From assembly GCF_051903065.1 (NCBI RefSeq), contig NZ_CP178438.1: a stretch of DNA of 64,000 nt. One strand, written 5' to 3'. Of the stretch, positions 1 to 64,000 are shown piece by piece. How positions within the stretch are numbered: position 1 is the first letter of the stretch; the number at the start of each line of letters is the position of its first letter. Both the position numbers and the translations under genes were made by a program. Below the pieces are notes generated by a model that was given only the letters and a program-made list of their open reading frames with translations, ran no database searches and had not been told where the DNA came from. Origin of the DNA: Escherichia coli (GTDB lineage Bacteria > Pseudomonadota > Gammaproteobacteria > Enterobacterales > Enterobacteriaceae).

Positions 1-660
1 CACCGGATTGTTTTTACGGCGGCGGCAGAGAATGTCGATCATCAGGTCGATTTCGTGGTCGCGGCACAGTACCGGGTCAAGTTTTCCGTTACGGGCGTCT
101 GCGGTCATGTTTTTGGCGTAGCGGGCCAGCAGGGTGTCGCTGGTTTCCGTTGCGCGGGGCGTTTGCCCGCCAGCCAGATCCACGGATTCGGCGGATTCTT
201 TTGTCCATGCGGCGAAATCCTGCTGTAACTGGTCGCGGTTTATGGCCGTCAGCAGACGGGCAGCAGCGGGTGGAATATAGCGCAGCGGTGAATGCAACAG
301 AGTAAGCAGCAGGACGCCGCTGCGCAGTTCGCTGTGCTGCATCTGGGCTGAGGCCAGCAGCCATGACTCCTTGAGCCATTCGATCAGCATCGGGGAGAAG
401 CTGGGATAGCCATCGGCGGAACGTCCGCCGGGATAACTCTCCACGGTCAGCGCCTGGCGTAAATCCTCCGCACTGATGCCTGTGCGTTCGGCAATCACCC
501 TTACGTCGTTGCGCGGGATTGCCAGCATCTGTAACAGCACATGGGCAACGGTGATCTCACTGGCCTGCTGGCTCATACACTCCGAGGCAGCCACTTCCAG
601 CGCCTGTTTTGCAAAGGGGTTAAGCCGCTTTACCAGCGTGGCTAAATCAATCTGGATCAT
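1..660 (-). CDS. tssH: T6SS AAA+ ATPase ClpV/TssH, N-terminal ~220 codons only (gene continues past window start)
   Basis: Minus-strand frame open to the window edge, ATG at 660-658. Translation [32 protein letters not shown]...[23 protein letters not shown] matches the ClpV N-domain. Absent from the ORF track because there is no stop inside the window. Confidence 0.85.
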
Positions 661-669
661 AAGATGTCC

Positions 670-1443
670 TTATCGGAGTAATTTATTGAGCTGATGCAGA
701 ATATCCTGTGTCTGGCTGTCCAGACGCAGCAGATAAAACAGATAAAATACGGCCAGCACAACAAGACCTCCGCACATTACATGCCTGATGGTCAGCCGCC
801 GGATTAACTGATAACGCCCACCCTGTATGTTGTTCTTCTGGTGAAGCAGCGGAAATGGCGCATCGCCGCGCAGTTTGTGCAGGGCATGGTGCAGGCGCTG
901 GTAGATCCGCTCAAATTCATCCTGTTGCTGAATGGCAACCTTGTAGCGCCCGCGAAAGCCGAGCGAAAAACAAAGGTATAAAAATTCCAGCAGATCCTGG
1001 TAACGTACCGGCTCCCGGATAAGGCGTTCGAGCAGGATAAACACTTTCTCGCCGCCCCAGGCTTCGTTATGAAAATGAACCAGCAGCGACTGTTTGATCC
1101 ATTCGTTTTTGTTGGACCAGCCGTTGCCCAGCGCCGCTTCATCAATAAACGTGCAGAGAATGTAACGGAACGAAACAATGACGCCCGGTTCGTATCCCTG
1201 TTCCTGGAGTAGTTGTTCTACGGCCTGGACATCGGTTACCACCTGGGCAAACAGATGTTCTGGCATGGCCTGGCTGTTCATGGTGGACAGACGCATCACC
1301 ATGCCGAGCAACGGCGTGGCGGCGTCAATCATTGGGTTCAGGCTGTTGCCGCGAAGGGCGAGACGGTACTGACGTCCTGATGTTCCGCTCTCCGGCTCCA
1401 TGGGAAAAACCGACGGTTCACCCATACCGCTGATATCGCTCAT
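670..1443 (-). CDS. tssL: T6SS membrane protein TssL (DotU/IcmH family)
   Basis: 257-aa ORF with a C-terminal hydrophobic helix (LVVLAVFYLFYLL) and DotU-like N-domain; sits in a T6SS gene string. Confidence 0.85.
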   Translation of the reverse strand: MSDISGMGEPSVFPMEPESGTSGRQYRLALRGNSLNPMIDAATPLLGMVMRLSTMNSQAMPEHLFAQVVTDVQAVEQLLQEQGYEPGVIVSFRYILCTFIDEAALGNGWSNKNEWIKQSLLVHFHNEAWGGEKVFILLERLIREPVRYQDLLEFLYLCFSLGFRGRYKVAIQQQDEFERIYQRLHHALHKLRGDAPFPLLHQKNNIQGGRYQLIRRLTIRHVMCGGLVVLAVFYLFYLLRLDSQTQDILHQLNKLLR

Positions 1444-1447
1444 TCAC

Positions 1448-2794
1448 TTATCCCCTTATCGCCCAGAGCTGAAGGTTCAGATCGGGGAAGGTGCCGGAGA
1501 TATGCAGCGCCAGCGCGCCCGCTTTTATCACGTCCTGCCAGGCTGGGGTGCCTTTTTCCAGTTCGAAGTAAACATAACCTTCATGCCAGGGCAACTGACG
1601 CGGCGCAGCGGTAAGCGTGTGCAGCGGAATACCCGGCACCTGCACGCTGACCACGCTGCGGATTTTGTCGGTAGCGGCCACTTTCGACTGCTGGATGAAC
1701 TGGCGTTGTACCTGGTCGTAGGGCATCCTGGCGCGCACTGCCAGTACCAGCTTGCAGGACTGCAACAGTGTGGGATCGTTGATGGTGGCGATCCAGGTCC
1801 CCTCTGAAAAGAACAGCGGCAGATTCTGCGCACGCGGCACCAGTACGGTATTGAGCGCGCGCCGCAGTTCCGGGATCACGGTTCTGGTGAAGGTCGCGGT
1901 AAGATCCCTGTGATTATATGGCTCCACGGTGCAGGGCAGGCGATTACCTTCGGTAAAGGTCATCAGTTCTCCCAGCAGCCCCACCAGATCCCGGTAGAAG
2001 GCTTCCGGATGCAGCGTGTGCAGTTGGGAACGATGCGTGAACTGCATTTGATGGCGGTTAAGCATCTGCAACATCATAAATTCGGCTACATCGGCGATCC
2101 CGCTCTGTTCAGGCGAACCAATGCGCCCGGCCAGGTCAGCGGCGCGGGTGGCAAGCAGTCCCTGCACCTCGCCGGAGAATGCCCCGAGCAACCCGCTGAC
2201 ACGGACGGCCTGAATGGTGGGAATAAAGGTGTTGTCCAGCACCAGCGCGCCGGTGGCATTTTTATTGAGGATAAGGCACAGGGGGAGAGTCACCATCGCG
2301 CTGAGATCATCTGCGCCGCTGACTATCCTGGGGATCAACTGTCCCAGACCGACTGGCTGTTCGTCGCCTTCGTCAGTGTGAAAATCACGGACGCGGGTAT
2401 GGGTGAGGCGGTAACGCTCCGTACCCTGACCGGCGCTGTGCAACCCCTGGATTTCATTGATCACGTCGCTTATCACCGGCAGCGCCAGATAAATACTGTG
2501 GCTCTCTTTCGATGAAAGGGTTCCCGGCTGGAAAGGTTCCGGCAGCAGATCTTGGTCGGGAATACTGAATACGGTGCCGTCAGGCATGCAGCCCGCCGCA
2601 CGGTCAATCATAATTTTGCCCTGAGCAAGCAGTTCGGTATTGATGGAGAGTTCCGTAAAGCCCCAGAAAAAATCACCCAGTGCATCCAGACGACGGGTCA
2701 GCAGGTACTCGCAGTGACGCTGCTGTTGCTGAAAATGCTGCGGCAGGGCAAACAGCCCTTCCTGCCAGATCACCTTGTTTTTCATTGTTGCCAT
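1448..2794 (-). CDS. tssK: T6SS baseplate protein TssK
   Basis: 448 aa; N-terminus MATMKNKVIWQEGLFALPQHFQQQ is the typical TssK start; synteny. Confidence 0.9.
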   Translation of the reverse strand: MATMKNKVIWQEGLFALPQHFQQQQRHCEYLLTRRLDALGDFFWGFTELSINTELLAQGKIMIDRAAGCMPDGTVFSIPDQDLLPEPFQPGTLSSKESHSIYLALPVISDVINEIQGLHSAGQGTERYRLTHTRVRDFHTDEGDEQPVGLGQLIPRIVSGADDLSAMVTLPLCLILNKNATGALVLDNTFIPTIQAVRVSGLLGAFSGEVQGLLATRAADLAGRIGSPEQSGIADVAEFMMLQMLNRHQMQFTHRSQLHTLHPEAFYRDLVGLLGELMTFTEGNRLPCTVEPYNHRDLTATFTRTVIPELRRALNTVLVPRAQNLPLFFSEGTWIATINDPTLLQSCKLVLAVRARMPYDQVQRQFIQQSKVAATDKIRSVVSVQVPGIPLHTLTAAPRQLPWHEGYVYFELEKGTPAWQDVIKAGALALHISGTFPDLNLQLWAIRG

Positions 2795-2796
2795 CG

Positions 2797-3321
2797 TCAG
2801 TTTTCCTCTTTTTTCATCTCAATCGCACTGGCGCGGATGTGCACCAGCAGGCGATAGTGGTGGCCGATACTTTCTACCGGCTCAATTTGTTTCCATTCTG
2901 TGGACTGGTCGTCTGAAAAATAGGCAATGACGCCGATATAACCGGTTTTCTCATCCAGCTTGATCGGCGGCAGTGTTTTTACGGTATCCGGCAACAGGTT
3001 GAAGTCCTGGTGATCGATATAGTTTTTCCCTAGCACGTCGGGCAGCGCGGTGGTGGCAACCTGGTCGTAGTCGGCGGCCTGGAATTTGGAGTCGTCGCTC
3101 AGATAAATCAGCTGGACATCCACCGGCGCGGCTTCGCCGTCCGCCGTCAGGTTGCTGTCCGGCTCGGTCAGCAGCGTGACGGTTAGCTCGGTTGACTGAT
3201 CCATCAGCTTTCCGACCTGAATATCCGGATTGCGGATCACCTGGCTGATTTTTTTCGCTGTTTCACAGCCAGTTAATACGACGCTCATCAGAACGCAGGC
3301 CAGAAACGCTTTGCCGTTCAT
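2797..3321 (-). CDS. tssJ: T6SS outer-membrane lipoprotein TssJ
   Basis: 174 aa; signal peptide with lipobox LTGC; 1-bp spacing to tssK. Confidence 0.85.
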   Translation of the reverse strand: MNGKAFLACVLMSVVLTGCETAKKISQVIRNPDIQVGKLMDQSTELTVTLLTEPDSNLTADGEAAPVDVQLIYLSDDSKFQAADYDQVATTALPDVLGKNYIDHQDFNLLPDTVKTLPPIKLDEKTGYIGVIAYFSDDQSTEWKQIEPVESIGHHYRLLVHIRASAIEMKKEEN

Positions 3322-4610
3322 GCTTCCGGCTCCCGCTGTTTTTCTCGCAGCACCCGGTCATAGACCTGGGCATAAACTTCATTGAACAGCATTTCAAATC
3401 CTTGCTGTCGGCTGGAGGCCAGCTCATCGTAATAGTTGCTGTACATCTGCCATGCCCAGGCGTCGTCCATTTTCTGGCGCAGTTCATGGCTGCGGCGGTA
3501 TTGCGCAAAGCGGCGCATCAGGTTGCCCGGCGAGAAGGCCTCCAGCATGACACGCAACGCTTCCACAATCGCCGCCCGGTTAGCCTCTTCATGATGCCGG
3601 ATGTTGCGCAGGCTTTCGCCGATGGCCGCGGGTGCTGCGAGATGTACCGGACTTTTACCCTCAGCGAACATGACGTTCAGCGCAGTGGCGTAGTCCATAT
3701 CAAGGCGAAGCGGGTTGTCTTCCAGTGGACGCAGGTGTTTATCCGACAGGCTGTTCTGTTGTTGTTGCAGGCTCAGCAATCCCTTAATGGCAGCCTGCAA
3801 CGCCCGTCCGGCCTCTTCGAGAAACTCATCCGCATCCTGAGAATCGTGCAGCGTCAGCGGGCACTCCATACCGCGCAGCAGCGGGGTCACGGCCAGGTGG
3901 TACTGCGCCATGGCAGAAAATTCATCGTCGTCCTCATAACGGGCATTGCCGGGCGGCAGATCCATAAACGGCGTATTGATCCCGTTTGCACCTGTCAGTT
4001 CGGAGGCGAGGGCGACGGGCCGGGAAACGCGTGGTGCGATCGGATCATCTGCCACCATCAGGCTTTCCGTCTGGAGTGCCTGGAGCGGATCGCTGGAAAA
4101 ACCGTGCGCCACCGTGGGGGCAAGCTGATGCTGGAACGGCATTCCCGGATAGGACGGTTGTCCCTCGGTGGTCAGCAGGGTGTCCGCCAGACTGTCGCGG
4201 TTCATCACAATCGTTTCCGGGGTTGCCATCCGCTCGTCGTAGGTGACAGCCGCGCCGTCATGCAGAAACGCTTTCAACGCCAGTGCACCGAGCTGGATCT
4301 CATCCCCTTGGCGCAGGCGGATGAGCGCACCGGAAGAAACCGGGGCCAGATTAATCATCAGTCCCGGCGTCAGGCACCGCAGGCAATAGGCTCCGTCGTG
4401 CCGGATAACGGTACAGGCACGCGCAGCAATGCTTCCCGCCCGATCCTGTACCTGCCAGTGACATTCCGGCGTATGACCAATATCACCGCCGTTTTCGCTG
4501 AACAGGCATTTTGCGGCGCGTCCGCTTTCCAGTTCGTTGCCATTCATCACCTGTAAAGTCAGTGAGGCCTGGCGGGATTGCTGTTTTTCCTCAGCCATAA
4601 GTGGTTCCAT
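3318..4610 (-). CDS. tagH: T6SS-associated FHA-domain protein (TagH-like)
   Basis: Start moved to the internal ATG at 4610 (MEPLMAEEKQQ...), which follows the tssG stop; FHA-like N-domain (GHTPECHW...IRHDGAYCLRCLTPGLMINL). Confidence 0.75.
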   Translation of the reverse strand: MEPLMAEEKQQSRQASLTLQVMNGNELESGRAAKCLFSENGGDIGHTPECHWQVQDRAGSIAARACTVIRHDGAYCLRCLTPGLMINLAPVSSGALIRLRQGDEIQLGALALKAFLHDGAAVTYDERMATPETIVMNRDSLADTLLTTEGQPSYPGMPFQHQLAPTVAHGFSSDPLQALQTESLMVADDPIAPRVSRPVALASELTGANGINTPFMDLPPGNARYEDDDEFSAMAQYHLAVTPLLRGMECPLTLHDSQDADEFLEEAGRALQAAIKGLLSLQQQQNSLSDKHLRPLEDNPLRLDMDYATALNVMFAEGKSPVHLAAPAAIGESLRNIRHHEEANRAAIVEALRVMLEAFSPGNLMRRFAQYRRSHELRQKMDDAWAWQMYSNYYDELASSRQQGFEMLFNEVYAQVYDRVLREKQREPEA

Positions 4611-4614
4611 AGAA

Positions 4615-5664
4615 TTATTCCCTGATTCGGATGGTGATGGCGGGCGGTACTTTCGGCTGACCAATAAAGCTGGTTCTGCCGAGGCGGGAGCTGGCCGGAT
4701 CGCCAAGGCGCATCCCTTTAGCCTGCTGTGGTGCCAGGCACAGCCGTAAATCCCAGGCAAACTGGTCGCGCAGAATAAAGGAAAGGAACATGGTCAGCGG
4801 CAGGTGATTTTCGCCATCGGGTAAAAATGAGAGATAACGCTCCCGCGACAGGTTGCCAATCTGCAACAGAAATTTTCCGCTGCGATCCGGCACCCGTGCG
4901 CCGAGCGTAAAATTAACGCCAAGTATGGAGCGTCCGGGAATATGTCCAGCCGTTTTTCCTTTCGGATTACGTACACCCAGCCGGTTCTGGTGTGCCGAAT
5001 CAATGGCGACTTTACGTAGTTGCCAGCGTTCAATGGTGACATCCGGCAAATCAAAACAGTGCGACACCAGATTACAGATAACCTCCGGCGCGCGGCCTGG
5101 TGTTGCCAGAATTCCGGCGTAAGCCAGCATTTTGCTGTGGTTAATGGCAAGCCTGTCACGCACGCTCTGATTACCCAGCCCGACCAGCGCGTACATGCGC
5201 TGTGAAAAGGTGTCAGTGCCGCCATTACGAAAGCAGATGTAGTAGCGGTATTTGCGCCAGGCATGATAGGCAAACTGTGTCCAGCGGTGGCTGAACAGAT
5301 CGAGAAATTCTTTAAGGCCGTCTTCGTTCTGTGCGGACTCCTGCGCCATCTGATCCAGATAATAGCCCGGTAGCGGCGACTGGCTGCCGGAAAAGCCCAG
5401 GAAACGGGTTTGCAGTACATACTGTCCGTTCTGGCTACGGGAAAGCACACTCAGGTCCGTACCCGGAAAACCGATATTGGCGTCAGAGCTGAAACGCACG
5501 ATCTCTTGGGCTGGCTCGGTACGCAGGGAAATATCCTGGCCCGGAGCGCCATACCGACGGTACAGCGCCTCCATCAGCACATAGAAATTGCAGTTGCGCA
5601 CATCCGCCGATAACGGCGGTTTTACCGCTATATAAGGGCGTGCTGACCCATTTTCTCCTGCCAT
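4615..5664 (-). CDS. tssG: T6SS baseplate protein TssG
   Basis: 349-aa ORF, TssG/ImpH-like; overlaps the tssF 3' end as is typical. Confidence 0.85.
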   Translation of the reverse strand: MAGENGSARPYIAVKPPLSADVRNCNFYVLMEALYRRYGAPGQDISLRTEPAQEIVRFSSDANIGFPGTDLSVLSRSQNGQYVLQTRFLGFSGSQSPLPGYYLDQMAQESAQNEDGLKEFLDLFSHRWTQFAYHAWRKYRYYICFRNGGTDTFSQRMYALVGLGNQSVRDRLAINHSKMLAYAGILATPGRAPEVICNLVSHCFDLPDVTIERWQLRKVAIDSAHQNRLGVRNPKGKTAGHIPGRSILGVNFTLGARVPDRSGKFLLQIGNLSRERYLSFLPDGENHLPLTMFLSFILRDQFAWDLRLCLAPQQAKGMRLGDPASSRLGRTSFIGQPKVPPAITIRIRE

Positions 5665-7487
5665 TCCCAGGCCTCCTGACTTTCCGTGTTGATGATTTTC
5701 AGACAGTGGTACGAATTGATGCTGGCGTAGAGAGCAAAAAAGTGCGAGAGCACTGTACCAAGAAGATAAATTTCACCTTCGCAGATAAATGGATCGGGAC
5801 GTATCCACAACGTGGTCGCCAGCCCGCGAACCGGCACGCCTTTAAACAACCTGTCAACAGGTTTGGTTTCGAGTTTTTCTATGGCATCCAGTTTCTGGCG
5901 CGACAGTCTGGCCCGCTGCGGATGGTGAGCGCCTGGCAGGTCGAAGGTCCGCAGGATCTGGATCAGTGTCTCCCTGTCCAGCAGGGAGAGGTAGTTCAGG
6001 TTCATCGCGGAAATCAGCGACCAGTGCATGTCGCCGTCCGTGACTGGCCAGAGCGGCTGCGTTGGGCGTGTGACATTATGAAATGAGGCCACCGCCGGGT
6101 TTTTGTTGACGGCCACGCAGATATCGCCGATATGCAGCCGAGCAGGGATCATACGGTTGGTACAGATTAATGACGTGGTGATCACATCATCATTAAACCG
6201 TGAGCTGTCCGGAATGCTGCCGTCCGCATGGACAAAGGCGATACTATGTTCAAGCCCGCGGTGAAACAGGGATGTTTTAGTCCGGTGATGCCAGTAAACG
6301 ACTTCCCGCTGGCGGCTGTACTCCATCTGGTGCTGGAAGCTTTCAAATTCGGGCCAGACACGCGCCTGGCTGCCAGGGTTGGATTCAGTACCTGAAACTT
6401 TGACTTTGCTGGTGACTGTGCTTATCTGAAAAATGTCATAAGCGTCGGGATGCCGGTGGCTGGCGCGCAGCGGGTATTCCGCTATCCGTCCATCAGGCCT
6501 GACGGGTTCCGCATAATGCGTAAACAGGTTAATGGCTGGCGTACAGTGCAGACGCAGTGAGTCCTGGCGTAGCTTGATGTCGGCAGGTAACGGGCGGTTA
6601 AAGTGCAGGCGCAGCGTAAACGCGCTGACCGGGAAATCGTCCGGTAGTGGCGCAACATCGCGCAGATGGAAAAAAAAGAAGGCTTCGGGATAGCAGAAAT
6701 ACTCCTGGAGTACCCGATAGCCGCTGTGGACATTTTTCGGCCACGGTAGCAGGGCGTCCTGGTTTTCAAATCCGGCGGCCTCCAGCCACAGATCCGGCAG
6801 CGGCAGGCGGTACTCTCCGGCAATCAGTTCCGCATCCATCAGGCATTCGCAAAACCACAGATAAAGCTGGTGTCGGGTATAATCGTCTTCATTACCCAGC
6901 CAGAACGTTATTTTGTTCAGGTCAAGCATGGCGGGGGAGACATTGTTATCTGCGGTAAAACTGATATCTATGATGCCTTCTTTCAGGCTGCTGGCGTTGC
7001 GGGTGTCGAGAATGCGCAGTGGTTGCAGCCAGATATCGCGCGCCAGCGTGAAATGACAGGCTACGGAAGAAACGATTTTATCATGATTGTCAGACAGCAC
7101 CTTCTGAGCAGCCAGGGCGGACTTTTCTGAGCGGCTTCTGATCAGTTCATTACGACAGACCTGAACAGGGACTTTTAACTGATCGGTTTTGGGTTCATAG
7201 GCAATAACCGTCATGGCCGGAACCGGGCGTAAATAGTTTGCCCACAGCATACGGATTAGCCCATGAGTGAATTCGGGGAATTCGTCCTCAAGTTTCTGGC
7301 GCAGGCTACCGGACATAAAGGCAAAGGCTTCCATCAGTCGCTCCACGTCCGGATCACCCTCTTTCTCGGCCAGAAAGTGGGCCAGATGTGGTTTTTCCTG
7401 CGCCAGCAGTTTGCCAAGCTGGCGAAGATAATCCAGCTCTTCGCGGTAGTAACGTTCTTCAAAAGCCACAGAGATCACTCCACACAA
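5628..7487 (-). CDS. tssF: T6SS baseplate protein TssF
   Basis: 619-aa ORF; ...EERYYREELDYLRQLGKLLAQEKPHLAHFL is the TssF N-terminal signature. The track start is a TTG, so the exact start (7487 vs a few codons inside) is uncertain. Confidence 0.85.
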   Translation of the reverse strand: MCGVISVAFEERYYREELDYLRQLGKLLAQEKPHLAHFLAEKEGDPDVERLMEAFAFMSGSLRQKLEDEFPEFTHGLIRMLWANYLRPVPAMTVIAYEPKTDQLKVPVQVCRNELIRSRSEKSALAAQKVLSDNHDKIVSSVACHFTLARDIWLQPLRILDTRNASSLKEGIIDISFTADNNVSPAMLDLNKITFWLGNEDDYTRHQLYLWFCECLMDAELIAGEYRLPLPDLWLEAAGFENQDALLPWPKNVHSGYRVLQEYFCYPEAFFFFHLRDVAPLPDDFPVSAFTLRLHFNRPLPADIKLRQDSLRLHCTPAINLFTHYAEPVRPDGRIAEYPLRASHRHPDAYDIFQISTVTSKVKVSGTESNPGSQARVWPEFESFQHQMEYSRQREVVYWHHRTKTSLFHRGLEHSIAFVHADGSIPDSSRFNDDVITTSLICTNRMIPARLHIGDICVAVNKNPAVASFHNVTRPTQPLWPVTDGDMHWSLISAMNLNYLSLLDRETLIQILRTFDLPGAHHPQRARLSRQKLDAIEKLETKPVDRLFKGVPVRGLATTLWIRPDPFICEGEIYLLGTVLSHFFALYASINSYHCLKIINTESQEAWEWQEKMGQHALI

Positions 7488-7900
7488 TAGCGTTGATGGT
7501 TGTCCAGCAAAATGTCAAATTCAAACACTCCCCTGGTTTCGCTGACATCGACCGTAGCCACAATATGAAAACGCAGTTCCACAGGGGCGTATTCATCCGG
7601 TGCAGCAGCCGTAACAACAACATCGGTAATACGAGGTTCGTAATGTAAAATGCACTGGCTAATGGACTTACGGATTTCTCGTCTGAAATCGCTGGAGGCC
7701 AGCGATTCATCATTTAAATCAGTAATCCCCAGCTCTGGTGAGCCATAACAACTGCCGGAGCGGGTATTCAGGACCTGTTGCAGGTTACGTCTGATGGAAC
7801 GTATCAGTGCTTCTTTTGGATTCTGGTATGAAGGCGGGTTGGCCGCCTCACGGATACGTTCAAAAAGACTGCTGGTTGGCCCTGAATCCCGTCTTTGCAT
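7475..7900 (-). CDS. tssE: T6SS baseplate protein TssE (gp25-like)
   Basis: 141-aa ORF between tssC and tssF; size and position fit gp25-like TssE. Confidence 0.85.
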   Translation of the reverse strand: MQRRDSGPTSSLFERIREAANPPSYQNPKEALIRSIRRNLQQVLNTRSGSCYGSPELGITDLNDESLASSDFRREIRKSISQCILHYEPRITDVVVTAAAPDEYAPVELRFHIVATVDVSETRGVFEFDILLDNHQRYCVE

Positions 7901-7904
7901 CTGA

Positions 7905-9389
7905 TTATTCCTTATCCAGTCGTCCGACCAGACTCAGGTCGAAACTGGCACCCATGTATTTAAAATGCGGTCTGACAGAAATCGCGACCTGGTACCAGCC
8001 TGGCTCACCATCCACATCAAGTACCTCGATCTTCGCCTGACGTAATGGCCGGTGGCTGCGGACTTCGGCAGGCGGATTCTCCTGGTCGGCCACATACTGG
8101 CGAATCCAGGTGTTCAGCTCGCGCTCCAGGTCACTGCGTTCTTTCCATGAGCCAAGCTGTTCGCGCTGAATTACCTTGATGTAATGCGCTAACCTACTGA
8201 TAAAAAATAAGTATGGCAGCTGGGTGCCGAGTTTATAGTTGGTCTCCGCAGCCTTGCCTTCGGGGGTTTTGGGGAATGTTTTGGGTTTCTGCACCGAGTT
8301 GGCCGAGAAAAAGCACGCATTATCAGACCCTTTACGCATGGTCAGTGTGATAAAGCCTTCTTCCGCCAGCTCATACTCTCTCCGGTCAGTTACCAACACT
8401 TCAGTCGGAATTTTTGCCTGCATTTGCCCCATGGATTCATACAGATGCACCGGGAGGTCTTTGACTGCGCCGCCGCTGGAAGGGCCAATGATATTGGGAC
8501 ACCAGCGATATTTAGCAAAACTTTCAGCCAGGTTCGCAGCTAGTAAAAACGAGGTGTTCCCCCACAAATAAGACTCGTGACTCTGGCTGACGTCTTCATG
8601 GTAACGGAAGGTCCTGGCTGGGTTCTCATCCGGCGAGTAAGGGTGACGCAGCAGGAACCGGGGGGCGGTCAGCCCCAGGTAGCGTGAATCTTCTGATTCA
8701 CGCAAGGCACGCCAGCGGGAATAGGCCGGGCCTTCAAAGATGGCTCCTGGTTCTTTAATCCCCGGTAACTCTGTCCATGAGTCCAGACCGAAAAATTCGG
8801 ATGATACTGATGAGAGGAACGGGCTGTGCGCCATCGCACTGACCTGGCTGATATATTTCAGCAACTTCATATCCGGCGTGGTGTTCTTAAAGGCAAAGTT
8901 GCCGATTACCGCCGCCACTGGCTCACCGCCAAATTGTCCGTAACCGCTTGAATATACATGTTTGTAATATGCAGACTGCGTGATTTCAGGTGCAAATTCG
9001 AAATCATCCAGCAGTTCTTCCTGAGTGACATTCAGGAAATGGACCTTGATGTTTTCCCGTGTATCCGCGCGTTCAACCAGCAGCTTCAGCGAGCGCAGCA
9101 GGGATTCCAGTTCCTGAAACTCCGGGGCATGAATAATGGCATCCATCTGCCTGCTGGTTCGGGCATCAATATCAGCAATCATGGCGTCAACGGCCAGGAT
9201 ATTGATAGGTTCAGCGCTACTGTCACCCTGTAACATGGCGGCAATAAAGGCGCTCACGCCCTGGCGGGTGATATCGTAGCTTTCTGATTTAGGCTGGACG
9301 CGTGTTTGCGCCATGATTTCATCAAGCAGAGATGGGGGCGCGGCGGTTTGCGACGCGCTGACGGGAGCAATATCTTCCTTTACTGACAT
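7905..9389 (-). CDS. tssC: T6SS contractile sheath large subunit TssC
   Basis: 494 aa, VipB/TssC-like; immediately downstream of tssB. Confidence 0.9.
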   Translation of the reverse strand: MSVKEDIAPVSASQTAAPPSLLDEIMAQTRVQPKSESYDITRQGVSAFIAAMLQGDSSAEPINILAVDAMIADIDARTSRQMDAIIHAPEFQELESLLRSLKLLVERADTRENIKVHFLNVTQEELLDDFEFAPEITQSAYYKHVYSSGYGQFGGEPVAAVIGNFAFKNTTPDMKLLKYISQVSAMAHSPFLSSVSSEFFGLDSWTELPGIKEPGAIFEGPAYSRWRALRESEDSRYLGLTAPRFLLRHPYSPDENPARTFRYHEDVSQSHESYLWGNTSFLLAANLAESFAKYRWCPNIIGPSSGGAVKDLPVHLYESMGQMQAKIPTEVLVTDRREYELAEEGFITLTMRKGSDNACFFSANSVQKPKTFPKTPEGKAAETNYKLGTQLPYLFFISRLAHYIKVIQREQLGSWKERSDLERELNTWIRQYVADQENPPAEVRSHRPLRQAKIEVLDVDGEPGWYQVAISVRPHFKYMGASFDLSLVGRLDKE

Positions 9390-9411
9390 ACTGAAAATCC
9401 TTCTGTGAAAA

Positions 9412-9915
9412 TTATTTCTGAACGGCGATACCCAGTTCTTGGATCAGCTGCTCGCGGCTGTCTTCGTTTTCCAGTAGCGCCTGAAGTTGTGCGCGGAAGG
9501 CCGGAATATTGCCTAGTGGAGACTTAAGTGCGACCAGAGCTTCACGCAATTCGAGAAGACGTTTTATTTCTGGTACCTGGCTGGCAATATGGTCCGGAGA
9601 AAGGTCATCCATAGATTTGACTTTCAGGTTGACGTACATTTGCTCATTGGGAGCGTCACTGAGTTCAGCCGGAACAACAAACTCCCGTTCAATGTCAGCT
9701 TCTGAAATGACTGCGTTGAGGTTATAGCGGTTGATAGCAATGGCAGTTCGCTCGTCCAACGGCGTGTTATCTGGTTTCCCTTTCAGATTGCCGGTGATCA
9801 ATAAATTCAGCGGCAATTCGATATCAGCAGCCACCCCATCAACTTTTGGTGTATACCGAACGCTGATTCTTTCTTTCGGCGCGACACTGCCGCCATTGTT
9901 GTTCATTTTGCTCAT
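9412..9915 (-). CDS. tssB: T6SS contractile sheath small subunit TssB
   Basis: 167 aa, VipA/TssB-like (RISVRYTPKVDGVAADIELPLNLLITGNL...). Confidence 0.9.
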   Translation of the reverse strand: MSKMNNNGGSVAPKERISVRYTPKVDGVAADIELPLNLLITGNLKGKPDNTPLDERTAIAINRYNLNAVISEADIEREFVVPAELSDAPNEQMYVNLKVKSMDDLSPDHIASQVPEIKRLLELREALVALKSPLGNIPAFRAQLQALLENEDSREQLIQELGIAVQK

Positions 9916-10493
9916 AAAAATGTTCCCGTTCAGGCCATGAGCACAGCATTTTCGTACTGCATAAAAATACCGAAGATACCGTTTCAGTGGCAGTTAGATA
10001 ATGTAACCTTCCTTCTGTTGTGATCAGTATTCTACTCATGAAATAAAATATTAAAAGAACTATTTATATTTTAGAAAGAGATGTATTCTTCCTTGCTAAT
10101 ATATTATAGTGAAATAAATTTTGGTATTTATAGACTTGGTGAATATGATTTTACGGTCAATAAAATACCATAATATATTGATTTATATGCATTTATTAAA
10201 TTGATTAATAAGTTTTATGTATGGTTTTATCAATTAATTAATTGCTGGCAATACATCATAAGGAATTCCTTTAAGGAATGTCTTAATTGCGTGCTGGAAC
10301 GATGGCGGAGTAAGTGTCGTAATAATTTGTTTTTGACGCGGCTGTGGATTTTTATGGGGGGGGAAGATACGTTATGGATAATTGTGCTGTTGAAGTTGAT
10401 ATATTTTTAGCTTATGTGACCGTGTTCTGAAATTGACTAAAAATATATTTAAACACCATAAAAGAGTTTTTCAGTAGGTGCTAATTACGTGTG

Positions 10494-10502
10494 CCTGTAA
10501 CT
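10494..10502. repeat. 9-bp target-site duplication CCTGTAACT (left copy) of the IS903 insertion
   Basis: Identical 9-mer directly abuts both IS ends (10494-10502 and 11560-11568). Confidence 0.85.
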
Positions 10503-11559
10503 GGCTTTGTTGAATAAATCGAACTTTTGCTGAGTTGAAGGATCAGATCACGTATCTTCCCGACAACGCAGACCGTTCCGTGGCAAAGCAAAAGTTCAAA
10601 ATCACCAACTGGCCCACCTACAATAAAGCCCTCATCAACCGTGGCTCCATAACTTTCTGGCTGGATGATGAAGCTATTCAGGCCTGGTATGAGTCAGCAA
10701 CACCTTCTTCACGAGGCAGACCTCAGCGCTATTCTGACCTTGCCATCACGACTGTGCTGGTCATTAAACGCGTATTCAGGCTGACCCTGCGCGCTGCGCA
10801 GGGCTTTATTGATTCCATTTTTTCTCTGATGAACGTTCCGCTACGCTGCCCGGATTACAGCTGTGTCAGCAGGCGGGCAAAGTCGGTTAATGTCAGTTTC
10901 AAAACGCCCACCCGGGGTGAAATCGCACACCTGGTAATTGATTCCACCGGGCTGAAGGTCTTCGGTGAAGGCGAGTGGAAAGTCAAAAAGCATGGCCAGG
11001 AACGCCGCCGTATCTGGCGTAAGCTGCATCTCGCCGTTGACAGTAAAACACATGAAATCATCTGCGCTGACCTGTCGCTGAACAACGTTACGGACTCAGA
11101 GGCCTTCCCCGGGTTAATCCGGCAAACCCACCGGAAAATCAGGTCAGCCGCCGCCGATGGCGCTTACGATACCCGGCTATGTCACGATGAACTGCGGCGT
11201 AAGAAAATCAGCGCGCTTATCCCTCCCCGAAAAGGTGCGGGTTACTGGCCCGGTGAATATGCAGACCGTAACCGTGCAGTGGCTAATCAGCGAATGACCG
11301 GGAGTAATGCGCGGTGGAAATGGACAACAGATTACAACCGTCGCTCGATAGCGGAAACGGCGATGTACCGGGTAAAACAGCTGTTCGGGGGTTCACTGAC
11401 ACTGCGTGACTACGATGGTCAGGTTGCAGAGGCTATGGCCCTGGTACGAGCGCTGAACAAAATGACGAAAGCAGGTATGCCTGAAAGCGTGCGTATTGCC
11501 TGAAAACACAACCCGCTACGGGGGAGACTTACCCGAAATCTGATTTATTCAACAAAGCC
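10503..11559 (+). mobile_element. IS903-type insertion sequence (IS5 family), about 1057 bp
   Basis: Terminal inverted repeats GGCTTTGTTGAATAAATC at 10503-10520 and its reverse complement at 11542-11559; internal transposase ORF; flanked by a 9-bp direct repeat. Confidence 0.9.
10535..11503 (+). CDS. IS903-group transposase
   Basis: 322-aa ORF (TTG start in the track; true start may be slightly internal); IS5/IS903-type transposase sequence. Confidence 0.85.
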   Translation: MKDQITYLPDNADRSVAKQKFKITNWPTYNKALINRGSITFWLDDEAIQAWYESATPSSRGRPQRYSDLAITTVLVIKRVFRLTLRAAQGFIDSIFSLMNVPLRCPDYSCVSRRAKSVNVSFKTPTRGEIAHLVIDSTGLKVFGEGEWKVKKHGQERRRIWRKLHLAVDSKTHEIICADLSLNNVTDSEAFPGLIRQTHRKIRSAAADGAYDTRLCHDELRRKKISALIPPRKGAGYWPGEYADRNRAVANQRMTGSNARWKWTTDYNRRSIAETAMYRVKQLFGGSLTLRDYDGQVAEAMALVRALNKMTKAGMPESVRIA

Positions 11560-11568
11560 CCTGTAACT
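11560..11568. repeat. 9-bp target-site duplication CCTGTAACT (right copy)
   Basis: See left copy. Confidence 0.85.
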
Positions 11569-11684
11569 CGAATAAAGAAAAGGGTGTGGTTCCTGATGTG
11601 AGCCGCATCACACTCTAACCCGTCGGGGATTAACGACGGGTTGTTCGTAAAACAGCAGTTGATAATTTCACAAGGAGTTCATAA

Positions 11685-12203
11685 ATTCCAACCCCATGTT
11701 ACATTTCAATTACAGGTCAGACCCAGGGGAACATCACTGCCGGTGCTTTCACCGCAGATTCTGTCGGCAATATCTACGTGCAGGGACACGAAGATGAAAT
11801 GCTGGTGCAGGAGTTTCTGCATAACGTTACTGTTCCAACCGATCCACAGTCTGGTCAACCTTCCGGGCAGCGCGCGCACAAACCGTTCATTTTCACCGTG
11901 GCGCTGAACAAAGCCGTTCCGCTGCTGTACAACGCGCTGGCCTCCGGTGAAATGCTGCCGAAAGTGGAGCTGCACTGGTGGCGTACTTCAGTTGAAGGCA
12001 AGCAGGAGCACTACTTCACCACACGTCTTACTGACGCGACGATTGTGGACATGAACCTGCACATGCCGCACTGCCAGGACCCTGCACAGCGTGAGTTTAC
12101 GCAATTGCTCGCAGTATCACTGGCATACCGTAAGGTTGAGTGGGAGCACATCAAATCCGGTACTTCTGGTGCCGATGACTGGCGTGCACCGCTGGAAGCA
12201 TAA
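11685..12203 (+). CDS. hcp: T6SS tube protein Hcp, apparent non-ATG (ATT) start
   Basis: Frame-0 translation IPTPCYISITGQTQGNITAGAFTADSVGNIYVQGHEDEML... follows a TAA stop at 11682-11684; AGGAG at 11673-11677 is 7 nt upstream of ATT 11685. The track called only the GTG at 11778. Confidence 0.75.
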   Translation: MPTPCYISITGQTQGNITAGAFTADSVGNIYVQGHEDEMLVQEFLHNVTVPTDPQSGQPSGQRAHKPFIFTVALNKAVPLLYNALASGEMLPKVELHWWRTSVEGKQEHYFTTRLTDATIVDMNLHMPHCQDPAQREFTQLLAVSLAYRKVEWEHIKSGTSGADDWRAPLEA

Positions 12204-12215
12204 ATCTGAGTCAAC

Positions 12216-12247
12216 AACATCCTGCCTTCGTGCAGGATGTTGTTTTT
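12216..12247 (+). terminator. Rho-independent terminator-like hairpin after hcp
   Basis: AACATCCTGC-cttcg-GCAGGATGTT followed by a T-run. Confidence 0.6.
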
Positions 12248-12423
12248 GTACGTGTAAAAAATGAGTGTCAGTAAGGAGTTACGCTTACATGAGGGAGATG
12301 GCGGATGCCGGAAACCCGGGCGGTAGCGTACCTGAAAATGTAAAGATGAGTGTAACGCTGCACTGGCACCCTTTGCTGCATGGTGAGAATCATTTGGTCC
12401 GTGAATAAATCAGGGAGGTCATT

Positions 12424-14823
12424 ATGTCCTTAAAAGGTCTGCGCTTTACGCTGGAGATTGACGGCCAGGAGCCGGACACCTTTGCAGTGGTGAATTTCAG
12501 GTTAATCCAGAACCAGTCTTATCCGTTTGTGATGAGTGTGGATGTTGCCAGCGACTCTTTTATGCAGACGGCGGAGATGCTGCTGGAGAAGAAGGCGACG
12601 CTGGCCATCTGGCAGGGCGCGGTGGCGCAGCGTTATGTCACCGGCGTGGTGGCGGGTTTTGGTATGCAGGAGAACAATGGCTGGCAGATGCGTTATCACC
12701 TGCGTATTGAGCCGCCGTTATGGCGGTGCGGGCTGCGGCAGAACTTCCGTATCTTCCAGCAGCAGGATATCCGGACGATATCGGCCACGTTACTGAACGA
12801 GAACGGCGTCACGGAGTGGACGCCGCTGTTTTATGAGGACCATCCGGCGCGGGAGTTCTGTGTGCAGTACGGGGAGTCGGACCTGGCGTTTCTGGCGCGG
12901 CTGTGGGCGGAGGAGGGAATTTTCTTCTTTGAGCGGTTTGCGGCGGACAGTCCGGAGCAGAAGCTGACGCTGTGCGACGATGTGGCGGGGCTGTCACAGG
13001 CGGGAGAGCTTCCGTTTAACCCGGACACATCGGCAGGAGCGGAGACAGAGTGTGTCAGTATGTTCCGTTATGAGGCGTATGTCCGCCCGTCGTCGGTGCA
13101 GAGCCAGGATTACACGTTTAAGGTGCCGGACTGGCCGGGGATGTATGAGCAGCAGGGTGAGAACCTGAACGGACAGCTGGCGCAGTATGAGATATTTGAT
13201 TATCCGGGAAGGTTCAAGGATGAACAGCACGGTAAGGATTTCACGCTGTACCAGATGGAGAGCCTGCGCAGTGATGCGGAAAAGGCCACAGGGCAGAGTA
13301 ATTCACCGAAGCTGTGGCCGGGAACGCGGTTTACGCTGACGGGGCATCCGCAGAAGATGCTGAACCGTGAATGGCAGGTGGTACAGAGCATTCTGTCAGG
13401 GGACCAGCCGCAGGCGCTGCACGGCAGCCAGGGGAGAGGAACCACGCTGGGAAATCAGTTAGAGGTGATACCGGCGGACCGGACGTGGCGTCCACGGCTG
13501 CAAAGCAAACCGAAGGTGGACGGGCCGCAGAGTGCCATTGTGACCGGGCCGAAGGGTGAGGAGATATTCTGCGACGAACATGGCCGGGTACGGGTGAAGT
13601 TCCACTGGGACCGTTATCACGGGATGACGGAGGCGAGTTCATGCTGGGTGCGGGTATCACAGGCGTGGGCGGGGCCGGGGTTTGGTAACCTGGCGATACC
13701 GCGGGTGGGTCAGGAGGTGATTGTTGACTTCCTGAACGGAGACCCGGACCAGCCGCTGGTCATGGGCCGGACGTACCATGAGGACAACCGTTCGCCGGGG
13801 AGCCTGCCGGGGACGAAGACGCAGATGACGATACGGTCGAAGACCTATAAAGGAAGCGGATTTAACGAGTTGCGCTTTGAGGACGCCACCAGTAATGAGC
13901 AGGTGTATATCCATGCGCAGAAGAACATGGATACGGAGGTGCTCAACGACCGGACAACGGATGTGAAACATGACCATACGGAAACCATCGGTAACGACCA
14001 GAAGATAACGGTGGTGAAGGGTCAGACGGTTCAGGTCGGTACAAAAAAAGAGGGGGGCCACGACCAGAGTATCACGGTGGCGAATGACCGGTGCATCACG
14101 GTACGTAATGACCAGACGCTGCAGGTGACGAATGACCGGACGGTGAGCGTGAGTCACGATGACGGTCTGTACGTAAAAAATGACCGAAAGGTGACGGTGA
14201 AAGGGAAGCAGGAGCATAAGACGACGGGTAACCACATCAGCCTGGTGGAGGGGAAGCACAGCCTGGAGGTGAAGGGGGACCTGGCGGAGAAGGTGAGTGG
14301 CGCGCTGGGGATAAAAGTGGACGGGGATATCGTGCTGGAGAGCAGCAGCCGGATAAGCCTGAAGGTGGGTGGCTCGTTTATCGTCATTCAGCCGGGCGGA
14401 GTGGATATTGCCGGGCCGAAGATAAACCTGAACGGTGGGGGCAGTGCGGGGACACCGGTGGGGACGATGCAGCCGGCGGTGCTGGAGGCTCCGGAGGATG
14501 AGAGCAGTGATGATGGCAGTGATGACTCCGGAGAGGATAGTGGCAATCCCGCAGGGAGTGACGGAGGAGGTGATGGCGGTGACGATGAAGATGATCCTGA
14601 AAAATATACCCTCCAGTTCCATTTTACGGACGATGACGGGATACCGTATTCAGAGACGCAGTATATTGCCTTTTTTGAGGATGGCACACAGACGCGTGGT
14701 GAAACAGACAGAGAGGGATATACAGAAATATTTTATACAGATACAGCACAGGAAATTAAAGTCCAATTGTTATTTTCGGATGCTTTTTATATTGAGCCGG
14801 AGGGGCATTATGGCAGGGAATAA
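12424..14823 (+). CDS. vgrG: T6SS spike protein VgrG with acidic linker and C-terminal extension domain
   Basis: 799 aa; gp27/gp5-like body, repetitive beta-helix (VKNDRKVTV...), acidic Asp/Glu/Ser-rich linker, then a ~65-aa C-terminal domain. Confidence 0.9.
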   Translation: MSLKGLRFTLEIDGQEPDTFAVVNFRLIQNQSYPFVMSVDVASDSFMQTAEMLLEKKATLAIWQGAVAQRYVTGVVAGFGMQENNGWQMRYHLRIEPPLWRCGLRQNFRIFQQQDIRTISATLLNENGVTEWTPLFYEDHPAREFCVQYGESDLAFLARLWAEEGIFFFERFAADSPEQKLTLCDDVAGLSQAGELPFNPDTSAGAETECVSMFRYEAYVRPSSVQSQDYTFKVPDWPGMYEQQGENLNGQLAQYEIFDYPGRFKDEQHGKDFTLYQMESLRSDAEKATGQSNSPKLWPGTRFTLTGHPQKMLNREWQVVQSILSGDQPQALHGSQGRGTTLGNQLEVIPADRTWRPRLQSKPKVDGPQSAIVTGPKGEEIFCDEHGRVRVKFHWDRYHGMTEASSCWVRVSQAWAGPGFGNLAIPRVGQEVIVDFLNGDPDQPLVMGRTYHEDNRSPGSLPGTKTQMTIRSKTYKGSGFNELRFEDATSNEQVYIHAQKNMDTEVLNDRTTDVKHDHTETIGNDQKITVVKGQTVQVGTKKEGGHDQSITVANDRCITVRNDQTLQVTNDRTVSVSHDDGLYVKNDRKVTVKGKQEHKTTGNHISLVEGKHSLEVKGDLAEKVSGALGIKVDGDIVLESSSRISLKVGGSFIVIQPGGVDIAGPKINLNGGGSAGTPVGTMQPAVLEAPEDESSDDGSDDSGEDSGNPAGSDGGGDGGDDEDDPEKYTLQFHFTDDDGIPYSETQYIAFFEDGTQTRGETDREGYTEIFYTDTAQEIKVQLLFSDAFYIEPEGHYGRE

Positions 14824-15613
14824 TAATACTAGTGGGACTTCACAACCCGAGTCGCAAGTATGTGTAGTACCGCAAAAAATTACAAATAAATTTAAAATAA
14901 TGATGAGTAAGGCTTGTAAAGCACAGAAAATGGTTTTATTGAAAAGAGCAGATGATATTATGTCATGGGAGGGGGAACAACAACGAGATTTTATTAAAGT
15001 TTTTGGCCTTAAAGGCGAGGACATTATAAAAATCAGAAAAGTTGGGGAAGATACTGGGAAACGAATGCAAGCGAGACTATTCATAATGGATGGCATCAGA
15101 CGAATAATGACGATTGCAAATGGTTTGACGATCGAAAGCTATAAAGATTATACGAACTGCAATGAATTTGCTGCTTTTATTAGTCCACATCTTGATCCTC
15201 CTTACATTGTAAATATCGGAGCGCATTTTGAATACAGACATGGTATAAAACAGTCGGTTACAGGTAGAGACTCTCATGTAAGTACACTTTGCCATGAAAT
15301 GTCCCATATATTTTGGTATTGGGGTGACAATCAAAAAGGTGGTATGTGGACTCAGGATTATACGGGTATTAATAAGTTCGCAACAAGTAATAAGGATGAA
15401 GTTAGCTATGAGAAACATGTTTCAGTGGCTAATGATCTGGTTACATTGCGTAAAGATCAGTTATTTGAGAATGCATATAATGTTGAAAGATATTTTTATA
15501 TAAAATTAAATGATGAAGATATTGAAGCTCAAGATGAGAATATGTTAGCAAAAAAAGTAGAGGATAAAATAAAAGAGATAGAAAAATGTTTTGATGAGTT
15601 GACGGGGAAATAA
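14810..15613 (+). CDS. Putative T6SS cargo effector, HExxH zinc-metallopeptidase-like
   Basis: ATG at 14810 overlaps the vgrG stop; AT-rich; HEMSH motif encoded at 15293-15307. The track's longer 14435 start lies inside vgrG and is rejected. Confidence 0.55.
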   Translation: MAGNNNTSGTSQPESQVCVVPQKITNKFKIMMSKACKAQKMVLLKRADDIMSWEGEQQRDFIKVFGLKGEDIIKIRKVGEDTGKRMQARLFIMDGIRRIMTIANGLTIESYKDYTNCNEFAAFISPHLDPPYIVNIGAHFEYRHGIKQSVTGRDSHVSTLCHEMSHIFWYWGDNQKGGMWTQDYTGINKFATSNKDEVSYEKHVSVANDLVTLRKDQLFENAYNVERYFYIKLNDEDIEAQDENMLAKKVEDKIKEIEKCFDELTGK

Positions 15614-15614
15614 G

Positions 15615-16364
15615 ATGAAGAGGTTGGCTTTCTATAATCTAAATTATGTTGTACTGATGGTTTTTTTTCTTTGTTTTTTGCCATTATCTATTGCAATTGC
15701 AATAGATAATGAGAATCTTTTTGTAAAAAAATACAGATTCGGTTTTGAACGAAGAAGTGACAATGGGAAACCAATTATTTATCTTAGCCATAATTTAGCG
15801 CCAGAGGAAAATATAAGTAATGAATTAACAAATGATGTTGTTGTTAAATTGGTGGTTAAGCCACATGCTGAAAATATTTTAGCTACTATAACTTTTTATA
15901 ACAGTAGTACTAAATCGTATTTTCTCCCCAGAATATATTATCCAAAGAACTTCCAAAAAGGAAATGGAGATGTATTTGATGCTTTGTGTGATGACGAATT
16001 CTTGATTACATCAGGAAATATTAGCTTAGACTATCTAGGAGGCTTTTGTCCCTTTGAGCTTGATTTGAATTTGAGCCGATGGGTGGAAATTACGGCAGGT
16101 AAAAAAATATCTTTTGATGTAAAATTGAATGATATGCATTCATTTCTCCCCAGTTTAAATAATTATCATATAAAAACATTAAACTACAAACTTGTTAGGA
16201 GAAAATGGTTTGTATTAAAATCAATTAATGAAACATTCCTCTCTATTTTGATGAAAAGATACTCATGTAATGAATATGATTTTAGAGCTATATCATTTAG
16301 TGGAGAGGGATGTGATAATTATGAATTTGATAAAAATACGTTTTTTTTGTTAATCAAATATTAG
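15615..16364 (+). CDS. Signal-peptide protein, candidate cognate immunity protein
   Basis: Start 1 nt after the effector stop; N-terminal hydrophobic signal (VVLMVFFLCFLPLSIAIA); AT-rich. Confidence 0.5.
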   Translation: MKRLAFYNLNYVVLMVFFLCFLPLSIAIAIDNENLFVKKYRFGFERRSDNGKPIIYLSHNLAPEENISNELTNDVVVKLVVKPHAENILATITFYNSSTKSYFLPRIYYPKNFQKGNGDVFDALCDDEFLITSGNISLDYLGGFCPFELDLNLSRWVEITAGKKISFDVKLNDMHSFLPSLNNYHIKTLNYKLVRRKWFVLKSINETFLSILMKRYSCNEYDFRAISFSGEGCDNYEFDKNTFFLLIKY

Positions 16365-16600
16365 ATAAAGATGATGAGCAACATTCTGTTCATATTAGGT
16401 CTAATGAATTTTCCATCAATATCGATGGAAGCTTGGTAAAGCAACCTTATTGATTAAAATGTATCGCAGGTTTTATTTTCTGTAATGCTGGTGCATGTGC
16501 GTAAATATTTCTTAAGAGCCGGAAACACCTCTTCCGCCTTTATCGACGATAAACCTACCGCCAGAACCGGTGATGCCATTGACTGCGGTGGCGTGGTTAA

Positions 16601-16941
16601 AGGTGGAGGGCGATGTGGTGCTGGAGAGCAGCAGCCGGATAAGCCTGAAGGTGGGCGGTTCGTTTGTGGTCATCCATTCAGGGGGCGTGGACATCGTCGG
16701 GCCGAAAATCAATCTCAATAGCGGCGGTAGTCCGGGAACGCCGGTGCCGACGCTGCAACCGGCGGTTCTGAAAGCGCTGGCAGATGATAAAAGTTTAGCG
16801 GCTGAGCAAAATGATAGTAATGCATCGTCCGATCAGAATGATAACAACGATGAGGGTGAGGAAGCGCCAGAAAAATCGGTGTGTAAGGAGTGCCTGAAAA
16901 GGGCGCAGGAAGCCGCCGCCGCTTTTGCGCCTCGTGGATAA
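16601..16941 (+). pseudogene. Orphan vgrG 3' remnant with a different C-terminal tail
   Basis: Nucleotide and protein similarity to vgrG 14310-14470 (VLESSSRISLKVGGSF.V.IQ/HSGGVDI.GPKINLN.GGS.GTPV), then a divergent acidic tail; no vgrG N-terminal body upstream. Confidence 0.7.
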
Positions 16942-16947
16942 GGGAGA

Positions 16948-17718
16948 ATGACGATGATAACAGTATCGCCACGCGCTACCGATCAAGACAAATATATTAT
17001 CTGGCTGAAGCAGGCTGAATCATTCTGTTCTGCCGCTGGTTTGGATTACATAGATGTGCTTGTTGACCAGGCTGGAACCGACCAACCTTTGCAAAATGAG
17101 ATACTTCATCTGTGGCCAGCCATTCACTGGTATGCCCTGTTTGAAGGAACGCCTGAAGCTGAGACGATGGAGTATTCCCCTGTAGTGTTACGCCTGTACT
17201 TTGCGCTCAGTAGCCATCGCAAATTTCTGGCACAACTGATGGCGTCATTTGCTGATACGCCGCGTCTTACTTTGTTGATATCCCCTCTTACATTCGACCT
17301 GCTGGGGCGGCATCTTCAGGTATTGTCACAGGTTCAGTGGGAAGAACAGACCGGATTGCTGCGTTACTATGATAATCGGGTGTTCCCTTTACTGTTCACA
17401 CATGTTTTGACTAACGAGCAGCAGGCGACATTTACTGATATTGCGTTGTTCTGGAGCTGGTTAGACCGTGATGGTGAGATTAACTGGAAATCAGGAAGTT
17501 TTTCACCAGAACGCAGGCTTACTGACAACCCGGAGATGAATCGGGTGGATGATGTACAGGTGGGATTGATGGGCTGTATCTGCGACGCTGAAGTCCTGAT
17601 GAAGGAGAAAGCAGTCAGTGAACTCAGTCAGGAAAGCTATTTTGCCCACTGTCTTGATATTGCTTTCAGAGCCAATGACGCGAAATATTTCGGAGCTTTG
17701 CGGGACTTCGAAGGATAA
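16948..17718 (+). CDS. Putative T6SS effector adaptor (DUF4123-like), low confidence on family
   Basis: 256-aa ORF between the vgrG remnant and the immunity/effector pair; position and size fit adaptor/chaperone genes. Start may be the third codon (16954). Confidence 0.45.
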   Translation: MTMITVSPRATDQDKYIIWLKQAESFCSAAGLDYIDVLVDQAGTDQPLQNEILHLWPAIHWYALFEGTPEAETMEYSPVVLRLYFALSSHRKFLAQLMASFADTPRLTLLISPLTFDLLGRHLQVLSQVQWEEQTGLLRYYDNRVFPLLFTHVLTNEQQATFTDIALFWSWLDRDGEINWKSGSFSPERRLTDNPEMNRVDDVQVGLMGCICDAEVLMKEKAVSELSQESYFAHCLDIAFRANDAKYFGALRDFEG

Positions 17719-18061
17719 TATTGTGGTGATGTACGGGGAGATTTATCTGTTTAAAAGTCCGTAGCTGTTAATATCAAGAGATAATCGTGAAATAAACGGA
17801 AAATCAAGCTCGACATGTAATGGTAGTATCCATCATGTTGCATTTGTGTTCGATCGTAATGTCAGTTCACTTGGCTGCAATATATTTTGCGTAATATCAT
17901 CAATGCTCTGTCGATATTCCAATGTGTGACAATCGAAAGATATGCATTTTATTTGCTTCTTTGTCAAAACTTTATTGTCGTAGAAACAATACCCATCAAT
18001 TAAAATCTCTCAAAGTAAAAGAACCAGCAACATGTCCAGCAAAATAAGGAAAAGTATCAGT

Positions 18062-18586
18062 ATGAGAGCGATTTTCAAATGTTATTCTCTAATGATTTTA
18101 TTTGCAGTATCAGGCTGTTCAATGGCAAAAAATAGCGGTGATTACACTGCTGTGGATATTAATGGGATAAATCATACGGATAAGGATATAAATTATATAC
18201 ACATCAATGGTTACGGCGGACCAAATATTGGTCCATTCGGAGACGGTGGAGGATATTGTTGCGTTATGCTGCCAGATAAGTGGCATTCTGGATTAAAAGC
18301 CCAGGTTGAATGGGAAATTACCCCAAATACAGTACCTCCGCCACCACTCTATAAGGATTGGGATAAATATCAGGCCTGGGAGAAAAAACTAAAAGAAAGT
18401 TACATTCAACATACCGCAATTGTTGATATCCCGGAATACGATGCTGAGCTTTGTGGCCTGACCGTTCATTTTCTAACGTGTAATCAGATTAAAGTGACAA
18501 CCGTCTGCCAGAAGTATGGCACACCGAATTATCCCATCAAAGAACCCCGCGAGATGAAGGAACCAGCAACATGTCCAGCGAAATAA
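18062..18586 (+). CDS. Lipoprotein, Tli-like candidate immunity for the adjacent lipase
   Basis: MRAIFKCYSLMILFAVSGC lipoprotein signal; AAGGA ~12 nt upstream. The track start at 18032 lies inside a duplicated 3'-end repeat and is rejected. Confidence 0.6.
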   Translation: MRAIFKCYSLMILFAVSGCSMAKNSGDYTAVDINGINHTDKDINYIHINGYGGPNIGPFGDGGGYCCVMLPDKWHSGLKAQVEWEITPNTVPPPPLYKDWDKYQAWEKKLKESYIQHTAIVDIPEYDAELCGLTVHFLTCNQIKVTTVCQKYGTPNYPIKEPREMKEPATCPAK

Positions 18587-18602
18587 GTGGTCTGGCTTTT
18601 CC

Positions 18603-20663
18603 GTGTTATGCCCCCCAGCGTTTCCTGAAAATGGGCGATTAATATTATCTGAAGCGCAGGTAAACGCGAACTACCTAAAACAAATCAATAAAACAGAAGA
18701 GCACAAAACCAACTGTAGTAAACAGGCTGGATTTAGAATTGGCTTTACGTGTAATCAAAGTCTGCATATTAGTCTGTTTTTTGATGGTACAAATAATAAT
18801 GAATATAATGACACTCCTGGACACCCAATCAATATTGCCAAACTGTTTCATACGACCTATCAGAACGCAGAAGAACAGGGATATTTTAACTACTATATAC
18901 CGGGTGTAGGCACACCATTTCCCAAGATAGGTGAAATGGATTACAGCAACAGCGGGCTGGAGTTCGCTACTGGTGGTGAAGATCGAATTAATTGGGCATT
19001 ATTACGCCTCGTGGATGCCCTGAGCTATTCCATTGACCCTTCCCATAAGCGACTGGATGATAATGTGGCAAAAGAGCACATTCCTCTTATGCGCGCTCCC
19101 TGGCCTATGACTGGTGAAGTGAATCGTCGCAATGTGATTAACCCCTACCTGGAAAAATTACAGGGACTGTTAGAGCAAGCCAGTCCGCGCCTGCTAAACG
19201 TAAAGCTGTTTATCTACGGATTTTCCCGTGGCGCAGCGGAAGCACGAACTTTTGTTAACTGGTTGACTCAGTTAGCTTGCCCGCAGGAGCAACAGGTGAT
19301 GCTGGCCGGGTTAGCTGTCAGTATTGAGTTTTTGGGGCTGCTGGATACCGTAGCTTCTGTGGGGGCGGCGCATGTTTTACCGGGCGCTGCCGGTCATATG
19401 GGATGGGCCGATAGTACTCAGCAACTCCCTGATGAGAGGCAGTTTCCCGGCCTGATTAAATGCTGCCGCCACTTCGTTGCCGCGCATGAGCAGCGGCTGT
19501 GCTTTCCGCTGGATTCAATCCGTCGTCCAGACGGAAATTATCCTTTAAATGCAGAGGAAATTATCTATCCGGGGATGCACTCTGATGTCGGTGGTGGCTA
19601 TCCCGTTCGCGATCAGGGGAAGTCCTGTGGTGACTCAGGCGAAATTCTTTCTCAGATAGCACTGCATGATATGTATCTTGCTGCATTTGATTCAGGAGCA
19701 CCACTTGCTGTTTATTCTAAATTTGTTACTCCATTAATAAAAGGTGTGTCGCCTCTGCGAATTATGAGTCCTTCTAGCGTAAAGGAATTTACGATTGCTA
19801 ATTCATTAACAAAACGCTTCAACATCTGGCGACAAACGCTGCTGAACACCACCTTGCAGGGTACAGAAGAAATGATTGATACGAGGGAAGGTTATCACTC
19901 CTATCAACTTGCCCAGGTTCTTGAAAGCGCAATTAGCGATCAGATCGGCTGGATCACCGCCTGGCGTATCGGTCGCTATGCGAATAACAGCCTTCTTGTG
20001 CAACCTTTTTATATTAAGGCGCCACAGCTGGATAAAGATGGACTTGATAAAGAGGCTAAAGCGCGTAAAGAACAAATGGAAAATATTGAAAAAGAGCGGG
20101 CGAACAAGCAGAAAGGGAATGGCACACTTGATGAAAGTAATCAGGGCATTCCTATCCTTGACCCAACCAATGCTCAGTATCAGTTGCGAGAGGCAGCCCG
20201 AGAATTTCAGAGCGATTATAAAGGATGGACGCGCGATATTAACGGCAGCGTCATGGAGAAAGCCATTCAGATTCTTGTGGATGTCATTCCTAAATATCCG
20301 GTGTATCTGATTAATGGCGATGATGAAGCAAAAGAATATCAGCAAATTAAGGCTATGGGAGACGGACTCTATCCACAATTTTTTATTGATTCACTGGGAA
20401 CGGGAACGCGTACTCAGCCCTGCGCTGAATTACTGGCTCTCTATGATGACCAGGTTCACGACTCCCGCGCCTGGTTTATGCAAAGTTCGCTGGGTGGACG
20501 CGAACCCTGGGGCGGTTATTTTCGCTACCGCATGATTTACTTCGGTGATGAGGCTAATAAAGAGCTGAAGCTAATCTCTGCAGATGGCAAAGTTGTTGGT
20601 GATCAGCCCACATCCAACCGGGTCATTTATTGGATGGAATCGAAAACGGTGAGCCGAGGTTAA
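18603..20663 (+). CDS. tle1: T6SS phospholipase effector, Tle1-like (DUF2235, GxSxG)
   Basis: 686 aa; LFFDGTNNN N-terminal core motif and GFSRGA (GxSxG) at 19217-19234. Start codon uncertain: GTG 18603, no in-frame ATG upstream. Confidence 0.7.
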   Translation: MLCPPAFPENGRLILSEAQVNANYLKQINKTEEHKTNCSKQAGFRIGFTCNQSLHISLFFDGTNNNEYNDTPGHPINIAKLFHTTYQNAEEQGYFNYYIPGVGTPFPKIGEMDYSNSGLEFATGGEDRINWALLRLVDALSYSIDPSHKRLDDNVAKEHIPLMRAPWPMTGEVNRRNVINPYLEKLQGLLEQASPRLLNVKLFIYGFSRGAAEARTFVNWLTQLACPQEQQVMLAGLAVSIEFLGLLDTVASVGAAHVLPGAAGHMGWADSTQQLPDERQFPGLIKCCRHFVAAHEQRLCFPLDSIRRPDGNYPLNAEEIIYPGMHSDVGGGYPVRDQGKSCGDSGEILSQIALHDMYLAAFDSGAPLAVYSKFVTPLIKGVSPLRIMSPSSVKEFTIANSLTKRFNIWRQTLLNTTLQGTEEMIDTREGYHSYQLAQVLESAISDQIGWITAWRIGRYANNSLLVQPFYIKAPQLDKDGLDKEAKARKEQMENIEKERANKQKGNGTLDESNQGIPILDPTNAQYQLREAAREFQSDYKGWTRDINGSVMEKAIQILVDVIPKYPVYLINGDDEAKEYQQIKAMGDGLYPQFFIDSLGTGTRTQPCAELLALYDDQVHDSRAWFMQSSLGGREPWGGYFRYRMIYFGDEANKELKLISADGKVVGDQPTSNRVIYWMESKTVSRG

Positions 20664-20734
20664 GTTCATAAGATTGAGGGGGGGGTGACCGGGAAAATGT
20701 AGACATGTAGTGCCTAATCACCCCAGTTCAAACC

Positions 20735-20762
20735 CATCCGCATCCCGCCATGCCGGAAACTT
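20735..20762. repeat. 28-bp copy of the yafV 3' end (direct repeat with 23283-23310)
   Basis: CATCCGCATCCCGCCATGCCGGAAACTT is identical at both sites. Confidence 0.8.
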
Positions 20763-20920
20763 CACACTGTACTCCCAGGGAAAAATCACGTAATGCTGCT
20801 TTTTTTGTACTAAATAATTCGCATTTTATGTTCAATAATTGAGGTGTTCCTTATTACCTAAAGCTGTTTTTCATTGCTTATACATGATCAAATACTCATT
20901 GCATAATTAAGGGGGGCAAA

Positions 20921-21684
20921 ATGGAACTTAAAAAATTGATGGAACATATTTCTATTATCCCCGATTACAGGCAAGCCTGGAAAGTGGAACATAAATTGCC
21001 AGATATTCTATCTGTTAACTATTTGCGCCGTTATTTCTGGTGCATAATGCTGGGAAGATATAGAGGATTTGGGGAAACACATCCCGATTTTTTGAAGTGA
21101 TATGGTGATTTTGAAAATGGTATTCCTGTTCACGATATCATTGCCAGAGTTGTATCCTGTATCAGTCCTGAAAAATTTCATGAGTGCTTTATTAACTGGA
21201 TGCGTGACTGTCATTCTTCAGATGATAAAGACGTCATTACAATTGATGGAAAAACGCTCCGGCACTCTTATGATAAAAGTCGTCACAAGGGAGCAATTTA
21301 TGTCATTAAAATCCGTCTTCATATTGTTTGCATGTCTCTGATGAATTTATTGATTTTACGTTTGAATGGAAAGGGCTGAAGAAATTATGCATGGCAGCCT
21401 CATTTCGCTCAATAATAGCAGAACAAAAGAAAAATCCCGAAATGACGGTCAGATATTATAGCATTTCTGCTGATTTAACCGCAGAGAAGTTCGCCACAGC
21501 GAACCGAAATCACTGGCAAGTGGAGAATAAATTGCACTGGCATCTGGACGTGGTAATGAATAAAGACGACTTCAAAATAAGAAGAGGAAATGCAGCAGAA
21601 TTATTTTCAGGGATACCGAAGATCGCTATTAATATTTTAACGAAAGATAAGATAATCAAGGCAGGGGCAAGATGTAAGATGTGA
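20921..21684 (+). pseudogene. ISAs1-family (H-repeat-associated) transposase pseudogene with internal deletion and stops
   Basis: [26 protein letters not shown]... N-terminus, in-frame stop, and C-terminal part (...[11 protein letters not shown]...[11 protein letters not shown]...) in three broken frames. Confidence 0.75.
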
Positions 21685-21912
21685 AAAGCAGCTGCGGACA
21701 GAGACTACCTCGCGTCAGTCCTTGCGGGGGCGGGCTTTCGTAATCTTGTTCTGCAAGGGATGATAAAAAGTGCAACTTTATTCCACGCAGCTATTTAGAC
21801 AGCGTACAGTAAACAAACGAAAGTTGTTATTTCAATGGTCAGGGCAAGAGCATGAAGTGTTTACTACACACTATGCTCTTGTCCTGGAGTCAGGTCTTGT
21901 TTGGAGGGATAA

Positions 21913-22416
21913 ATGGTAGATATTGTCGAGGCCGATAAAACGGATATTTATTTCATTCAGGAGAGTGTTTATGGTAAAATCGGGCTGCCAGCTTTTGGTA
22001 ATACAATAGGACCATCTGCACAGCAGGTTGTTAAAAAGGTATTCGCTGTCGTTAAAGAACGAGATAAGACACATGCAAAACAGAGATTATTGTTGGAATA
22101 TAATGGTAACAAACTCTGGATGAATGCTATTGATGGCAGTGAAGCTATCCTACCAATAGAATTTTCTAAGCGATACGAACTTTCATTATTCAATACTACT
22201 AATTTTGGAGAAGATCCTTTTCCTGATGTTAATTTATATAATAATATGAAATCAAGTTTTTTTGTAAGGTTTGGTGGAACATCCCATCCCGAGGCTTGGG
22301 CTATTTATAATGCAAGTACGAAAGAGGTTAAATATATAGAAACTGCAAGAGAAATTGATAAAATATTCAGTGATTTTAACTTGAGTGGTACATTGCCAAT
22401 TCACATTGGTCAATGA
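21913..22416 (+). CDS. Hypothetical protein (AT-rich, unknown function)
   Basis: 167-aa ORF with GGAGGG RBS; no family recognised. Confidence 0.5.
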   Translation: MVDIVEADKTDIYFIQESVYGKIGLPAFGNTIGPSAQQVVKKVFAVVKERDKTHAKQRLLLEYNGNKLWMNAIDGSEAILPIEFSKRYELSLFNTTNFGEDPFPDVNLYNNMKSSFFVRFGGTSHPEAWAIYNASTKEVKYIETAREIDKIFSDFNLSGTLPIHIGQ

Positions 22417-22482
22417 TTTTTTAAATTGTGTGATTAAATAATTGAACATTAGTGATGATTTATAGCATCATTATTCTATAAC

Positions 22483-22995
22483 ATGAATAAACGGATTGAA
22501 TGTGTTATGTTAAAAATGAGTTTATACGTAATAATATTGTTATTTTCCTTTCAGATTAGTGCAGCCATTACTAGCAAGGAAAGTGAGGTTGTTTCACCAT
22601 TATTAATGGATGTTAATTCTTCACTAACAATGCAAAATATTTCTGAATTATCCACATCATCGGAACCATCGCAACAGGGGGTATTTCCTGTAATATGTAC
22701 TCGACTTCATCCTGGCTCCGTAATGAAACGCCAGTTATTAACCGGCTGGGGGCCTGTTTTTATAATTGGTGATGATCCTTTTTCTCTGCGCTGGATGAGT
22801 GAACATCTGGAGATCCTTAAATCGCTAAATGCCCTTGGTTTGGTTGTTAATGTTGAATCAGTAGAACGAATGGAGGTATTACAGCAGCGGGCTGATGGGT
22901 TATTGTTATTGCCAGTTATCTGCGATAATTTCGTGCAAACTCTGCAATTAAATGCTTATCCGGTATTAATCACAGAGATGGAAATATCACAATGA
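22483..22995 (+). CDS. Hypothetical secreted protein (signal peptide)
   Basis: 170-aa ORF; N-terminal hydrophobic signal MSLYVIILLFSFQISAAIT; AT-rich. Confidence 0.5.
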   Translation: MNKRIECVMLKMSLYVIILLFSFQISAAITSKESEVVSPLLMDVNSSLTMQNISELSTSSEPSQQGVFPVICTRLHPGSVMKRQLLTGWGPVFIIGDDPFSLRWMSEHLEILKSLNALGLVVNVESVERMEVLQQRADGLLLLPVICDNFVQTLQLNAYPVLITEMEISQ

Positions 22996-23017
22996 TTAAT
23001 AACATAATTACTGCAAA

Positions 23018-23222
23018 TAATATCGTAATTTTGAAAATGGTAATCCTGTTCACGGCACCATAATTAGAGTTATGTCTTGTATCCGTTCAGTATAATTTCA
23101 CGAATGCTTTATTAACTGGATGCGTGACTGCCATTCATCAAATGACAAAGACGTCATCGCGATTGATGGAAAAGCACTTCCACACTCCTATGATAAAAGT
23201 GGTCGCAGGAGAGCGGGCTTTC
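23018..23222 (+). pseudogene. Second ISAs1-family transposase fragment (about 200 bp, direct repeat of 21095-21300)
   Basis: YGDFENG...[24 protein letters not shown]... segment is duplicated at both locations. Confidence 0.7.
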
Positions 23223-23268
23223 GTAGTCTTCCCCGACTCTCCCCAGCCCTAAACACAACACCCACTCA

Positions 23269-24045
23269 CTACAACCTAAACTCATCCGCATCCCGCCATG
23301 CCGGAAACTTATCGCGATATTCCCTTAACACCGCCATCGACAGCTCCGCATCAATGCGCGTTGCCTGATGCGCGTCGGCAGTAGCGATAATCTCGCCCTG
23401 TGGATTAATCACCCGGCTGTCACCGCGATAATGGCAGCCGTTGCCATCGCTGCCGACGCGATTGCATCCCGCCACATACGCCTGATTCTCAATCGCGCGG
23501 GCCGTCAGCAATGCCTGCCAGTGCAGAGAGCGCGGAGCAGGCCAGTTGGCAACGTAGATGGCGAGGTCATAATCGTTGAGATTGCGCGACCACACCGGAA
23601 AACGTAAGTCGTAGCACACCAACGGCAAAATACGCCAGCCGCGCCATTCCACAATCACTCGCGCATTGCCCGCTTTATAATGCAGATGCTCATCTGCCAT
23701 GCGGAACAGATGACGCTTATCATAAAAATGTACCGTGCCGCCCGGCTCAACCAGCAAAAAGCGGTTAACCGAACCAGACTCCGTTTGTAATGCAACACTG
23801 CCTGCAATCAGCGCATTGCACTGCTGCGCTTTGGCTGTCATCCAGTTCACTACGTCATCTTGTGCTAGCGACGAAGCAGCCGCTTCCATGGCAAAGCCGC
23901 TGGTAAACATCTCCGGTAGAACGATCACATCGCGCCCGGTAATACCTTCCAGTTGACGATCAAAATGACGCAGGTTGGCAGGGCCATCCATCCACACCAG
24001 TGGTTGCTGCAAAAGCGTAATCTTCAAACCAGGCACGGTGTACAA
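23269..24045 (-). CDS. yafV: Carbon-nitrogen hydrolase family protein YafV
   Basis: 258-aa ORF, nitrilase-superfamily sequence; true start may be 3 codons internal. Confidence 0.9.
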
Positions 24046-24189
24046 CTCCTTTATGCGAAGGGTTTTATAACTTTAACACCTTATCAGGCAGTTGCCTTAG
24101 CGCAGAATAAATTGATAACAAATGCTGATATTGGAAATATCTGATTTGCAAATTATCGTGTTATCGCCAGGCTTTAGGAGGTTAATAAC

Positions 24190-24663
24190 ATGGGCAGGAT
24201 AAGCTCGGGAGGAATGATGTTTAAGGCAATAACGACAGTCGCCGCTCTGGTCATCGCCACCAGTGCAATGGCGCAGGATGATTTAACCATTAGTAGCCTT
24301 GCAAAGGGCGAAACCACCAAAGCTGCGTTTAATCAGATGGTGCAAGGGCATAAGCTGCCTGCCTGGGTGATGAAAGGCGGTACTTATACCCCTGCACAAA
24401 CCGTAACGTTGGGAGATGAGACGTATCAGGTGATGAGCGCGTGCAAACCGCATGACTGTGGCTCGCAACGTATCGCTGTGATGTGGTCCGAGAAATCTAA
24501 TCAGATGACGGGGCTGTTCTCGACTATTGATGAGAAAACGTCGCAAGAGAAACTCACCTGGTTGAATGTGAACGATGCGCTTTCGATTGATGGTAAAACG
24601 GTGCTGTTCGCGGCGTTGACCGGCAGCCTGGAAAACCATCCGGATGGCTTTAATTTTAAATAA
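24190..24663 (+). CDS. ivy: Inhibitor of vertebrate lysozyme
   Basis: 157 aa, signal peptide, CKPHDC motif. Confidence 0.95.
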   Translation: MGRISSGGMMFKAITTVAALVIATSAMAQDDLTISSLAKGETTKAAFNQMVQGHKLPAWVMKGGTYTPAQTVTLGDETYQVMSACKPHDCGSQRIAVMWSEKSNQMTGLFSTIDEKTSQEKLTWLNVNDALSIDGKTVLFAALTGSLENHPDGFNFK

Positions 24664-24677
24664 TTAGCGGATAAAGA

Positions 24678-24699
24678 AACGGAGCCTTTCGGCTCCGTT
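24678..24699. terminator. Bidirectional terminator hairpin between ivy and fadE
   Basis: AACGGAGCC-tttc-GGCTCCGTT between convergent genes. Confidence 0.7.
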
Positions 24700-24705
24700 A
24701 TTCAA

Positions 24706-27150
24706 TTACGCGGCTTCAACTTTCCGCACTTTCTCCGGCAACTTTACCGGCTTCGTCGCCAGCTCTTCCGGATCAAAGTCATCAACGTTAATACTGCGCA
24801 GACGGCTTTCTTCCGCTTTCACCAGAATAGCGGCTTCATCTTTATCAATCAGCCCCTTCGCCAGCGCGTTGTGCGCCAGTTCATCCAGACGGGTAAATGG
24901 CAGATTTTTACCCAGCTCTTTACAGATCCGCTGATGAATCGGGTCGGCGGCAATCACATCCACCAACGCCTCTTCCAGTAAACCAACCGGGTTATGCTCG
25001 CTTGGCGTCAGGTACTGACCGCGACCAATACGTGAACGAGTGGCGTTCGGCACTTGTAAAATCTTCGCCACTTTATGATCCAGCTTGTCAGACGGTGCCA
25101 GATAATGACGTCCGGTCGGGAAGATCACCACATTCAGCAGCCCGGCAACCACGCGGTTCGGGAAGTTTTGCAGTAAATCGTCCATCGCCTGTTCTGCCTG
25201 ATACAGCGCATCCTGTACGCCCCAGTGCACCAGCGGCAGATCGGCTTCATTACGGCCTTCGTCGTCATAACGCTTCAGAACGGCAGAGGCGAGGTAAAGC
25301 TGGCTTAAAATATCACCCAGACGTGCCGAGATACGCTCACGACGTTTCAGGCTGCCGCCCAGCACTGCCATCGAGACATCAGAAAGCAGGGCGAGGTTGG
25401 CGCTCAGGCGGTTCAGGTGCTGATAGTAGCGTTTAGTGGCATCGCCGGTTGGCGTGCTGCTGGTTAAACCGCGCGTCAGGCCCAGCCAGAAGCTGCGAAC
25501 TTTGTTGCTACCGACGTGACCGATATGTTTGAACAACAGTTTATCGAACGCGTTGACGTCATTGTTCTTCGCCGCTTCCATCTCTTCCAGCACGTACGGA
25601 TGGCAACGAATCGCTCCTTGTCCGAAGATCATCATGCTGCGGGTCAGAATGTTAGCCCCTTCAACGGTGATGGCAATCGGTGCGCCCTGGTAAGCACGCG
25701 CCAGGAAGTTGCTTTGCCCGAGCATAATGCCTTTACCGCCGGTAATATCCATCGCATCAATAATCGACTGCTGCCCGCGGTGGGTACAGTGATACTTAAC
25801 GATAGCCGACAGCACGGCAGGTTTTTCGCCGAGCATAATGCCGTAGGTAATCAGCGATGCCGCAGCATCCATTACATAAGCGTTCCCGGCAATACGCGCC
25901 AGCGGCTCTTCAATCCCTTCCATCTTACCGATAGAGATTTTGAACTGACGGCGAATGTGAGCATACGCGCCCGTTGCCAGCGCTACCGATTTCACGCCGC
26001 CGGTTGAGTTGGAAGGCAGGGTGATGCCGCGGCCTACCGAGAGGCACTCCACCAGCATCCGCCAGCCTTGCCCGGCCATTTTGGGTCCGCCGATGATGTA
26101 ATCGATCGGTACGAAGACATCTTTACCGCGCGTCGGTCCGTTCTGGAAAGGTACGTTCAGCGGGAAGTGGCGACGACCAATTTCCACGCCCGGCGTGGTG
26201 GTCGGGATCAGCGCACAGGTAATACCTAAATCTTCTGCACCACCCAGCAATTTTTCCGGGTCGGAGAGTTTAAACGCCAGACCAAGCACGGTCGCAATCG
26301 GTGCCAGCGTAATGTAGCGTTTGTTCCAGGTCAGACGCATCCCCAGCACCTGCTGGCCCTGCCATTCACCCATGCAGACAATCCCGGTATCCGGGATAGC
26401 GCCCGCATCGGAACCCGCTTCCGGGCTGGTTAGTGCAAAGCAAGGGATTTCCTGACCACGCGCCAGACGCGGCAGATAGTGATCTTTCTGCTCGTCAGTG
26501 CCGTAATGTTGCAGCAGCTCGCCCGGGCCTAATGAGTTCGGCACGCCGACGGTAATCGCCAGGATCCCGCTCACGCCGGAGAGTTTTTGCAGCACGCGAG
26601 ACTGGGCATAAGCCGAGAACTCCAGCCCGCCGTACTCTTTTTTGATGATCATCGCGAAGAAACGATGCTCTTTAAGGTACGCCCACAACTCCGGCGGCAG
26701 ATCCGCCAGCTCATGAGTAATCTGGAAATCATTCGCCATCCGGCAGGCTTCTTCTACCGGGCCGTCGAGAAACGCTTGCTCTTCAGCGGTCAGGCGCGGC
26801 TGCGGATAGTTATGCAGCTTTTTCCAGTCCGGCTTGCCCTGGAACAAGTCGCCCTCCCACCAGGTGGTGCCCGCATCAATCGCTTCTTTCTCAGTGCGCG
26901 ACATCGGCGGCATCACCTTACGGAAACCGCGAAATACCGGCGCGGAAATCATCGACTTACGCATAGGCGCAAAGTTAAATGGCACGAGGATAATGGCCAG
27001 AGGCACCAGTACCCACACCGACCACAGACCAGCAACGCCGAGGGCGGCTGTCCAGGCGAGCAAAATCAGACTGCTGATAAATAAGCTCACGCGGTGATAG
27101 AACAACGCGCCGAGCAGGACAACCGTAGCGAGAATACTCAAAATCATCAT
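24706..27150 (-). CDS. fadE: Acyl-CoA dehydrogenase FadE
   Basis: Track ORF is 840 aa; start trimmed to [11 protein letters not shown] (814 aa) by comparison with the known FadE N-terminus. Confidence 0.95.
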
Positions 27151-27389
27151 AACGAAAAGCCCCTTACTTGTAGGAGGTCTGACCACTTGTGATGATATGG
27201 TTGTAGTGGATGTAAAAACATTTAGCAATGTGTTTACAATATAATTACAACAAAGCTCACATTGTTGCTGTTTTTATCCGCACTTCAGGTCAAAAAGTCC
27301 TGGTCATAGCACCGGCCCGTACTTCTCGCTTTTGGCGGTATCCGGTACACTGCATTTTGTCTATTACATTTATGCTGAAGGATATCCTC

Positions 27390-27968
27390 ATGTACCAGGA
27401 TCTTATTCGTAACGAACTGAACGAAGCGGCGGAAACGCTGGCTAACTTTTTAAAAGATGACGCCAATATTCACGCCATTCAGCGCGCGGCGGTCCTGTTA
27501 GCAGACAGCTTTAAAGCCGGTGGCAAAGTGCTTTCCTGCGGCAACGGCGGTTCCCATTGCGACGCTATGCACTTTGCCGAAGAGTTGACCGGTCGCTACC
27601 GTGAAAACCGTCCGGGCTACCCGGCGATTGCTATTTCTGACGTTAGTCATATTTCATGCGTCGGTAACGATTTCGGTTTCAATGATATTTTCTCCCGTTA
27701 CGTTGAAGCGGTAGGTCGCGAAGGCGATGTACTGCTGGGGATCTCCACCTCCGGTAACTCTGCAAACGTGATCAAAGCGATCGCAGCGGCGCGTGAGAAG
27801 GGAATGAAAGTGATCACCCTGACCGGTAAAGACGGCGGCAAAATGGCTGGCACGGCGGATATCGAAATTCGCGTACCGCACTTTGGTTATGCCGACCGCA
27901 TTCAGGAGATTCACATTAAAGTGATCCATATCCTGATCCAGTTGATTGAAAAAGAGATGGTTAAGTAA
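27390..27968 (+). CDS. gmhA: Phosphoheptose isomerase GmhA
   Basis: 192 aa from the internal start [17 protein letters not shown]... Confidence 0.95.
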
Positions 27969-28130
27969 GTCTGGCGTAGGCCGGATAAGACGTTTACGCC
28001 GCATCCGGCAATTGTGCACCGATGCCTGATGCGACGCTGACGCGTCTTATCATGCCTACAAATCTGTACGCGAACCGTAGGCCGAATAATGCGTTCACGC
28101 CGCATCCGACCTGAAAATTCTTAAATCAAT
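27969..28130. repeat. REP/BIME cluster
   Basis: Repeated palindromic units GCCGGATAAG...GCCGCATCCGGCA and GCCTGATGCGACGCTGACGCGTCTTATCA. Confidence 0.85.
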
Positions 28131-28176
28131 CTTCGCCGGGGGCCATGCGCTCCCGCTGTTGTGGAGGTTACCCATG

Positions 28177-28941
28177 TGCGAATTGCTCGGGATGAGCGCC
28201 AACGTCCCTACCGATATCTGCTTTAGTTTCACCGGTCTGGTGCAGCGTGGTGGTGGAACCGGGCCACATAAAGATGGCTGGGGCATTACCTTTTACGAAG
28301 GTAAAGGCTGTCGCACATTTAAAGATCCGCAACCCAGCTTTAACTCACCTATCGCCAAACTGGTCCAGGACTACCCGATAAAATCCTGTTCGGTGGTGGC
28401 TCATATTCGCCAGGCTAATCGGGGCGAGGTGGCGCTGGAAAATACTCACCCATTTACCCGCGAGTTATGGGGGCGTAACTGGACTTATGCCCATAACGGA
28501 CAACTGACGGGCTACAAATCACTGGAAACCGGCAACTTCCGCCCGGTAGGCGAAACCGACAGTGAAAAAGCCTTCTGCTGGCTCCTGCATAAATTAACGC
28601 AGCGTTACCCGCGCACACCGGGCAACATGGCGGCGGTATTTAAATATATCGCCTCACTGGCGGATGAACTGCGGCAGAAGGGCGTTTTCAACATGCTGCT
28701 TTCGGACGGGCGCTATGTAATGGCGTATTGCTCGACTAATTTACACTGGATCACCCGCCGCGCGCCGTTTGGCGTGGCAACGTTGCTGGATCAGGATGTG
28801 GAAATCGACTTCAGCTCGCAGACCACACCGAATGATGTGGTCACGGTGATTGCGACACAGCCGCTGACGGGCAATGAAACCTGGCAAAAAATTATGCCAG
28901 GCGAATGGCGCTTATTTTGCCTCGGGGAGCGTGTAGTTTGA
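28177..28941 (+). CDS. yafJ: Class II glutamine amidotransferase-like protein YafJ
   Basis: MCELLGMS... N-terminal Cys nucleophile; 255 aa. Confidence 0.9.
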
Positions 28942-29652
28942 TGCCAGCTGTGGTTGCACAACTTCGTGGCTTAACGGCTTGCTGACCACGTAACGACCAT
29001 TGACCACAGAAACGGTCGGTGGCTTACGGGTTTGCTCAAAGTAGTCGTAACCCGGCTTCAGTTGCTCCCAGAAGTCCTTAAAGTTGGAATATTTGTGGCG
29101 CTTCATATTAGCGTCGGTCATGCGGAACGGGTAAATGCTCACTTGCACGCTCGGCTGACCAAATACCAGTGCGCCAGTAACGAACTGGAAAATCTCGTCA
29201 ATGCCCTGATTGGTCATCGCGTAGCAGCCGATGGAAACACAATCGCCGTGGATCATCAGGTATTTCCCTTCATAACCATGCGCACGGTCATAGGCATTGG
29301 GGAAACCAATATTAATCGCTTTGTAGTAACGGCTGTCTGGTTTTAACTGATTACGCTGGACGCTATAAAACCCTTCCGGGCTTTTGAAATCGCCCTGACG
29401 CTGTTTTGGCCCTAAGCCGCCGGAATATTTACAGATTTTATAGCTGTCGAGCAGTTGATATTGCTCGCCCATTTTGACGTAGAGATCGAGCGTACGTTCT
29501 TCCTTGAAGATCTGGATGTAGACAGGGGATCCCATCAACTGCTGCTTATACTCTTTGCTCACTGGCGTGGTCGAGCTACTGCTGCCCAGCAAACCGGCAA
29601 ACGAAACGCACGGGATCAACAACATCGCAAGAATTAATGCGATTTTACGCAT
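28912..29652 (-). CDS. yafK: L,D-transpeptidase-like periplasmic protein YafK
   Basis: 246 aa with signal peptide, YkuD-type. Confidence 0.9.
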
Positions 29653-29807
29653 ACTGCTTATTCCTTGATAAAACGGTTACACACGCCAGGACGGCAAAAT
29701 GGATCCCAAATCGGAATAGTCTGGATTTGGAAGGCTCACATTATCACCAAAAGAGTTTTACGCAAGCCTGTCGGCGCAGGGTTTACAAATTTCATCGGAA
29801 GCGGGCT

Positions 29808-30086
29808 TTACCCAAAGAGCGCCGCGTGAGTTCCAGTTCTCTCAAATCGTAAAAGTTTATCGGTAAGTTTGTAAATCAGGAGCCAGTCCGGTTCGACATG
29901 AGCATCGCGATAACCTTTCCATGAACCTTGCAGCGGGTGGTCTTTATAAACAGCTGGAATCGGTAAAGTATTATTGATAAGAAGCGTCATAAGATATTTC
30001 AATTTATTCATATCCTTATGACGCTTTTGTGCAAGTTTTACATCCTTTGAAAATTGTCCCGAGTATTCAATATCCCTTTGAATCAT
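29808..30086 (-). CDS. yafQ: Type II toxin YafQ (RelE-like mRNA interferase)
   Basis: 92 aa, matches YafQ. Confidence 0.95.
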   Translation of the reverse strand: MIQRDIEYSGQFSKDVKLAQKRHKDMNKLKYLMTLLINNTLPIPAVYKDHPLQGSWKGYRDAHVEPDWLLIYKLTDKLLRFERTGTHAALFG

Positions 30087-30088
30087 AT

Positions 30089-30349
30089 TTAAATTCCTAA
30101 TTTATCAAATAAATCATCGGCGTCTTTGGCCTTATGAACATCAACGCCAGCTTCGCTGTTTTTGATTGATTGAATGGTTAATTGATTAGGCTCGCGTAAA
30201 TCAAACGGCAATGCCTTTTCACGCGCGACCTTTGTGAGGGTTATGCGAACCAGGTCAGAGATGGTCAGCCCCATCCCGGCCAGTACGTCCGCCGCCTGAT
30301 TCTTCAGATCTTCATCGATTCGGGCGCGAACAAACGCGTTAGCAGCCAT
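30089..30349 (-). CDS. dinJ: Antitoxin DinJ
   Basis: 86 aa, matches DinJ; 2-bp spacing to yafQ. Confidence 0.95.
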   Translation of the reverse strand: MAANAFVRARIDEDLKNQAADVLAGMGLTISDLVRITLTKVAREKALPFDLREPNQLTIQSIKNSEAGVDVHKAKDADDLFDKLGI

Positions 30350-30365
30350 TGGGGTATCTCCTGTG

Positions 30366-30381
30366 CTGTATATTTATTCAG
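30366..30381. promoter_or_regulatory. LexA box upstream of dinJ
   Basis: CTGTATATTTATTCAG (CTGT-N8-CAG) 17 bp upstream of the dinJ start. Confidence 0.7.
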
Positions 30382-30558
30382 CTTGAATTGTAGCTCAAAT
30401 GAGCAACAGCGACAATCTATGAGTAATTTAATAAACGGATGTTTTTACATAATTAACTGAAATATATTTATTAATTTTATAATAATGGTTTATTAAGTTT
30501 GTTCAGGTACGGGCCGGGATACACTGTAACATCAATGCATGACCAGCCATTATTCAAT

Positions 30559-31308
30559 ATGTCCTTGCCATCGATTCCATCCTTTGTATTGTCGGGATTA
30601 CTGTTGATTTGTTTGCCGTTTTCTTCATTTGCCAGCGCCACCACATCACATATCTCTTTCAGCTACGCCGCCCGCCAGCGGATGCAAAACCGTGCGCGTT
30701 TATTAAAACAGTACCAAACCCATCTGAAAAAGCAGGCCAGCTATATTGTGGAAGGCAATGCCGAAAGCAGAAGGGCGCTGCGCCAGCACAACCGCGAACA
30801 GATAAAACAGCATCCAGAATGGTTTCCTGCGCCGCTCAAGGCGAGTGACAGACGCTGGCAGGCGCTGGCGGAAAACAACCACTTTTTAAGCAGCGACCAT
30901 TTGCATAACATTACCGAAGTGGCGATTCACCGCCTGGAGCAGCAGCTTGGCAAGCCTTACGTCTGGGGCGGCACGCGGCCTGATAAAGGCTTTGACTGTA
31001 GCGGGTTGGTTTTTTATGCCTACAACAAGATCCTCGAGGCGAAGCTCCCGCGTACGGCTAATGAGATGTATCACTACCATCGGGCAACGATTGTGGCGAA
31101 TAACGACCTGCGCCGGGGAGATTTGCTGTTTTTCCATATCCACAGCCGCGAGATTGCCGACCATATGGGGGTGTATCTGGGCGATGGGCAATTTATCGAG
31201 TCGCCGCGTACGGGGGAAACCATTCGGGTAAGCCAGTTAGCAGAACCTTTCTGGCAGGATCATTTTTTAGGCGCGCGCCGGATTTTGACGGAAGAGACGA
31301 TTTTGTAG
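30559..31308 (+). CDS. yafL: NlpC/P60-family peptidase YafL
   Basis: NlpC/P60 Cys-His core (DCSGLVFYAY...HMGVYLG); start placed at MSLPSIPSF. Confidence 0.85.
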   Translation: MSLPSIPSFVLSGLLLICLPFSSFASATTSHISFSYAARQRMQNRARLLKQYQTHLKKQASYIVEGNAESRRALRQHNREQIKQHPEWFPAPLKASDRRWQALAENNHFLSSDHLHNITEVAIHRLEQQLGKPYVWGGTRPDKGFDCSGLVFYAYNKILEAKLPRTANEMYHYHRATIVANNDLRRGDLLFFHIHSREIADHMGVYLGDGQFIESPRTGETIRVSQLAEPFWQDHFLGARRILTEETIL

Positions 31309-31395
31309 GACGGATAAGGCATTCACGCCGCATCCGGCAGTTGTACGCAGGTGCCTGATGCGACGCTGGCGCGTCTTATCATGCCTACGAGCCCG
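31309..31395. repeat. REP elements (left of rayT)
   Basis: GGATAAGGCATTCACGCCGCATCCGGCA ... GCCTGATGCGACGCTGGCGCGTCTTATCATGCCTAC. Confidence 0.85.
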
Positions 31396-31483
31396 CGAAT
31401 ATTTGCGAGCCGCTTTCCCGATATAAAACAACCTCATTGCCAACCTTTCCTTTTCTTCTTACCGTTGAGAAAAAGGAGTCGCT

Positions 31484-31981
31484 ATGTCTGAATATCGTCG
31501 TTATTACCTCAAGGGGGGAAGCTGGTTTTTCACGGTGAATTTACGGAATCGTCGAAGCCAACTTTTGACTACCCAGTACCAGACGCTCCGTAACGCCATT
31601 ATTAAAGTTAAGCGAGCCAGACCTTTTGAAATTAATGCCTGGGTAGTTTTGCCGGAGCATATGCATTGCATATGGACATTACCCGAAAGCGATGATGATT
31701 TTTCCTCCCGCTGGCGGGAGATTAAAAAGCAGTTCACCCATGCTTGCGGATTGAAAAATATCTGGCAACCGCGTTTTTGGGAGCACGCCATTCGCAATAC
31801 CACAGATTATCGCCATCATGTTGATTATATTTATATAAATCCAGTGAAACATGGCTGGGTAAAGCAGGTGAGAGATTGGCCATTCTCAACGTTCCATCGC
31901 GATGTCGCGCGAGGGTTATATCCCATCAATTGGGCGGGAGACATAACGGATTTGAGCGCTGGGGAGCGTATCATTTTATAA
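31484..31981 (+). CDS. rayT: REP-associated tyrosine transposase RayT (TnpA_REP)
   Basis: 165 aa, matches RayT/YafM; flanked by REP clusters. Confidence 0.9.
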   Translation: MSEYRRYYLKGGSWFFTVNLRNRRSQLLTTQYQTLRNAIIKVKRARPFEINAWVVLPEHMHCIWTLPESDDDFSSRWREIKKQFTHACGLKNIWQPRFWEHAIRNTTDYRHHVDYIYINPVKHGWVKQVRDWPFSTFHRDVARGLYPINWAGDITDLSAGERIIL

Positions 31982-31990
31982 TTTTGCGCT

Positions 31991-32100
31991 GGTGCCGGAT
32001 GTGCTTACGCTTATCCGGCCTACGAATCGTGCTTTAACGGTAGGCCGGATAAGGCGTTCACGCCGCATCCGGCAATTGTGCACCAATGCCGGATGCGCCC
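31991..32100. repeat. REP elements (right of rayT)
   Basis: Inverted REP pair GCCGGATAAG...GCCGCATCCGGCA. Confidence 0.85.
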
Positions 32101-32112
32101 CTTAAAGGCCAA

Positions 32113-33843
32113 TCAACTCAACGCCCCCATAATCTTCAACTCCAGCTCATCCGGCACTTCGTTATACGACAGCACATGCAGCCCCGGCGCAAACAATCTT
32201 GCATAACGCGCCAGCAAAGGGCGCAGCTGCGGCGGCACCAGCAGCACCGGGTCTTTCCCCGCTGCTTTCATCTGCTCCTTCACCTGCGGCATCGTGCTCT
32301 GGAACTGGTTGAGCATGTTCGGGTCGACCGGCACGCTGTCGAGCATCACTTTACCGCCCTGTTGCGCCTGATTCACCACATTGGTGAGCAGATTTTCCAG
32401 CTCATTATTCAGCGTATACACCGTCAGCTCCTGCTTGCGAACGAACGGATGGGTAATGCTGCGCCGCAGCGCCAGGCGTACATCGACCGCCAGCAGAATA
32501 TGATCTTTAGTCACCGCGCTACTGGCGACCAGCACGGTGGCGATGGTGACGATATCGCGCAGGGAAACGCCTTCGGTCAGTAGTGTGCGGTACACTTTCA
32601 GCAACTGGCTGTAATTCAGCGCCGCGCTTAAGTCTTCTGCCAGGCGCGGTGCCATCGACGACAAACGGTTATGCAACTGTGTGATGTCGTCATAGTTAAA
32701 CAAATCAGGAATATAGCTGCGTACAATCTTATTCACATGGGTGGCAATCACGCTGGCGCTGTCGATCACCTGATACCCCATATTCAGCGCCTTCGCTTTC
32801 TGCGCAGGCTGGATCCAGGTCACCGGCATCCCGTACGCCGGGTCGTTCCCCAGCACGCCGTCAATCTCGCCGTAGGTTTCGCTGGAGGGCAGGGCCATCA
32901 GTTTATCCGCCGGAATATCCGCTTCATCAGCCTTAATGCCGTTGATGAAAATAGCGTACTGGCTGGGCTTAAGGCGGAAGTTTTCCCGAATGCGGATCTC
33001 CGGCAGCAGCACGCCGTTGCCGTCGGATATCACCTGTCGCACGCCGCGAATACGCTGGGTGAGCGGGTTGCCCTGGGCTTTGTCCACCAGCGCCACCAGC
33101 TTGTAACCGAGGCTTAAACTGATAGGCTCGATCAGCGGTATCGTTTCCCAACTGACCTGTTGCTCGCTGGTTTCGGTGATGGTGCGGGTCAGCGTTTCGA
33201 GACTTTTCTCCTCCGCCTCCGCTGCCTGCGGGCGTTTGCTCATCCGCCAGCCGGTAAAGCCAAGCAGGGCGCTGAACAGCAAAAACGGCAGATGCGGCAT
33301 TCCCGGCACCACCGCCAGCACAAACATAATCCCGGTGGCGGTGTAGAGCACCGACGGGCTTGCCAGCAGCTGGTGGCGCACGTCATGGGCGATATCGCCG
33401 TTGTCGCTGACGCGGGTGACGATAATCGCCGCCGCGGTGGAGAGCAGCAGGGAAGGGATCTGCGCCACCAGCCCGTCGCCGATGGTCATCAGCACATATT
33501 GCTGGAAGGCAGCATCGGCGCTCAGGTTGTATTTGAAGATCCCGATACAGACACCGCCGATCAGGTTGATCGCCAGAATCATCATCCCGGCGATGGCGTC
33601 CCCGCGCACAAACTTTGATGCCCCGTCCATCGCGCCGTAGAAATCGGCCTCGCTGGCGACATCTTTACGCCGGGTTTGCGCCTGCGCCTGGTTGATCAAC
33701 CCGGCGTTAAGGTCGGCGTCAATCGCCATCTGTTTGCCGGGCATCGCGTCCAGGGTAAAGCGGGCAGAAACCTCGGAAATACGCTCGGCCCCTTTGGTGA
33801 CGACGATAAAGTTGATTGTCAACAGCGTCAGTAAATCCGAGCG
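32113..33843 (-). pseudogene. lfhA: Flag-2 flhA homologue remnant, 5'-truncated
   Basis: FlhA-like from about residue 135 onward (VTKGAERISEVSARFTLDAMPGKQMAIDADLNAGLI...); N-terminal membrane region absent. Confidence 0.8.
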
Positions 33844-34582
33844 TGAAAGCATTATCGCCGCGCTGCACGGGCAGTCGATTTTCAACGGTGGCGGGTTGTC
33901 GCCGTTAAATAAAATCAGCCCGTCTCATCCGCCAAAACCTGCCACCGTGGCGGTGCCGGAAGAGACGGAGAAAAAAGCGCGCGACGTCAACGAGAAAACG
34001 GCGCTGCTGAAGAAGAAATCCGCCACCGAGCTTGGTGAGCTGGCAACCAGTATCAACACCATTGCCCGTGATGCGCATATGGAAGCGAATCTGGAGATGG
34101 AGATTGTCCCGCAGGGATTACGCGTGCTGATTAAAGACGACCAGAATCGCAATATGTTCGAACGCGGCAGCGCGCAGATTATGCCGTTCTTTAAAACGCT
34201 GCTGGTGGAGTTAGCGCCAGTGTTCGACTCGCTCGATAATAAAATTATTATTACCGGGCATACCGATGCGATGGCCTACAAAAACAATATCTACAACAAC
34301 TGGAACCTTTCGGGTGACCGCGCGCTTTCGGCTCGTCGGGTGCTGGAAGAGGCCGGAATGCCGGAAGATAAAGTGATGCAGGTAAGCGCAATGGCGGACC
34401 AGATGCTGCTGGATGCCAAAAATCCGCAAAGCGCGGGCAATCGGCGTATTGAGATTATGGTGCTGACCAAAAGTGCGTCCGATACGCTGTATCAATACTT
34501 TGGTCAGCATGGGGATAAAGTGGTGCAGCCGCTGGTGCAAAAGCTGGATAAGCAGCAGGTGCTTTCGCAGCGAACGCGCTAA
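33844..34582 (+). pseudogene. lafU: Flag-2 motB-like remnant, 5'-truncated (junction coordinate approximate)
   Basis: OmpA/MotB C-domain (IIITGHTDAM...NWNLSGDRALSARRVLEEAG...NRRIEIMVL); no MotB N-terminal TM segment. Confidence 0.7.
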
Positions 34583-34620
34583 ATGCTGAATCTTTACGCA
34601 TTTCTCAAACCCTGAAATCA

Positions 34621-34636
34621 CTGTATACTTTACCAG
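34621..34636. promoter_or_regulatory. LexA box upstream of dinB
   Basis: CTGTATACTTTACCAG 17 bp upstream of the dinB ATG. Confidence 0.8.
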
Positions 34637-34652
34637 TGTTGAGAGGTGAGCA

Positions 34653-35708
34653 ATGCGTAAAATCATTCATGTGGATATGGACTGCTTTTTCGCCGCAGTG
34701 GAGATGCGCGACAATCCCGCCCTGCGCGATATCCCTATTGCTATTGGCGGCAGCCGCGAACGTCGGGGGGTGATCAGCACCGCCAATTATCCCGCGCGTA
34801 AATTTGGCGTACGCAGCGCTATGCCGACAGGGATGGCGCTCAAATTATGCCCACATCTCACCTTGCTTCCGGGGCGCTTTGACGCCTACAAAGAAGCCTC
34901 AAATCATATCCGTGAAATCTTCTCGCGCTACACCTCTCGCATTGAGCCGTTGTCACTGGATGAGGCTTATCTCGATGTCACCGACAGCGTCCATTGCCAC
35001 GGTTCTGCGACCCTCATCGCCCAGGAAATCCGCCAGACGATTTTCAGCGAGCTGCAACTGACGGCGTCTGCGGGCGTGGCGCCAGTAAAGTTTCTCGCCA
35101 AAATCGCCTCCGACATGAATAAACCCAACGGCCAGTTTGTGATTACGCCGGCAGAAGTTCCGACATTTTTACAAACCTTACCACTGGCAAAAATCCCCGG
35201 CGTCGGCAAAGTCTCGGCGGCAAAACTGGAAGCGATGGGGCTGCGGACCTGCGGTGATGTACAAAAGTGTGATCTGGTGATTCTGCTTAAACGCTTTGGC
35301 AAATTTGGCCGCATTTTGTGGGAGCGTAGTCAGGGGATTGACGAGCGCGACGTTAACAGCGAACGGTTACGAAAATCCGTCGGCGTGGAACGCACGATGG
35401 CGGAAGATATTCATCACTGGTCTGAATGTGAAGCGATTATCGAGCGGCTGTATCCGGAACTTGAACGCCGTCTGGCAAAGGTAAAACCTGATTTACTGAT
35501 TGCTCGCCAGGGAGTGAAATTAAAGTTCGACGATTTTCAGCAAACCACTCAGGAGCACGTCTGGCCGCGGCTGAATAAAGCTGACTTAATCGCCACCGCG
35601 CGTAAAACCTGGGATGAACGCCGCGGCGGGCGAGGTGTGCGACTGGTGGGGCTGCATGTGACGTTGCTTGACCCGCAAATGGAAAGACAACTGGTGCTGG
35701 GATTATGA
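34653..35708 (+). CDS. dinB: DNA polymerase IV
   Basis: 351 aa, [20 protein letters not shown]... Confidence 0.97.
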
Positions 35709-36157
35709 ATAACATACAAATAAGAAACTATCAGCCTGGCGATTTTCAGCAACTATGCGCTATTTTCATTAGAGCGGTTATGATGACCGCCAGTCAGCAT
35801 TATTCACCACAACAAATTGCCGCCTGGGCGCAGATTGACGAATCTCGCTGGAAGGAGAAACTCGCGAAATCACAAGTGCGGGTTGCAGTCATTAATGCAC
35901 AACCGGTTGGTTTTATTTCCCGCATTGAACATTATATCGATATGTTATTTGTTGACCCTGAATACACCCGCCGTGGGGTTGCCAGTGCTTTGTTAAAACC
36001 TTGGATTAAGTCTGAATCCGAACTTACGGTGGACGCCAGCATAACCGCAAAACCCTTTTTTGAACGTTATGGTTTTCAGACAGTTAAGCAGCAGCGCGTT
36101 GAATGCCGGGGAGCGTGGTTTACTAATTTTTCTATGCGATATAAACCGCAACATTAA
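35705..36157 (+). CDS. yafP: GNAT-family acetyltransferase YafP
   Basis: 150 aa; ATG overlaps the dinB stop (ATGA). Confidence 0.85.
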
Positions 36158-36462
36158 ATCCAGCTTGCAAGGAAAATAACGCCCGCTTGGTATGTGCGCG
36201 TTTTCTTATTCCACAAACTGCAAGGAGGTAAATCATGACAAATCCTTTATCAATGACTCTTTGCAGACCTTTCCAGGATTAATTCTTTTTTTCTTGCCCT
36301 GGATTCGTCTGCCATTTCCTGATTTTTATATTTATATACTCTAAATAATTCGAGTTGCAGGAAGGCGACAAGCGAGTGAATCCCCAGGAGCTTACATAAG
36401 TAAGTGACTGGGGTGAACGAACGCAGTCGCAGTTCATGCAACTTGAAGTATGACGAGTATAA

Positions 36463-37011
36463 ATGGAATGGTACATGGGCAAATATATTCGTCCCTTATC
36501 CGATGCGGTATTTACCATCGCATCTGATGACCTGTGGATCGAGAGTTTAGCGATCCAACAATTACACACCACGGCAAATTTACCCAACATGCAGCGCGTA
36601 GTGGGGATGCCAGATTTACACACCCCGGACGCGGCTACCCGATTGGCGCAGCGTTCTTCTCTGTTGGTCGTTTTTACCCGGCAAGACGTCGCGGTAACGG
36701 TGCTGGAAACCGAAGCCGGGCGTTATCCTGACACGCTGCGTTCGTCGGGGCCGGGCGGTCAACATGTCAATAAAACCGACTCGACGGTACGCGCCACGCA
36801 TTTGGCATCCGGTATTAGCGTGAAGGTTCAGTCAGAGCGTAGTCAGCATGCTAACAAGCGGCTGGCACGATTGCTGATTGCCTGGAAGCTGGAGCAACAG
36901 CAACAGGAAAATAGCGCAGTGCTGAAATCGCAGCGGCGAATGTTCCATCACCAGATTGAACGTGGCAACCCGCGACGGACATTCACAGGGATGGCTTTTA
37001 TCGAAGGATAA
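36463..37011 (+). pseudogene. prfH: rtcB'-prfH' fusion remnant (release-factor homologue RF-H with GGQ motif, truncated)
   Basis: N-terminal ~50 aa resemble the RtcB N-terminus (...VVGMPDLH...); the rest is release-factor-like ([20 protein letters not shown]...). Confidence 0.6.
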
Positions 37012-37023
37012 TGAAGGATGAAA

Positions 37024-37055
37024 CTGCCGGAAGGCGATTAAACGCCATCCGGCAG
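37024..37055. terminator. Palindromic hairpin between prfH' and pepD (bidirectional terminator-like)
   Basis: CTGCCGGA...TCCGGCAG with inner GGCG/CGCC. Confidence 0.5.
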
Positions 37056-37067
37056 CAAATCAAATAA

Positions 37068-38525
37068 TTACTTCGCCGGAATTTCTTTCAGCAGTTCAGT
37101 CAGCAGTGTCCAGTAATGACCTACGCTTTCGATGTGAACTTGCTCATCCGGAGAGTGTGGACCGGTGATTGTTGGCCCGATAGAAACCATGTCCATTTCC
37201 GGATACGGTTTTTTGAACAGACCACATTCCAGGCCCGCGTGGATAATCTGGATGTTCGGCGTCTTGTTGAACAGGCGCTGATAGGTTTCACGTACCAGAT
37301 GCATCACCGGAGAATTAGCGTCCGGCTGCCAGCCAGGATATGCGCCTTTTGCTTCGGTTTTCGCGCCAGCCAGTTTACCCAGCGAATCCAGCATGCTCAC
37401 CACGTAGTCTTTACCGCTGTCGATCAGAGAACGGATCAGGCAGTGAATTTCTACGTTATTGTCAGTCATGGTCACCACACCGACGTTCAGGGAGGTTTCG
37501 ACCACACCTTTTGCCACGTCGGAATTGCGGATCACACCGTTCGGGGTGGCGTTCAGCAGACGAATAAAGGTATCGCGAGATTTCGCAATCAGGGCAGCTT
37601 TATCGTTCGCAACAGAGTCCAGCAGCAATGCCAGATTCTTCTCTTTTTCTGCCAGCTCGTTTTTCAGGATCTCCTGATAGGTATTCACCAGAGATTTCAG
37701 TGCGTCGACTTTATCAGCTGCGACAGCAATGGTCGCAAAGGCTTCACGCGGGATGGCGTTACGCAGTGTACCGCCGTTGAAATCGATAAGGCGCAGATCC
37801 AGTTCTTCTGCATGACCCGCCAGGAAGCGCACCAGCAGTTTGTTGGCATTACCGAGGCCAACGTGGATTTCACCGCCGGAGTGACCGCCTTTCAGACCTT
37901 TTAAGGTTAACTTGAAGGTTTCAAAACCAGCTGGAACCGCTTCACGATCTAAATGCAGGTTGGAGGTGAAGTCGATACCCCCCGCGCAACCCATGTAGAT
38001 TTCACCTTCTTCTTCGGAGTCGGTGTTAATCAGAATATCAGCCTGCAACCAGTTGCTCTGTAAGCCAAAAGCACCGTCCATACCGGCTTCTTCGGTCATG
38101 GTCAGCAGCACTTCCAGCGGACCGTGAACCACGTTTTCGTCAGCCAGAACCGCCAGTGCAGAGGCCATACCAATGCCGTTATCCGCACCCAGCGTGGTGC
38201 CGCGCGCTTTAACCCATTCGCCATCAATATAAGGCTGGATAGGATCTTTCGTGAAGTCATGCACGGTGTCGTTATTTTTCTGCGGCACCATATCGAGGTG
38301 GGCCTGCAAGACGACCGGTTTACGATTTTCCATACCTGCTGTAGCAGGTTTACGAATCAGGATATTACCTACCTGATCGCGTTCGACATGGAAACCTTTC
38401 TCTTTTGCCCAACCAACAATGTATTCAGCGAGTTGCTCTTCATGATAGGACGGGTGAGGAATAGAACAGATTTTGGCAAAAATATCCCACAGCGGCTGTG
38501 GAGATAATTGAGACAGTTCAGACAC
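37068..38525 (-). CDS. pepD: Cytosol nonspecific dipeptidase PepD
   Basis: 485 aa, matches PepD. Confidence 0.97.
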   Translation of the reverse strand: MSELSQLSPQPLWDIFAKICSIPHPSYHEEQLAEYIVGWAKEKGFHVERDQVGNILIRKPATAGMENRKPVVLQAHLDMVPQKNNDTVHDFTKDPIQPYIDGEWVKARGTTLGADNGIGMASALAVLADENVVHGPLEVLLTMTEEAGMDGAFGLQSNWLQADILINTDSEEEGEIYMGCAGGIDFTSNLHLDREAVPAGFETFKLTLKGLKGGHSGGEIHVGLGNANKLLVRFLAGHAEELDLRLIDFNGGTLRNAIPREAFATIAVAADKVDALKSLVNTYQEILKNELAEKEKNLALLLDSVANDKAALIAKSRDTFIRLLNATPNGVIRNSDVAKGVVETSLNVGVVTMTDNNVEIHCLIRSLIDSGKDYVVSMLDSLGKLAGAKTEAKGAYPGWQPDANSPVMHLVRETYQRLFNKTPNIQIIHAGLECGLFKKPYPEMDMVSIGPTITGPHSPDEQVHIESVGHYWTLLTELLKEIPAK

Positions 38526-38785
38526 GTTAAGTCTCCTTGTCGATCACCCGCAAAACAGTATTGCAGGTCACAGGGTTAGCAGAAAATGTTGTCAACACAA
38601 GACAGGCTTGCGAGATATGTTTGAGAATACCACTTTATCCCGCGTCAGGGAGAGGCAGTGCGTAAAAAGACGCGGACTCATGTGAAATACTGGTTTTTAG
38701 TGCGCCAGATCTCTATAATCTCGCGCAACCTATTTTCCCCTCGAACACTTTTTAAGCCGTAGATAAACAGGCTGGGACACTTCAC

Positions 38786-39244
38786 ATGAGCGAAAAATAC
38801 ATCGTCACCTGGGACATGTTGCAGATCCATGCACGTAAACTCGCAAGCCGACTGATGCCTTCTGAACAATGGAAAGGCATTATTGCCGTAAGCCGTGGCG
38901 GTCTGGTACCGGGTGCGTTACTGGCGCGTGAACTGGGTATTCGTCATGTCGATACCGTTTGTATTTCCAGCTACGATCACGACAACCAGCGCGAGCTTAA
39001 AGTGCTGAAACGCGCAGAAGGCGATGGCGAAGGCTTCATCGTTATTGATGACCTGGTGGATACCGGTGGTACTGCGGTTGCGATTCGTGAAATGTATCCA
39101 AAAGCGCACTTTGTCACCATCTTTGCAAAACCGGCTGGTCGTCCGCTGGTTGATGATTATGTTGTTGATATCCCGCAAGATACCTGGATCGAACAGCCGT
39201 GGGATATGGGCGTCGTATTCGTCCCGCCAATCTCCGGTCGCTAA
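38786..39244 (+). CDS. gpt: Xanthine-guanine phosphoribosyltransferase
   Basis: 152 aa, matches Gpt. Confidence 0.97.
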
Positions 39245-39335
39245 TCTTTTCAACGCCTGGCACTGCCGGGCGTTGTTCTTTTTAACTTCAGGCGGGTTAC
39301 AATAGTTTCCAGTAAGTATTCTGGAGGCTGCATCC

Positions 39336-40580
39336 ATGACACAGGCAAACCTGAGCGAAACCCTGTTCAAACCCCGCTTTAAACATCCTGAAACCTCGAC
39401 GCTAGTCCGCCGCTTTAATCACGGCGCACAACCGCCTGTGCAGTCGGCCCTTGATGGTAAAACCATCCCTCACTGGTATCGCATGATTAACCGTCTGATG
39501 TGGATCTGGCGCGGCATTGACCCACGCGAAATCCTCGACGTCCAGGCACGTATTGTGATGAGCGATGCCGAACGTACCGACGATGATTTATACGATACGG
39601 TGATTGGCTACCGTGGCGGCAACTGGATTTATGAGTGGGCCACCCAGGCGATGGTGTGGCAACAAAAAGCCTGTGCGGAAGAAGATCCGCAACTCAGTGG
39701 TCGTCACTGGCTGCATGCGGCTACGTTGTACAACATTGCCGCCTATCCTCATCTGAAAGGAGATGACCTGGCCGAGCAAGCGCAGGCTTTGTCAAACCGC
39801 GCCTATGAAGAGGCCGCTCAGCGTCTGCCGGGCACGATGCGGCAGATGGAGTTTACCGTACCTGGCGGTGCGCCCATCACCGGCTTTTTGCATATGCCGA
39901 AAGGCGATGGCCCGTTCCCGACGGTATTAATGTGTGGTGGTCTGGATGCGATGCAGACGGACTATTACAGCCTGTATGAACGTTATTTTGCGCCGCGCGG
40001 CATTGCGATGCTGACTATTGATATGCCGTCGGTGGGCTTTTCTTCAAAATGGAAGCTCACCCAGGACTCCAGCCTGTTGCATCAGCACGTCTTAAAGGCA
40101 CTGCCTAACGTACCGTGGGTGGATCACACTCGCGTCGCGGCCTTTGGTTTCCGTTTCGGCGCTAACGTTGCCGTGCGTCTGGCATACCTTGAATCACCGC
40201 GTCTGAAAGCGGTTGCCTGTCTTGGTCCGGTAGTTCATACCCTGTTGAGTGATTTTAAGTGCCAGCAACAGGTGCCGGAAATGTATCTTGACGTTCTGGC
40301 CAGTCGTTTGGGGATGCATGATGCTTCCGACGAAGCGTTGCGCGTGGAGCTGAATCGCTATTCATTAAAAGTGCAAGGATTGCTGGGACGTCGCTGCCCA
40401 ACGCCAATGTTATCAGGCTACTGGAAGAACGATCCGTTCAGCCCGGAAGAGGACTCACGCTTAATCACCTCATCATCTGCTGACGGTAAATTATTAGAGA
40501 TCCCATTTAACCCGGTGTATCGGAATTTTGACAAAGGTCTTCAGGAAATCACAGAATGGATCGAAAAACGTTTGTGTTAA
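39336..40580 (+). CDS. frsA: Esterase FrsA
   Basis: 414 aa, matches FrsA. Confidence 0.95.
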
Positions 40581-41039
<459 letters not shown>

Positions 41040-41048
41040 GTGAAATGT

Positions 41049-41069
41049 GCCGGATGCATCACATCCGGC
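41049..41069. terminator. Bidirectional terminator hairpin between crl and phoE
   Basis: GCCGGATG-catca-CATCCGGC between convergent genes. Confidence 0.65.
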
Positions 41070-41077
41070 AATAATCA

Positions 41078-42133
41078 TTAAAACTGATAGGTCATGCCAA
41101 CCGCGACAATATCATCATTATTAATATTCAATTTGTTATCGCTATCCAGTTGGTTGATTTTATAATCAACAAACGCTGACATATTTTTGTTGAAATAATA
41201 TGTAGCCCCGACATCGATATAATTGACCAGATCTTCATCACCGATACCTTCAATATCTTTCCCTTTCGATAAGACATAACCCAGCGATGGACGCAGACCA
41301 AAATCAAACTGGTATTGAGCGACCGCTTCAAAGTTCTGTGTCTTATTGGCAAAGCCGCCAGTTATTGGCGTCATTTTGCGTGTTTCAGAATAAAAAGTTG
41401 CCAGATAAATATTATTGGCATCGTATTTCAGACCTGTAGCCCATGCTTCTGCACGCTTGCCTGTGCCACGGCTTTGCAGGTTCTGCTCGTTGGTGCGATC
41501 TGAGTTGGTATAGGCCCCACTAATGGCGAAATCGCTGCCGCCAAAGTCATATGTCAATGACGTGCCGAAGCCATCGCCGTTTTGCTTTTTAACGTCGCGG
41601 TTTTCGTTTTTCCCTTGATATTGCAGGGTTAAGTTCAGGCCATCGATAACGCCGAAGAAGTCGGTGTTCCGATACGTCGCCAGACCGCTGGCGCGTTTGG
41701 TCATAAAGTTGTCGGTCTGCGCCGAGGAGTCGCCACCAAATTCCGGGAACATATCGGTCCAGGCTTCCACGTCATACAACGCGCCCAGGTTACGACCATA
41801 ATCGAAAGAACCCAAATCTTTATATTTCAACCCGGCAAAAGCGAGACGCGTTTTTTGCTGTGCAGTATCACTCTCCGCTTTATTACCGGCAAACTCCGCT
41901 TCCCAGCGGCCATAACCAGTCAGTTGATCGTTAATTTGTGTTTCGCCTTTAAAACCAAAACGGATATAACTCTGGTCGCCATCTTTACTGTCATTATCAC
42001 TCATATAATGCATGGCTTTAACTTTGCCATAGACATCCAGTTTATTACCGTCTTTGTTATATACTTCTGCGGCCTGTACGGATGCAGATGCCACAATGCC
42101 CATCACCACTAATGCCAGAGTGCTCTTTTTCAT
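41078..42133 (-). CDS. phoE: Outer-membrane phosphoporin PhoE
   Basis: Porin sequence; start at [21 protein letters not shown]. Confidence 0.95.
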
Positions 42134-42213
42134 TTTCATTCCTGATTTTAATTAACGCGCGAATATTCAGCGGGAGAGTCCCGTTGAAAACAGGAAAGTT
42201 TTTAACCTGAGAT

Positions 42214-42231
42214 TGTTAAAGATATATTACG
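42214..42231 (-). promoter_or_regulatory. Pho box (PhoB-binding site) in the phoE promoter
   Basis: Reverse complement reads CGTAATATATCTTTAACA, about 80 bp upstream of phoE. Confidence 0.6.
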
Positions 42232-42420
42232 GATTAATAATATTCTTAAAATGTGGTAATTTATTAAATCTGTAATAAAAGCGTAAACAACTGCCGCTAG
42301 GCTTGCTGATCCCGCGCAACAAAACGCCATGCTTTGCTCGCAGATGGTTGGCAACCGACGACAGTCCTGCTAAAACGTTCGTTTGATATCATTTTTCCTA
42401 AAATTGAATGGCAGAGAATC

Positions 42421-43524
42421 ATGAGTGACAGCCAGACGCTGGTGGTAAAACTCGGCACCAGTGTGCTAACAGGCGGATCGCGCCGCCTGAACCGTGCCCA
42501 TATCGTTGAACTTGTTCGCCAGTGCGCGCAGTTACATGCCGCCGGGCATCGGATTGTTATTGTGACGTCGGGCGCGATCGCCGCCGGACGTGAGCACCTG
42601 GGTTACCCGGAACTGCCAGCGACTATCGCCTCGAAACAACTGCTGGCGGCGGTAGGGCAGAGTCGACTGATTCAACTGTGGGAACAGCTGTTTTCGATTT
42701 ATGGCATTCACGTCGGGCAAATGCTGCTGACTCGTGCTGATATGGAAGACCGTGAACGCTTCCTGAACGCCCGCGACACCCTGCGTGCGTTGCTCGATAA
42801 CAATATCGTTCCGGTAATCAATGAGAACGATGCTGTCGCTACGGCAGAGATTAAGGTCGGCGATAACGATAACCTTTCTGCGCTGGCGGCGATTCTGGCG
42901 GGTGCCGATAAACTGTTGCTGCTGACCGATCAAAAAGGTTTGTATACCGCTGACCCGCGCAGCAATCCGCAGGCAGAACTGATTAAAGATGTTTACGGCA
43001 TTGATGACGAACTGCGCGCGATTGCCGGTGACAGCGTTTCAGGCCTCGGAACTGGCGGCATGAGTACCAAATTGCAGGCCGCTGACGTGGCTTGCCGTGC
43101 GGGTATCGACACCATTATTGCCGCGGGCAGCAAGCCGGGCGTTATTGGTGATGTGATGGAAGGCATTTCCGTCGGTACGCTGTTCCATGCCCAGGCGACT
43201 CCGCTTGAAAACCGTAAACGCTGGATTTTCGGTGCGCCGCCGGCGGGTGAAATCACGGTAGATGAAGGGGCAACCGCCGCGATTCTTGAACGTGGCAGCT
43301 CCCTGTTGCCGAAAGGAATTAAAAGCGTGACTGGCAATTTCTCGCGTGGTGAAGTCATCCGCATTTGTAACCTCGAAGGTCGCGATATCGCCCACGGCGT
43401 CAGTCGTTACAACAGCGATGCATTACGCCGTATTGCCGGACACCACTCGCAAGAAATTGATGCAATACTGGGATATGAATATGGCCCGGTTGCCGTTCAC
43501 CGTGATGACATGATTACCCGTTAA
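42421..43524 (+). CDS. proB: Glutamate 5-kinase
   Basis: 367 aa from [16 protein letters not shown]... Confidence 0.97.
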
Positions 43525-43535
43525 GGAGCAGGCAA

Positions 43536-44789
43536 ATGCTTGAACAAATGGGCATTGCCGCGAAGCAAGCCTCGTATAAATTAGCGCAACTCTCCAGCCG
43601 CGAAAAAAATCGTGTGCTGGAAAAAATCGCCGATGAACTGGAAGCACAAAGCGAAATCATCCTCAACGCTAACGCCCAGGATGTTGCTGACGCGCGTGCC
43701 AATGGCCTTAGCGAAGCGATGCTTGACCGTCTGGCACTGACGCCCGCACGGCTGAAAGGCATTGCCGACGATGTACGTCAGGTGTGCAACCTCGCCGACC
43801 CGGTGGGGCAGGTAATCGATGGCGGCGTACTGGACAGCGGCCTGCGTCTTGAGCGTCGTCGCGTACCGCTGGGGGTTATTGGCGTGATTTATGAAGCGCG
43901 CCCGAACGTGACGGTTGATGTCGCTTCGCTGTGCCTGAAAACCGGTAATGCGGTGATCCTGCGTGGTGGCAAAGAAACCTGTCGCACTAACGCGGCAACG
44001 GTGGCGGTGATTCAGGACGCCCTGAAATCCTGTGGCTTACCGGCTGGTGCCGTGCAGGCGATTGATAATCCTGACCGTGCGTTGGTCAGTGAAATGCTGC
44101 GTATGGATAAATACATCGACATGCTGATCCCGCGCGGCGGGGCTGGTTTGCATAAACTGTGCCGCGAACAGTCGACGATCCCGGTGATCACAGGTGGTAT
44201 AGGCGTATGCCATATTTACGTTGATGAAAGTGCAGAGATCGCTGAAGCATTAAAAGTGATCGTCAACGCGAAAACTCAGCGTCCGAGCACATGTAATACG
44301 GTAGAAACGTTGCTGGTGAATAAAAACATCGCCGATAGCTTCCTGCCCGCATTAAGCAAACAAATGGCGGAAAGCGGCGTGACATTACACGCAGATGCAG
44401 CTGCGCTGACACAGTTGCAGGCAGGCCCCGCGAAGGTGGTGGCGGTTAAAGCCGAAGAGTATGACGATGAGTTTCTGTCATTAGATTTGAACGTCAGAAT
44501 CGTCAGCGATCTTGACGATGCCATCGCCCATATTCGTGAACACGGCACACAACACTCCGATGCGATCCTGACCCGCGATATGCGCAACGCCCAGCGTTTT
44601 GTTAACGAAGTGGATTCGTCCGCTGTTTACGTTAACGCCTCTACGCGTTTTACCGACGGCGGCCAGTTTGGACTGGGTGCGGAAGTGGCGGTAAGCACAC
44701 AAAAACTCCACGCGCGTGGCCCAATGGGGCTGGAAGCACTGACCACTTACAAGTGGATCGGCATTGGTGATTACACCATTCGTGCGTAA
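43536..44789 (+). CDS. proA: Gamma-glutamyl phosphate reductase
   Basis: 417 aa, matches ProA. Confidence 0.97.
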
Positions 44790-44903
44790 ATAAAATCGGG
44801 TGATGCAAAAGTAGCCATTTGATTCACAAGGCCATTGACGCATCGCCCGGTTAGTTTTAACCTTGTCCACCGTGATTCACGTTCGTGAACATGTCCTTTC
44901 AGG

Positions 44904-44979
44904 GCCGATATAGCTCAGTTGGTAGAGCAGCGCATTCGTAATGCGAAGGTCGTAGGTTCGACTCCTATTATCGGCACCA
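44904..44979 (+). tRNA. thrW: tRNA-Thr (anticodon CGT)
   Basis: GCCGATATAGCTCAGTTGGTAGAGCAGCGCATTCGTAATGCGAAGGTCGTAGGTTCGACTCCTATTATCGGCACCA; cloverleaf with CGT anticodon. Confidence 0.95.
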
Positions 44980-44993
44980 TTTAAATCAATAAG

Positions 44994-46157
44994 TTACACA
45001 TCATTAGTACCTTCCTTATTTTTTGACTGGGACAAATTTGGGACCGATGGGTTCAGGATCGAGTCTATTTGCCGTGCGTGTTCGGTAAGGTGATTAGGTG
45101 CAAGGTGAGCATATCGACGAACCATTTCGATAGACTCCCAGCCTCCCATTTCCTGTAACACTGACAACGGGACTCCGGCTTGAACTAGCCAACTTGCCCA
45201 GGTGTGTCTCAAGTCGTGAAATCTGAAATCATCAATACCAGCCCGTCTCAGCGCCGCTTTCCAGGCTGTGTTTGCGTCATACCGCATCTTCCTTACTGTT
45301 GGCGCTTTCGTTCCGTCTGGTTTGGTACAGCTTTCCTTGTACACAAATACCCAACGGTGATGATTCCCGATTTGTTTTTTCAAAACGCGACATGCAGTAT
45401 CATTCAGCGCAACGCCAATTGCGCGGTTTGATTTACTCTCTTCCGGGTTTATCCATGCCACCCGGCGCTGCATGTCTATTTGTTGCCATTCAAGGTTGAT
45501 GATGTTCGAGCGTCTTAAGCCTGTTGCCAGTGCAAATTCAACAACAGACTTTAATGGCTCCGGACATTCATCAATCAGCCTTTGTGCTTCATGGGGCTCC
45601 AGCCAGCGGATCCGTTTATTCTTTGGTTGAGGCACTTTAATAATTGGTGCCTTATCCAGCATTTTCCATTCACGCTCTGCGGCTCTTAGTAGGGCCTTTA
45701 TAAATGAAAGATGCGTAGCCTTCGTTGCAACGGACGCTGGTTTTGGCGTGTATTCTGGAACAGGTTTCCCTTTTTTTCTGCATGCTTCTGCCCTGAGTCT
45801 CCAGTTTTCCTCATGACGCCGGTTCGTCATTTTCTGCATTGCTGAATAAATTTTTGATTCAGTAATGTCTCTTAGTTGCATTCCTGCGAAATGTTGAAGC
45901 CAGAATCCGATCCGGCTTTTGTCATCGTCCAGTGATTTTTTATGTGCTTTCTCTTCAAGCCACCTGACACACGCTTCCTCGAACGTTATATCAGGTATTT
46001 CACCAAGTTTGCTGACCCGCCATGCTTCAGCCTTTAGCTTGTCATGGAGTTCTGTCGCCTGCCTTTTGTCCTTTGTTCCAAGAGACTGTTTAAATCTTTT
46101 ACCGTTCGGCAATGTGAAACTGGCGTACCATATTTCACCTCTGCGGAAGAGTGACAT
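44994..46157 (-). CDS. int: Phage tyrosine integrase (P22-type, thrW-specific)
   Basis: 387 aa, [31 protein letters not shown]...; C-terminal catalytic domain ([10 protein letters not shown]...RYAH); directly adjacent to the tRNA 3' end. Confidence 0.93.
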
Positions 46158-46384
46158 TTTCTTTCCTCTGTTATGCCATCACCCGCGCTCACCTGGACAG
46201 TATGCAGCGGAGACTGAAGAGCCGCAATGCAGGCTTGTCGTGTTGTGAGGTAAGGAGATTTATTCTTAGTGGGATCTTTGCGTGTTGCCTGAAGACGCCC
46301 TGTGCGTATCCAGTTAATGGCAGTCGGTCTGGATATCTTGAGAAAATGACAGGCCTCATCGAGTGTGAGGCTGTATGGCTCCAT
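46034..46384 (-). CDS. xis: Phage excisionase (P22 Xis-like)
   Basis: Start at internal [32 protein letters not shown]; overlaps the int 5' end. Confidence 0.8.
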
Positions 46385-46689
46385 TATTTCACCTCTTGCT
46401 GTGACATTGTTGAAAAATGGATACCAGCTCGTTGCTGCCAGACGATCCAACCGAGAGTCATATCCCATGCCATGTATTCGTTATCGCCGTTTTTTGCTCT
46501 CCGACGATCTACTAAGTCACCGAAACGCTTTTCCATGAATAATTCATAAGCTTCGCGTTCATCTGGTTCTACTTCCAGAGATAGGAGTGCGATTTCATAA
46601 GCACGGCGCTCAATATCGTCTCGCACGTCAAGGCTGCTGATACGCTCTTTAATTTCTTTAATCAGTTCTTTGTCGGTAAAAGTGGTCAT
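46384..46689 (-). CDS. Phage hypothetical protein
   Basis: 101-aa ORF tightly packed in the early-left operon. Confidence 0.5.
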   Translation of the reverse strand: MTTFTDKELIKEIKERISSLDVRDDIERRAYEIALLSLEVEPDEREAYELFMEKRFGDLVDRRRAKNGDNEYMAWDMTLGWIVWQQRAGIHFSTMSQQEVK

Positions 46690-47051
46690 TATGCTCCAGC
46701 CTCCGGTGCTTTTGGCATTACTGCCCAGTGAGTGATATTGACGTTTTCAAGGTCCCCGACCTGAAATGTCCACTGCCATTCTCCGGTTTCTTTTTGTCCC
46801 CAGGTGTACCAGAGAGAACGCCAGCCAATTAGCCAGCCTTCTCCGTTAGCATCGAATAACAAAACACTTTCATTTGCTGGTGGCAGTTCAGTTGACACTG
46901 GTATTACTTTGTTTTCCTGTGCTGCACATTTAGCTTCAAGCGCATCGAATTTACGCACTAGGTATTCAGCATCTGTTTCATTTACTTTCAGATCTCGCGG
47001 TACACATCTCCCACGAAGAAACCCTTCCATTTCGAAAACATTCATGCGCAT
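46689..47051 (-). CDS. Phage DUF551-like protein
   Basis: 120-aa ORF with a Trp-rich C-terminus typical of DUF551 prophage proteins. Confidence 0.6.
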   Translation of the reverse strand: MRMNVFEMEGFLRGRCVPRDLKVNETDAEYLVRKFDALEAKCAAQENKVIPVSTELPPANESVLLFDANGEGWLIGWRSLWYTWGQKETGEWQWTFQVGDLENVNITHWAVMPKAPEAGA

Positions 47052-47578
47052 TTGCGTAACTCCGATAACTCGTTAAAGCGTTCCATAAACATCCCGTAGG
47101 CATGGCCCGGTGCCAGTGGAATCACGTTGAACATCTCTGTTGCCGGGATACCTTCCAGTACAGGCCAGAAAGAGCCATCATCAAGCCCGAGATCGCGGCG
47201 TTCGGTTGCCAGCATGATGAGATCGGCATATTTCACGGGCGTACTCATAACTGGGGGTAACCCGTATTTCTCACGGATTACGGCGTCTATTTTTTCTTCC
47301 ATTTGTTTATAGTCAGGAAGAAGGCGTTTCAGTGGTGCGGGAATGTCCTGGCAATACGCTTCTGTTGCATCATGCATTAACGCTTCAAAAGCAAATTCCT
47401 GCGGCACCAGCTGGCTGCAAAGAACCGCATGTTGGGCGACGCTGTAGAAGTGCGAAAGATGACCGGCAAAGCGACAGATATTTGAAAGGGAAACCGCGAT
47501 ATCGTTAATATCGATGTCGTCTTTATTTATCCTGTCATAATAAAAATGCTTCCCGGAAAAAGTTTTAATAAATGACAT
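47042..47578 (-). CDS. HD-domain phosphohydrolase (5'-deoxynucleotidase-like)
   Basis: HD motif (...ALMHDATEAY...); start at ATG 47578 with GGAG RBS (MSFIKTFSG...). Confidence 0.7.
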   Translation of the reverse strand: MSFIKTFSGKHFYYDRINKDDIDINDIAVSLSNICRFAGHLSHFYSVAQHAVLCSQLVPQEFAFEALMHDATEAYCQDIPAPLKRLLPDYKQMEEKIDAVIREKYGLPPVMSTPVKYADLIMLATERRDLGLDDGSFWPVLEGIPATEMFNVIPLAPGHAYGMFMERFNELSELRKCA

Positions 47579-47705
47579 TTTGTTCTCCACGTATATGCGC
47601 TGCACCGCGCTGAATTCTGGTAAAAAGAATCCCTCACCATCCGGCGATTATTGAGTAAATTACGTTTCCATAAATGCCCCCGCAGGGGCATTTGCAGTAA
47701 TGAAA

Positions 47706-48530
47706 TCAGGCGGTGAAAGTACCAATAAAGGTTTCTACTTTGCTGTCCTTGAATTTCTCAACAAGCAGATCACGAAATTCGTTAGCCATTTCTTCCTGCA
47801 CCGCCTCCAGCTGAATAATGCGCAGAACCAGTACAGGACGATCGCCAGTGATAATACTGAGGCGTAATTTAAACGGACGTTCTTTCAGACCTTCAAACGG
47901 AACGCATTTAAATTCAAATGCCACTGGCATAATGTCTTTGGTCTTCGCTTCGACAGACTCCATCAGGGAGCGTTTGCCGCTGAAGTCATTATCTTCAAAA
48001 TCAGCGGTCTGGTTTGCTTCAATCGTGATTTTACGGACAGCCGCAGCCGCTTTTGTTGCCTGAATAGCGTCACCATTAGCATCAAAGCCCACAAGATAGT
48101 CGGCCCAGTCTTCAATCCATTCTGCTAGTGACTTCTGGGAGTTACGCTCGCCGTTAACAGACAACAGAGCAGAGAACGGTGCTGTCTTTTTCAGTTTGAG
48201 TGTGGCGGTGTTATCTGCGTGACCTGGTTCATCAATAGTACCCAGGTTAAGCACACTGACGGCACGCATATTATCAGCATCGATAAAGCAGCGGGTGCCT
48301 TCATCTGCAAGATCTTTAGAATAACGGGTAAAGTCATCGATGCTGGCAGTGGAAAGCGCACCACGGAAACGGAAGCGATTTAAATTAAATTTTTCCAGAT
48401 CATGAATGCGGAAATTCTCAGGCAATGCCACAGCATCGGCACCAATCTTACTGATAATTTCATTAACACCCTGAGCAGAAATAAGGGCATGGATTTGATT
48501 AATTGCGGTTGCGTCTAAGTTCTGAGACAT
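47706..48530 (-). CDS. Phage protein, YfdQ-like (DUF2303 family)
   Basis: 274-aa ORF resembling prophage YfdQ. Confidence 0.6.
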
Positions 48531-48595
48531 AATAAGTCCTCACTATATAAAGATATTCAGTGATGAGATAAATAATCAGTTAATTAAAAACGATA

Positions 48596-48958
48596 TTAAC
48601 GACCTGCTGCGCGGAGTTTTCCGTCAGGTTCACCGGCAAGAGTCAGTAACTGTCCCTGGTCTTCCTGCAGAATAGTCAGGCGACCACCGCGATTGACATA
48701 CATCGGCGTTTCGGTGGTGTCTTCTTCGGAAATTTTCCCGCGGTTAGTCGGGCGAACATATGAGAGTTTGTGTTTGATTTTCACTCGGTTCTCATCAAAC
48801 GGTTCGATTTCCAGGTTGAGCGAGACCTTACCTTTGGTTTTCGTGTTCATCACACCGGAAGCGACTTCACTGAGAACTGCGCCGATTTTGGTTTCAAATA
48901 CGCCGCCGTCCAGCTCCCCGATAAATGCCTGCACATCAGTACTGCGTTCGCTAGCCAT
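48596..48958 (-). CDS. Phage protein, YfdP-like
   Basis: Start at ATG 48958 (MASERSTDVQ...) preceded by AGGAG; the track's longer ORF upstream is rejected. Confidence 0.55.
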   Translation of the reverse strand: MASERSTDVQAFIGELDGGVFETKIGAVLSEVASGVMNTKTKGKVSLNLEIEPFDENRVKIKHKLSYVRPTNRGKISEEDTTETPMYVNRGGRLTILQEDQGQLLTLAGEPDGKLRAAGR

Positions 48959-49426
48959 TTTGCTGCTCCTCATCATATCGACCCTGCAAGGTCGGTTAGT
49001 TTCTCCACAAAACAGAGAAGAACACCTGCGGTGACTGCCGCCCGGATGGATTGGGTTATGAGCCCGTCGTCCGGTGATGCTCTTCTCTGTTTTGTAAAAA
49101 GGACGGTACCAGCCGGAAGCAAGAGTACAAGCTGGTACCGCCAAGACTACACACAGCATAAAGTTGTGGTGCCGGGTGCCTCCCGGTGCCTGGCGAAGGT
49201 TGCACACCAGGCGGGTGGGTATCCACAGAAGGTCGACTGTCAGCCTCAACCTTAACCCGCGTGCGCTGAGCCGCATTCACCACAACGCTAAGGATTCTCT
49301 CTGGTTGAAAATACTTAGCTGTTATGTGCCTGCTTTTAGCCACATCAGGCGAGGTGGACCTAGTTATTCCCCAACAACAAGGATTCGGTTAATCTGGTTA
49401 TCCCCAACAACGCAAAAGGAAAAGAA

Positions 49427-49861
49427 ATGTCCGGTAATATCTATACGCTGTACAAATCCCACTGTGAAAATGTTGGAAAGTATCGGGGCATTGAAATCAG
49501 TGGGGTAGTGTCATCAGTCGAAATAAGCAAAGTTGAATCAAGGGCAACATTACTTACTCTTTTGGACCTTGTCTTACATGAGCACCGGAAGAAATTCGGC
49601 ACTCCCTATAATCAGTTGAATGGGAAAAAGGCTCTGGTTCACCTTATTCTGATGAAGCATCACTGGATGCCAAAACAGATTAATGAGATGAAATTTGATG
49701 AACTTCTTCTTTCAATTCAGGATGAACTCACACTTGATAAAATAAGCGTAACCGCCCAGAAATTTTTAGATTATCGAGACTGGAGATCACAAATTCATCA
49801 CTTTGATGATTTTGACGAAAATGAATGGGATCCTAATTTGTCTGCACAATATCTAAAGTAA
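49427..49861 (+). CDS. Hypothetical protein (AT-rich moron, opposite to the leftward operon)
   Basis: 144-aa ORF with AAAGGAAAAG RBS region; tandem 34-nt-spaced repeats upstream and a terminator downstream. Confidence 0.55.
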   Translation: MSGNIYTLYKSHCENVGKYRGIEISGVVSSVEISKVESRATLLTLLDLVLHEHRKKFGTPYNQLNGKKALVHLILMKHHWMPKQINEMKFDELLLSIQDELTLDKISVTAQKFLDYRDWRSQIHHFDDFDENEWDPNLSAQYLK

Positions 49862-50039
49862 CATCCTGTGATAAAACCGTGATTTCCTGATCCAGTTTTT
49901 TTAAGGAGTCTATTGTTTCCTGTCGATAAGACAGCACTTCACGAAGCTGGTTTATAGCTGCCAGCTTCTTTGTCATCCACTCATAAATTTCCTCATCTGT
50001 GTAGCCAGGCGCGACGATTTTGGGTTCTGTTTTGTGCAT
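49833..50039 (-). CDS. Hypothetical small protein, first gene downstream of the putative pL
   Basis: 68 aa from ATG 50039 (MHKTEPKIVAPGYTDEEIYEW...) with AGGAG 7 nt upstream; 3' end overlaps the convergent 49427 gene by 29 bp. Confidence 0.4.
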   Translation of the reverse strand: MHKTEPKIVAPGYTDEEIYEWMTKKLAAINQLREVLSYRQETIDSLKKLDQEITVLSQDVTLDIVQTN

Positions 50040-50078
50040 TTCACATCTCCTCAAGTTATCAGTTACTTGTTGATGGGG

Positions 50079-50106
50079 ACCAGATTGTTAAAGAGCTAAG
50101 CGTCCT
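50079..50106 (+). terminator. Rho-independent terminator-like hairpin (plus strand)
   Basis: GCGTCC-tgta-GGGCGC followed by TTTTTT. Confidence 0.5.
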
Positions 50107-50188
50107 GTAGGGCGCTTTTTTGTTGCTAACGAATCATCCTGGACTTCATATGCTCCAGGCGGCTACTTCGTGGGCGTCCTGCCTGTTC

Positions 50189-50227
50189 GTTGTTTCGCTT
50201 GGGTACATTATGTATCTCAAAGGTACA
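50189..50227 (-). promoter_or_regulatory. Putative pL/OL: leftward promoter with GTAC-containing operator half-sites
   Basis: Minus-strand TTGACA (50223-50218), 17-nt spacer, ATAATG (50200-50195); GGTACAT motifs at 50191 and 50211 resemble the OR palindromes. Confidence 0.5.
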
Positions 50228-50233
50228 TTGTCA

Positions 50234-50257
50234 AGTATAAAAAAACCTGCCGAAGCA
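50234..50257 (-). terminator. Terminator of the repressor transcript
   Basis: Minus-strand AACCTGC-ttcg-GCAGGTT followed by TTTTTTT, just downstream of the cI stop. Confidence 0.6.
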
Positions 50258-50273
50258 GGTTCATAAACATTGA

Positions 50274-50948
50274 TTAGGCTTTGATTTTGTATCTTCTTGG
50301 TTTTCCTGAGAAAATCACTGTACCAATTATAGAGCAATTACCGTTGATCTTAATGTAAGGCTCAGGCCAGTTTGGGTTTAACGCTTTGAGATAACGCTGT
50401 GTCCCATCTTCTATCAACCTTTTGAAGGTGGTTTCGCCTGTATCGTGCATCAATGCAATAACGTCGTCACCGTGGCAGGCAGGTACTTCAGGATCGACAA
50501 AAATCATGTCTCCCGGGCGGTACTCATCAATCATTGAATCACCTATCACCCGCAAGATATAAGTCATTTCCCCACAGGGTACAGGGCAGGGATACGTTTC
50601 TGCTGTGCTCAAATCAACCTCAGAATATCCAACTTCTTTCCATGCTCCGGCCTGTACCCATGATATGACAGGGACTAATGTGATTTGTTTATTAGTGATT
50701 GAAACATCAGGTTTTTTTGTGATGTTCGTTGTCTGGTGTTCTTGATCGAGCCATCCGACAGGCAGGTCGAAACATTTTTCGATGTGTCGTGCCATGCTGT
50801 CACCGATATTTTTAGTAGCACCATCTCCCATAAACCTGCTGGTCTGGGTTGGCTCGCGATCAATCATAGTGGCAAAGGAAGAATTCCCGCCAACACCATC
50901 TCTCAGTTTTCTGGCGTTAGACCGCCGGATGTCATGGATTGTTTTCAT
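50274..50948 (-). CDS. cI: Phage CI-type repressor (HTH plus S24 LexA-like peptidase domain)
   Basis: 224 aa; C-terminal S24 motifs (GDSM...K); ATG has no upstream RBS, consistent with a leaderless transcript. Confidence 0.85.
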   Translation of the reverse strand: MKTIHDIRRSNARKLRDGVGGNSSFATMIDREPTQTSRFMGDGATKNIGDSMARHIEKCFDLPVGWLDQEHQTTNITKKPDVSITNKQITLVPVISWVQAGAWKEVGYSEVDLSTAETYPCPVPCGEMTYILRVIGDSMIDEYRPGDMIFVDPEVPACHGDDVIALMHDTGETTFKRLIEDGTQRYLKALNPNWPEPYIKINGNCSIIGTVIFSGKPRRYKIKA

Positions 50949-50962
50949 AACGAAATTAAAAC

Positions 50963-51033
50963 CCTTGTACCGTTAAGGTACAAGTATCTTGAAGGTTCAT
51001 TTCAATCATGTAATATGTACACCGGAGGTACAT
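50963..51033. promoter_or_regulatory. OR region: two palindromic operators and the rightward promoter
   Basis: CTTGTACC-gttaa-GGTACAAG (50963-50983) and ATGTAC-accggag-GTACAT (51015-51033); TTGAAG-16-TAATAT promoter at 50987-51014. Confidence 0.65.
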
Positions 51034-51038
51034 ATTGT

Positions 51039-51239
51039 ATGAAAGCGTATTGGGACTCTTTAACCAAAGAACAGCAGGGCGAGTTGGCCGGAAAAGTTGG
51101 CTCAACACCTGGCTACTTACGGCTGGTTTTCAATGGCTATAAAAAAGCCAGTTTTGTGCTGGCTAAAAAACTTGAGCAATGCACGTCAGGTGCAATTACG
51201 AAATCTGACTTAAGACCGGATATCTATCCGAAAGATTAG
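51039..51239 (+). CDS. cro: Cro-like HTH repressor
   Basis: 66 aa from ATG 51039 with GGAGG RBS (MKAYWDSLTKEQQGELAGKVGSTPGYL...). Confidence 0.75.
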   Translation: MKAYWDSLTKEQQGELAGKVGSTPGYLRLVFNGYKKASFVLAKKLEQCTSGAITKSDLRPDIYPKD

Positions 51240-51270
51240 CAGAACACTTTCAATTTTTAACCACAGAACG

Positions 51271-51834
51271 ATGAGGCTAACCGTGGGTAAGCATCACTGG
51301 AAAATAGAAAAACAGCCTGAGTGGTACGTGAAAGCTGTCAGAAAAACTATCGCGGCGTTGCCGGGTGGTTACGCTGAAGCGGCTGACTGGCTCGATGTAA
51401 CAGAAAACGCTTTATTCAACCGCCTTCGTGCAGATGGCGATCAGATTTTCCCGCTGGGATGGGCAATGGTTTTACAGCGTGCTGGTGGCACTCACTTCAT
51501 TGCTGATGCTGTGGCGCAGTCTGCAAATGGCGTCTTTGTGTCTCTTCCTGACGTCGAGGATGTGGACAACGCCGATATCAACCAACGCCTGCTGGAAGTC
51601 ATTGAACAGATCGGCAGTTATTCAAAACAGATTCGTTCAGCAATTGAAGACGGTGTAGTGGAACCGCATGAGAAGACAGCAATTAACGATGAGCTGTACC
51701 TCTCAATTTCGAAGCTGCAGGAGCATGCAGCACTGGTCTACAAAATCTTTTGCGTTTCAGAAAGTAGTGACGCCCGCGAGTGTGCAGCTCCGGGCGCCGT
51801 GGCGTGTCGTGACTGTGGAGAAACTAACGCATGA
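51271..51834 (+). CDS. Phage CII/YdaT-like regulatory protein
   Basis: 187-aa ORF directly after cro. Confidence 0.5.
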
Positions 51835-52189
51835 ACAGTTTAACAACACACTACCGTCGCTCGCAACTGATTGCGCTTCCTGTACCGGGTGGAAAAGCGA
51901 AGGTGGAGTATTGCTATGCAGTAAATGTACCAGGTGACAGGGAAATTGTAACCCACAGCTTTGCAGAGTGGGCTGTGGGTGATTTCAACCGGCAGAAGGA
52001 GACAGTCCTTTGCGACAAGTTAACCGCTGGTTCAAAGATCACTACGGAGTGCCCGTCAGAGTCATTCGTTGGGAGCCGGAAACACAACGGGTTATCTACC
52101 TCCGTGAAGGCTATGAGCATGAGTGCTTCAGCCCGCTCGAACAGTTTCGTCGTAAATTCAGGGAAATAGAGGTCGGTCATGAGCACTAA
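51831..52189 (+). pseudogene. Phage gene with an apparent single-base frameshift in a T-run
   Basis: Frame 0 ([10 protein letters not shown]...QKETVL) is protein-like up to about 52010; frame 2 from 52010 ([59 protein letters not shown]) is protein-like and ends abutting the next gene. Confidence 0.5.
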
Positions 52190-53120
52190 ATTAACCGGCT
52201 ATGTATGGGATGGTTGCGCTGCGTCAGGCATGAAATTATCCAGCGTGGCAATTATGGCCCGCCTGGCTGATTTCAGTAATGACGAAGGTGTGTGCTGGCC
52301 ATCAATTGAAACCATTGCCCGTCAGATTGGCGCGGGGATGAGTACCGTCAGAACGGCTATCGCACGGCTGGAAGCAGAAGGCTGGTTAACGCGTAAGGCG
52401 CGTCGCCAGGGTAACCGCAATGCGTCGAATGTTTATCAGCTTAACGTTGCGAAGCTTCAGGCAGCGGCATTTTCTCAACTGTCAGATTCTGACCCGTCAA
52501 AATCTGACGCATCAAAATCTGACCCGTCAAAATTTGATGCGTCGAAATCTGGCAAAAAAGCGGGTTTTCACCCGTCAGAATCTGGCGGGGATCCGTCAGT
52601 AAAATCAAAACATGATCCGTCAGATAAAAAAACTTCTCGTCCGGACGCTTCGCAACCGGACACGCAGACGGCTGAACAGGAGTTTTTAACTCGCCATCCT
52701 GATGCGGTTGTATTCAGCCCTAAAAAGCGCCAGTGGGGAACGCAGGATGATTTGACCTGCGCACAGTGGCTCTGGAAAAAAATCATCGCCCTGTACGAGC
52801 TGGCCGCCGAATGTGACGGCGAGGTGGTTCGTCCCAAAGAACCGAACTGGACAGCCTGGGCAAACGAAATTCGCCTGATGTGTGTGCAGGATGGTCGTAC
52901 TCACAAACAAATCTGCGAGATGTACAGCCGCGTCAGCCGCGATCCGTTCTGGTGCCGTAACGTGCTCAGCCCGTCGAAGCTGCGGGAAAAATGGGATGAG
53001 CTTTCCCTGCGCTTATCGCCGTCCATCAGCACATACACAGAAAAACGCGAAGACCCGTATTTCAAATCCAGTTACGACAACGTGGACTACAGCCAGATCC
53101 CGGCAGGATTCAGGGGGTGA
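52179..53120 (+). CDS. Phage replication initiation protein (lambda O-like) with internal iterons
   Basis: 313 aa; N-terminal winged-helix region, repeat-encoded Ser/Asp/Lys-rich linker. Confidence 0.7.
   Translation: MSTKLTGYVWDGCAASGMKLSSVAIMARLADFSNDEGVCWPSIETIARQIGAGMSTVRTAIARLEAEGWLTRKARRQGNRNASNVYQLNVAKLQAAAFSQLSDSDPSKSDASKSDPSKFDASKSGKKAGFHPSESGGDPSVKSKHDPSDKKTSRPDASQPDTQTAEQEFLTRHPDAVVFSPKKRQWGTQDDLTCAQWLWKKIIALYELAAECDGEVVRPKEPNWTAWANEIRLMCVQDGRTHKQICEMYSRVSRDPFWCRNVLSPSKLREKWDELSLRLSPSISTYTEKREDPYFKSSYDNVDYSQIPAGFRG
52485..52625 (+). repeat. Iteron array, candidate phage origin of replication
   Basis: Tandem imperfect repeats (GACCCGTCAAAATCTGAC / GCATCAAAATCTGAC / CCGTCAAAATTTGATGCGTCGAAATCTGGC / CCGTCAGAATCTGGC / TCCGTCAG). 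Confidence 0.65.
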
Positions 53121-53611
53121 GCATGAGTCTTTTGAATGAAGTTCAGAAATTCATTGAAGCCCATCCGGGCTGTACTTCCGGAGACATTGCGGATGCTTTT
53201 GCAGGTTACTCACGGCAGCGCGTTCTGCAGTCAGCAAGCAAGTTACGTCAGAGTGGGCGTGTGGCTCACCGTTGTGAAGGGGATACACGCAGACATTTCC
53301 CGCGCCTGACTGAGAGAGCGCAGGAGCCGGAACCACAACCAGTTCGTGAAACCAGACCTGTGCGCAATTTCTATGTCGGCACTAACGATCCACGGGTGAT
53401 TTTGTGCCTGACCCGCCAGGCTGAAGAACTGGAGTCCAGGGGCCTATACCGTCGTGCTGCAACGGTGTGGATGGCGGCATTCCGTGAAAGCCACTCCCAG
53501 CCAGAACGAAACAATTTTCTGGCGCGTCGTGAGCAGTGCTTACAGAAAAGCAGCAAGCGCGCTGCATCGGGTGAAGAGTGGTATCTGTCAGGGAATTACG
53601 TGGGGGCGTAA
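53117..53611 (+). CDS. Phage hypothetical protein (possible HTH)
   Basis: 164-aa ORF overlapping the stop of the O-like gene. Confidence 0.5.
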   Translation: MSMSLLNEVQKFIEAHPGCTSGDIADAFAGYSRQRVLQSASKLRQSGRVAHRCEGDTRRHFPRLTERAQEPEPQPVRETRPVRNFYVGTNDPRVILCLTRQAEELESRGLYRRAATVWMAAFRESHSQPERNNFLARREQCLQKSSKRAASGEEWYLSGNYVGA

Positions 53612-53937
53612 TGACGACGTTAACTCAATGCCAGCAGCAGGTGCTGGATATGCTGATTTCTTATCAGAAAGAACGTGGCTTCCCGCCAACCAATCAGGAG
53701 GTGGCTACCATGCTGGGATACCGTTCAGTGAATGCAGCGGTGGAGCATCTTCGCGCACTGGAGAAAAAAGGCGTCATCACGATAAAGCGTGGCGTGGCAC
53801 GGGGGATAACGCTTCATACCGCGGTGAAGGACGACGACAGCGAGGCGGTCGGGATTATCCGCTCACTGCTTGCCGGTGAGGAAAACGCCAGGCTGCGTGC
53901 AGCCCACTGGTTACATGAGAGGGGCCTGAAAGTATGA
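53611..53937 (+). CDS. LexA N-terminal DNA-binding-domain-like protein (no peptidase domain)
   Basis: Start at ATG 53611 (MTTLTQCQQQVLDMLISYQKERGFPPTNQEVATMLGYRSVNAAVEHLRALEKKGVI), resembling the LexA winged-helix domain. Confidence 0.6.
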   Translation: MTTLTQCQQQVLDMLISYQKERGFPPTNQEVATMLGYRSVNAAVEHLRALEKKGVITIKRGVARGITLHTAVKDDDSEAVGIIRSLLAGEENARLRAAHWLHERGLKV

Positions 53938-54323
53938 AGCTGATCCTGCCTTTTCCGCCCAGCGTGAACACGTACTGGCGACACCCCAACAAAGGGGCGT
54001 TTGCTGGTAAGAGCCTGATAAGCGCGGCGGGGCGCAAATTCCAGAGCGCGGCGTGTGCAGCAATAGTTGAGCAGTTACGTCGTCTGCCAAAACCAACGTC
54101 GGCACCTGCTTCAGTGGAGATCGTGTTGTTTCCTCCGGATAACCGGATCCGCGATCTGGACAACTATAACAAGGCGCTGTTTGACGCCCTGACCCACGCG
54201 GGGGTGTGGGAAGACGACAGCCAGGTGAAAAGAATGCTGGTGGAGTGGGGGCCGGTTATCCCGGAAGGGAAGGTCGAGATCACTATCAGTAAGTACGAGA
54301 AAACGGCGGGTGCAGCCGCCTGA
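53934..54323 (+). CDS. rusA: Holliday-junction resolvase RusA-like
   Basis: 129 aa with conserved RDLDN motif. Confidence 0.85.
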   Translation: MKLILPFPPSVNTYWRHPNKGAFAGKSLISAAGRKFQSAACAAIVEQLRRLPKPTSAPASVEIVLFPPDNRIRDLDNYNKALFDALTHAGVWEDDSQVKRMLVEWGPVIPEGKVEITISKYEKTAGAAA

Positions 54324-54342
54324 TTAAGAGGAGAAACGAAGT

Positions 54343-55140
54343 ATGAATAATCTGATGGTCATTGATGGTATTGAAGTTCGTCGTGATGCTTATGGGCGTT
54401 ACAGCCTGAACGATCTGCACAGGGCTGCCGGTTCTCAGGATAAGCATAAGCCTGCATTCTGGCTCCGCAATGAGCAAACCGAACGTTTAATACGCGAGTT
54501 GCAGATTTGCAACTCGGTCAATATAGAGCCAGTTAACGTTAGTCGTGGCGGAAATAACCAGGGGACGTATGTCTGCAAAGAACTGGTGTATGCCTATGCA
54601 ATGTGGATCAGCCCGTCATTCCATCTGAAGGTGATCCGTACTTTCGATATGGTAACCAGCGCACCGGAAAAATTATACGGGCAGGCTGCTGACAAGATGC
54701 AGGCTGGCGTGATTCTGCTGGACTTTATGCGCCGGGAGTTAAACCTGTCTAACTCATCTGTGCTTGGGGCCTGTCAGAAACTCCAGGAGGCTGTTGGCTT
54801 ACCGAATCTGGCACCACGCTATGCCATTGATGCTCCTGCTGACGCGCCTGATGGCTCAAGTCGCCCGACACTGTCACTGAGTGCACTGCTGAAACAGTAT
54901 GGTATCTGCCTGACGGCTAATCAGGCATATCACCAGATGGCGAAGCTGGGGATCGTGGAACAACGCGAACGATACAGCCGTACCGCGATTAACAACATCA
55001 AAAAATTCTGGTCGCTGACAGCGAAAGGCTGCATGTTCGGCAAGAACATCACCAGTCCCGCAAATCCGCGCGAGACGCAGCCGCATTTCTTCGAATCCCG
55101 ATTCCCTGAGCTGTTAAAGCTGCTCGATACCGTTCATTGA
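54343..55140 (+). CDS. KilA-N domain protein (antirepressor-like)
   Basis: 265-aa ORF; KilA-N-type N-terminus. Confidence 0.6.
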   Translation: MNNLMVIDGIEVRRDAYGRYSLNDLHRAAGSQDKHKPAFWLRNEQTERLIRELQICNSVNIEPVNVSRGGNNQGTYVCKELVYAYAMWISPSFHLKVIRTFDMVTSAPEKLYGQAADKMQAGVILLDFMRRELNLSNSSVLGACQKLQEAVGLPNLAPRYAIDAPADAPDGSSRPTLSLSALLKQYGICLTANQAYHQMAKLGIVEQRERYSRTAINNIKKFWSLTAKGCMFGKNITSPANPRETQPHFFESRFPELLKLLDTVH

Positions 55141-55141
55141 G

Positions 55142-56137
55142 GTGACCGTGAGAGCACTACTGACCCCTGAAATAGCCCCGCGTATGGGGATCGTATTGTT
55201 CAGACCCGGTTCAGAGCTGATGCCCCTGTTTATGCAGGGGCGTGTCCTGCTGGAGCCTGAGCCGGAACGTTATTCATCTTTCGCCAGTGGTGCCGTTCCC
55301 GCGGCATCACAACCGCTGGCGGATGATCCTGCCGTTCGGGCCGTGTTCTGCAATGAGGCAGTGATCCGTCGTACTGGTGGCGTGGAATGTCTTGAAAGCT
55401 GGTTACTTCGTGAAAAGGGCTGTCAGTGGCCTCATTCCGACTGGCACAGCGAGAACATGACCACAATGCGACACGCGCCGGGCGCGATCCGTCTGTGCTG
55501 GCACTGCGATAACCAGCTGCGCGATCAGTTCACGGAACGGTTGGAATCAATGGCAACGGATAACTGTGCCCGCTGGGTGTTGTCTGTTGTGCGTCGGGAT
55601 CTCGGTTTTGATGACAGTCACGTTGTGACAATGCCGGAACTGTGCTGGTGGCTGATTCGTAATGACCTGGCGGATGCCTTACCGGAAAGTGCAGCCCGTA
55701 AGGCACTGAGATTACCGAAGCCTGTTGTGCCGTCTGTCACCCGGGAAAGTGACCTTGTTCCTTCGGTTCCTGCCACCAGCATTATCCAGGATAAAGCGAA
55801 AAAGGTGCTGGCGCTGAAAGTGGATCCAGAGTCGCCGGAGTCTTTTATGTTACGCCCAAAACGTCGCCGCTGGGTTAATGAAAAGTACACGCGCTGGGTT
55901 AAGACACAGCCGTGTGCATGTTGTGGAAAGCCTGCTGATGATCCCCACCACCTGATAGGTCACGGTCAGGGTGGAATGGGTACAAAAGCGCATGACCTCT
56001 TTGTGTTGCCTTTGTGCAGAAAGCATCACGACGAGCTGCATGCGGATACCGTGGCATTTGAAGAGATGTATGGCTCCCAGTTGGAGCTGATATTTCGTTT
56101 TATTGATCGTGCGCTGGCAATTGGCGTGCTGGCCTGA
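55142..56137 (+). CDS. Phage DUF968-like protein
   Basis: 331 aa; Cys/His-rich C-terminus (CACCGKPADDPHHLIGH...CRKHHDELH). Confidence 0.6.
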   Translation: MTVRALLTPEIAPRMGIVLFRPGSELMPLFMQGRVLLEPEPERYSSFASGAVPAASQPLADDPAVRAVFCNEAVIRRTGGVECLESWLLREKGCQWPHSDWHSENMTTMRHAPGAIRLCWHCDNQLRDQFTERLESMATDNCARWVLSVVRRDLGFDDSHVVTMPELCWWLIRNDLADALPESAARKALRLPKPVVPSVTRESDLVPSVPATSIIQDKAKKVLALKVDPESPESFMLRPKRRRWVNEKYTRWVKTQPCACCGKPADDPHHLIGHGQGGMGTKAHDLFVLPLCRKHHDELHADTVAFEEMYGSQLELIFRFIDRALAIGVLA

Positions 56138-56154
56138 TTTGGTGGAGAAAGTTG

Positions 56155-56502
56155 ATGCGTGATATGTATGAAGTATTGGACCGCTGGGGAGCATGGGCTG
56201 CAGCAGAAAATAGTGGTGTGGACTGGCAGCCGATAGCGGCTGGTTTCAAGGGACTTTTACCACACGGTAAAAAGTCACGTCTCCAGTGTGATGATGATGA
56301 AGGCATCATGATAGATAGTTGTGTGGCTAGGTTGCGTAAATATAAGCCGGAAGAGTATGAGCTGATAATTGCTCACTTTGTTATCGGTATCTCATTACGC
56401 ACTATTGCGAAGAAGAGAAAATGCTCTGATGGGACTATAAGAAAAAAGTTGCAAGCTGCATTGGGATTTATTGATGCAGTTATATATATAATACATGGGT
56501 AA
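56155..56502 (+). CDS. Late-gene antiterminator Q (QuuD-like)
   Basis: MRDMYEVLDRWGAWAAAENSGVDWQPIAAGFKGL... resembles DLP12 QuuD; GGAG RBS before ATG 56155. Confidence 0.8.
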   Translation: MRDMYEVLDRWGAWAAAENSGVDWQPIAAGFKGLLPHGKKSRLQCDDDEGIMIDSCVARLRKYKPEEYELIIAHFVIGISLRTIAKKRKCSDGTIRKKLQAALGFIDAVIYIIHG

Positions 56503-56526
56503 TTTATTAGACGGCCATATTGGCCG

Positions 56527-57714
56527 TCAGCTAAATAAATATGTAATAGCATAAGGCGTAAGTAAAAAGTAGAACCTAAATGTAAGATATAAGCCACATA
56601 AAACTATAATTCCTAATGAGGCAAAAACAACTTTCTGAACAAGCAATCTTGTGGTTAAACTATCAAATGTATCCTTTATATCTTCGTAAATAGCCTTGAA
56701 GTTATATTCTGCTTGTTGTTTTTTATGATTTAACTCATCATTTATTGCTGTTAAAGTTTGCCATTGATTAAATAGAACAAATAGAATCATAATAGTGAAG
56801 AACAATGCACCCAACACTACAGCTGTATTTATTAATGCTTGACTATCCCAACCATTAGCCTGCTTCATTTGAGTCGCAACGATAATTGTTGCGACGGGGA
56901 TACCTAATATCTGATTTTGTATGTCACTGAATACTTTATGTATTTTTCCCATCTCTTCTATTTTGGCTACTCGTAACTGATCCAGTATTTTCTCGTAAGA
57001 AAAACCAGAAACGAATACTTTGTATCCTTTTTGATAACTTTCATAAAGTTGTCCTAAATCCCTTAACATGAAGGAAAAAGAGGTTTCTTTAGTTTTAGAT
57101 TCACATGATGATTTTATGCTACTTGCTAAAATAGTAAGTTTTTGATCTTTATGCGTATCTTCTGCAAAGTTTGCGATCAAATTATGAATCAGATCTCCAT
57201 TAACATTCATAAGATCATCGCTAGAATAATTTACTGGAATTTTTAGTACGTTGGATTCGACGAATACCAATTCAAAATTTGTTTCATCTAAATAAGCAGA
57301 ACAATCTTTGAATAAAGTAATTAAGCTCAAAACATCTCTGTACTTGGATATAATAGCAGGCGACTTTTTATCCCTGTTGTGATAATTAAGTTCGATTATA
57401 AAGAAGTTACTGGCTTCCTTTATCCTATTTTTAGGATTTTTTAAATACTCATTAAAAGAGAAATGTAGCTGCCCCAATCGTAATTTGGGGGGGGTTATAT
57501 GTAAGGTTATAGTTTGGCCTAACTCAATGTTGCCAGATTCAAGGGTGATGCCAAAATCATGGGGATTCTCTGTGATATCGTTGATGATGTCACAGAGCTC
57601 CTCGTTTGAAAGAATGAGTGATGCTTCAGATAGGGTACCTGCAAATGTAGCGGCCTTGTAAATAGTCACTAAGTCTTTGAAGGTTCTCTGATTGTTACTG
57701 CTCATCCTCTTCAC
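56527..57714 (-). CDS. Hypothetical protein with two C-terminal transmembrane helices (cassette gene 2)
   Basis: 395 aa; hydrophobic segments ALINTAVVLGALFFTIMILFVLF and VVFASLGIIVLCGLYLTFRFYFLL; 20-bp overlap with the upstream gene; AT-rich. Confidence 0.6.
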   Translation of the reverse strand: MKRMSSNNQRTFKDLVTIYKAATFAGTLSEASLILSNEELCDIINDITENPHDFGITLESGNIELGQTITLHITPPKLRLGQLHFSFNEYLKNPKNRIKEASNFFIIELNYHNRDKKSPAIISKYRDVLSLITLFKDCSAYLDETNFELVFVESNVLKIPVNYSSDDLMNVNGDLIHNLIANFAEDTHKDQKLTILASSIKSSCESKTKETSFSFMLRDLGQLYESYQKGYKVFVSGFSYEKILDQLRVAKIEEMGKIHKVFSDIQNQILGIPVATIIVATQMKQANGWDSQALINTAVVLGALFFTIMILFVLFNQWQTLTAINDELNHKKQQAEYNFKAIYEDIKDTFDSLTTRLLVQKVVFASLGIIVLCGLYLTFRFYFLLTPYAITYLFS

Positions 57715-58729
57715 CTAATTCTGATAAAATCTCTGATCTTAGCGTATCCGGAATCTCGGTAAGTATCAATTTATCGTTTTCTGAATCATAAAGAACGCTG
57801 CCATCATGCAAGGCCGCACGCTCGAATTTCAGAGACCAATGTTTGGACTTTCCTTTGAAACTAACAAGCCCACGTATAACGTTGCCATCAGGCACGAACC
57901 CATCAGAGAACTCCAGATCGTCATTGGTTAACTTTTCAACTAACAACTCAGGAGCAGTTGGCCATATCTCGTTTGCAAAAACTTGAGTGTCGAAAGCTTC
58001 ACCAGAACGATTTAAATTTTTTAATTTTTCATGAGCCTTATTTAGGAACTCTTCACGTGCCTCTGGTTCAAAACCTCTTTCAGTAGCAAATTCTAAAAGT
58101 GCATTCCGTAATTTTGTTGTTTCTTGTTTGGCAATTAGAATATCGTTACAACCTAAAAACTTTTTGAAATAACCTGCTACTGAATTTTGCCCCTTTAGAA
58201 AGCTAATATATCTCTCTTTGCCATTCTGGCGCCCAGTTAAGTCAATTCGTCCCGCTACTCGAAGTTTAGCAATGTCTAGATATTCACTTTCTTGAATTTC
58301 AAAATCGTGGACTGAAGAGCCAACTGCTGATGTTAGGATTGCAACCATCAAATAATGATTTCCATTTACCTCATTATGGGCAATTATTACATAACCACCA
58401 GTAGACATTGATTCATCATCGGCTCTGGCTTTTAAATGATTGATCATTCGGATACTAGTATCATAAAAACTATGTGTTTTATTTACGAAATAATCATCAA
58501 CGATATTACCCATAGGGTAACTATCGCGGTCATCTTCAAATTTACCATATCCTTTACCTGCTCTCCCAGAGTACCTTTCAGTAAGTGCGTTAGAGAGGTC
58601 TTTTGATGCTTGCTGAACAGGTTTTTCTGAAGGACAAGGAATAATGGTGGCTAACCCCTGTTGTTCCTTGTTCATAATGTGAACAATAAACTTATGAGTG
58701 ATATTAGTGGGGGTCGCTGATGCAGTCAT
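57695..58729 (-). CDS. NdpA/YejK-like nucleoid-associated protein homologue (cassette gene 1)
   Basis: 344 aa; blocks GGYVIIAH...YLMVAILTS, LDIAKLRVAGRIDLTGRQNGKERYISFLKGQN...FKKFLG and a C-terminal LILTEIPDTLRSEI mirror YejK (GGFVLFCH, LDLDKMQLASRIDLTAWQTNSDRYLSFLKGKNG...FLHFLG, LTIKGTPPNLRDQL). Confidence 0.7.
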   Translation of the reverse strand: MTASATPTNITHKFIVHIMNKEQQGLATIIPCPSEKPVQQASKDLSNALTERYSGRAGKGYGKFEDDRDSYPMGNIVDDYFVNKTHSFYDTSIRMINHLKARADDESMSTGGYVIIAHNEVNGNHYLMVAILTSAVGSSVHDFEIQESEYLDIAKLRVAGRIDLTGRQNGKERYISFLKGQNSVAGYFKKFLGCNDILIAKQETTKLRNALLEFATERGFEPEAREEFLNKAHEKLKNLNRSGEAFDTQVFANEIWPTAPELLVEKLTNDDLEFSDGFVPDGNVIRGLVSFKGKSKHWSLKFERAALHDGSVLYDSENDKLILTEIPDTLRSEILSELGEEDEQ

Positions 58730-58845
58730 AACAACATCCTTTTAATGGTTTTGAACAATTGGTGTTGATAATACTTCAAAAAATACTAATGCGTACGCAA
58801 AAAATACAGTACTCTGTTAAGAGTGGTTACTTCGCCACACAGCTT

Positions 58846-58868
58846 AAACCCGCCGTCGAGCGGGTTTT
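58846..58868 (+). terminator. Short GC hairpin plus T-run (tR'-like terminator candidate upstream of the lysis genes)
   Basis: AAACCCG-ccgtcgag-CGGGTTTT; possible promoter TTGATA-17-TAATGC about 60 bp upstream. Confidence 0.35.
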
Positions 58869-59019
58869 GTCGTTTCTGGGCTTTGGTATTCGTTGGGCTT
58901 GGTCTATCTAGCTCTTATCCATTGGCTCGGCTTCTTTTACGTTTCCGCTTCTGATTTGCGGTTCGTGGTACTCCCTCAATTTGCACCTCTTGTATCGGCG
59001 AGGTGAGAGATAACTACAA

Positions 59020-59346
59020 ATGCCTCATAACCCAAATACCTGGCTGGAGTTGGTCCAGAGCTGGTGGCGTGGAGACACACCGCTGGGCGCAGTGATTATG
59101 TCGATTGTTATGGCTGGTTTGCGCATTGCCTATTTTGGCGGTGGTGGTGGCTGGAAGCGAAAAACACTCGAAATTCTACTCTGTGGCGCTCTGACGCTGA
59201 CTTTTGCATCCGCTCTTGAGTATGTCGGATGGCCTAAATCGCTTTCTGTTGCCATTGGTGGTGGGGTGGGGCTGATCGGTGTCGATGCTATTCGTGGGGC
59301 TGCAATGAGAGTAATCGGTAATAAGTTTGGTGGCTCTAAGGAGTAA
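59020..59346 (+). CDS. Putative holin
   Basis: 108 aa with several hydrophobic segments, immediately upstream of the endolysin. Confidence 0.65.
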   Translation: MPHNPNTWLELVQSWWRGDTPLGAVIMSIVMAGLRIAYFGGGGGWKRKTLEILLCGALTLTFASALEYVGWPKSLSVAIGGGVGLIGVDAIRGAAMRVIGNKFGGSKE

Positions 59347-59349
59347 TTT

Positions 59350-59826
59350 ATGCAGGTACTAAATTCCCAGCGTAAAGCTTTCCTCGATATGGTGGCATGG
59401 TCAGAAGGAACGGATAACGGGCGACAACCGACACGTAACCACGGTTATGATATTATTGTTGGTGGTGAACTATTCACTGATTACTCCGATCACCCTCGCA
59501 AACTTGTCACGCTAAACCCCAAACTCAAATCAACAGCTGCAGGCCGTTATCAACTTCTTTCACGCTGGTGGGATGCTTACCGCAAGCAGCTTGGGCTGAA
59601 AGACTTCTCTCCAAAAAGCCAGGATGCTGTGGCATTGCAGCAGATTAAAGAGCGTGGCGCTTTACCGATGATTGATCGCGGCGATATTCGTCAGGCTATC
59701 GATCGTTGCAGCAATATCTGGGCTTCACTGCCGGGCGCTGGTTACGGTCAATATGAACATAAAATAGGTGACCTGATTGCCCGATTCAAAGAGGCTGGCG
59801 GGGTGGTAAATGAAGTTGAGCTATAA
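59350..59826 (+). CDS. Endolysin, lambda R-type lytic transglycosylase
   Basis: 158 aa; NQRKAFLDMVAWSEGTDNGRQ...DRCSNIWASLPGAGYGQ matches lambda R. Confidence 0.93.
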   Translation: MQVLNSQRKAFLDMVAWSEGTDNGRQPTRNHGYDIIVGGELFTDYSDHPRKLVTLNPKLKSTAAGRYQLLSRWWDAYRKQLGLKDFSPKSQDAVALQQIKERGALPMIDRGDIRQAIDRCSNIWASLPGAGYGQYEHKIGDLIARFKEAGGVVNEVEL

Positions 59827-60202
59827 GCTGGTTATCGCAGCATTCTTCTCTACTGTCATCGGTTCTTTCATCTGGTCTGCTAACCACTACTACAGCAAAT
59901 ATCAGCACGAAAAGAAACGTGCTGATGAGGCTGTACAAAATGCTGAATCCGCAACCGCTATTACCAATAATGTCCTGCAATCACTGCAAATCGTCAATAC
60001 AGTTCTGGAGGCTAACCAGCATGCAAAACAGCAGATCGCACTGGAGTCACAGAGAACCCAGGAAGATATCAAAGTGGCTGTTGAGAATGATGATTGCGCT
60101 TCCCGTCTTGTTCCTGCTCGTGCAACTGAGCGGCTGCGCCGGTACGCGGACAATTTACGTACCAGTTCCGGCGGTACCACTACCGGCGAACCTGACCGCT
60201 GA
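59810..60202 (+). CDS. Spanin inner-membrane subunit (Rz-like)
   Basis: 130 aa, N-terminal TM helix then coiled-coil; overlaps the R 3' end. Confidence 0.75.
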   Translation: MKLSYKLVIAAFFSTVIGSFIWSANHYYSKYQHEKKRADEAVQNAESATAITNNVLQSLQIVNTVLEANQHAKQQIALESQRTQEDIKVAVENDDCASRLVPARATERLRRYADNLRTSSGGTTTGEPDR

Positions 60203-60344
60203 AACCCCACAGCCAGCTATTCCTGATCCGCTGACTTACAGAGATAGTCTGGATTTAAACGTGAGCCTGCTGTCAGTGCTGGCTGCCTGTAATAGGGATA
60301 AGGCTGATATTCGTAAAATTGAAGCAGAGAAGAGTGAGCCATGA
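60087..60344 (+). CDS. Spanin outer-membrane lipoprotein (Rz1-like), overlapping Rz in another frame
   Basis: Internal start MMIALPVLFLLVQLSGC (lipobox), Pro-rich mature part; extends past the Rz stop. Confidence 0.65.
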   Translation: MMIALPVLFLLVQLSGCAGTRTIYVPVPAVPLPANLTAETPQPAIPDPLTYRDSLDLNVSLLSVLAACNRDKADIRKIEAEKSEP

Positions 60345-60538
60345 AGCAGTAAAGTGGAAAGATCGCAGCAAGAAGTGCCTGTTCAGAATTAATGAAGATG
60401 CCTCAAATACCTAAAATAGCGAGTAGCCAGATGCACGTCAACTACGAGTGTGTGGCCAGCATAACGTTGTATAAACTAAGTGATAGCAGAGTTCAATATA
60501 CGTATACTGAGAGAACTATTTCTATTTGAGAACTGAAA

Positions 60539-61132
60539 ATGACGGACTATACTTTTTTTTACTGGATAGAGATGCTTCTTAAAGAAGGCAATGTTTTATT
60601 TATTGTTCTTGCTTGTTTGATTGTCTTTTTTACTTTAAAAAAAGAAATAATAATGGTTTTAGGTCGTCTTAATACAGTTAAGCTAGGTGACTATGAGATT
60701 AAATTTAAAAAAGAAATGTTTGAAATAGAATCTAAAAGTATAGAGGTTATTAAAAATTTACCTGGAACAAATCCTGTCCTGCCGACACAACTCATTGAGA
60801 ATTTCAATATTTTTGAGAGTCTTGCTAGTACTCAGCCTAATGTTGCTGTACTTTCAGCTTGGCGCGAATTGGAGTTAACCGCTATAACGCTTGCATCTAA
60901 AAAGGGGGTTGAGATCAACGGGACATCTTTAGGGCGGGCTTCAGGTATCGCTGCCTTGAAAAATGTCCAATCTGCAAACAAAATTTCTAGTGACATTGTT
61001 AAGCTTTATGAAAAAACAGGAGAGTCTATTAAGCCTATATCCCAAGGAAAGCTCTTATGTACTCAGGAAGATGCTTTGGCATTCTGTAAGAATGCAAAAA
61101 GACTTAGCAATTATTTAACATCCATATTTTAG
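60539..61132 (+). CDS. Hypothetical protein with N-terminal TM helix (AT-rich moron after the lysis cassette)
   Basis: 197-aa ORF, about 30% GC against a ~50% GC phage background. Confidence 0.5.
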   Translation: MTDYTFFYWIEMLLKEGNVLFIVLACLIVFFTLKKEIIMVLGRLNTVKLGDYEIKFKKEMFEIESKSIEVIKNLPGTNPVLPTQLIENFNIFESLASTQPNVAVLSAWRELELTAITLASKKGVEINGTSLGRASGIAALKNVQSANKISSDIVKLYEKTGESIKPISQGKLLCTQEDALAFCKNAKRLSNYLTSIF

Positions 61133-61208
61133 TATGTATCCATAGAGCATCCATTATTATTGGAGTAGTCGTTACAGCAGGCATTCACTGAGTGCCTGCT
61201 GCTGAACT

Positions 61209-61421
61209 CTAATAGCAAGATGGAGAATCTGCATTAAATTTTTGAGAGAGATTACTTATTTCATTCACTCCCTTATGATTAAGTAATAGCCTAATATTTT
61301 CTGGAGCCTTGAATATAAATGGGCCTTTTAGATCCTCGATGATTCCTCCTGCGACGCAGATCAAATGCTTGAAATCAACATCTTCAATTGTGGGCTTGGA
61401 GTCCAGATTATCGCTTGTCAT
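61209..61421 (-). CDS. Hypothetical small protein
   Basis: 70-aa ORF, AT-rich, convergent with the 60539 gene. Confidence 0.3.
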   Translation of the reverse strand: MTSDNLDSKPTIEDVDFKHLICVAGGIIEDLKGPFIFKAPENIRLLLNHKGVNEISNLSQKFNADSPSCY

Positions 61422-61550
61422 TTAAAAACATCCTTTCTTGCCATTAGCAGCATTGAGCATGTTATGGAATCTGTAATTTAGGATGCTGGTACTACCAGTA
61501 CTTTTTTTGTTTCATTTTGTGAATCACCTCATTTACGAGGGGAGCCTATC

Positions 61551-61901
61551 ATGCCACCACGAACACCAAAAGCCTGCCGTGTTCGCGGCTGCCGCTCTAC
61601 AACCACAGACCCTTCAGGCTACTGCGAAAGCCACAAAAGCGAAGGCTGGAAGCAATACAAAACTGGACAATCCCGTCATCAGCGCGGCTACGGTTCGAAG
61701 TGGGACAGTATCCGCGCGCGTGTCCTGAAGCGTGACAAAGGCCTGTGTCAGTTATGTCTGCGTGCTGGTGTGGTGCGTGAGGCGAAGACCGTTGACCACA
61801 TCATCCCTAAATCGCATGGCGGCACTGATGTCGACAGTAATCTGCAGAGTTTGTGCTGGCCGTGTCATAAGGCGAAGACGGCCCGTGAACGGCTGAAGTA
61901 A
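61551..61901 (+). CDS. Phage HNH endonuclease (terminase-associated)
   Basis: 116 aa; Cys-rich HNH motif (CQLC...VDHIIPKSHGGTDVDSNLQSLCWPCH). Confidence 0.85.
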   Translation: MPPRTPKACRVRGCRSTTTDPSGYCESHKSEGWKQYKTGQSRHQRGYGSKWDSIRARVLKRDKGLCQLCLRAGVVREAKTVDHIIPKSHGGTDVDSNLQSLCWPCHKAKTARERLK

Positions 61902-62017
61902 GAACCAGTTCCCACTGCCAGAGGGGAGGGGCGGGTCAAATCCCTGTGACCTGACGTCTTCCGGACTGCCCGCCCCATCGTTTTTTTATACCCGCGAAAA
62001 ATGAAATTTAACCAGGA

Positions 62018-62521
62018 GTGCCGCATATGGCTGGAACGGCGGGGCGTTCCGGGCGTCGCCCCAAGCCAACGGCGCGCAAGGCGCTGGCCGGAAACCCCGG
62101 CAAGCGAGCCCTGAACAAAGATGAACCTGTTTTTACGCCCATCAAAGGTGTTGAGCCACCGGAGTGGTTCGCTGAAGAGGATCTCCCTCTCGCCACGATC
62201 ATGTGGCAACTGACAACCAAAGAACTCTGCGGTCAGGGCCTGCTGTGCGTGACTGACCTAGCGGTACTTGAGCGGTGGTGCGTGGCCTATGAGTTCTGGC
62301 GACGTGCCGTGAAAAATATTGCCAAACAGGGCAACACCATCACCGGTGCAATGGGCGGTATGGTCAAAAATCCGGAGCTGACCGCCAAAAAAGAACAGGA
62401 GTCCGAGATGAGCAGTACGGGGGCAATGCTCGGACTCGACCCCAGCAGCCGCCAGCGTCTGATTGGCCTGGCGGGGAAGAAGAAAGCCACTAACCCGTTT
62501 CTGAAAATCATCGAATCATGA
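62018..62521 (+). CDS. Terminase small subunit (P27-family-like)
   Basis: 167-aa ORF directly upstream of the large subunit. Confidence 0.75.
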
Positions 62522-64000
62522 GCCGGAAATCTTACCCCAACGTAAATGCTGCCAATCAGTATGCCCGGGATGTCGTGCGCGGAAAGATTGTGGCCTGCCA
62601 GTTTGTGATTCAGGCCTGCCAGCGCCATCTTGATGACCTGATGGCGGAAAAAAGTAAGTCGTTTCGTTACCGCTTCGACAAGGACCTGGCTGAACGGGCC
62701 GCCAAATTTATTCAGCTGTTGCCGCACACCAAGGGTGAGTGGGCATTCAAGAGGATGCCCATCACGCTGGAGCCGTGGCAGCTCTTTGTGATCTGCTGCG
62801 CGTTTGGCTGGGTCAATAAAGGCTCCCGGCTGCGCCGCTTCCGTGAGGTGTATACCGAAATCCCCCGTAAGAACGGCAAATCGGCAATCTCTGCCGGTGT
62901 CGCCCTGTATTGTTTTGCCTGTGATAACGAGTTTGGCGCGGAAGTGTATTCCGGTGCCACGACAGAGAAACAGGCGTGGGAAGTCTTTCGCCCGGCGCGA
63001 CTGATGTGTAAACGCACACCCATGCTGACGGAAGCGTTCGGGATTGAGGTTAACGCCTCAAACATGAACCGTCCGGAGGATGGCGCGCGGTTTGAACCGC
63101 TGATCGGTAACCCCGGTGATGGATCATCACCCCACTGTGCGGTGGTGGATGAATATCACGAGCACGCCACCGATGCGCTTTACACCACGATGCTTACCGG
63201 GATGGGGCGCGACGTCAGCCACTGATGTGGGCCATTACTACTGCCGGGTACAACATTGAGGGGCCGTGCTACGACAAGCGGCGGGAAGTCATCGAGATGC
63301 TCAACGGCTCGGTGCCCAACGATGAACTGTTCGGGATCATCTATACCGTTGATGAAGGTGACGACTGGACCGACCCGCAGGTGCTGGAAAAAGCCAATCC
63401 AAATATTGGCGTGTCGGTTTATCGCGAATTTTTGTTAAGTCAGCAGCAGCGTGCGAAAAATAACGCCCGTCTGGCAAACGTCTTTAAAACAAAACACCTC
63501 AATATCTGGGTGTCGGCGCGTTCGGCGTATTTCAACCTGGTGAGCTGGCAGAGCTGCGAGGATAAATCACTGACCCTTGAGCAGTTCGAGGGGCAGCCGT
63601 GCATTCTGGCCTTTGACCTGGCGCGTAAGCTGGATATGAACAGCATGGCGCGACTTTATACCCGCGAGATTGACGGTAAAACGCATTACTACAGTGTGGC
63701 CCCGCGTTTCTGGGTACCGTATGACACGGTGTACAGCGTCGAGAAAAATGAAGATCGACGGACAGCCGAACGCTTTCAGAAATGGGTGGAAATGGGCGTT
63801 CTGACCGTTACCGATGGTGCAGAGGTGGATTATCGCTACATCCTCGAAGAGGCCAAAGCGGCGAACAAAATCAGCCCGGTCAGTGAGTCACCCATCGACC
63901 CTTTCGGAGCGACCGGGCTCTCACATGACCTTGCTGATGAAGACCTGAACCCCATCACTATCATTCAGAACTACACCAACATGTCCGACCCGATGAAAGA
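62518..64000 (+). CDS. Terminase large subunit, disrupted by a 1-nt frameshift near 63204-63207, 3'-partial at window end
   Basis: Frame 1 carries Walker A (IPRKNGKS) and Walker B (AVVDEYHEH) and stops at 63225; frame 0 from 63153 continues terminase-like to the window end. Confidence 0.8.

Follow-up and report, generated by a model that had tools for sequence, protein, structure and literature searches.

The window, by which we mean the whole stretch of 64,000 nucleotides of Escherichia coli DNA that we analyzed, is an SfV/e14-like E. coli prophage, and the region discussed here matches a prophage in the chromosome of E. coli 23CRST027 at 100%. Reading from the left, the Q antiterminator is followed by an AT-rich insert of two minus-strand genes, then by a lambda-family holin, a GH24 endolysin and the Rz (DUF2570)/Rz1 (LysC) spanin genes. 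On the right follow an HNH endonuclease, the P27-family small terminase, the large terminase and the portal; next come a protease and a capsid of the HK97 type and the genes of a sheathed tail. Between the stop codon of Rz1/LysC at position 60344 and the start of the HNH endonuclease gene at 61551 lie two convergent genes with ATG starts, ORF197 and ORF70. A preliminary description of this DNA had placed a 197-aa ORF and a possible 70-aa ORF in exactly this arrangement, and both are indeed present. The features that matter for our argument are as follows.

60303 to 61550, no strand: variable cargo segment (moron slot) from the spanin genes to the HNH endonuclease gene, defined by homology breakpoints and GC content
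60480 to 60508, plus strand: promoter-like element GTGATA-17 nt-TATACT from a consensus scan, its end 31 nt before the ORF197 start codon
60539 to 61132, plus strand: ORF197 (197 aa, ATG start), predicted membrane-anchored HEPN-fold protein, apparently catalytically degenerate
60587 to 60637, plus strand: predicted transmembrane helix, about residues G17 to L33, N-out/C-in, from hydropathy and conservation in homologs
60785 to 61123, plus strand: predicted HEPN-fold domain, about residues 83 to 195, with helices at 83–95, 100–121, 136–145, 151–168 and 176–195
61007 to 61048, plus strand: degenerate stretch Y157-E-K-T-G-E-S-I-K-P-I-S-Q-G170 in place of LRxLRNxAxH (Rx4H), from alignments
61175 to 61201, no strand: 12-bp GC-rich hairpin between the convergent genes, CAGCAGGCATTC-ACT-GAGTGCCTGCTG, both strands lacking a U tract
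61209 to 61421, minus strand: ORF70 (70 aa, ATG start), small orphan gene of family phrog_22590, unannotated in RefSeq
61431 to 61434, minus strand: Shine-Dalgarno sequence AGGA, located 9 nt before the start codon of ORF70, read from the sequence
61484 to 61510, plus strand: candidate terminator-like hairpin with a T7 run just 5' of the HNH gene, from a consensus scan

A further ORF of 45 aa at 60392–60529 has no Pfam match and was treated as spurious. An Rfam scan of positions 60200–61650 returned nothing above chance.

What lies between spanin genes and HNH gene varies among otherwise similar prophages. We searched 5426 complete E. coli genomes with a 3.2-kb query reaching from the endolysin to terS. 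The flanks of the query were matched in 2998 genomes, and the middle, which holds the cargo, was covered in just 19. In one related prophage (L016) the slot is empty, with a gap of 183 bp between spanin and HNH genes. In another (L017), exactly this place between spanin gene and HNH is taken by iss, which is encoded on the minus strand. RefSeq names its product increased-serum-survival lipoprotein (Iss); Iss is a homolog of Bor. Other occupants of the slot are a DUF6236 gene (related prophage L018), a GrlR-like gene of the GrlR family (related prophage L019) and a 113-aa gene of family phrog_12178 (L038).

The borders of this variable segment are sharp. Compared with four related prophages, homology on the right breaks at 61551, which is exactly the ATG of the HNH gene; on the left, the breakpoints fall at 59828–60282, within or just past the spanin genes. 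Strain HeN100 carries an Rz/Rz1 allele that is strongly diverged up to position 60302, and beyond this point its cargo is nearly identical to ours. Hence, the cargo has moved between alleles of the lysis cassette by recombination. Base composition sets the segment apart as well. The interval 60345–61550 has a GC content of 36.4% (ORF197 34.2%, ORF70 37.1%), compared with 49.5% in the lysis cassette and 57.1% from HNH to terS. The drop in GC content in the preliminary description is thus real, but its figure of about 30% overstates it: the actual value is about 35%, and only the 200-nt minima in the cargo region are as low as 28–29%.

Variable occupancy, sharp breakpoints and recombined cargo together define a moron, here at the position of bor. 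Our data therefore support the view that the interval is an AT-rich accessory cassette of the lysogenic-conversion type at a bor-type slot, outside the core machinery of the phage. An AT-rich moron behind the lysis genes had been proposed before, and the conserved flanks, the variable interval, its sharp breakpoints and its foreign GC content all bear this proposal out. The slot had also been likened to the positions of bor and lom. The first half of this comparison holds, given iss in the slot of L017, but the second does not, since lambda lom is located in the tail region, outside the post-lysis slot. Homology to phage structural or packaging proteins, which would speak for a core function, was sought with Pfam, PHROG and fold comparisons, and none was found.

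Outside of bacterial chromosomes the cassette is hard to find. We compared the cassette and its two genes with 50,697 phage records by megablast and tblastn, and ORF197 with 72,556 plasmid records by tblastn; neither collection gave a match. A scan of IMG/VR yielded six copies, all of the E. coli allele. Within the phage, plasmid and genome collections that we searched, the cassette is confined to chromosomal prophages.

The smaller of the two genes was previously listed only as a possible ORF. It matches PHROG family phrog_22590 end to end (70/70 residues, E 9e-47), although this family is tiny and comprises five clusters. A more informative comparison comes from five further E. coli genomes (e.g., E. 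coli S19-651), where a DNA segment of 69% identity occupies the same slot beside the HNH gene. This segment encodes a 69-aa allele of ORF70 that is identical at 41/72 positions (57%) and has the same ...PSCY end. The cargo beside it in these genomes is another gene instead of ORF197. Between the alleles pN is 0.25 and pS is 0.69; after Jukes-Cantor correction the ratio is about 0.16, with dS close to saturation. The alternative reading frames are full of stops. The Shine-Dalgarno sequence has its equivalent in the L038 allele (AGGAG, in the same place). Judged from the constraint on its diverged allele and from its ribosome binding site, ORF70 is a real gene. It is an independent orphan that moves along with the end of the slot nearest to HNH.

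What ORF70 encodes is less obvious. Searches of Pfam, PADLOC (E ≤ 1) and NCBIfam produced no match, and the single-sequence AF2 model (pLDDT 60.7) is too low in confidence for a fold search. One could imagine that ORF70 serves as a partner of ORF197, for example as an antitoxin or immunity protein. We rejected this idea: the two genes are convergent, and ORF70 is absent beside every homolog of ORF197 outside E. coli. Together with the ORF70 allele that sits next to other cargo in L038, this absence indicates that the two genes are independent passengers of the same slot.

ORF197 is annotated in RefSeq as a hypothetical protein (WP_104773370.1) and belongs to PHROG family phrog_30030. A literature search with RefSeq protein accessions turned up no publication on it. 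The family is small: among 5.8 billion proteins we found seven clusters only, with identities of 47–99%, all about 197 aa long and all with the N-terminal hydrophobic helix. Including Yersinia, full-length homologs share 36–69% identity with ORF197, with a Yersinia enterocolitica clade (P0011) at the lower end (36%). The ORF197 clade is confined to prophages of Enterobacterales and related metagenomic contigs. We also considered a start at M39, the form found in the PHROG profile, and rejected it, as it would delete the conserved transmembrane helix. The start at 60539 is favored because residues 7–38, which include this helix, are conserved in the homologs.

The pattern of substitutions points to purifying selection. 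Compared with the homolog in L005, ORF197 has a dN of 0.22 and a dS of 1.46 (ratio about 0.15). Across seven E. coli copies, 6 of 10 variable sites fall on third codon positions, and one of the ten is an indel in a T8 run. By these substitution patterns, ORF197 is under purifying selection and is not a chance ORF.

It could still be argued that the cassette is decaying junk, the remnant of earlier cargo. The cassette is rare (19/5426 genomes), ORF70 escaped annotation in RefSeq, and two copies of ORF197 are broken: in strain AR_0061 the T8 run has shrunk to T7, which causes a frameshift at codon 5, and the homolog in L008 is frameshifted inside the transmembrane region. Against decay stand the full-length reading frames that extend from E. 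coli to Yersinia with a dN/dS of about 0.15, the similarly low ratio between the ORF70 alleles and the excess of third-position changes in the E. coli copies. It is extremely unlikely that the cassette is mere debris.

The genomic position of ORF197 suggests another possibility. In the window, in L002, in L003/L004 and in Yersinia L013–L015, the gene comes directly after the spanin genes and on the same strand. These four prophage backgrounds are unrelated and differ in their holins (lambda-type, Phage_holin_3_1, Phage_holin_2_1), their endolysins (GH24, PF00959, GH19) and their spanins. ORF197 could be an accessory gene of the lysis module, for example a timing regulator, a membrane-energization gene or an antiholin-like gene, that is read from the same late transcript as holin, endolysin and spanins. 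The recurrent association with such different lysis cassettes speaks for this idea. So does the predicted membrane location of the protein, as depolarization of the kind caused by Csx28 (a membrane-anchored HEPN protein that we return to below) could in principle trigger holins.

Most of the remaining evidence does not fit a lysis gene. In closely related prophages that share the lysis and packaging genes, the slot is empty or differently filled, and hence ORF197 is dispensable for lysis. The gap between spanin gene and ORF197 ranges from 70 to 265 bp across loci and contains promoter-like elements, whereas overlapping reading frames are typical of lysis cassettes. At five homolog loci, the ORF197 homologs have a foreign GC content of 33–36% within phage modules of 45–53%. 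On two short contigs (L005 and L008), the neighbors are phage genes of unknown function, with no recognizable lysis genes among them. Finally, searches of Pfam and PHROG with ORF197 found no holin, antiholin or spanin family. Taken together, we think it unlikely that ORF197 belongs to the lysis module.

The candidate signals around the gene, which are matches to consensus sequences, may point in the same direction. Counting the window, L002, L003 and L013, -35/-10-like pairs with a 17-nt spacer end 30–33 nt before the ATG, and the pattern GTGA..N17..TATAnT can be aligned among the window, L002 and L005. In L013 and L003, canonical intrinsic terminators lie directly past the stop codon of the ORF197 homolog. 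For the copy in the window no canonical terminator was found, and the terminator scan left the hairpin at 61175–61201 unscored. The region 61125–61215 folds at -30.8 kcal/mol (z = -4.6 compared with shuffles), and the stem of the hairpin is retained in the diverged L038 allele. Based on the promoter-like element, the 70–265 bp gap, the terminators and the foreign GC content, the ORF197 gene looks like an autonomous transcription unit, which is a better match to a moron than to a lysis gene.

What kind of protein does ORF197 encode? The single N-terminal transmembrane helix that had been noted before is well founded. The segment G17–L33 has a Kyte-Doolittle score of 2.2 over 19 residues, is helical in the AF2 model and is conserved in homologs down to 36% identity, with a rather short hydrophobic core in ORF197 (about 14–17 residues). 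Among 148 representatives of the wider family, the mean number of K/R residues is 0.39 in the 15 residues before the hydrophobic segment and 3.75 in the 15 residues after it. By the positive-inside rule, this asymmetry would place the C-terminal domain in the cytoplasm.

This domain appears to be a HEPN domain. The profile search that the preliminary description had proposed leads to families of the HEPN clan: with a profile of the close ORF197 homologs we found 263 relatives among 1.84 billion representative proteins (E ≤ 1e-3), nearly all of them 180–200 aa long and with the same layout. Among 77 aligned relatives, 45 match DUF4145 (best E 6.3e-08), 19 HEPN_RiboL-PSP, 11 HEPN_Swt1 and 5 HepT, all of which belong to the HEPN clan (PMC3710099). 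The N-terminal hydrophobic segment is found in 136 and a strict RNxxxH motif in 112 of the 148 representatives. Because a match driven by the transmembrane helix had to be excluded, we restricted the hhalign comparison to the C-terminal domains. The ORF197 clade still aligns to the RNxxxH-bearing relatives over 114 columns with a probability of 99.5% (E 5.5e-23). The predicted structure agrees with this result, as the AF2 model, built from eight sequences (pLDDT 78.6), contains the four-helix up-and-down HEPN bundle.

The single ORF197 sequence has no match in Pfam, NCBIfam or PADLOC (E ≤ 1), and the HEPN assignment is therefore made via transitive profile homology and the predicted structure. 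Foldseek searches of PDB and BFVD yielded no significant match; the best PDB entry was itself a HEPN structure (2hsb, E 0.21). Based on profiles and the structural model, we infer that ORF197 is a member of the HEPN superfamily at the level of fold (clan CL0291, DUF4145-like branch). This fold identity and the moron status of the cassette seem very probable to us. The two proteins had been called unrecognized, which continues to apply to ORF70, as it lacks a domain match, but not to ORF197, which is recognizable as a predicted membrane-anchored member of the HEPN superfamily.

The wider relatives offer some hints about function. Their weak PADLOC matches include PDC-M16A (7.9e-06), a 2TM effector (5.7e-05) and CARF-HEPN models. 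Most distant relatives are found on metagenomic contigs of 1–3 kb. A defense-island context is documented in one distant relative (P0022), which adjoins BREX PglZ/BrxL and an AAA_15/21 gene. Another relative (P0168) adjoins what looks, on visual inspection, like the gene of a RAYT-type transposase; this context tells us nothing.

ORF197 differs from most of its relatives in one crucial respect. In ORF197 and its six closest homologs, the equivalent of LRxLRNxAxH reads (Y)E(K/R)xG(E/D)(S/L)(I/V)K(P/L)(I/L)(S/R). The catalytic R aligns to I/V164, the N to the invariant K165 and the H to the variable residue 169 (Q/K/Y/E). Neither RNxxxH nor the looser Rx4-6H motif occurs anywhere in these seven proteins, and there is no invariant His in the whole clade alignment. 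A closer motif-bearing relative (P0013, 30% identity) retains RNQANH. As the family mostly carries RNxxxH, too, the loss of the motif is derived, and the alignments indicate that the ORF197 clade is a derived branch without it. Both Arg and His are lost, and hence the clade would be unable to cut RNA: ORF197 is predicted to be catalytically inactive.

Such a loss is not the rule, since Rx4-6H is kept in about 80% of DUF4145 proteins (PMC3710099). Some HEPN families use alternative residues (PMC3710099), and one might argue that ORF197 is still active as a toxin or RNase, in the manner of a classical HEPN nuclease of abortive infection, with a noncanonical active site. The fold would allow this, and several charged residues are invariant in the clade (R109, E110, E112, R133, K141, K165, D178 and K187). 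Set against these residues are the replacement of both R and H of the Rx4-6H motif in 7/7 clade members and the lack of an invariant His. In addition, no antitoxin gene is adjacent, as ORF70 is not a conserved neighbor. We see little chance that ORF197 is an active nuclease.

If ORF197 does not cut RNA, then its most conserved parts need a different explanation. Helix 1 (AVLSAWRELELTAITLA) and the segment RASGIAALK show almost no variation between E. coli and Yersinia, which argues for a conserved surface for binding or oligomerization. HEPN proteins without the conserved polar residues have been predicted to act as binding modules (Anantharaman et al. 2013, PMC3710099). One possible partner would be another HEPN protein. 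ORF197 could be an anti-defense decoy, a dead HEPN domain that protects the phage by assembling with, and thereby poisoning, active HEPN RNases of the host (TM-HEPN relatives of ORF197 or others) or by soaking up their activating ligand. This idea is favored by its descent from an apparently active family of identical architecture, by an extremely conserved oligomerization helix in a protein whose catalytic residues are gone and by its being phage-borne. Moreover, HEPN nucleases need dimeric composite sites (bioRxiv 10.1101/2021.11.02.466367).

The difficulty with a decoy is its target. The pattern AWRE[LV]EL has one confirmed locus, in a MAG, among 100,044 species-representative genomes. Active close relatives of ORF197 are thus very rare in isolate genomes, and it is unlikely that E. 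coli or Yersinia contain a matching target. The placement of the gene does not fit well either. Anti-defense genes are usually early genes, whereas ORF197 ends the late lysis region and has its own promoter-like element, like morons that are expressed in the lysogen. For these reasons a decoy function seems rather improbable to us.

Few effectors of bacterial immunity are as common as HEPN RNases, and almost all of those characterized so far act by cleaving RNA. To our knowledge, the only membrane-anchored, nuclease-dead HEPN protein that has been studied is Csx28, which depends on Cas13b. Csx28, an accessory protein of type VI-B2 CRISPR systems, forms an octameric pore that depolarizes the membrane during phage infection without catalysis (bioRxiv 10.1101/2021.11.02.466367). 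The likeness to ORF197 is one of architecture only: both would combine an N-terminal transmembrane helix with a cytoplasmic four-helix HEPN-like bundle whose divergent motif is incompatible with nuclease activity. ORF197 has no sequence or profile similarity to Csx28, however, and there is neither cas13b nor a CRISPR array nearby, as the 25-kb annotated neighborhood of ORF197 consists of prophage genes only.

Other known proteins are similar to ORF197 in part. Transmembrane fusions of DUF4145 and other HEPN families have been cataloged without functional study (Anantharaman et al. 2013, PMC3710099). The relatives of ORF197 match DUF4145 (PF13643, clan CL0291) and its own predicted fold is HEPN, but ORF197 itself stays below every Pfam threshold, lacks Rx4-6H and belongs to a clade that occurs solely in Enterobacterales prophages and related metagenomic contigs. 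HepS from the Gifsy-1 prophage of Salmonella is a solo HEPN anticodon nuclease that acts in abortive infection (PDB 9oik; PMC13043305). In contrast to HepS, ORF197 is predicted to be membrane-anchored, lacks the motif and is placed after the lysis genes. Bor/Iss occupies the same slot and is, like ORF197, a single small envelope-associated protein encoded on an AT-rich insert. The two are not homologous, and Bor/Iss is an outer-membrane lipoprotein encoded on the opposite strand, whereas ORF197 is a predicted inner-membrane HEPN protein encoded on the late strand. MtlR/YggD, which also have a noncatalytic HEPN fold, are soluble proteins that regulate transcription of the mannitol operon and, unlike ORF197, have neither a transmembrane helix nor a phage context.

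The Csx28 precedent, abortive-infection factors of the HepS type and the position of P0022 beside BREX favor a role in phage exclusion or abortive infection (Abi). Pfam exclusion families such as SieB match neither ORF197 nor ORF70. The earlier guess that the proteins could serve in defense or exclusion fits a HEPN protein with a degenerate active site, without being proven by it. Our preferred reading is that the cassette is a moron with two independent genes, of which ORF197 would be a nonenzymatic exclusion or Abi factor at the membrane. We give this reading as a whole a probability of roughly 0.55. The nonenzymatic, membrane-located exclusion or Abi function, considered by itself and judged by analogy, is a tentative assignment that we would put at somewhat below even odds.

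Under our preferred reading, ORF197 would be an inner-membrane protein in which the N-terminal transmembrane helix is followed by a conserved segment next to the membrane (R43...F56) and then by the four-helix HEPN domain, which faces the cytoplasm. It would descend from a TM-HEPN (DUF4145-like) family of proteins of about 190 aa, in which the RNxxxH RNase motif is mostly kept. In the lysogen, the gene is probably transcribed from its own promoter, and the protein probably acts at the membrane, without catalysis, to exclude phages or to abort the infection. HEPN domains function as oligomers. Helix 1 and the RASGIAALK surface are most likely used to oligomerize or to bind RNA or a phage protein, and as a result the membrane would be perturbed or the incoming phage blocked. 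It is doubtful whether one can go further and regard ORF197 and its Enterobacterales clade as a solo, single-gene immunity factor of the prophage, a Cas13-free, Csx28-like pore or gate that is triggered directly by RNA or protein of the infecting phage, or alternatively as a phage-made dead-HEPN decoy that neutralizes HEPN nucleases of the host.

If our preferred reading is true, then ORF197 would be a compact, solo, prophage-borne membrane effector with a nuclease-dead HEPN domain, independent of Cas13 and easily testable in E. coli. If the bolder reading held, be it as a pore or as a decoy, it would show that HEPN domains have repeatedly been repurposed from RNases into nonenzymatic membrane effectors. 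Another appealing aspect concerns the slot itself. The interval between spanin and HNH genes is a well-defined hot spot for cargo in a prophage family that is very common in E. coli. Iss and several genes of unknown function alternate there, and mining this slot could yield more accessory genes. With ORF70, the inventory gains a conserved 70-aa gene that had escaped annotation. The same prophage carries a second AT-rich insert, namely the two minus-strand genes between the Q antiterminator and the holin.

The prophage in the window carries a second AT-rich insert, made up of two genes and separate from the spanin-HNH cargo slot.

Window 56527-58729, minus strand: two-gene insert with the Q antiterminator on one side and the holin gene on the other

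The GC content of this insert is 35.6%. The product of one gene is an NA37/YejK-like nucleoid-associated protein of 344 aa (Pfam PF04245, 1.5e-68); that of the other is a membrane protein of 395 aa (phrog_5023). Both proteins have NCBIfam matches, below threshold, to the pair of components that make up the "DS1" anti-phage system (NF053868, 2.4e-15; NF053869, 1.6e-19). The insert is probably a distant relative of DS1.

The equivalent slot is also occupied by two genes in a Yersinia enterocolitica prophage that carries a homologue of ORF197, the predicted membrane-anchored HEPN-fold protein of the cargo slot (loci L013 and L014, 1617-4376). One gene, on the minus strand, encodes an AAA_15/AAA_21 ATPase of 537 aa; the second product is 380 aa long and has no PHROG match. 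The pair looks like another two-gene moron of the defence type. The same Yersinia phage has ParB_N and Mom genes upstream of the terminase.

Related loci encode further small proteins, one of them as alternative cargo between the spanin and HNH genes.

L038 (E. coli S19-651) 2522-2863, minus strand: 113-aa Cys/His-rich protein, phrog_12178, in the spanin-HNH slot
L005 (short contig) 2680-3129: 149-aa protein, 3' of an ORF197 homologue with 66% identity

In S19-651, the partner of the phrog_12178 protein in the slot is a diverged allele of ORF70, the 70-aa orphan. The 149-aa protein combines an N-terminal TM helix with a helical C-terminal portion and matches phrog_6169 weakly; it may be an additional, membrane-anchored accessory protein.

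ORF197 has a homopolymer at its 5' end, and frameshifts are read in one strain and in one homologue.

Window 60546-60553: T8 tract, codons 3-5 of ORF197

In strain AR_0061 the tract is T7 instead of T8, putting the first start codon out of frame; for this strain RefSeq gives a 186-aa product that starts at M12 and retains the TM helix. The tract could be prone to slippage, or the difference could be a plain mutation or a sequencing error. At L008, a short contig found again in 16 samples, the metagenomic homologue P0007 is 172 aa long. The conserved N-terminus MDVIFKWVEMLLKEGNVFLIVLAC is encoded ahead of it (about 1180-1260) in a different frame, and this variant is therefore frameshifted within the TM helix.

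Upstream of the cargo slot, the Rz-like DUF2570 i-spanin gene (window 59810-60202) is flagged by RefSeq as a pseudogene in strain 23CRST027 ("missing C-terminus"). The window copy is an uninterrupted ORF of 130 aa with the Rz1/LysC frame embedded, so the flag is probably an annotation artefact.

Within the cargo, a possible transcription signal precedes HNH.

Window 61484-61510, plus strand: terminator-like hairpin with a T7 run, 40 nt 5' of the HNH start

To extend into the packaging genes, late transcripts would have to pass this hairpin by Q-mediated antitermination.

Follow-up and report, generated by a model that had tools for sequence, protein, structure and literature searches.

The DNA analysed here (the window) is a stretch of 64,000 nucleotides from Escherichia coli, whose last part belongs to the late operon of an SfV-like prophage with HK97-type head and packaging genes, integrated at the tRNA-Thr gene by proA. 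This tRNA-Thr (CGT) gene (44904..44979, plus strand; ARAGORN) adjoins proA and forms the left boundary of the prophage as well as its attachment site. The tRNA-Thr beside proA is the integration site used by SfV-type phages. Next to it lies the integrase gene on the minus strand (44994-46157; PHROG integrase E = 3.5e-120 and annotation of 23CRST027). Near the end of the window, an intact HNH endonuclease gene (61551..61901, plus strand; Pfam HNH E = 7e-17 and annotation) is located upstream of an intact terS gene (62027..62521, plus strand), encoding a small terminase subunit of the P27 family (Terminase_4, PF05119 E = 1.4e-21; annotation of the identical 23CRST027 sequence) and overlapping the start of the large subunit gene terL by 4 nt. 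The downstream structural genes are situated outside the window, and their order was read from genomes that differ from the window by 0-1 substitution where the sequences are shared. In these genomes with the same prophage, the operon continues beyond terL with a portal, an HK97-type protease, a capsid and a contractile-tail module. The gene thus sits in the context of a TerL gene, with terS directly upstream and, in those relatives, portal, protease and capsid genes downstream.

Some accessory genes were observed in the same prophage. The interval between the Q antiterminator and the holin contains a divergently oriented gene pair (56527-58729, minus strand) at the usual accessory position of the late operon, encoding a 392-aa hypothetical protein and a 344-aa protein of the nucleoid-associated type (PF04245). 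In related prophages the same spot is occupied by a KAP NTPase (L010) or by a pair of 404 and 391 aa (L005). Between the lysis genes and the HNH gene, a 197-aa hypothetical protein is encoded (60539-61132), which has no Pfam family on record and is present in some related prophages only. A PADLOC scan of these three genes gave no match. A candidate frameshift in the Rz/Rz1 region (59810-60344) was rejected, this being the normal embedded arrangement.

The terL gene itself is written as two open reading frames. The first starts with ATG (62518..63225, plus strand; ORF list and translation), encodes 235 aa and is closed by a TGA at 63223-63225. It comprises TerL residues 1-230 followed by the out-of-frame tail RDVSH, and has the Walker A (G-K-S/T) and Walker B (hhhhDE) motifs of an N-terminal ASCE ATPase, i.e. 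PRKNGKS at aa 116-122 (nt 62863-62883) and AVVDE at aa 208-212 (nt 63139-63153). The remainder of the terminase is found by translation in the -1 frame, which stays open from 63153 to the end of the window. Its ORF (63225..64000, plus strand, truncated by the window end) covers residues 237 onward, with the last ATPase strand containing ITTAG, the linker and the nuclease domain. Its first in-frame ATG (Met237) shares one base with the stop codon of the first ORF in a TGATG overlap (63223..63227). The two frames part at a GGGG run (63204..63207, plus strand; terL nt 687-691, codons 230/231), in which 63205-07 is the codon for Gly230; the site was located by alignment, by genome comparison and by a 60-nt query. 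Adding one G to this run gives 494 aa that agree at every position (0 mismatches) with residues 1-494 of WP_000088150.1, an annotated 577-aa 'terminase large subunit', and in a three-way DNA alignment of the window with two E. coli genomes the sole gap falls exactly within the run. The preliminary description had proposed a terminase large subunit interrupted by the loss of one base in a G-run, with an ATPase part carrying both Walker motifs and ending at 63225, the rest following in the next frame from 63153 and one extra G at 63204-63207 restoring the protein; all of this is borne out.

Pfam analysis assigned TerL_ATPase to the first ORF (E = 2e-18; residues 86-230) and TerL_nuclease (PF20441) to the second with E = 1.3e-34, a value obtained with the full 341-aa fragment of relatives, the window holding residues 237-494 only. 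With both halves matching a terminase domain, the resemblance is not due to chance. In the repaired TerL, the ATPase domain (PF03354; E = 3.4e-26) extends over residues 86-256 and the nuclease domain over residues 268-558, the latter being the C-terminal RNase H-like nuclease of HK97/SfV-type TerL proteins. The first ORF covers the ATPase profile from position 1 to 148 of 178 only. The cut lies between the helix following Walker B and the next core strand, LMWAITTAG, which aligns with LLIVISTQAAN of HK97 TerL (6Z6D), and residues 231-236 (ARRQPL) are missing from both ORFs. There is no single uninterrupted polypeptide with both TerL domains, as a stop follows residue 230 and five out-of-frame residues. 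The window terL is a frameshifted copy of a member of the HK97/SfV-type TerL family (PF03354 and PF20441) and, as written, not a functional member. Since the break lies within the ATPase domain, a protein split inside this fold is unlikely to be active, and neither ORF is expected to work in the form written.

The other visible parts of the prophage, i.e. the integrase, regulators, lysis genes, HNH and TerS, are intact. 'Packaging-defective' is therefore a fairer label than 'cryptic', the term first used for this prophage, and it is plausible from the sequence that it cannot package DNA. The TGATG overlap might allow the C-terminal TerL piece to be made by reinitiation. Besides, the terL query matches two places in the near-clonal genome 23CRST027 (NZ_AP045789.1), and a second related terminase gene is probably present in the strain, which could complement the defective one.

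When compared with known phages, the region from HNH through terS to terL, or terS-terL, shows 95.8-97.9% nucleotide identity to SfV, SfII, SfIV, SfI, Salmonella phage 118970_sal3 and Escherichia phage SKA5. The SfV-type phages and the window prophage both have a P27-type terS followed by terL and are alike in the tRNA-Thr/proA site, and the portal, HK97-type protease, capsid and contractile-tail genes of the near-clonal relatives come in the order found in these phages. However, the terL of the phages is uninterrupted, whereas the window terL is spread over two ORFs and has four G. The matches in SfII, SfV, SfIV and SfI (97.5-97.9% nucleotide identity) are one base longer than the query, indicating the presence of the extra base in viable phages. 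Among solved structures, the large terminase gp2 of HK97 (PDB 6Z6D) is nearest, with homology over residues 112-556 (E = 4.7e-25). It shares with the repaired TerL both Pfam domains (PF03354, PF20441), Walker A, Walker B and the strand with the S/T-T motif. However, it is only distantly related, and the window polypeptide is broken between Walker B and the core strand that follows. A literature search for terminase homopolymer frameshifts in prophages returned only unrelated matches, as judged by title, and a search for the strain names returned none.

Next, the length of the run was compared across E. coli genomes. A 1,483-nt terL query was covered for at least 80% by 1,101 E. coli records, and among the terL matches listed, 40 out of 40 E. 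coli sequences span 1,484 nt against the 1,483 nt of the query. With a 60-nt query centred on the run, the four-G form was found in 0 of the 1,378 complete E. coli genomes matched; since no complete genome matches this query at ≥99% identity, none has four G. Every homolog examined outside the four-G loci described below has GGGGG at this position.

Six near-clonal genomes (23CRST027, 23CRST031, GCA_037286885.1, GCA_025874605.1, the Logan assembly ERR10321876 and GCA_002941455.1), with 0-1 substitution relative to the window, all have five G at the run (6/6). Over about 64 kb, 23CRST027 differs from the window by 0 substitutions, four 1-nt differences and two extra IS1 copies; over about 48 kb, 23CRST031 differs by 0 substitutions and five 1-nt differences. 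All of these 1-nt differences sit in homopolymers and, together with the IS1 copies, they are the only differences in 64 kb. For GCA_037286885.1, GCA_025874605.1 and ERR10321876, 8-13 kb could be compared, with 0-1 substitution and otherwise only the five G as a difference. Among these seven near-identical genomes, the four-G state is private to the window genome, and it is therefore either an error or a very recent event. The IS1 copies present in 23CRST027/031 and absent from the window are located at ~23055 and ~31590 (window coordinates), and an IS903B between tssB and hcp (10535-11503) is common to the window and both genomes. The end of contig PTNB01000052.1, 9 nt past the G-run, was considered as a sign of heterogeneity and discarded: it is a scaffold with an N gap, carries five G and is uninformative.

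Besides a T-run at 49092-96 and the terL G-run, the differences of 23CRST027 and 23CRST031 are private 1-nt deletions in runs of four in those genomes (G4 to G3, A4 to A3 and T4 to T3). They break vgrG at two sites (12871 and 13399 in window coordinates; vgrG/tssI, ORF 12424-14823), a LexA-like gene, rusA and terS, the other sites being 53882, 53951 and 62473. PGAP flags these genes as 'frameshifted', whereas the window is intact at each site. Because there are zero substitutions between the genomes, these deletions look like assembly errors in the two RefSeq complete genomes.

The preliminary description had also linked the terL deletion to a T-run frameshift as a possible pattern of homopolymer sequencing errors in the window. 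This T-run was taken to be 49092-49096, the only A/T run differing from the near-clones, within a ymfH-like gene on the minus strand (about 48973-49283). The window has T5 here, as do the unrelated strain 504239 and most full-length matches in a spread sample, while 23CRST027 and 23CRST031 have T4 and strain JNE131328 has T6. In all three length variants examined, PGAP marks the ymfH-like gene as 'frameshifted'. This gene is, judging from these variants, an inherited polymorphic pseudogene and not a window-specific error, and the T-run was rejected as such. In the window, the frame upstream of the T-run continues into yfdP as a 226-aa ORF (48596-49276). The error pattern was assessed from whole-window differences against the two near-clonal complete genomes and from prophage-region differences against the four drafts of the same clone. 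With T5 inherited and the other changes located in 23CRST027/031, such a pattern is not supported: within 64 kb, no homopolymer other than the terL G-run has a private change. The change from G5 to G4 does affect a homopolymer, and near-identical genomes lack it, but it is the single ORF-breaking change of this kind in the 64-kb window.

The same deletion was found in other assemblies. The exact 235-aa fragment is present in 22 contigs and the 341-aa second ORF in 46 blocks of a large assembly collection, compared to at least 1,000 contigs with the intact TerL. In 16 out of 16 fetched loci with both ORFs, the same single gap is located in the G-run and terL has no other indel. Gene callers started the 341-aa ORF at the ATG of the TGATG in these other four-G loci. 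The change from G5 to G4 occurs on eight other terL haplotypes (nine including the window), which are 16-50 SNPs apart, mostly at third codon positions, and have different flanking modules, including a siphovirus-type tail in L019. All three haplotypes tested (L005, L019 and L015) are matched in complete genomes by a five-G twin that differs in nothing else (99.9%), indicating that the deletion arose independently and recently each time. Moreover, for two four-G haplotypes, separate assemblies or read sets gave 100% identical sequences, in one case GCA_964041655.1 and Logan ERR4035105 and in the other several ENA and Logan metagenome assemblies. The G5 to G4 mutation therefore does exist in real DNA.

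As a hotspot control, the predicted products of 1-nt changes in other terL runs were looked up by exact sequence. For the window site, G5(-1), 11-22 contigs were retrieved by these look-ups. The C5(-1) product was found in 5 contigs of the same haplotype and on at least five further haplotypes, one of them with 17 contigs, A6(+1) in 7 contigs, and C5(+1) and C4@613(-1) in 1 contig each. The predicted products of G5(+1), A6(-1) and C4@594(-1) were absent from the exact-sequence look-up. Public assemblies thus contain C5(-1), C5(+1), A6(+1) and C4(-1) products of terL in the same way as G5(-1). Since the C5 and A6 runs frameshift equally recurrently, G5 is not a special hotspot, and it was rejected as a site-specific hotspot or contingency locus. 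On the sequences available, it is one of several terL runs that frameshift at low frequency.

Two explanations come into consideration first. The preferred one, judged to have an even chance of being right, is that the four G represent a genuine recent mutation that splits a wild-type terL in an SfV-like prophage. Replication slippage in the short homopolymer would be the likely cause, with one G lost from G5 at codons 230/231. The loss would divide TerL within its ATPase domain into a 235-aa ORF, with Walker A and B and lacking the ITTAG strand, and a 341-aa ORF. As written, the prophage would be left with no functional large terminase and would neither cut nor package DNA, its other visible functions being intact. 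As the change is private to the window genome, it would have to be very recent: a tip mutation of a kind that recurs in terL at low frequency without persisting. The occurrence of the identical mutation in real DNA of other lineages counts for this explanation. So does the number of private homopolymer changes, as three to four of them per 50-64 kb are seen in error-prone assemblies of this clone, where the window has one, and an error-prone assembly would be expected to have several. Against it, a real indel is a priori improbable at a divergence of 0-1 substitution, and a repaired protein that is 100% wild type gives no sign of later decay.

An assembly or consensus error is a serious contender, with a probability a little short of even. 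According to this explanation, terL is in truth intact in the strain, with GGGGG at the run, and a long-read assembly dropped one G at the base-calling or polishing stage. Such assemblies classically retain errors in the form of 1-nt deletions in G/C runs, and a window that crosses IS903B in 64 kb of unbroken sequence is compatible with long-read assembly. The 1-nt homopolymer changes that, along with IS1, make up all differences from 23CRST027/031 in ~64 kb, with 0 substitutions, indicate that assemblies of this clone do carry homopolymer errors. The five G of all six near-clonal genomes, the identity of the repaired product to WP_000088150.1 and the lack of the four-G form in all 1,378 complete genomes point in the same direction. 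However, the errors demonstrated are in the other genomes and not in the window, which is wild type at all seven other variable homopolymer sites and has no other newly broken gene in 64 kb. Moreover, other lineages reproducibly show the identical deletion in assemblies made independently, and an artefact is thus not the only way for it to appear. Homopolymer frameshift pseudogenes in prophages and long-read length errors both show this same 1-nt change in a short run of an otherwise perfect ORF with intact close relatives. The window terL cannot be told apart from this class, in which real and artefactual cases look alike.

It is very improbable that the four-G allele is real and still functional or selected, by -1 slippage, by reinitiation at the TGATG with fragments that assemble, or as an on/off switch for particle production. 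The sequence does offer some features for this: a P-site tRNA-Gly shifting from GGG at 63205-07 to GGG at 63204-06 would re-pair perfectly and go on with GCG CGA CGU, which encodes ARR as in the wild type and would recreate the exact wild-type protein; the stop codon overlaps the in-frame ATG that follows; and the deletion recurs on nine haplotypes. However, no homolog keeps the two-frame architecture, and each four-G haplotype tested has a five-G twin identical elsewhere, so four-G lineages do not persist. The allele is also very rare, being present in 0 of 1,378 complete genomes and in 22-46 contigs, where the intact protein has at least 1,000, and other terL runs are equally recurrent, with C5(-1) on at least six haplotypes and A6(+1) in seven contigs. 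The site reads G AUG GGG C, which is no canonical X_XXY_YYZ heptamer, and the 83 nt downstream fold at -21.2 kcal/mol, weaker than shuffles (z = +1.34). Furthermore, the split is inside the ATPase fold and not at a domain linker, no Shine-Dalgarno sequence is present within 15 nt of the restart ATG at 63225, and a G5 run is too short for useful phase variation. Programmed -1 frameshifts, such as that of the tail assembly chaperone G/GT, resemble terL in having two overlapping frames and a run for tRNA re-pairing after a -1 shift. However, programmed sites are conserved across homologs and have a slippery heptamer, while the terL homologs are single-frame (0/1,378 genomes with four G, phages one base longer, three five-G twins) and their splitting into two frames is private and recently derived. 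With neither a conserved two-frame state nor a heptamer and a downstream stimulatory RNA structure, a programmed frameshift was rejected. It is hardly credible that the G5 of SfV-type terL serves for recurrent and possibly selected inactivation, yielding a split terminase that is partly active or can be complemented in trans, or as a switch for particle production.

Whether genuine or erroneous, the window terL represents a familiar gene, in a familiar type of prophage, that carries a frameshift. Changes of this class are ordinary, and this one has little import beyond annotation. If the mutation is genuine, the thrW prophage of the strain would be packaging-defective, providing one more first step of prophage decay and an example of tip mutations that recur without persisting. 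If it is an error, the correct annotation is an intact terL. Where a single homopolymer frameshift is the only defect of a gene that is wild type elsewhere, it is not interpretable without reads, and near-clonal 'complete' genomes such as 23CRST027/031 can themselves hold several homopolymer errors. As for annotation, the TGATG overlap born from the frameshift leads gene callers to report two tidy genes of 235 and 341 aa. Separate families of TerL fragments exist in PHROGs (phrog_2699, phrog_4914 and phrog_7331), which suggests that phage records often have TerL annotated in pieces.
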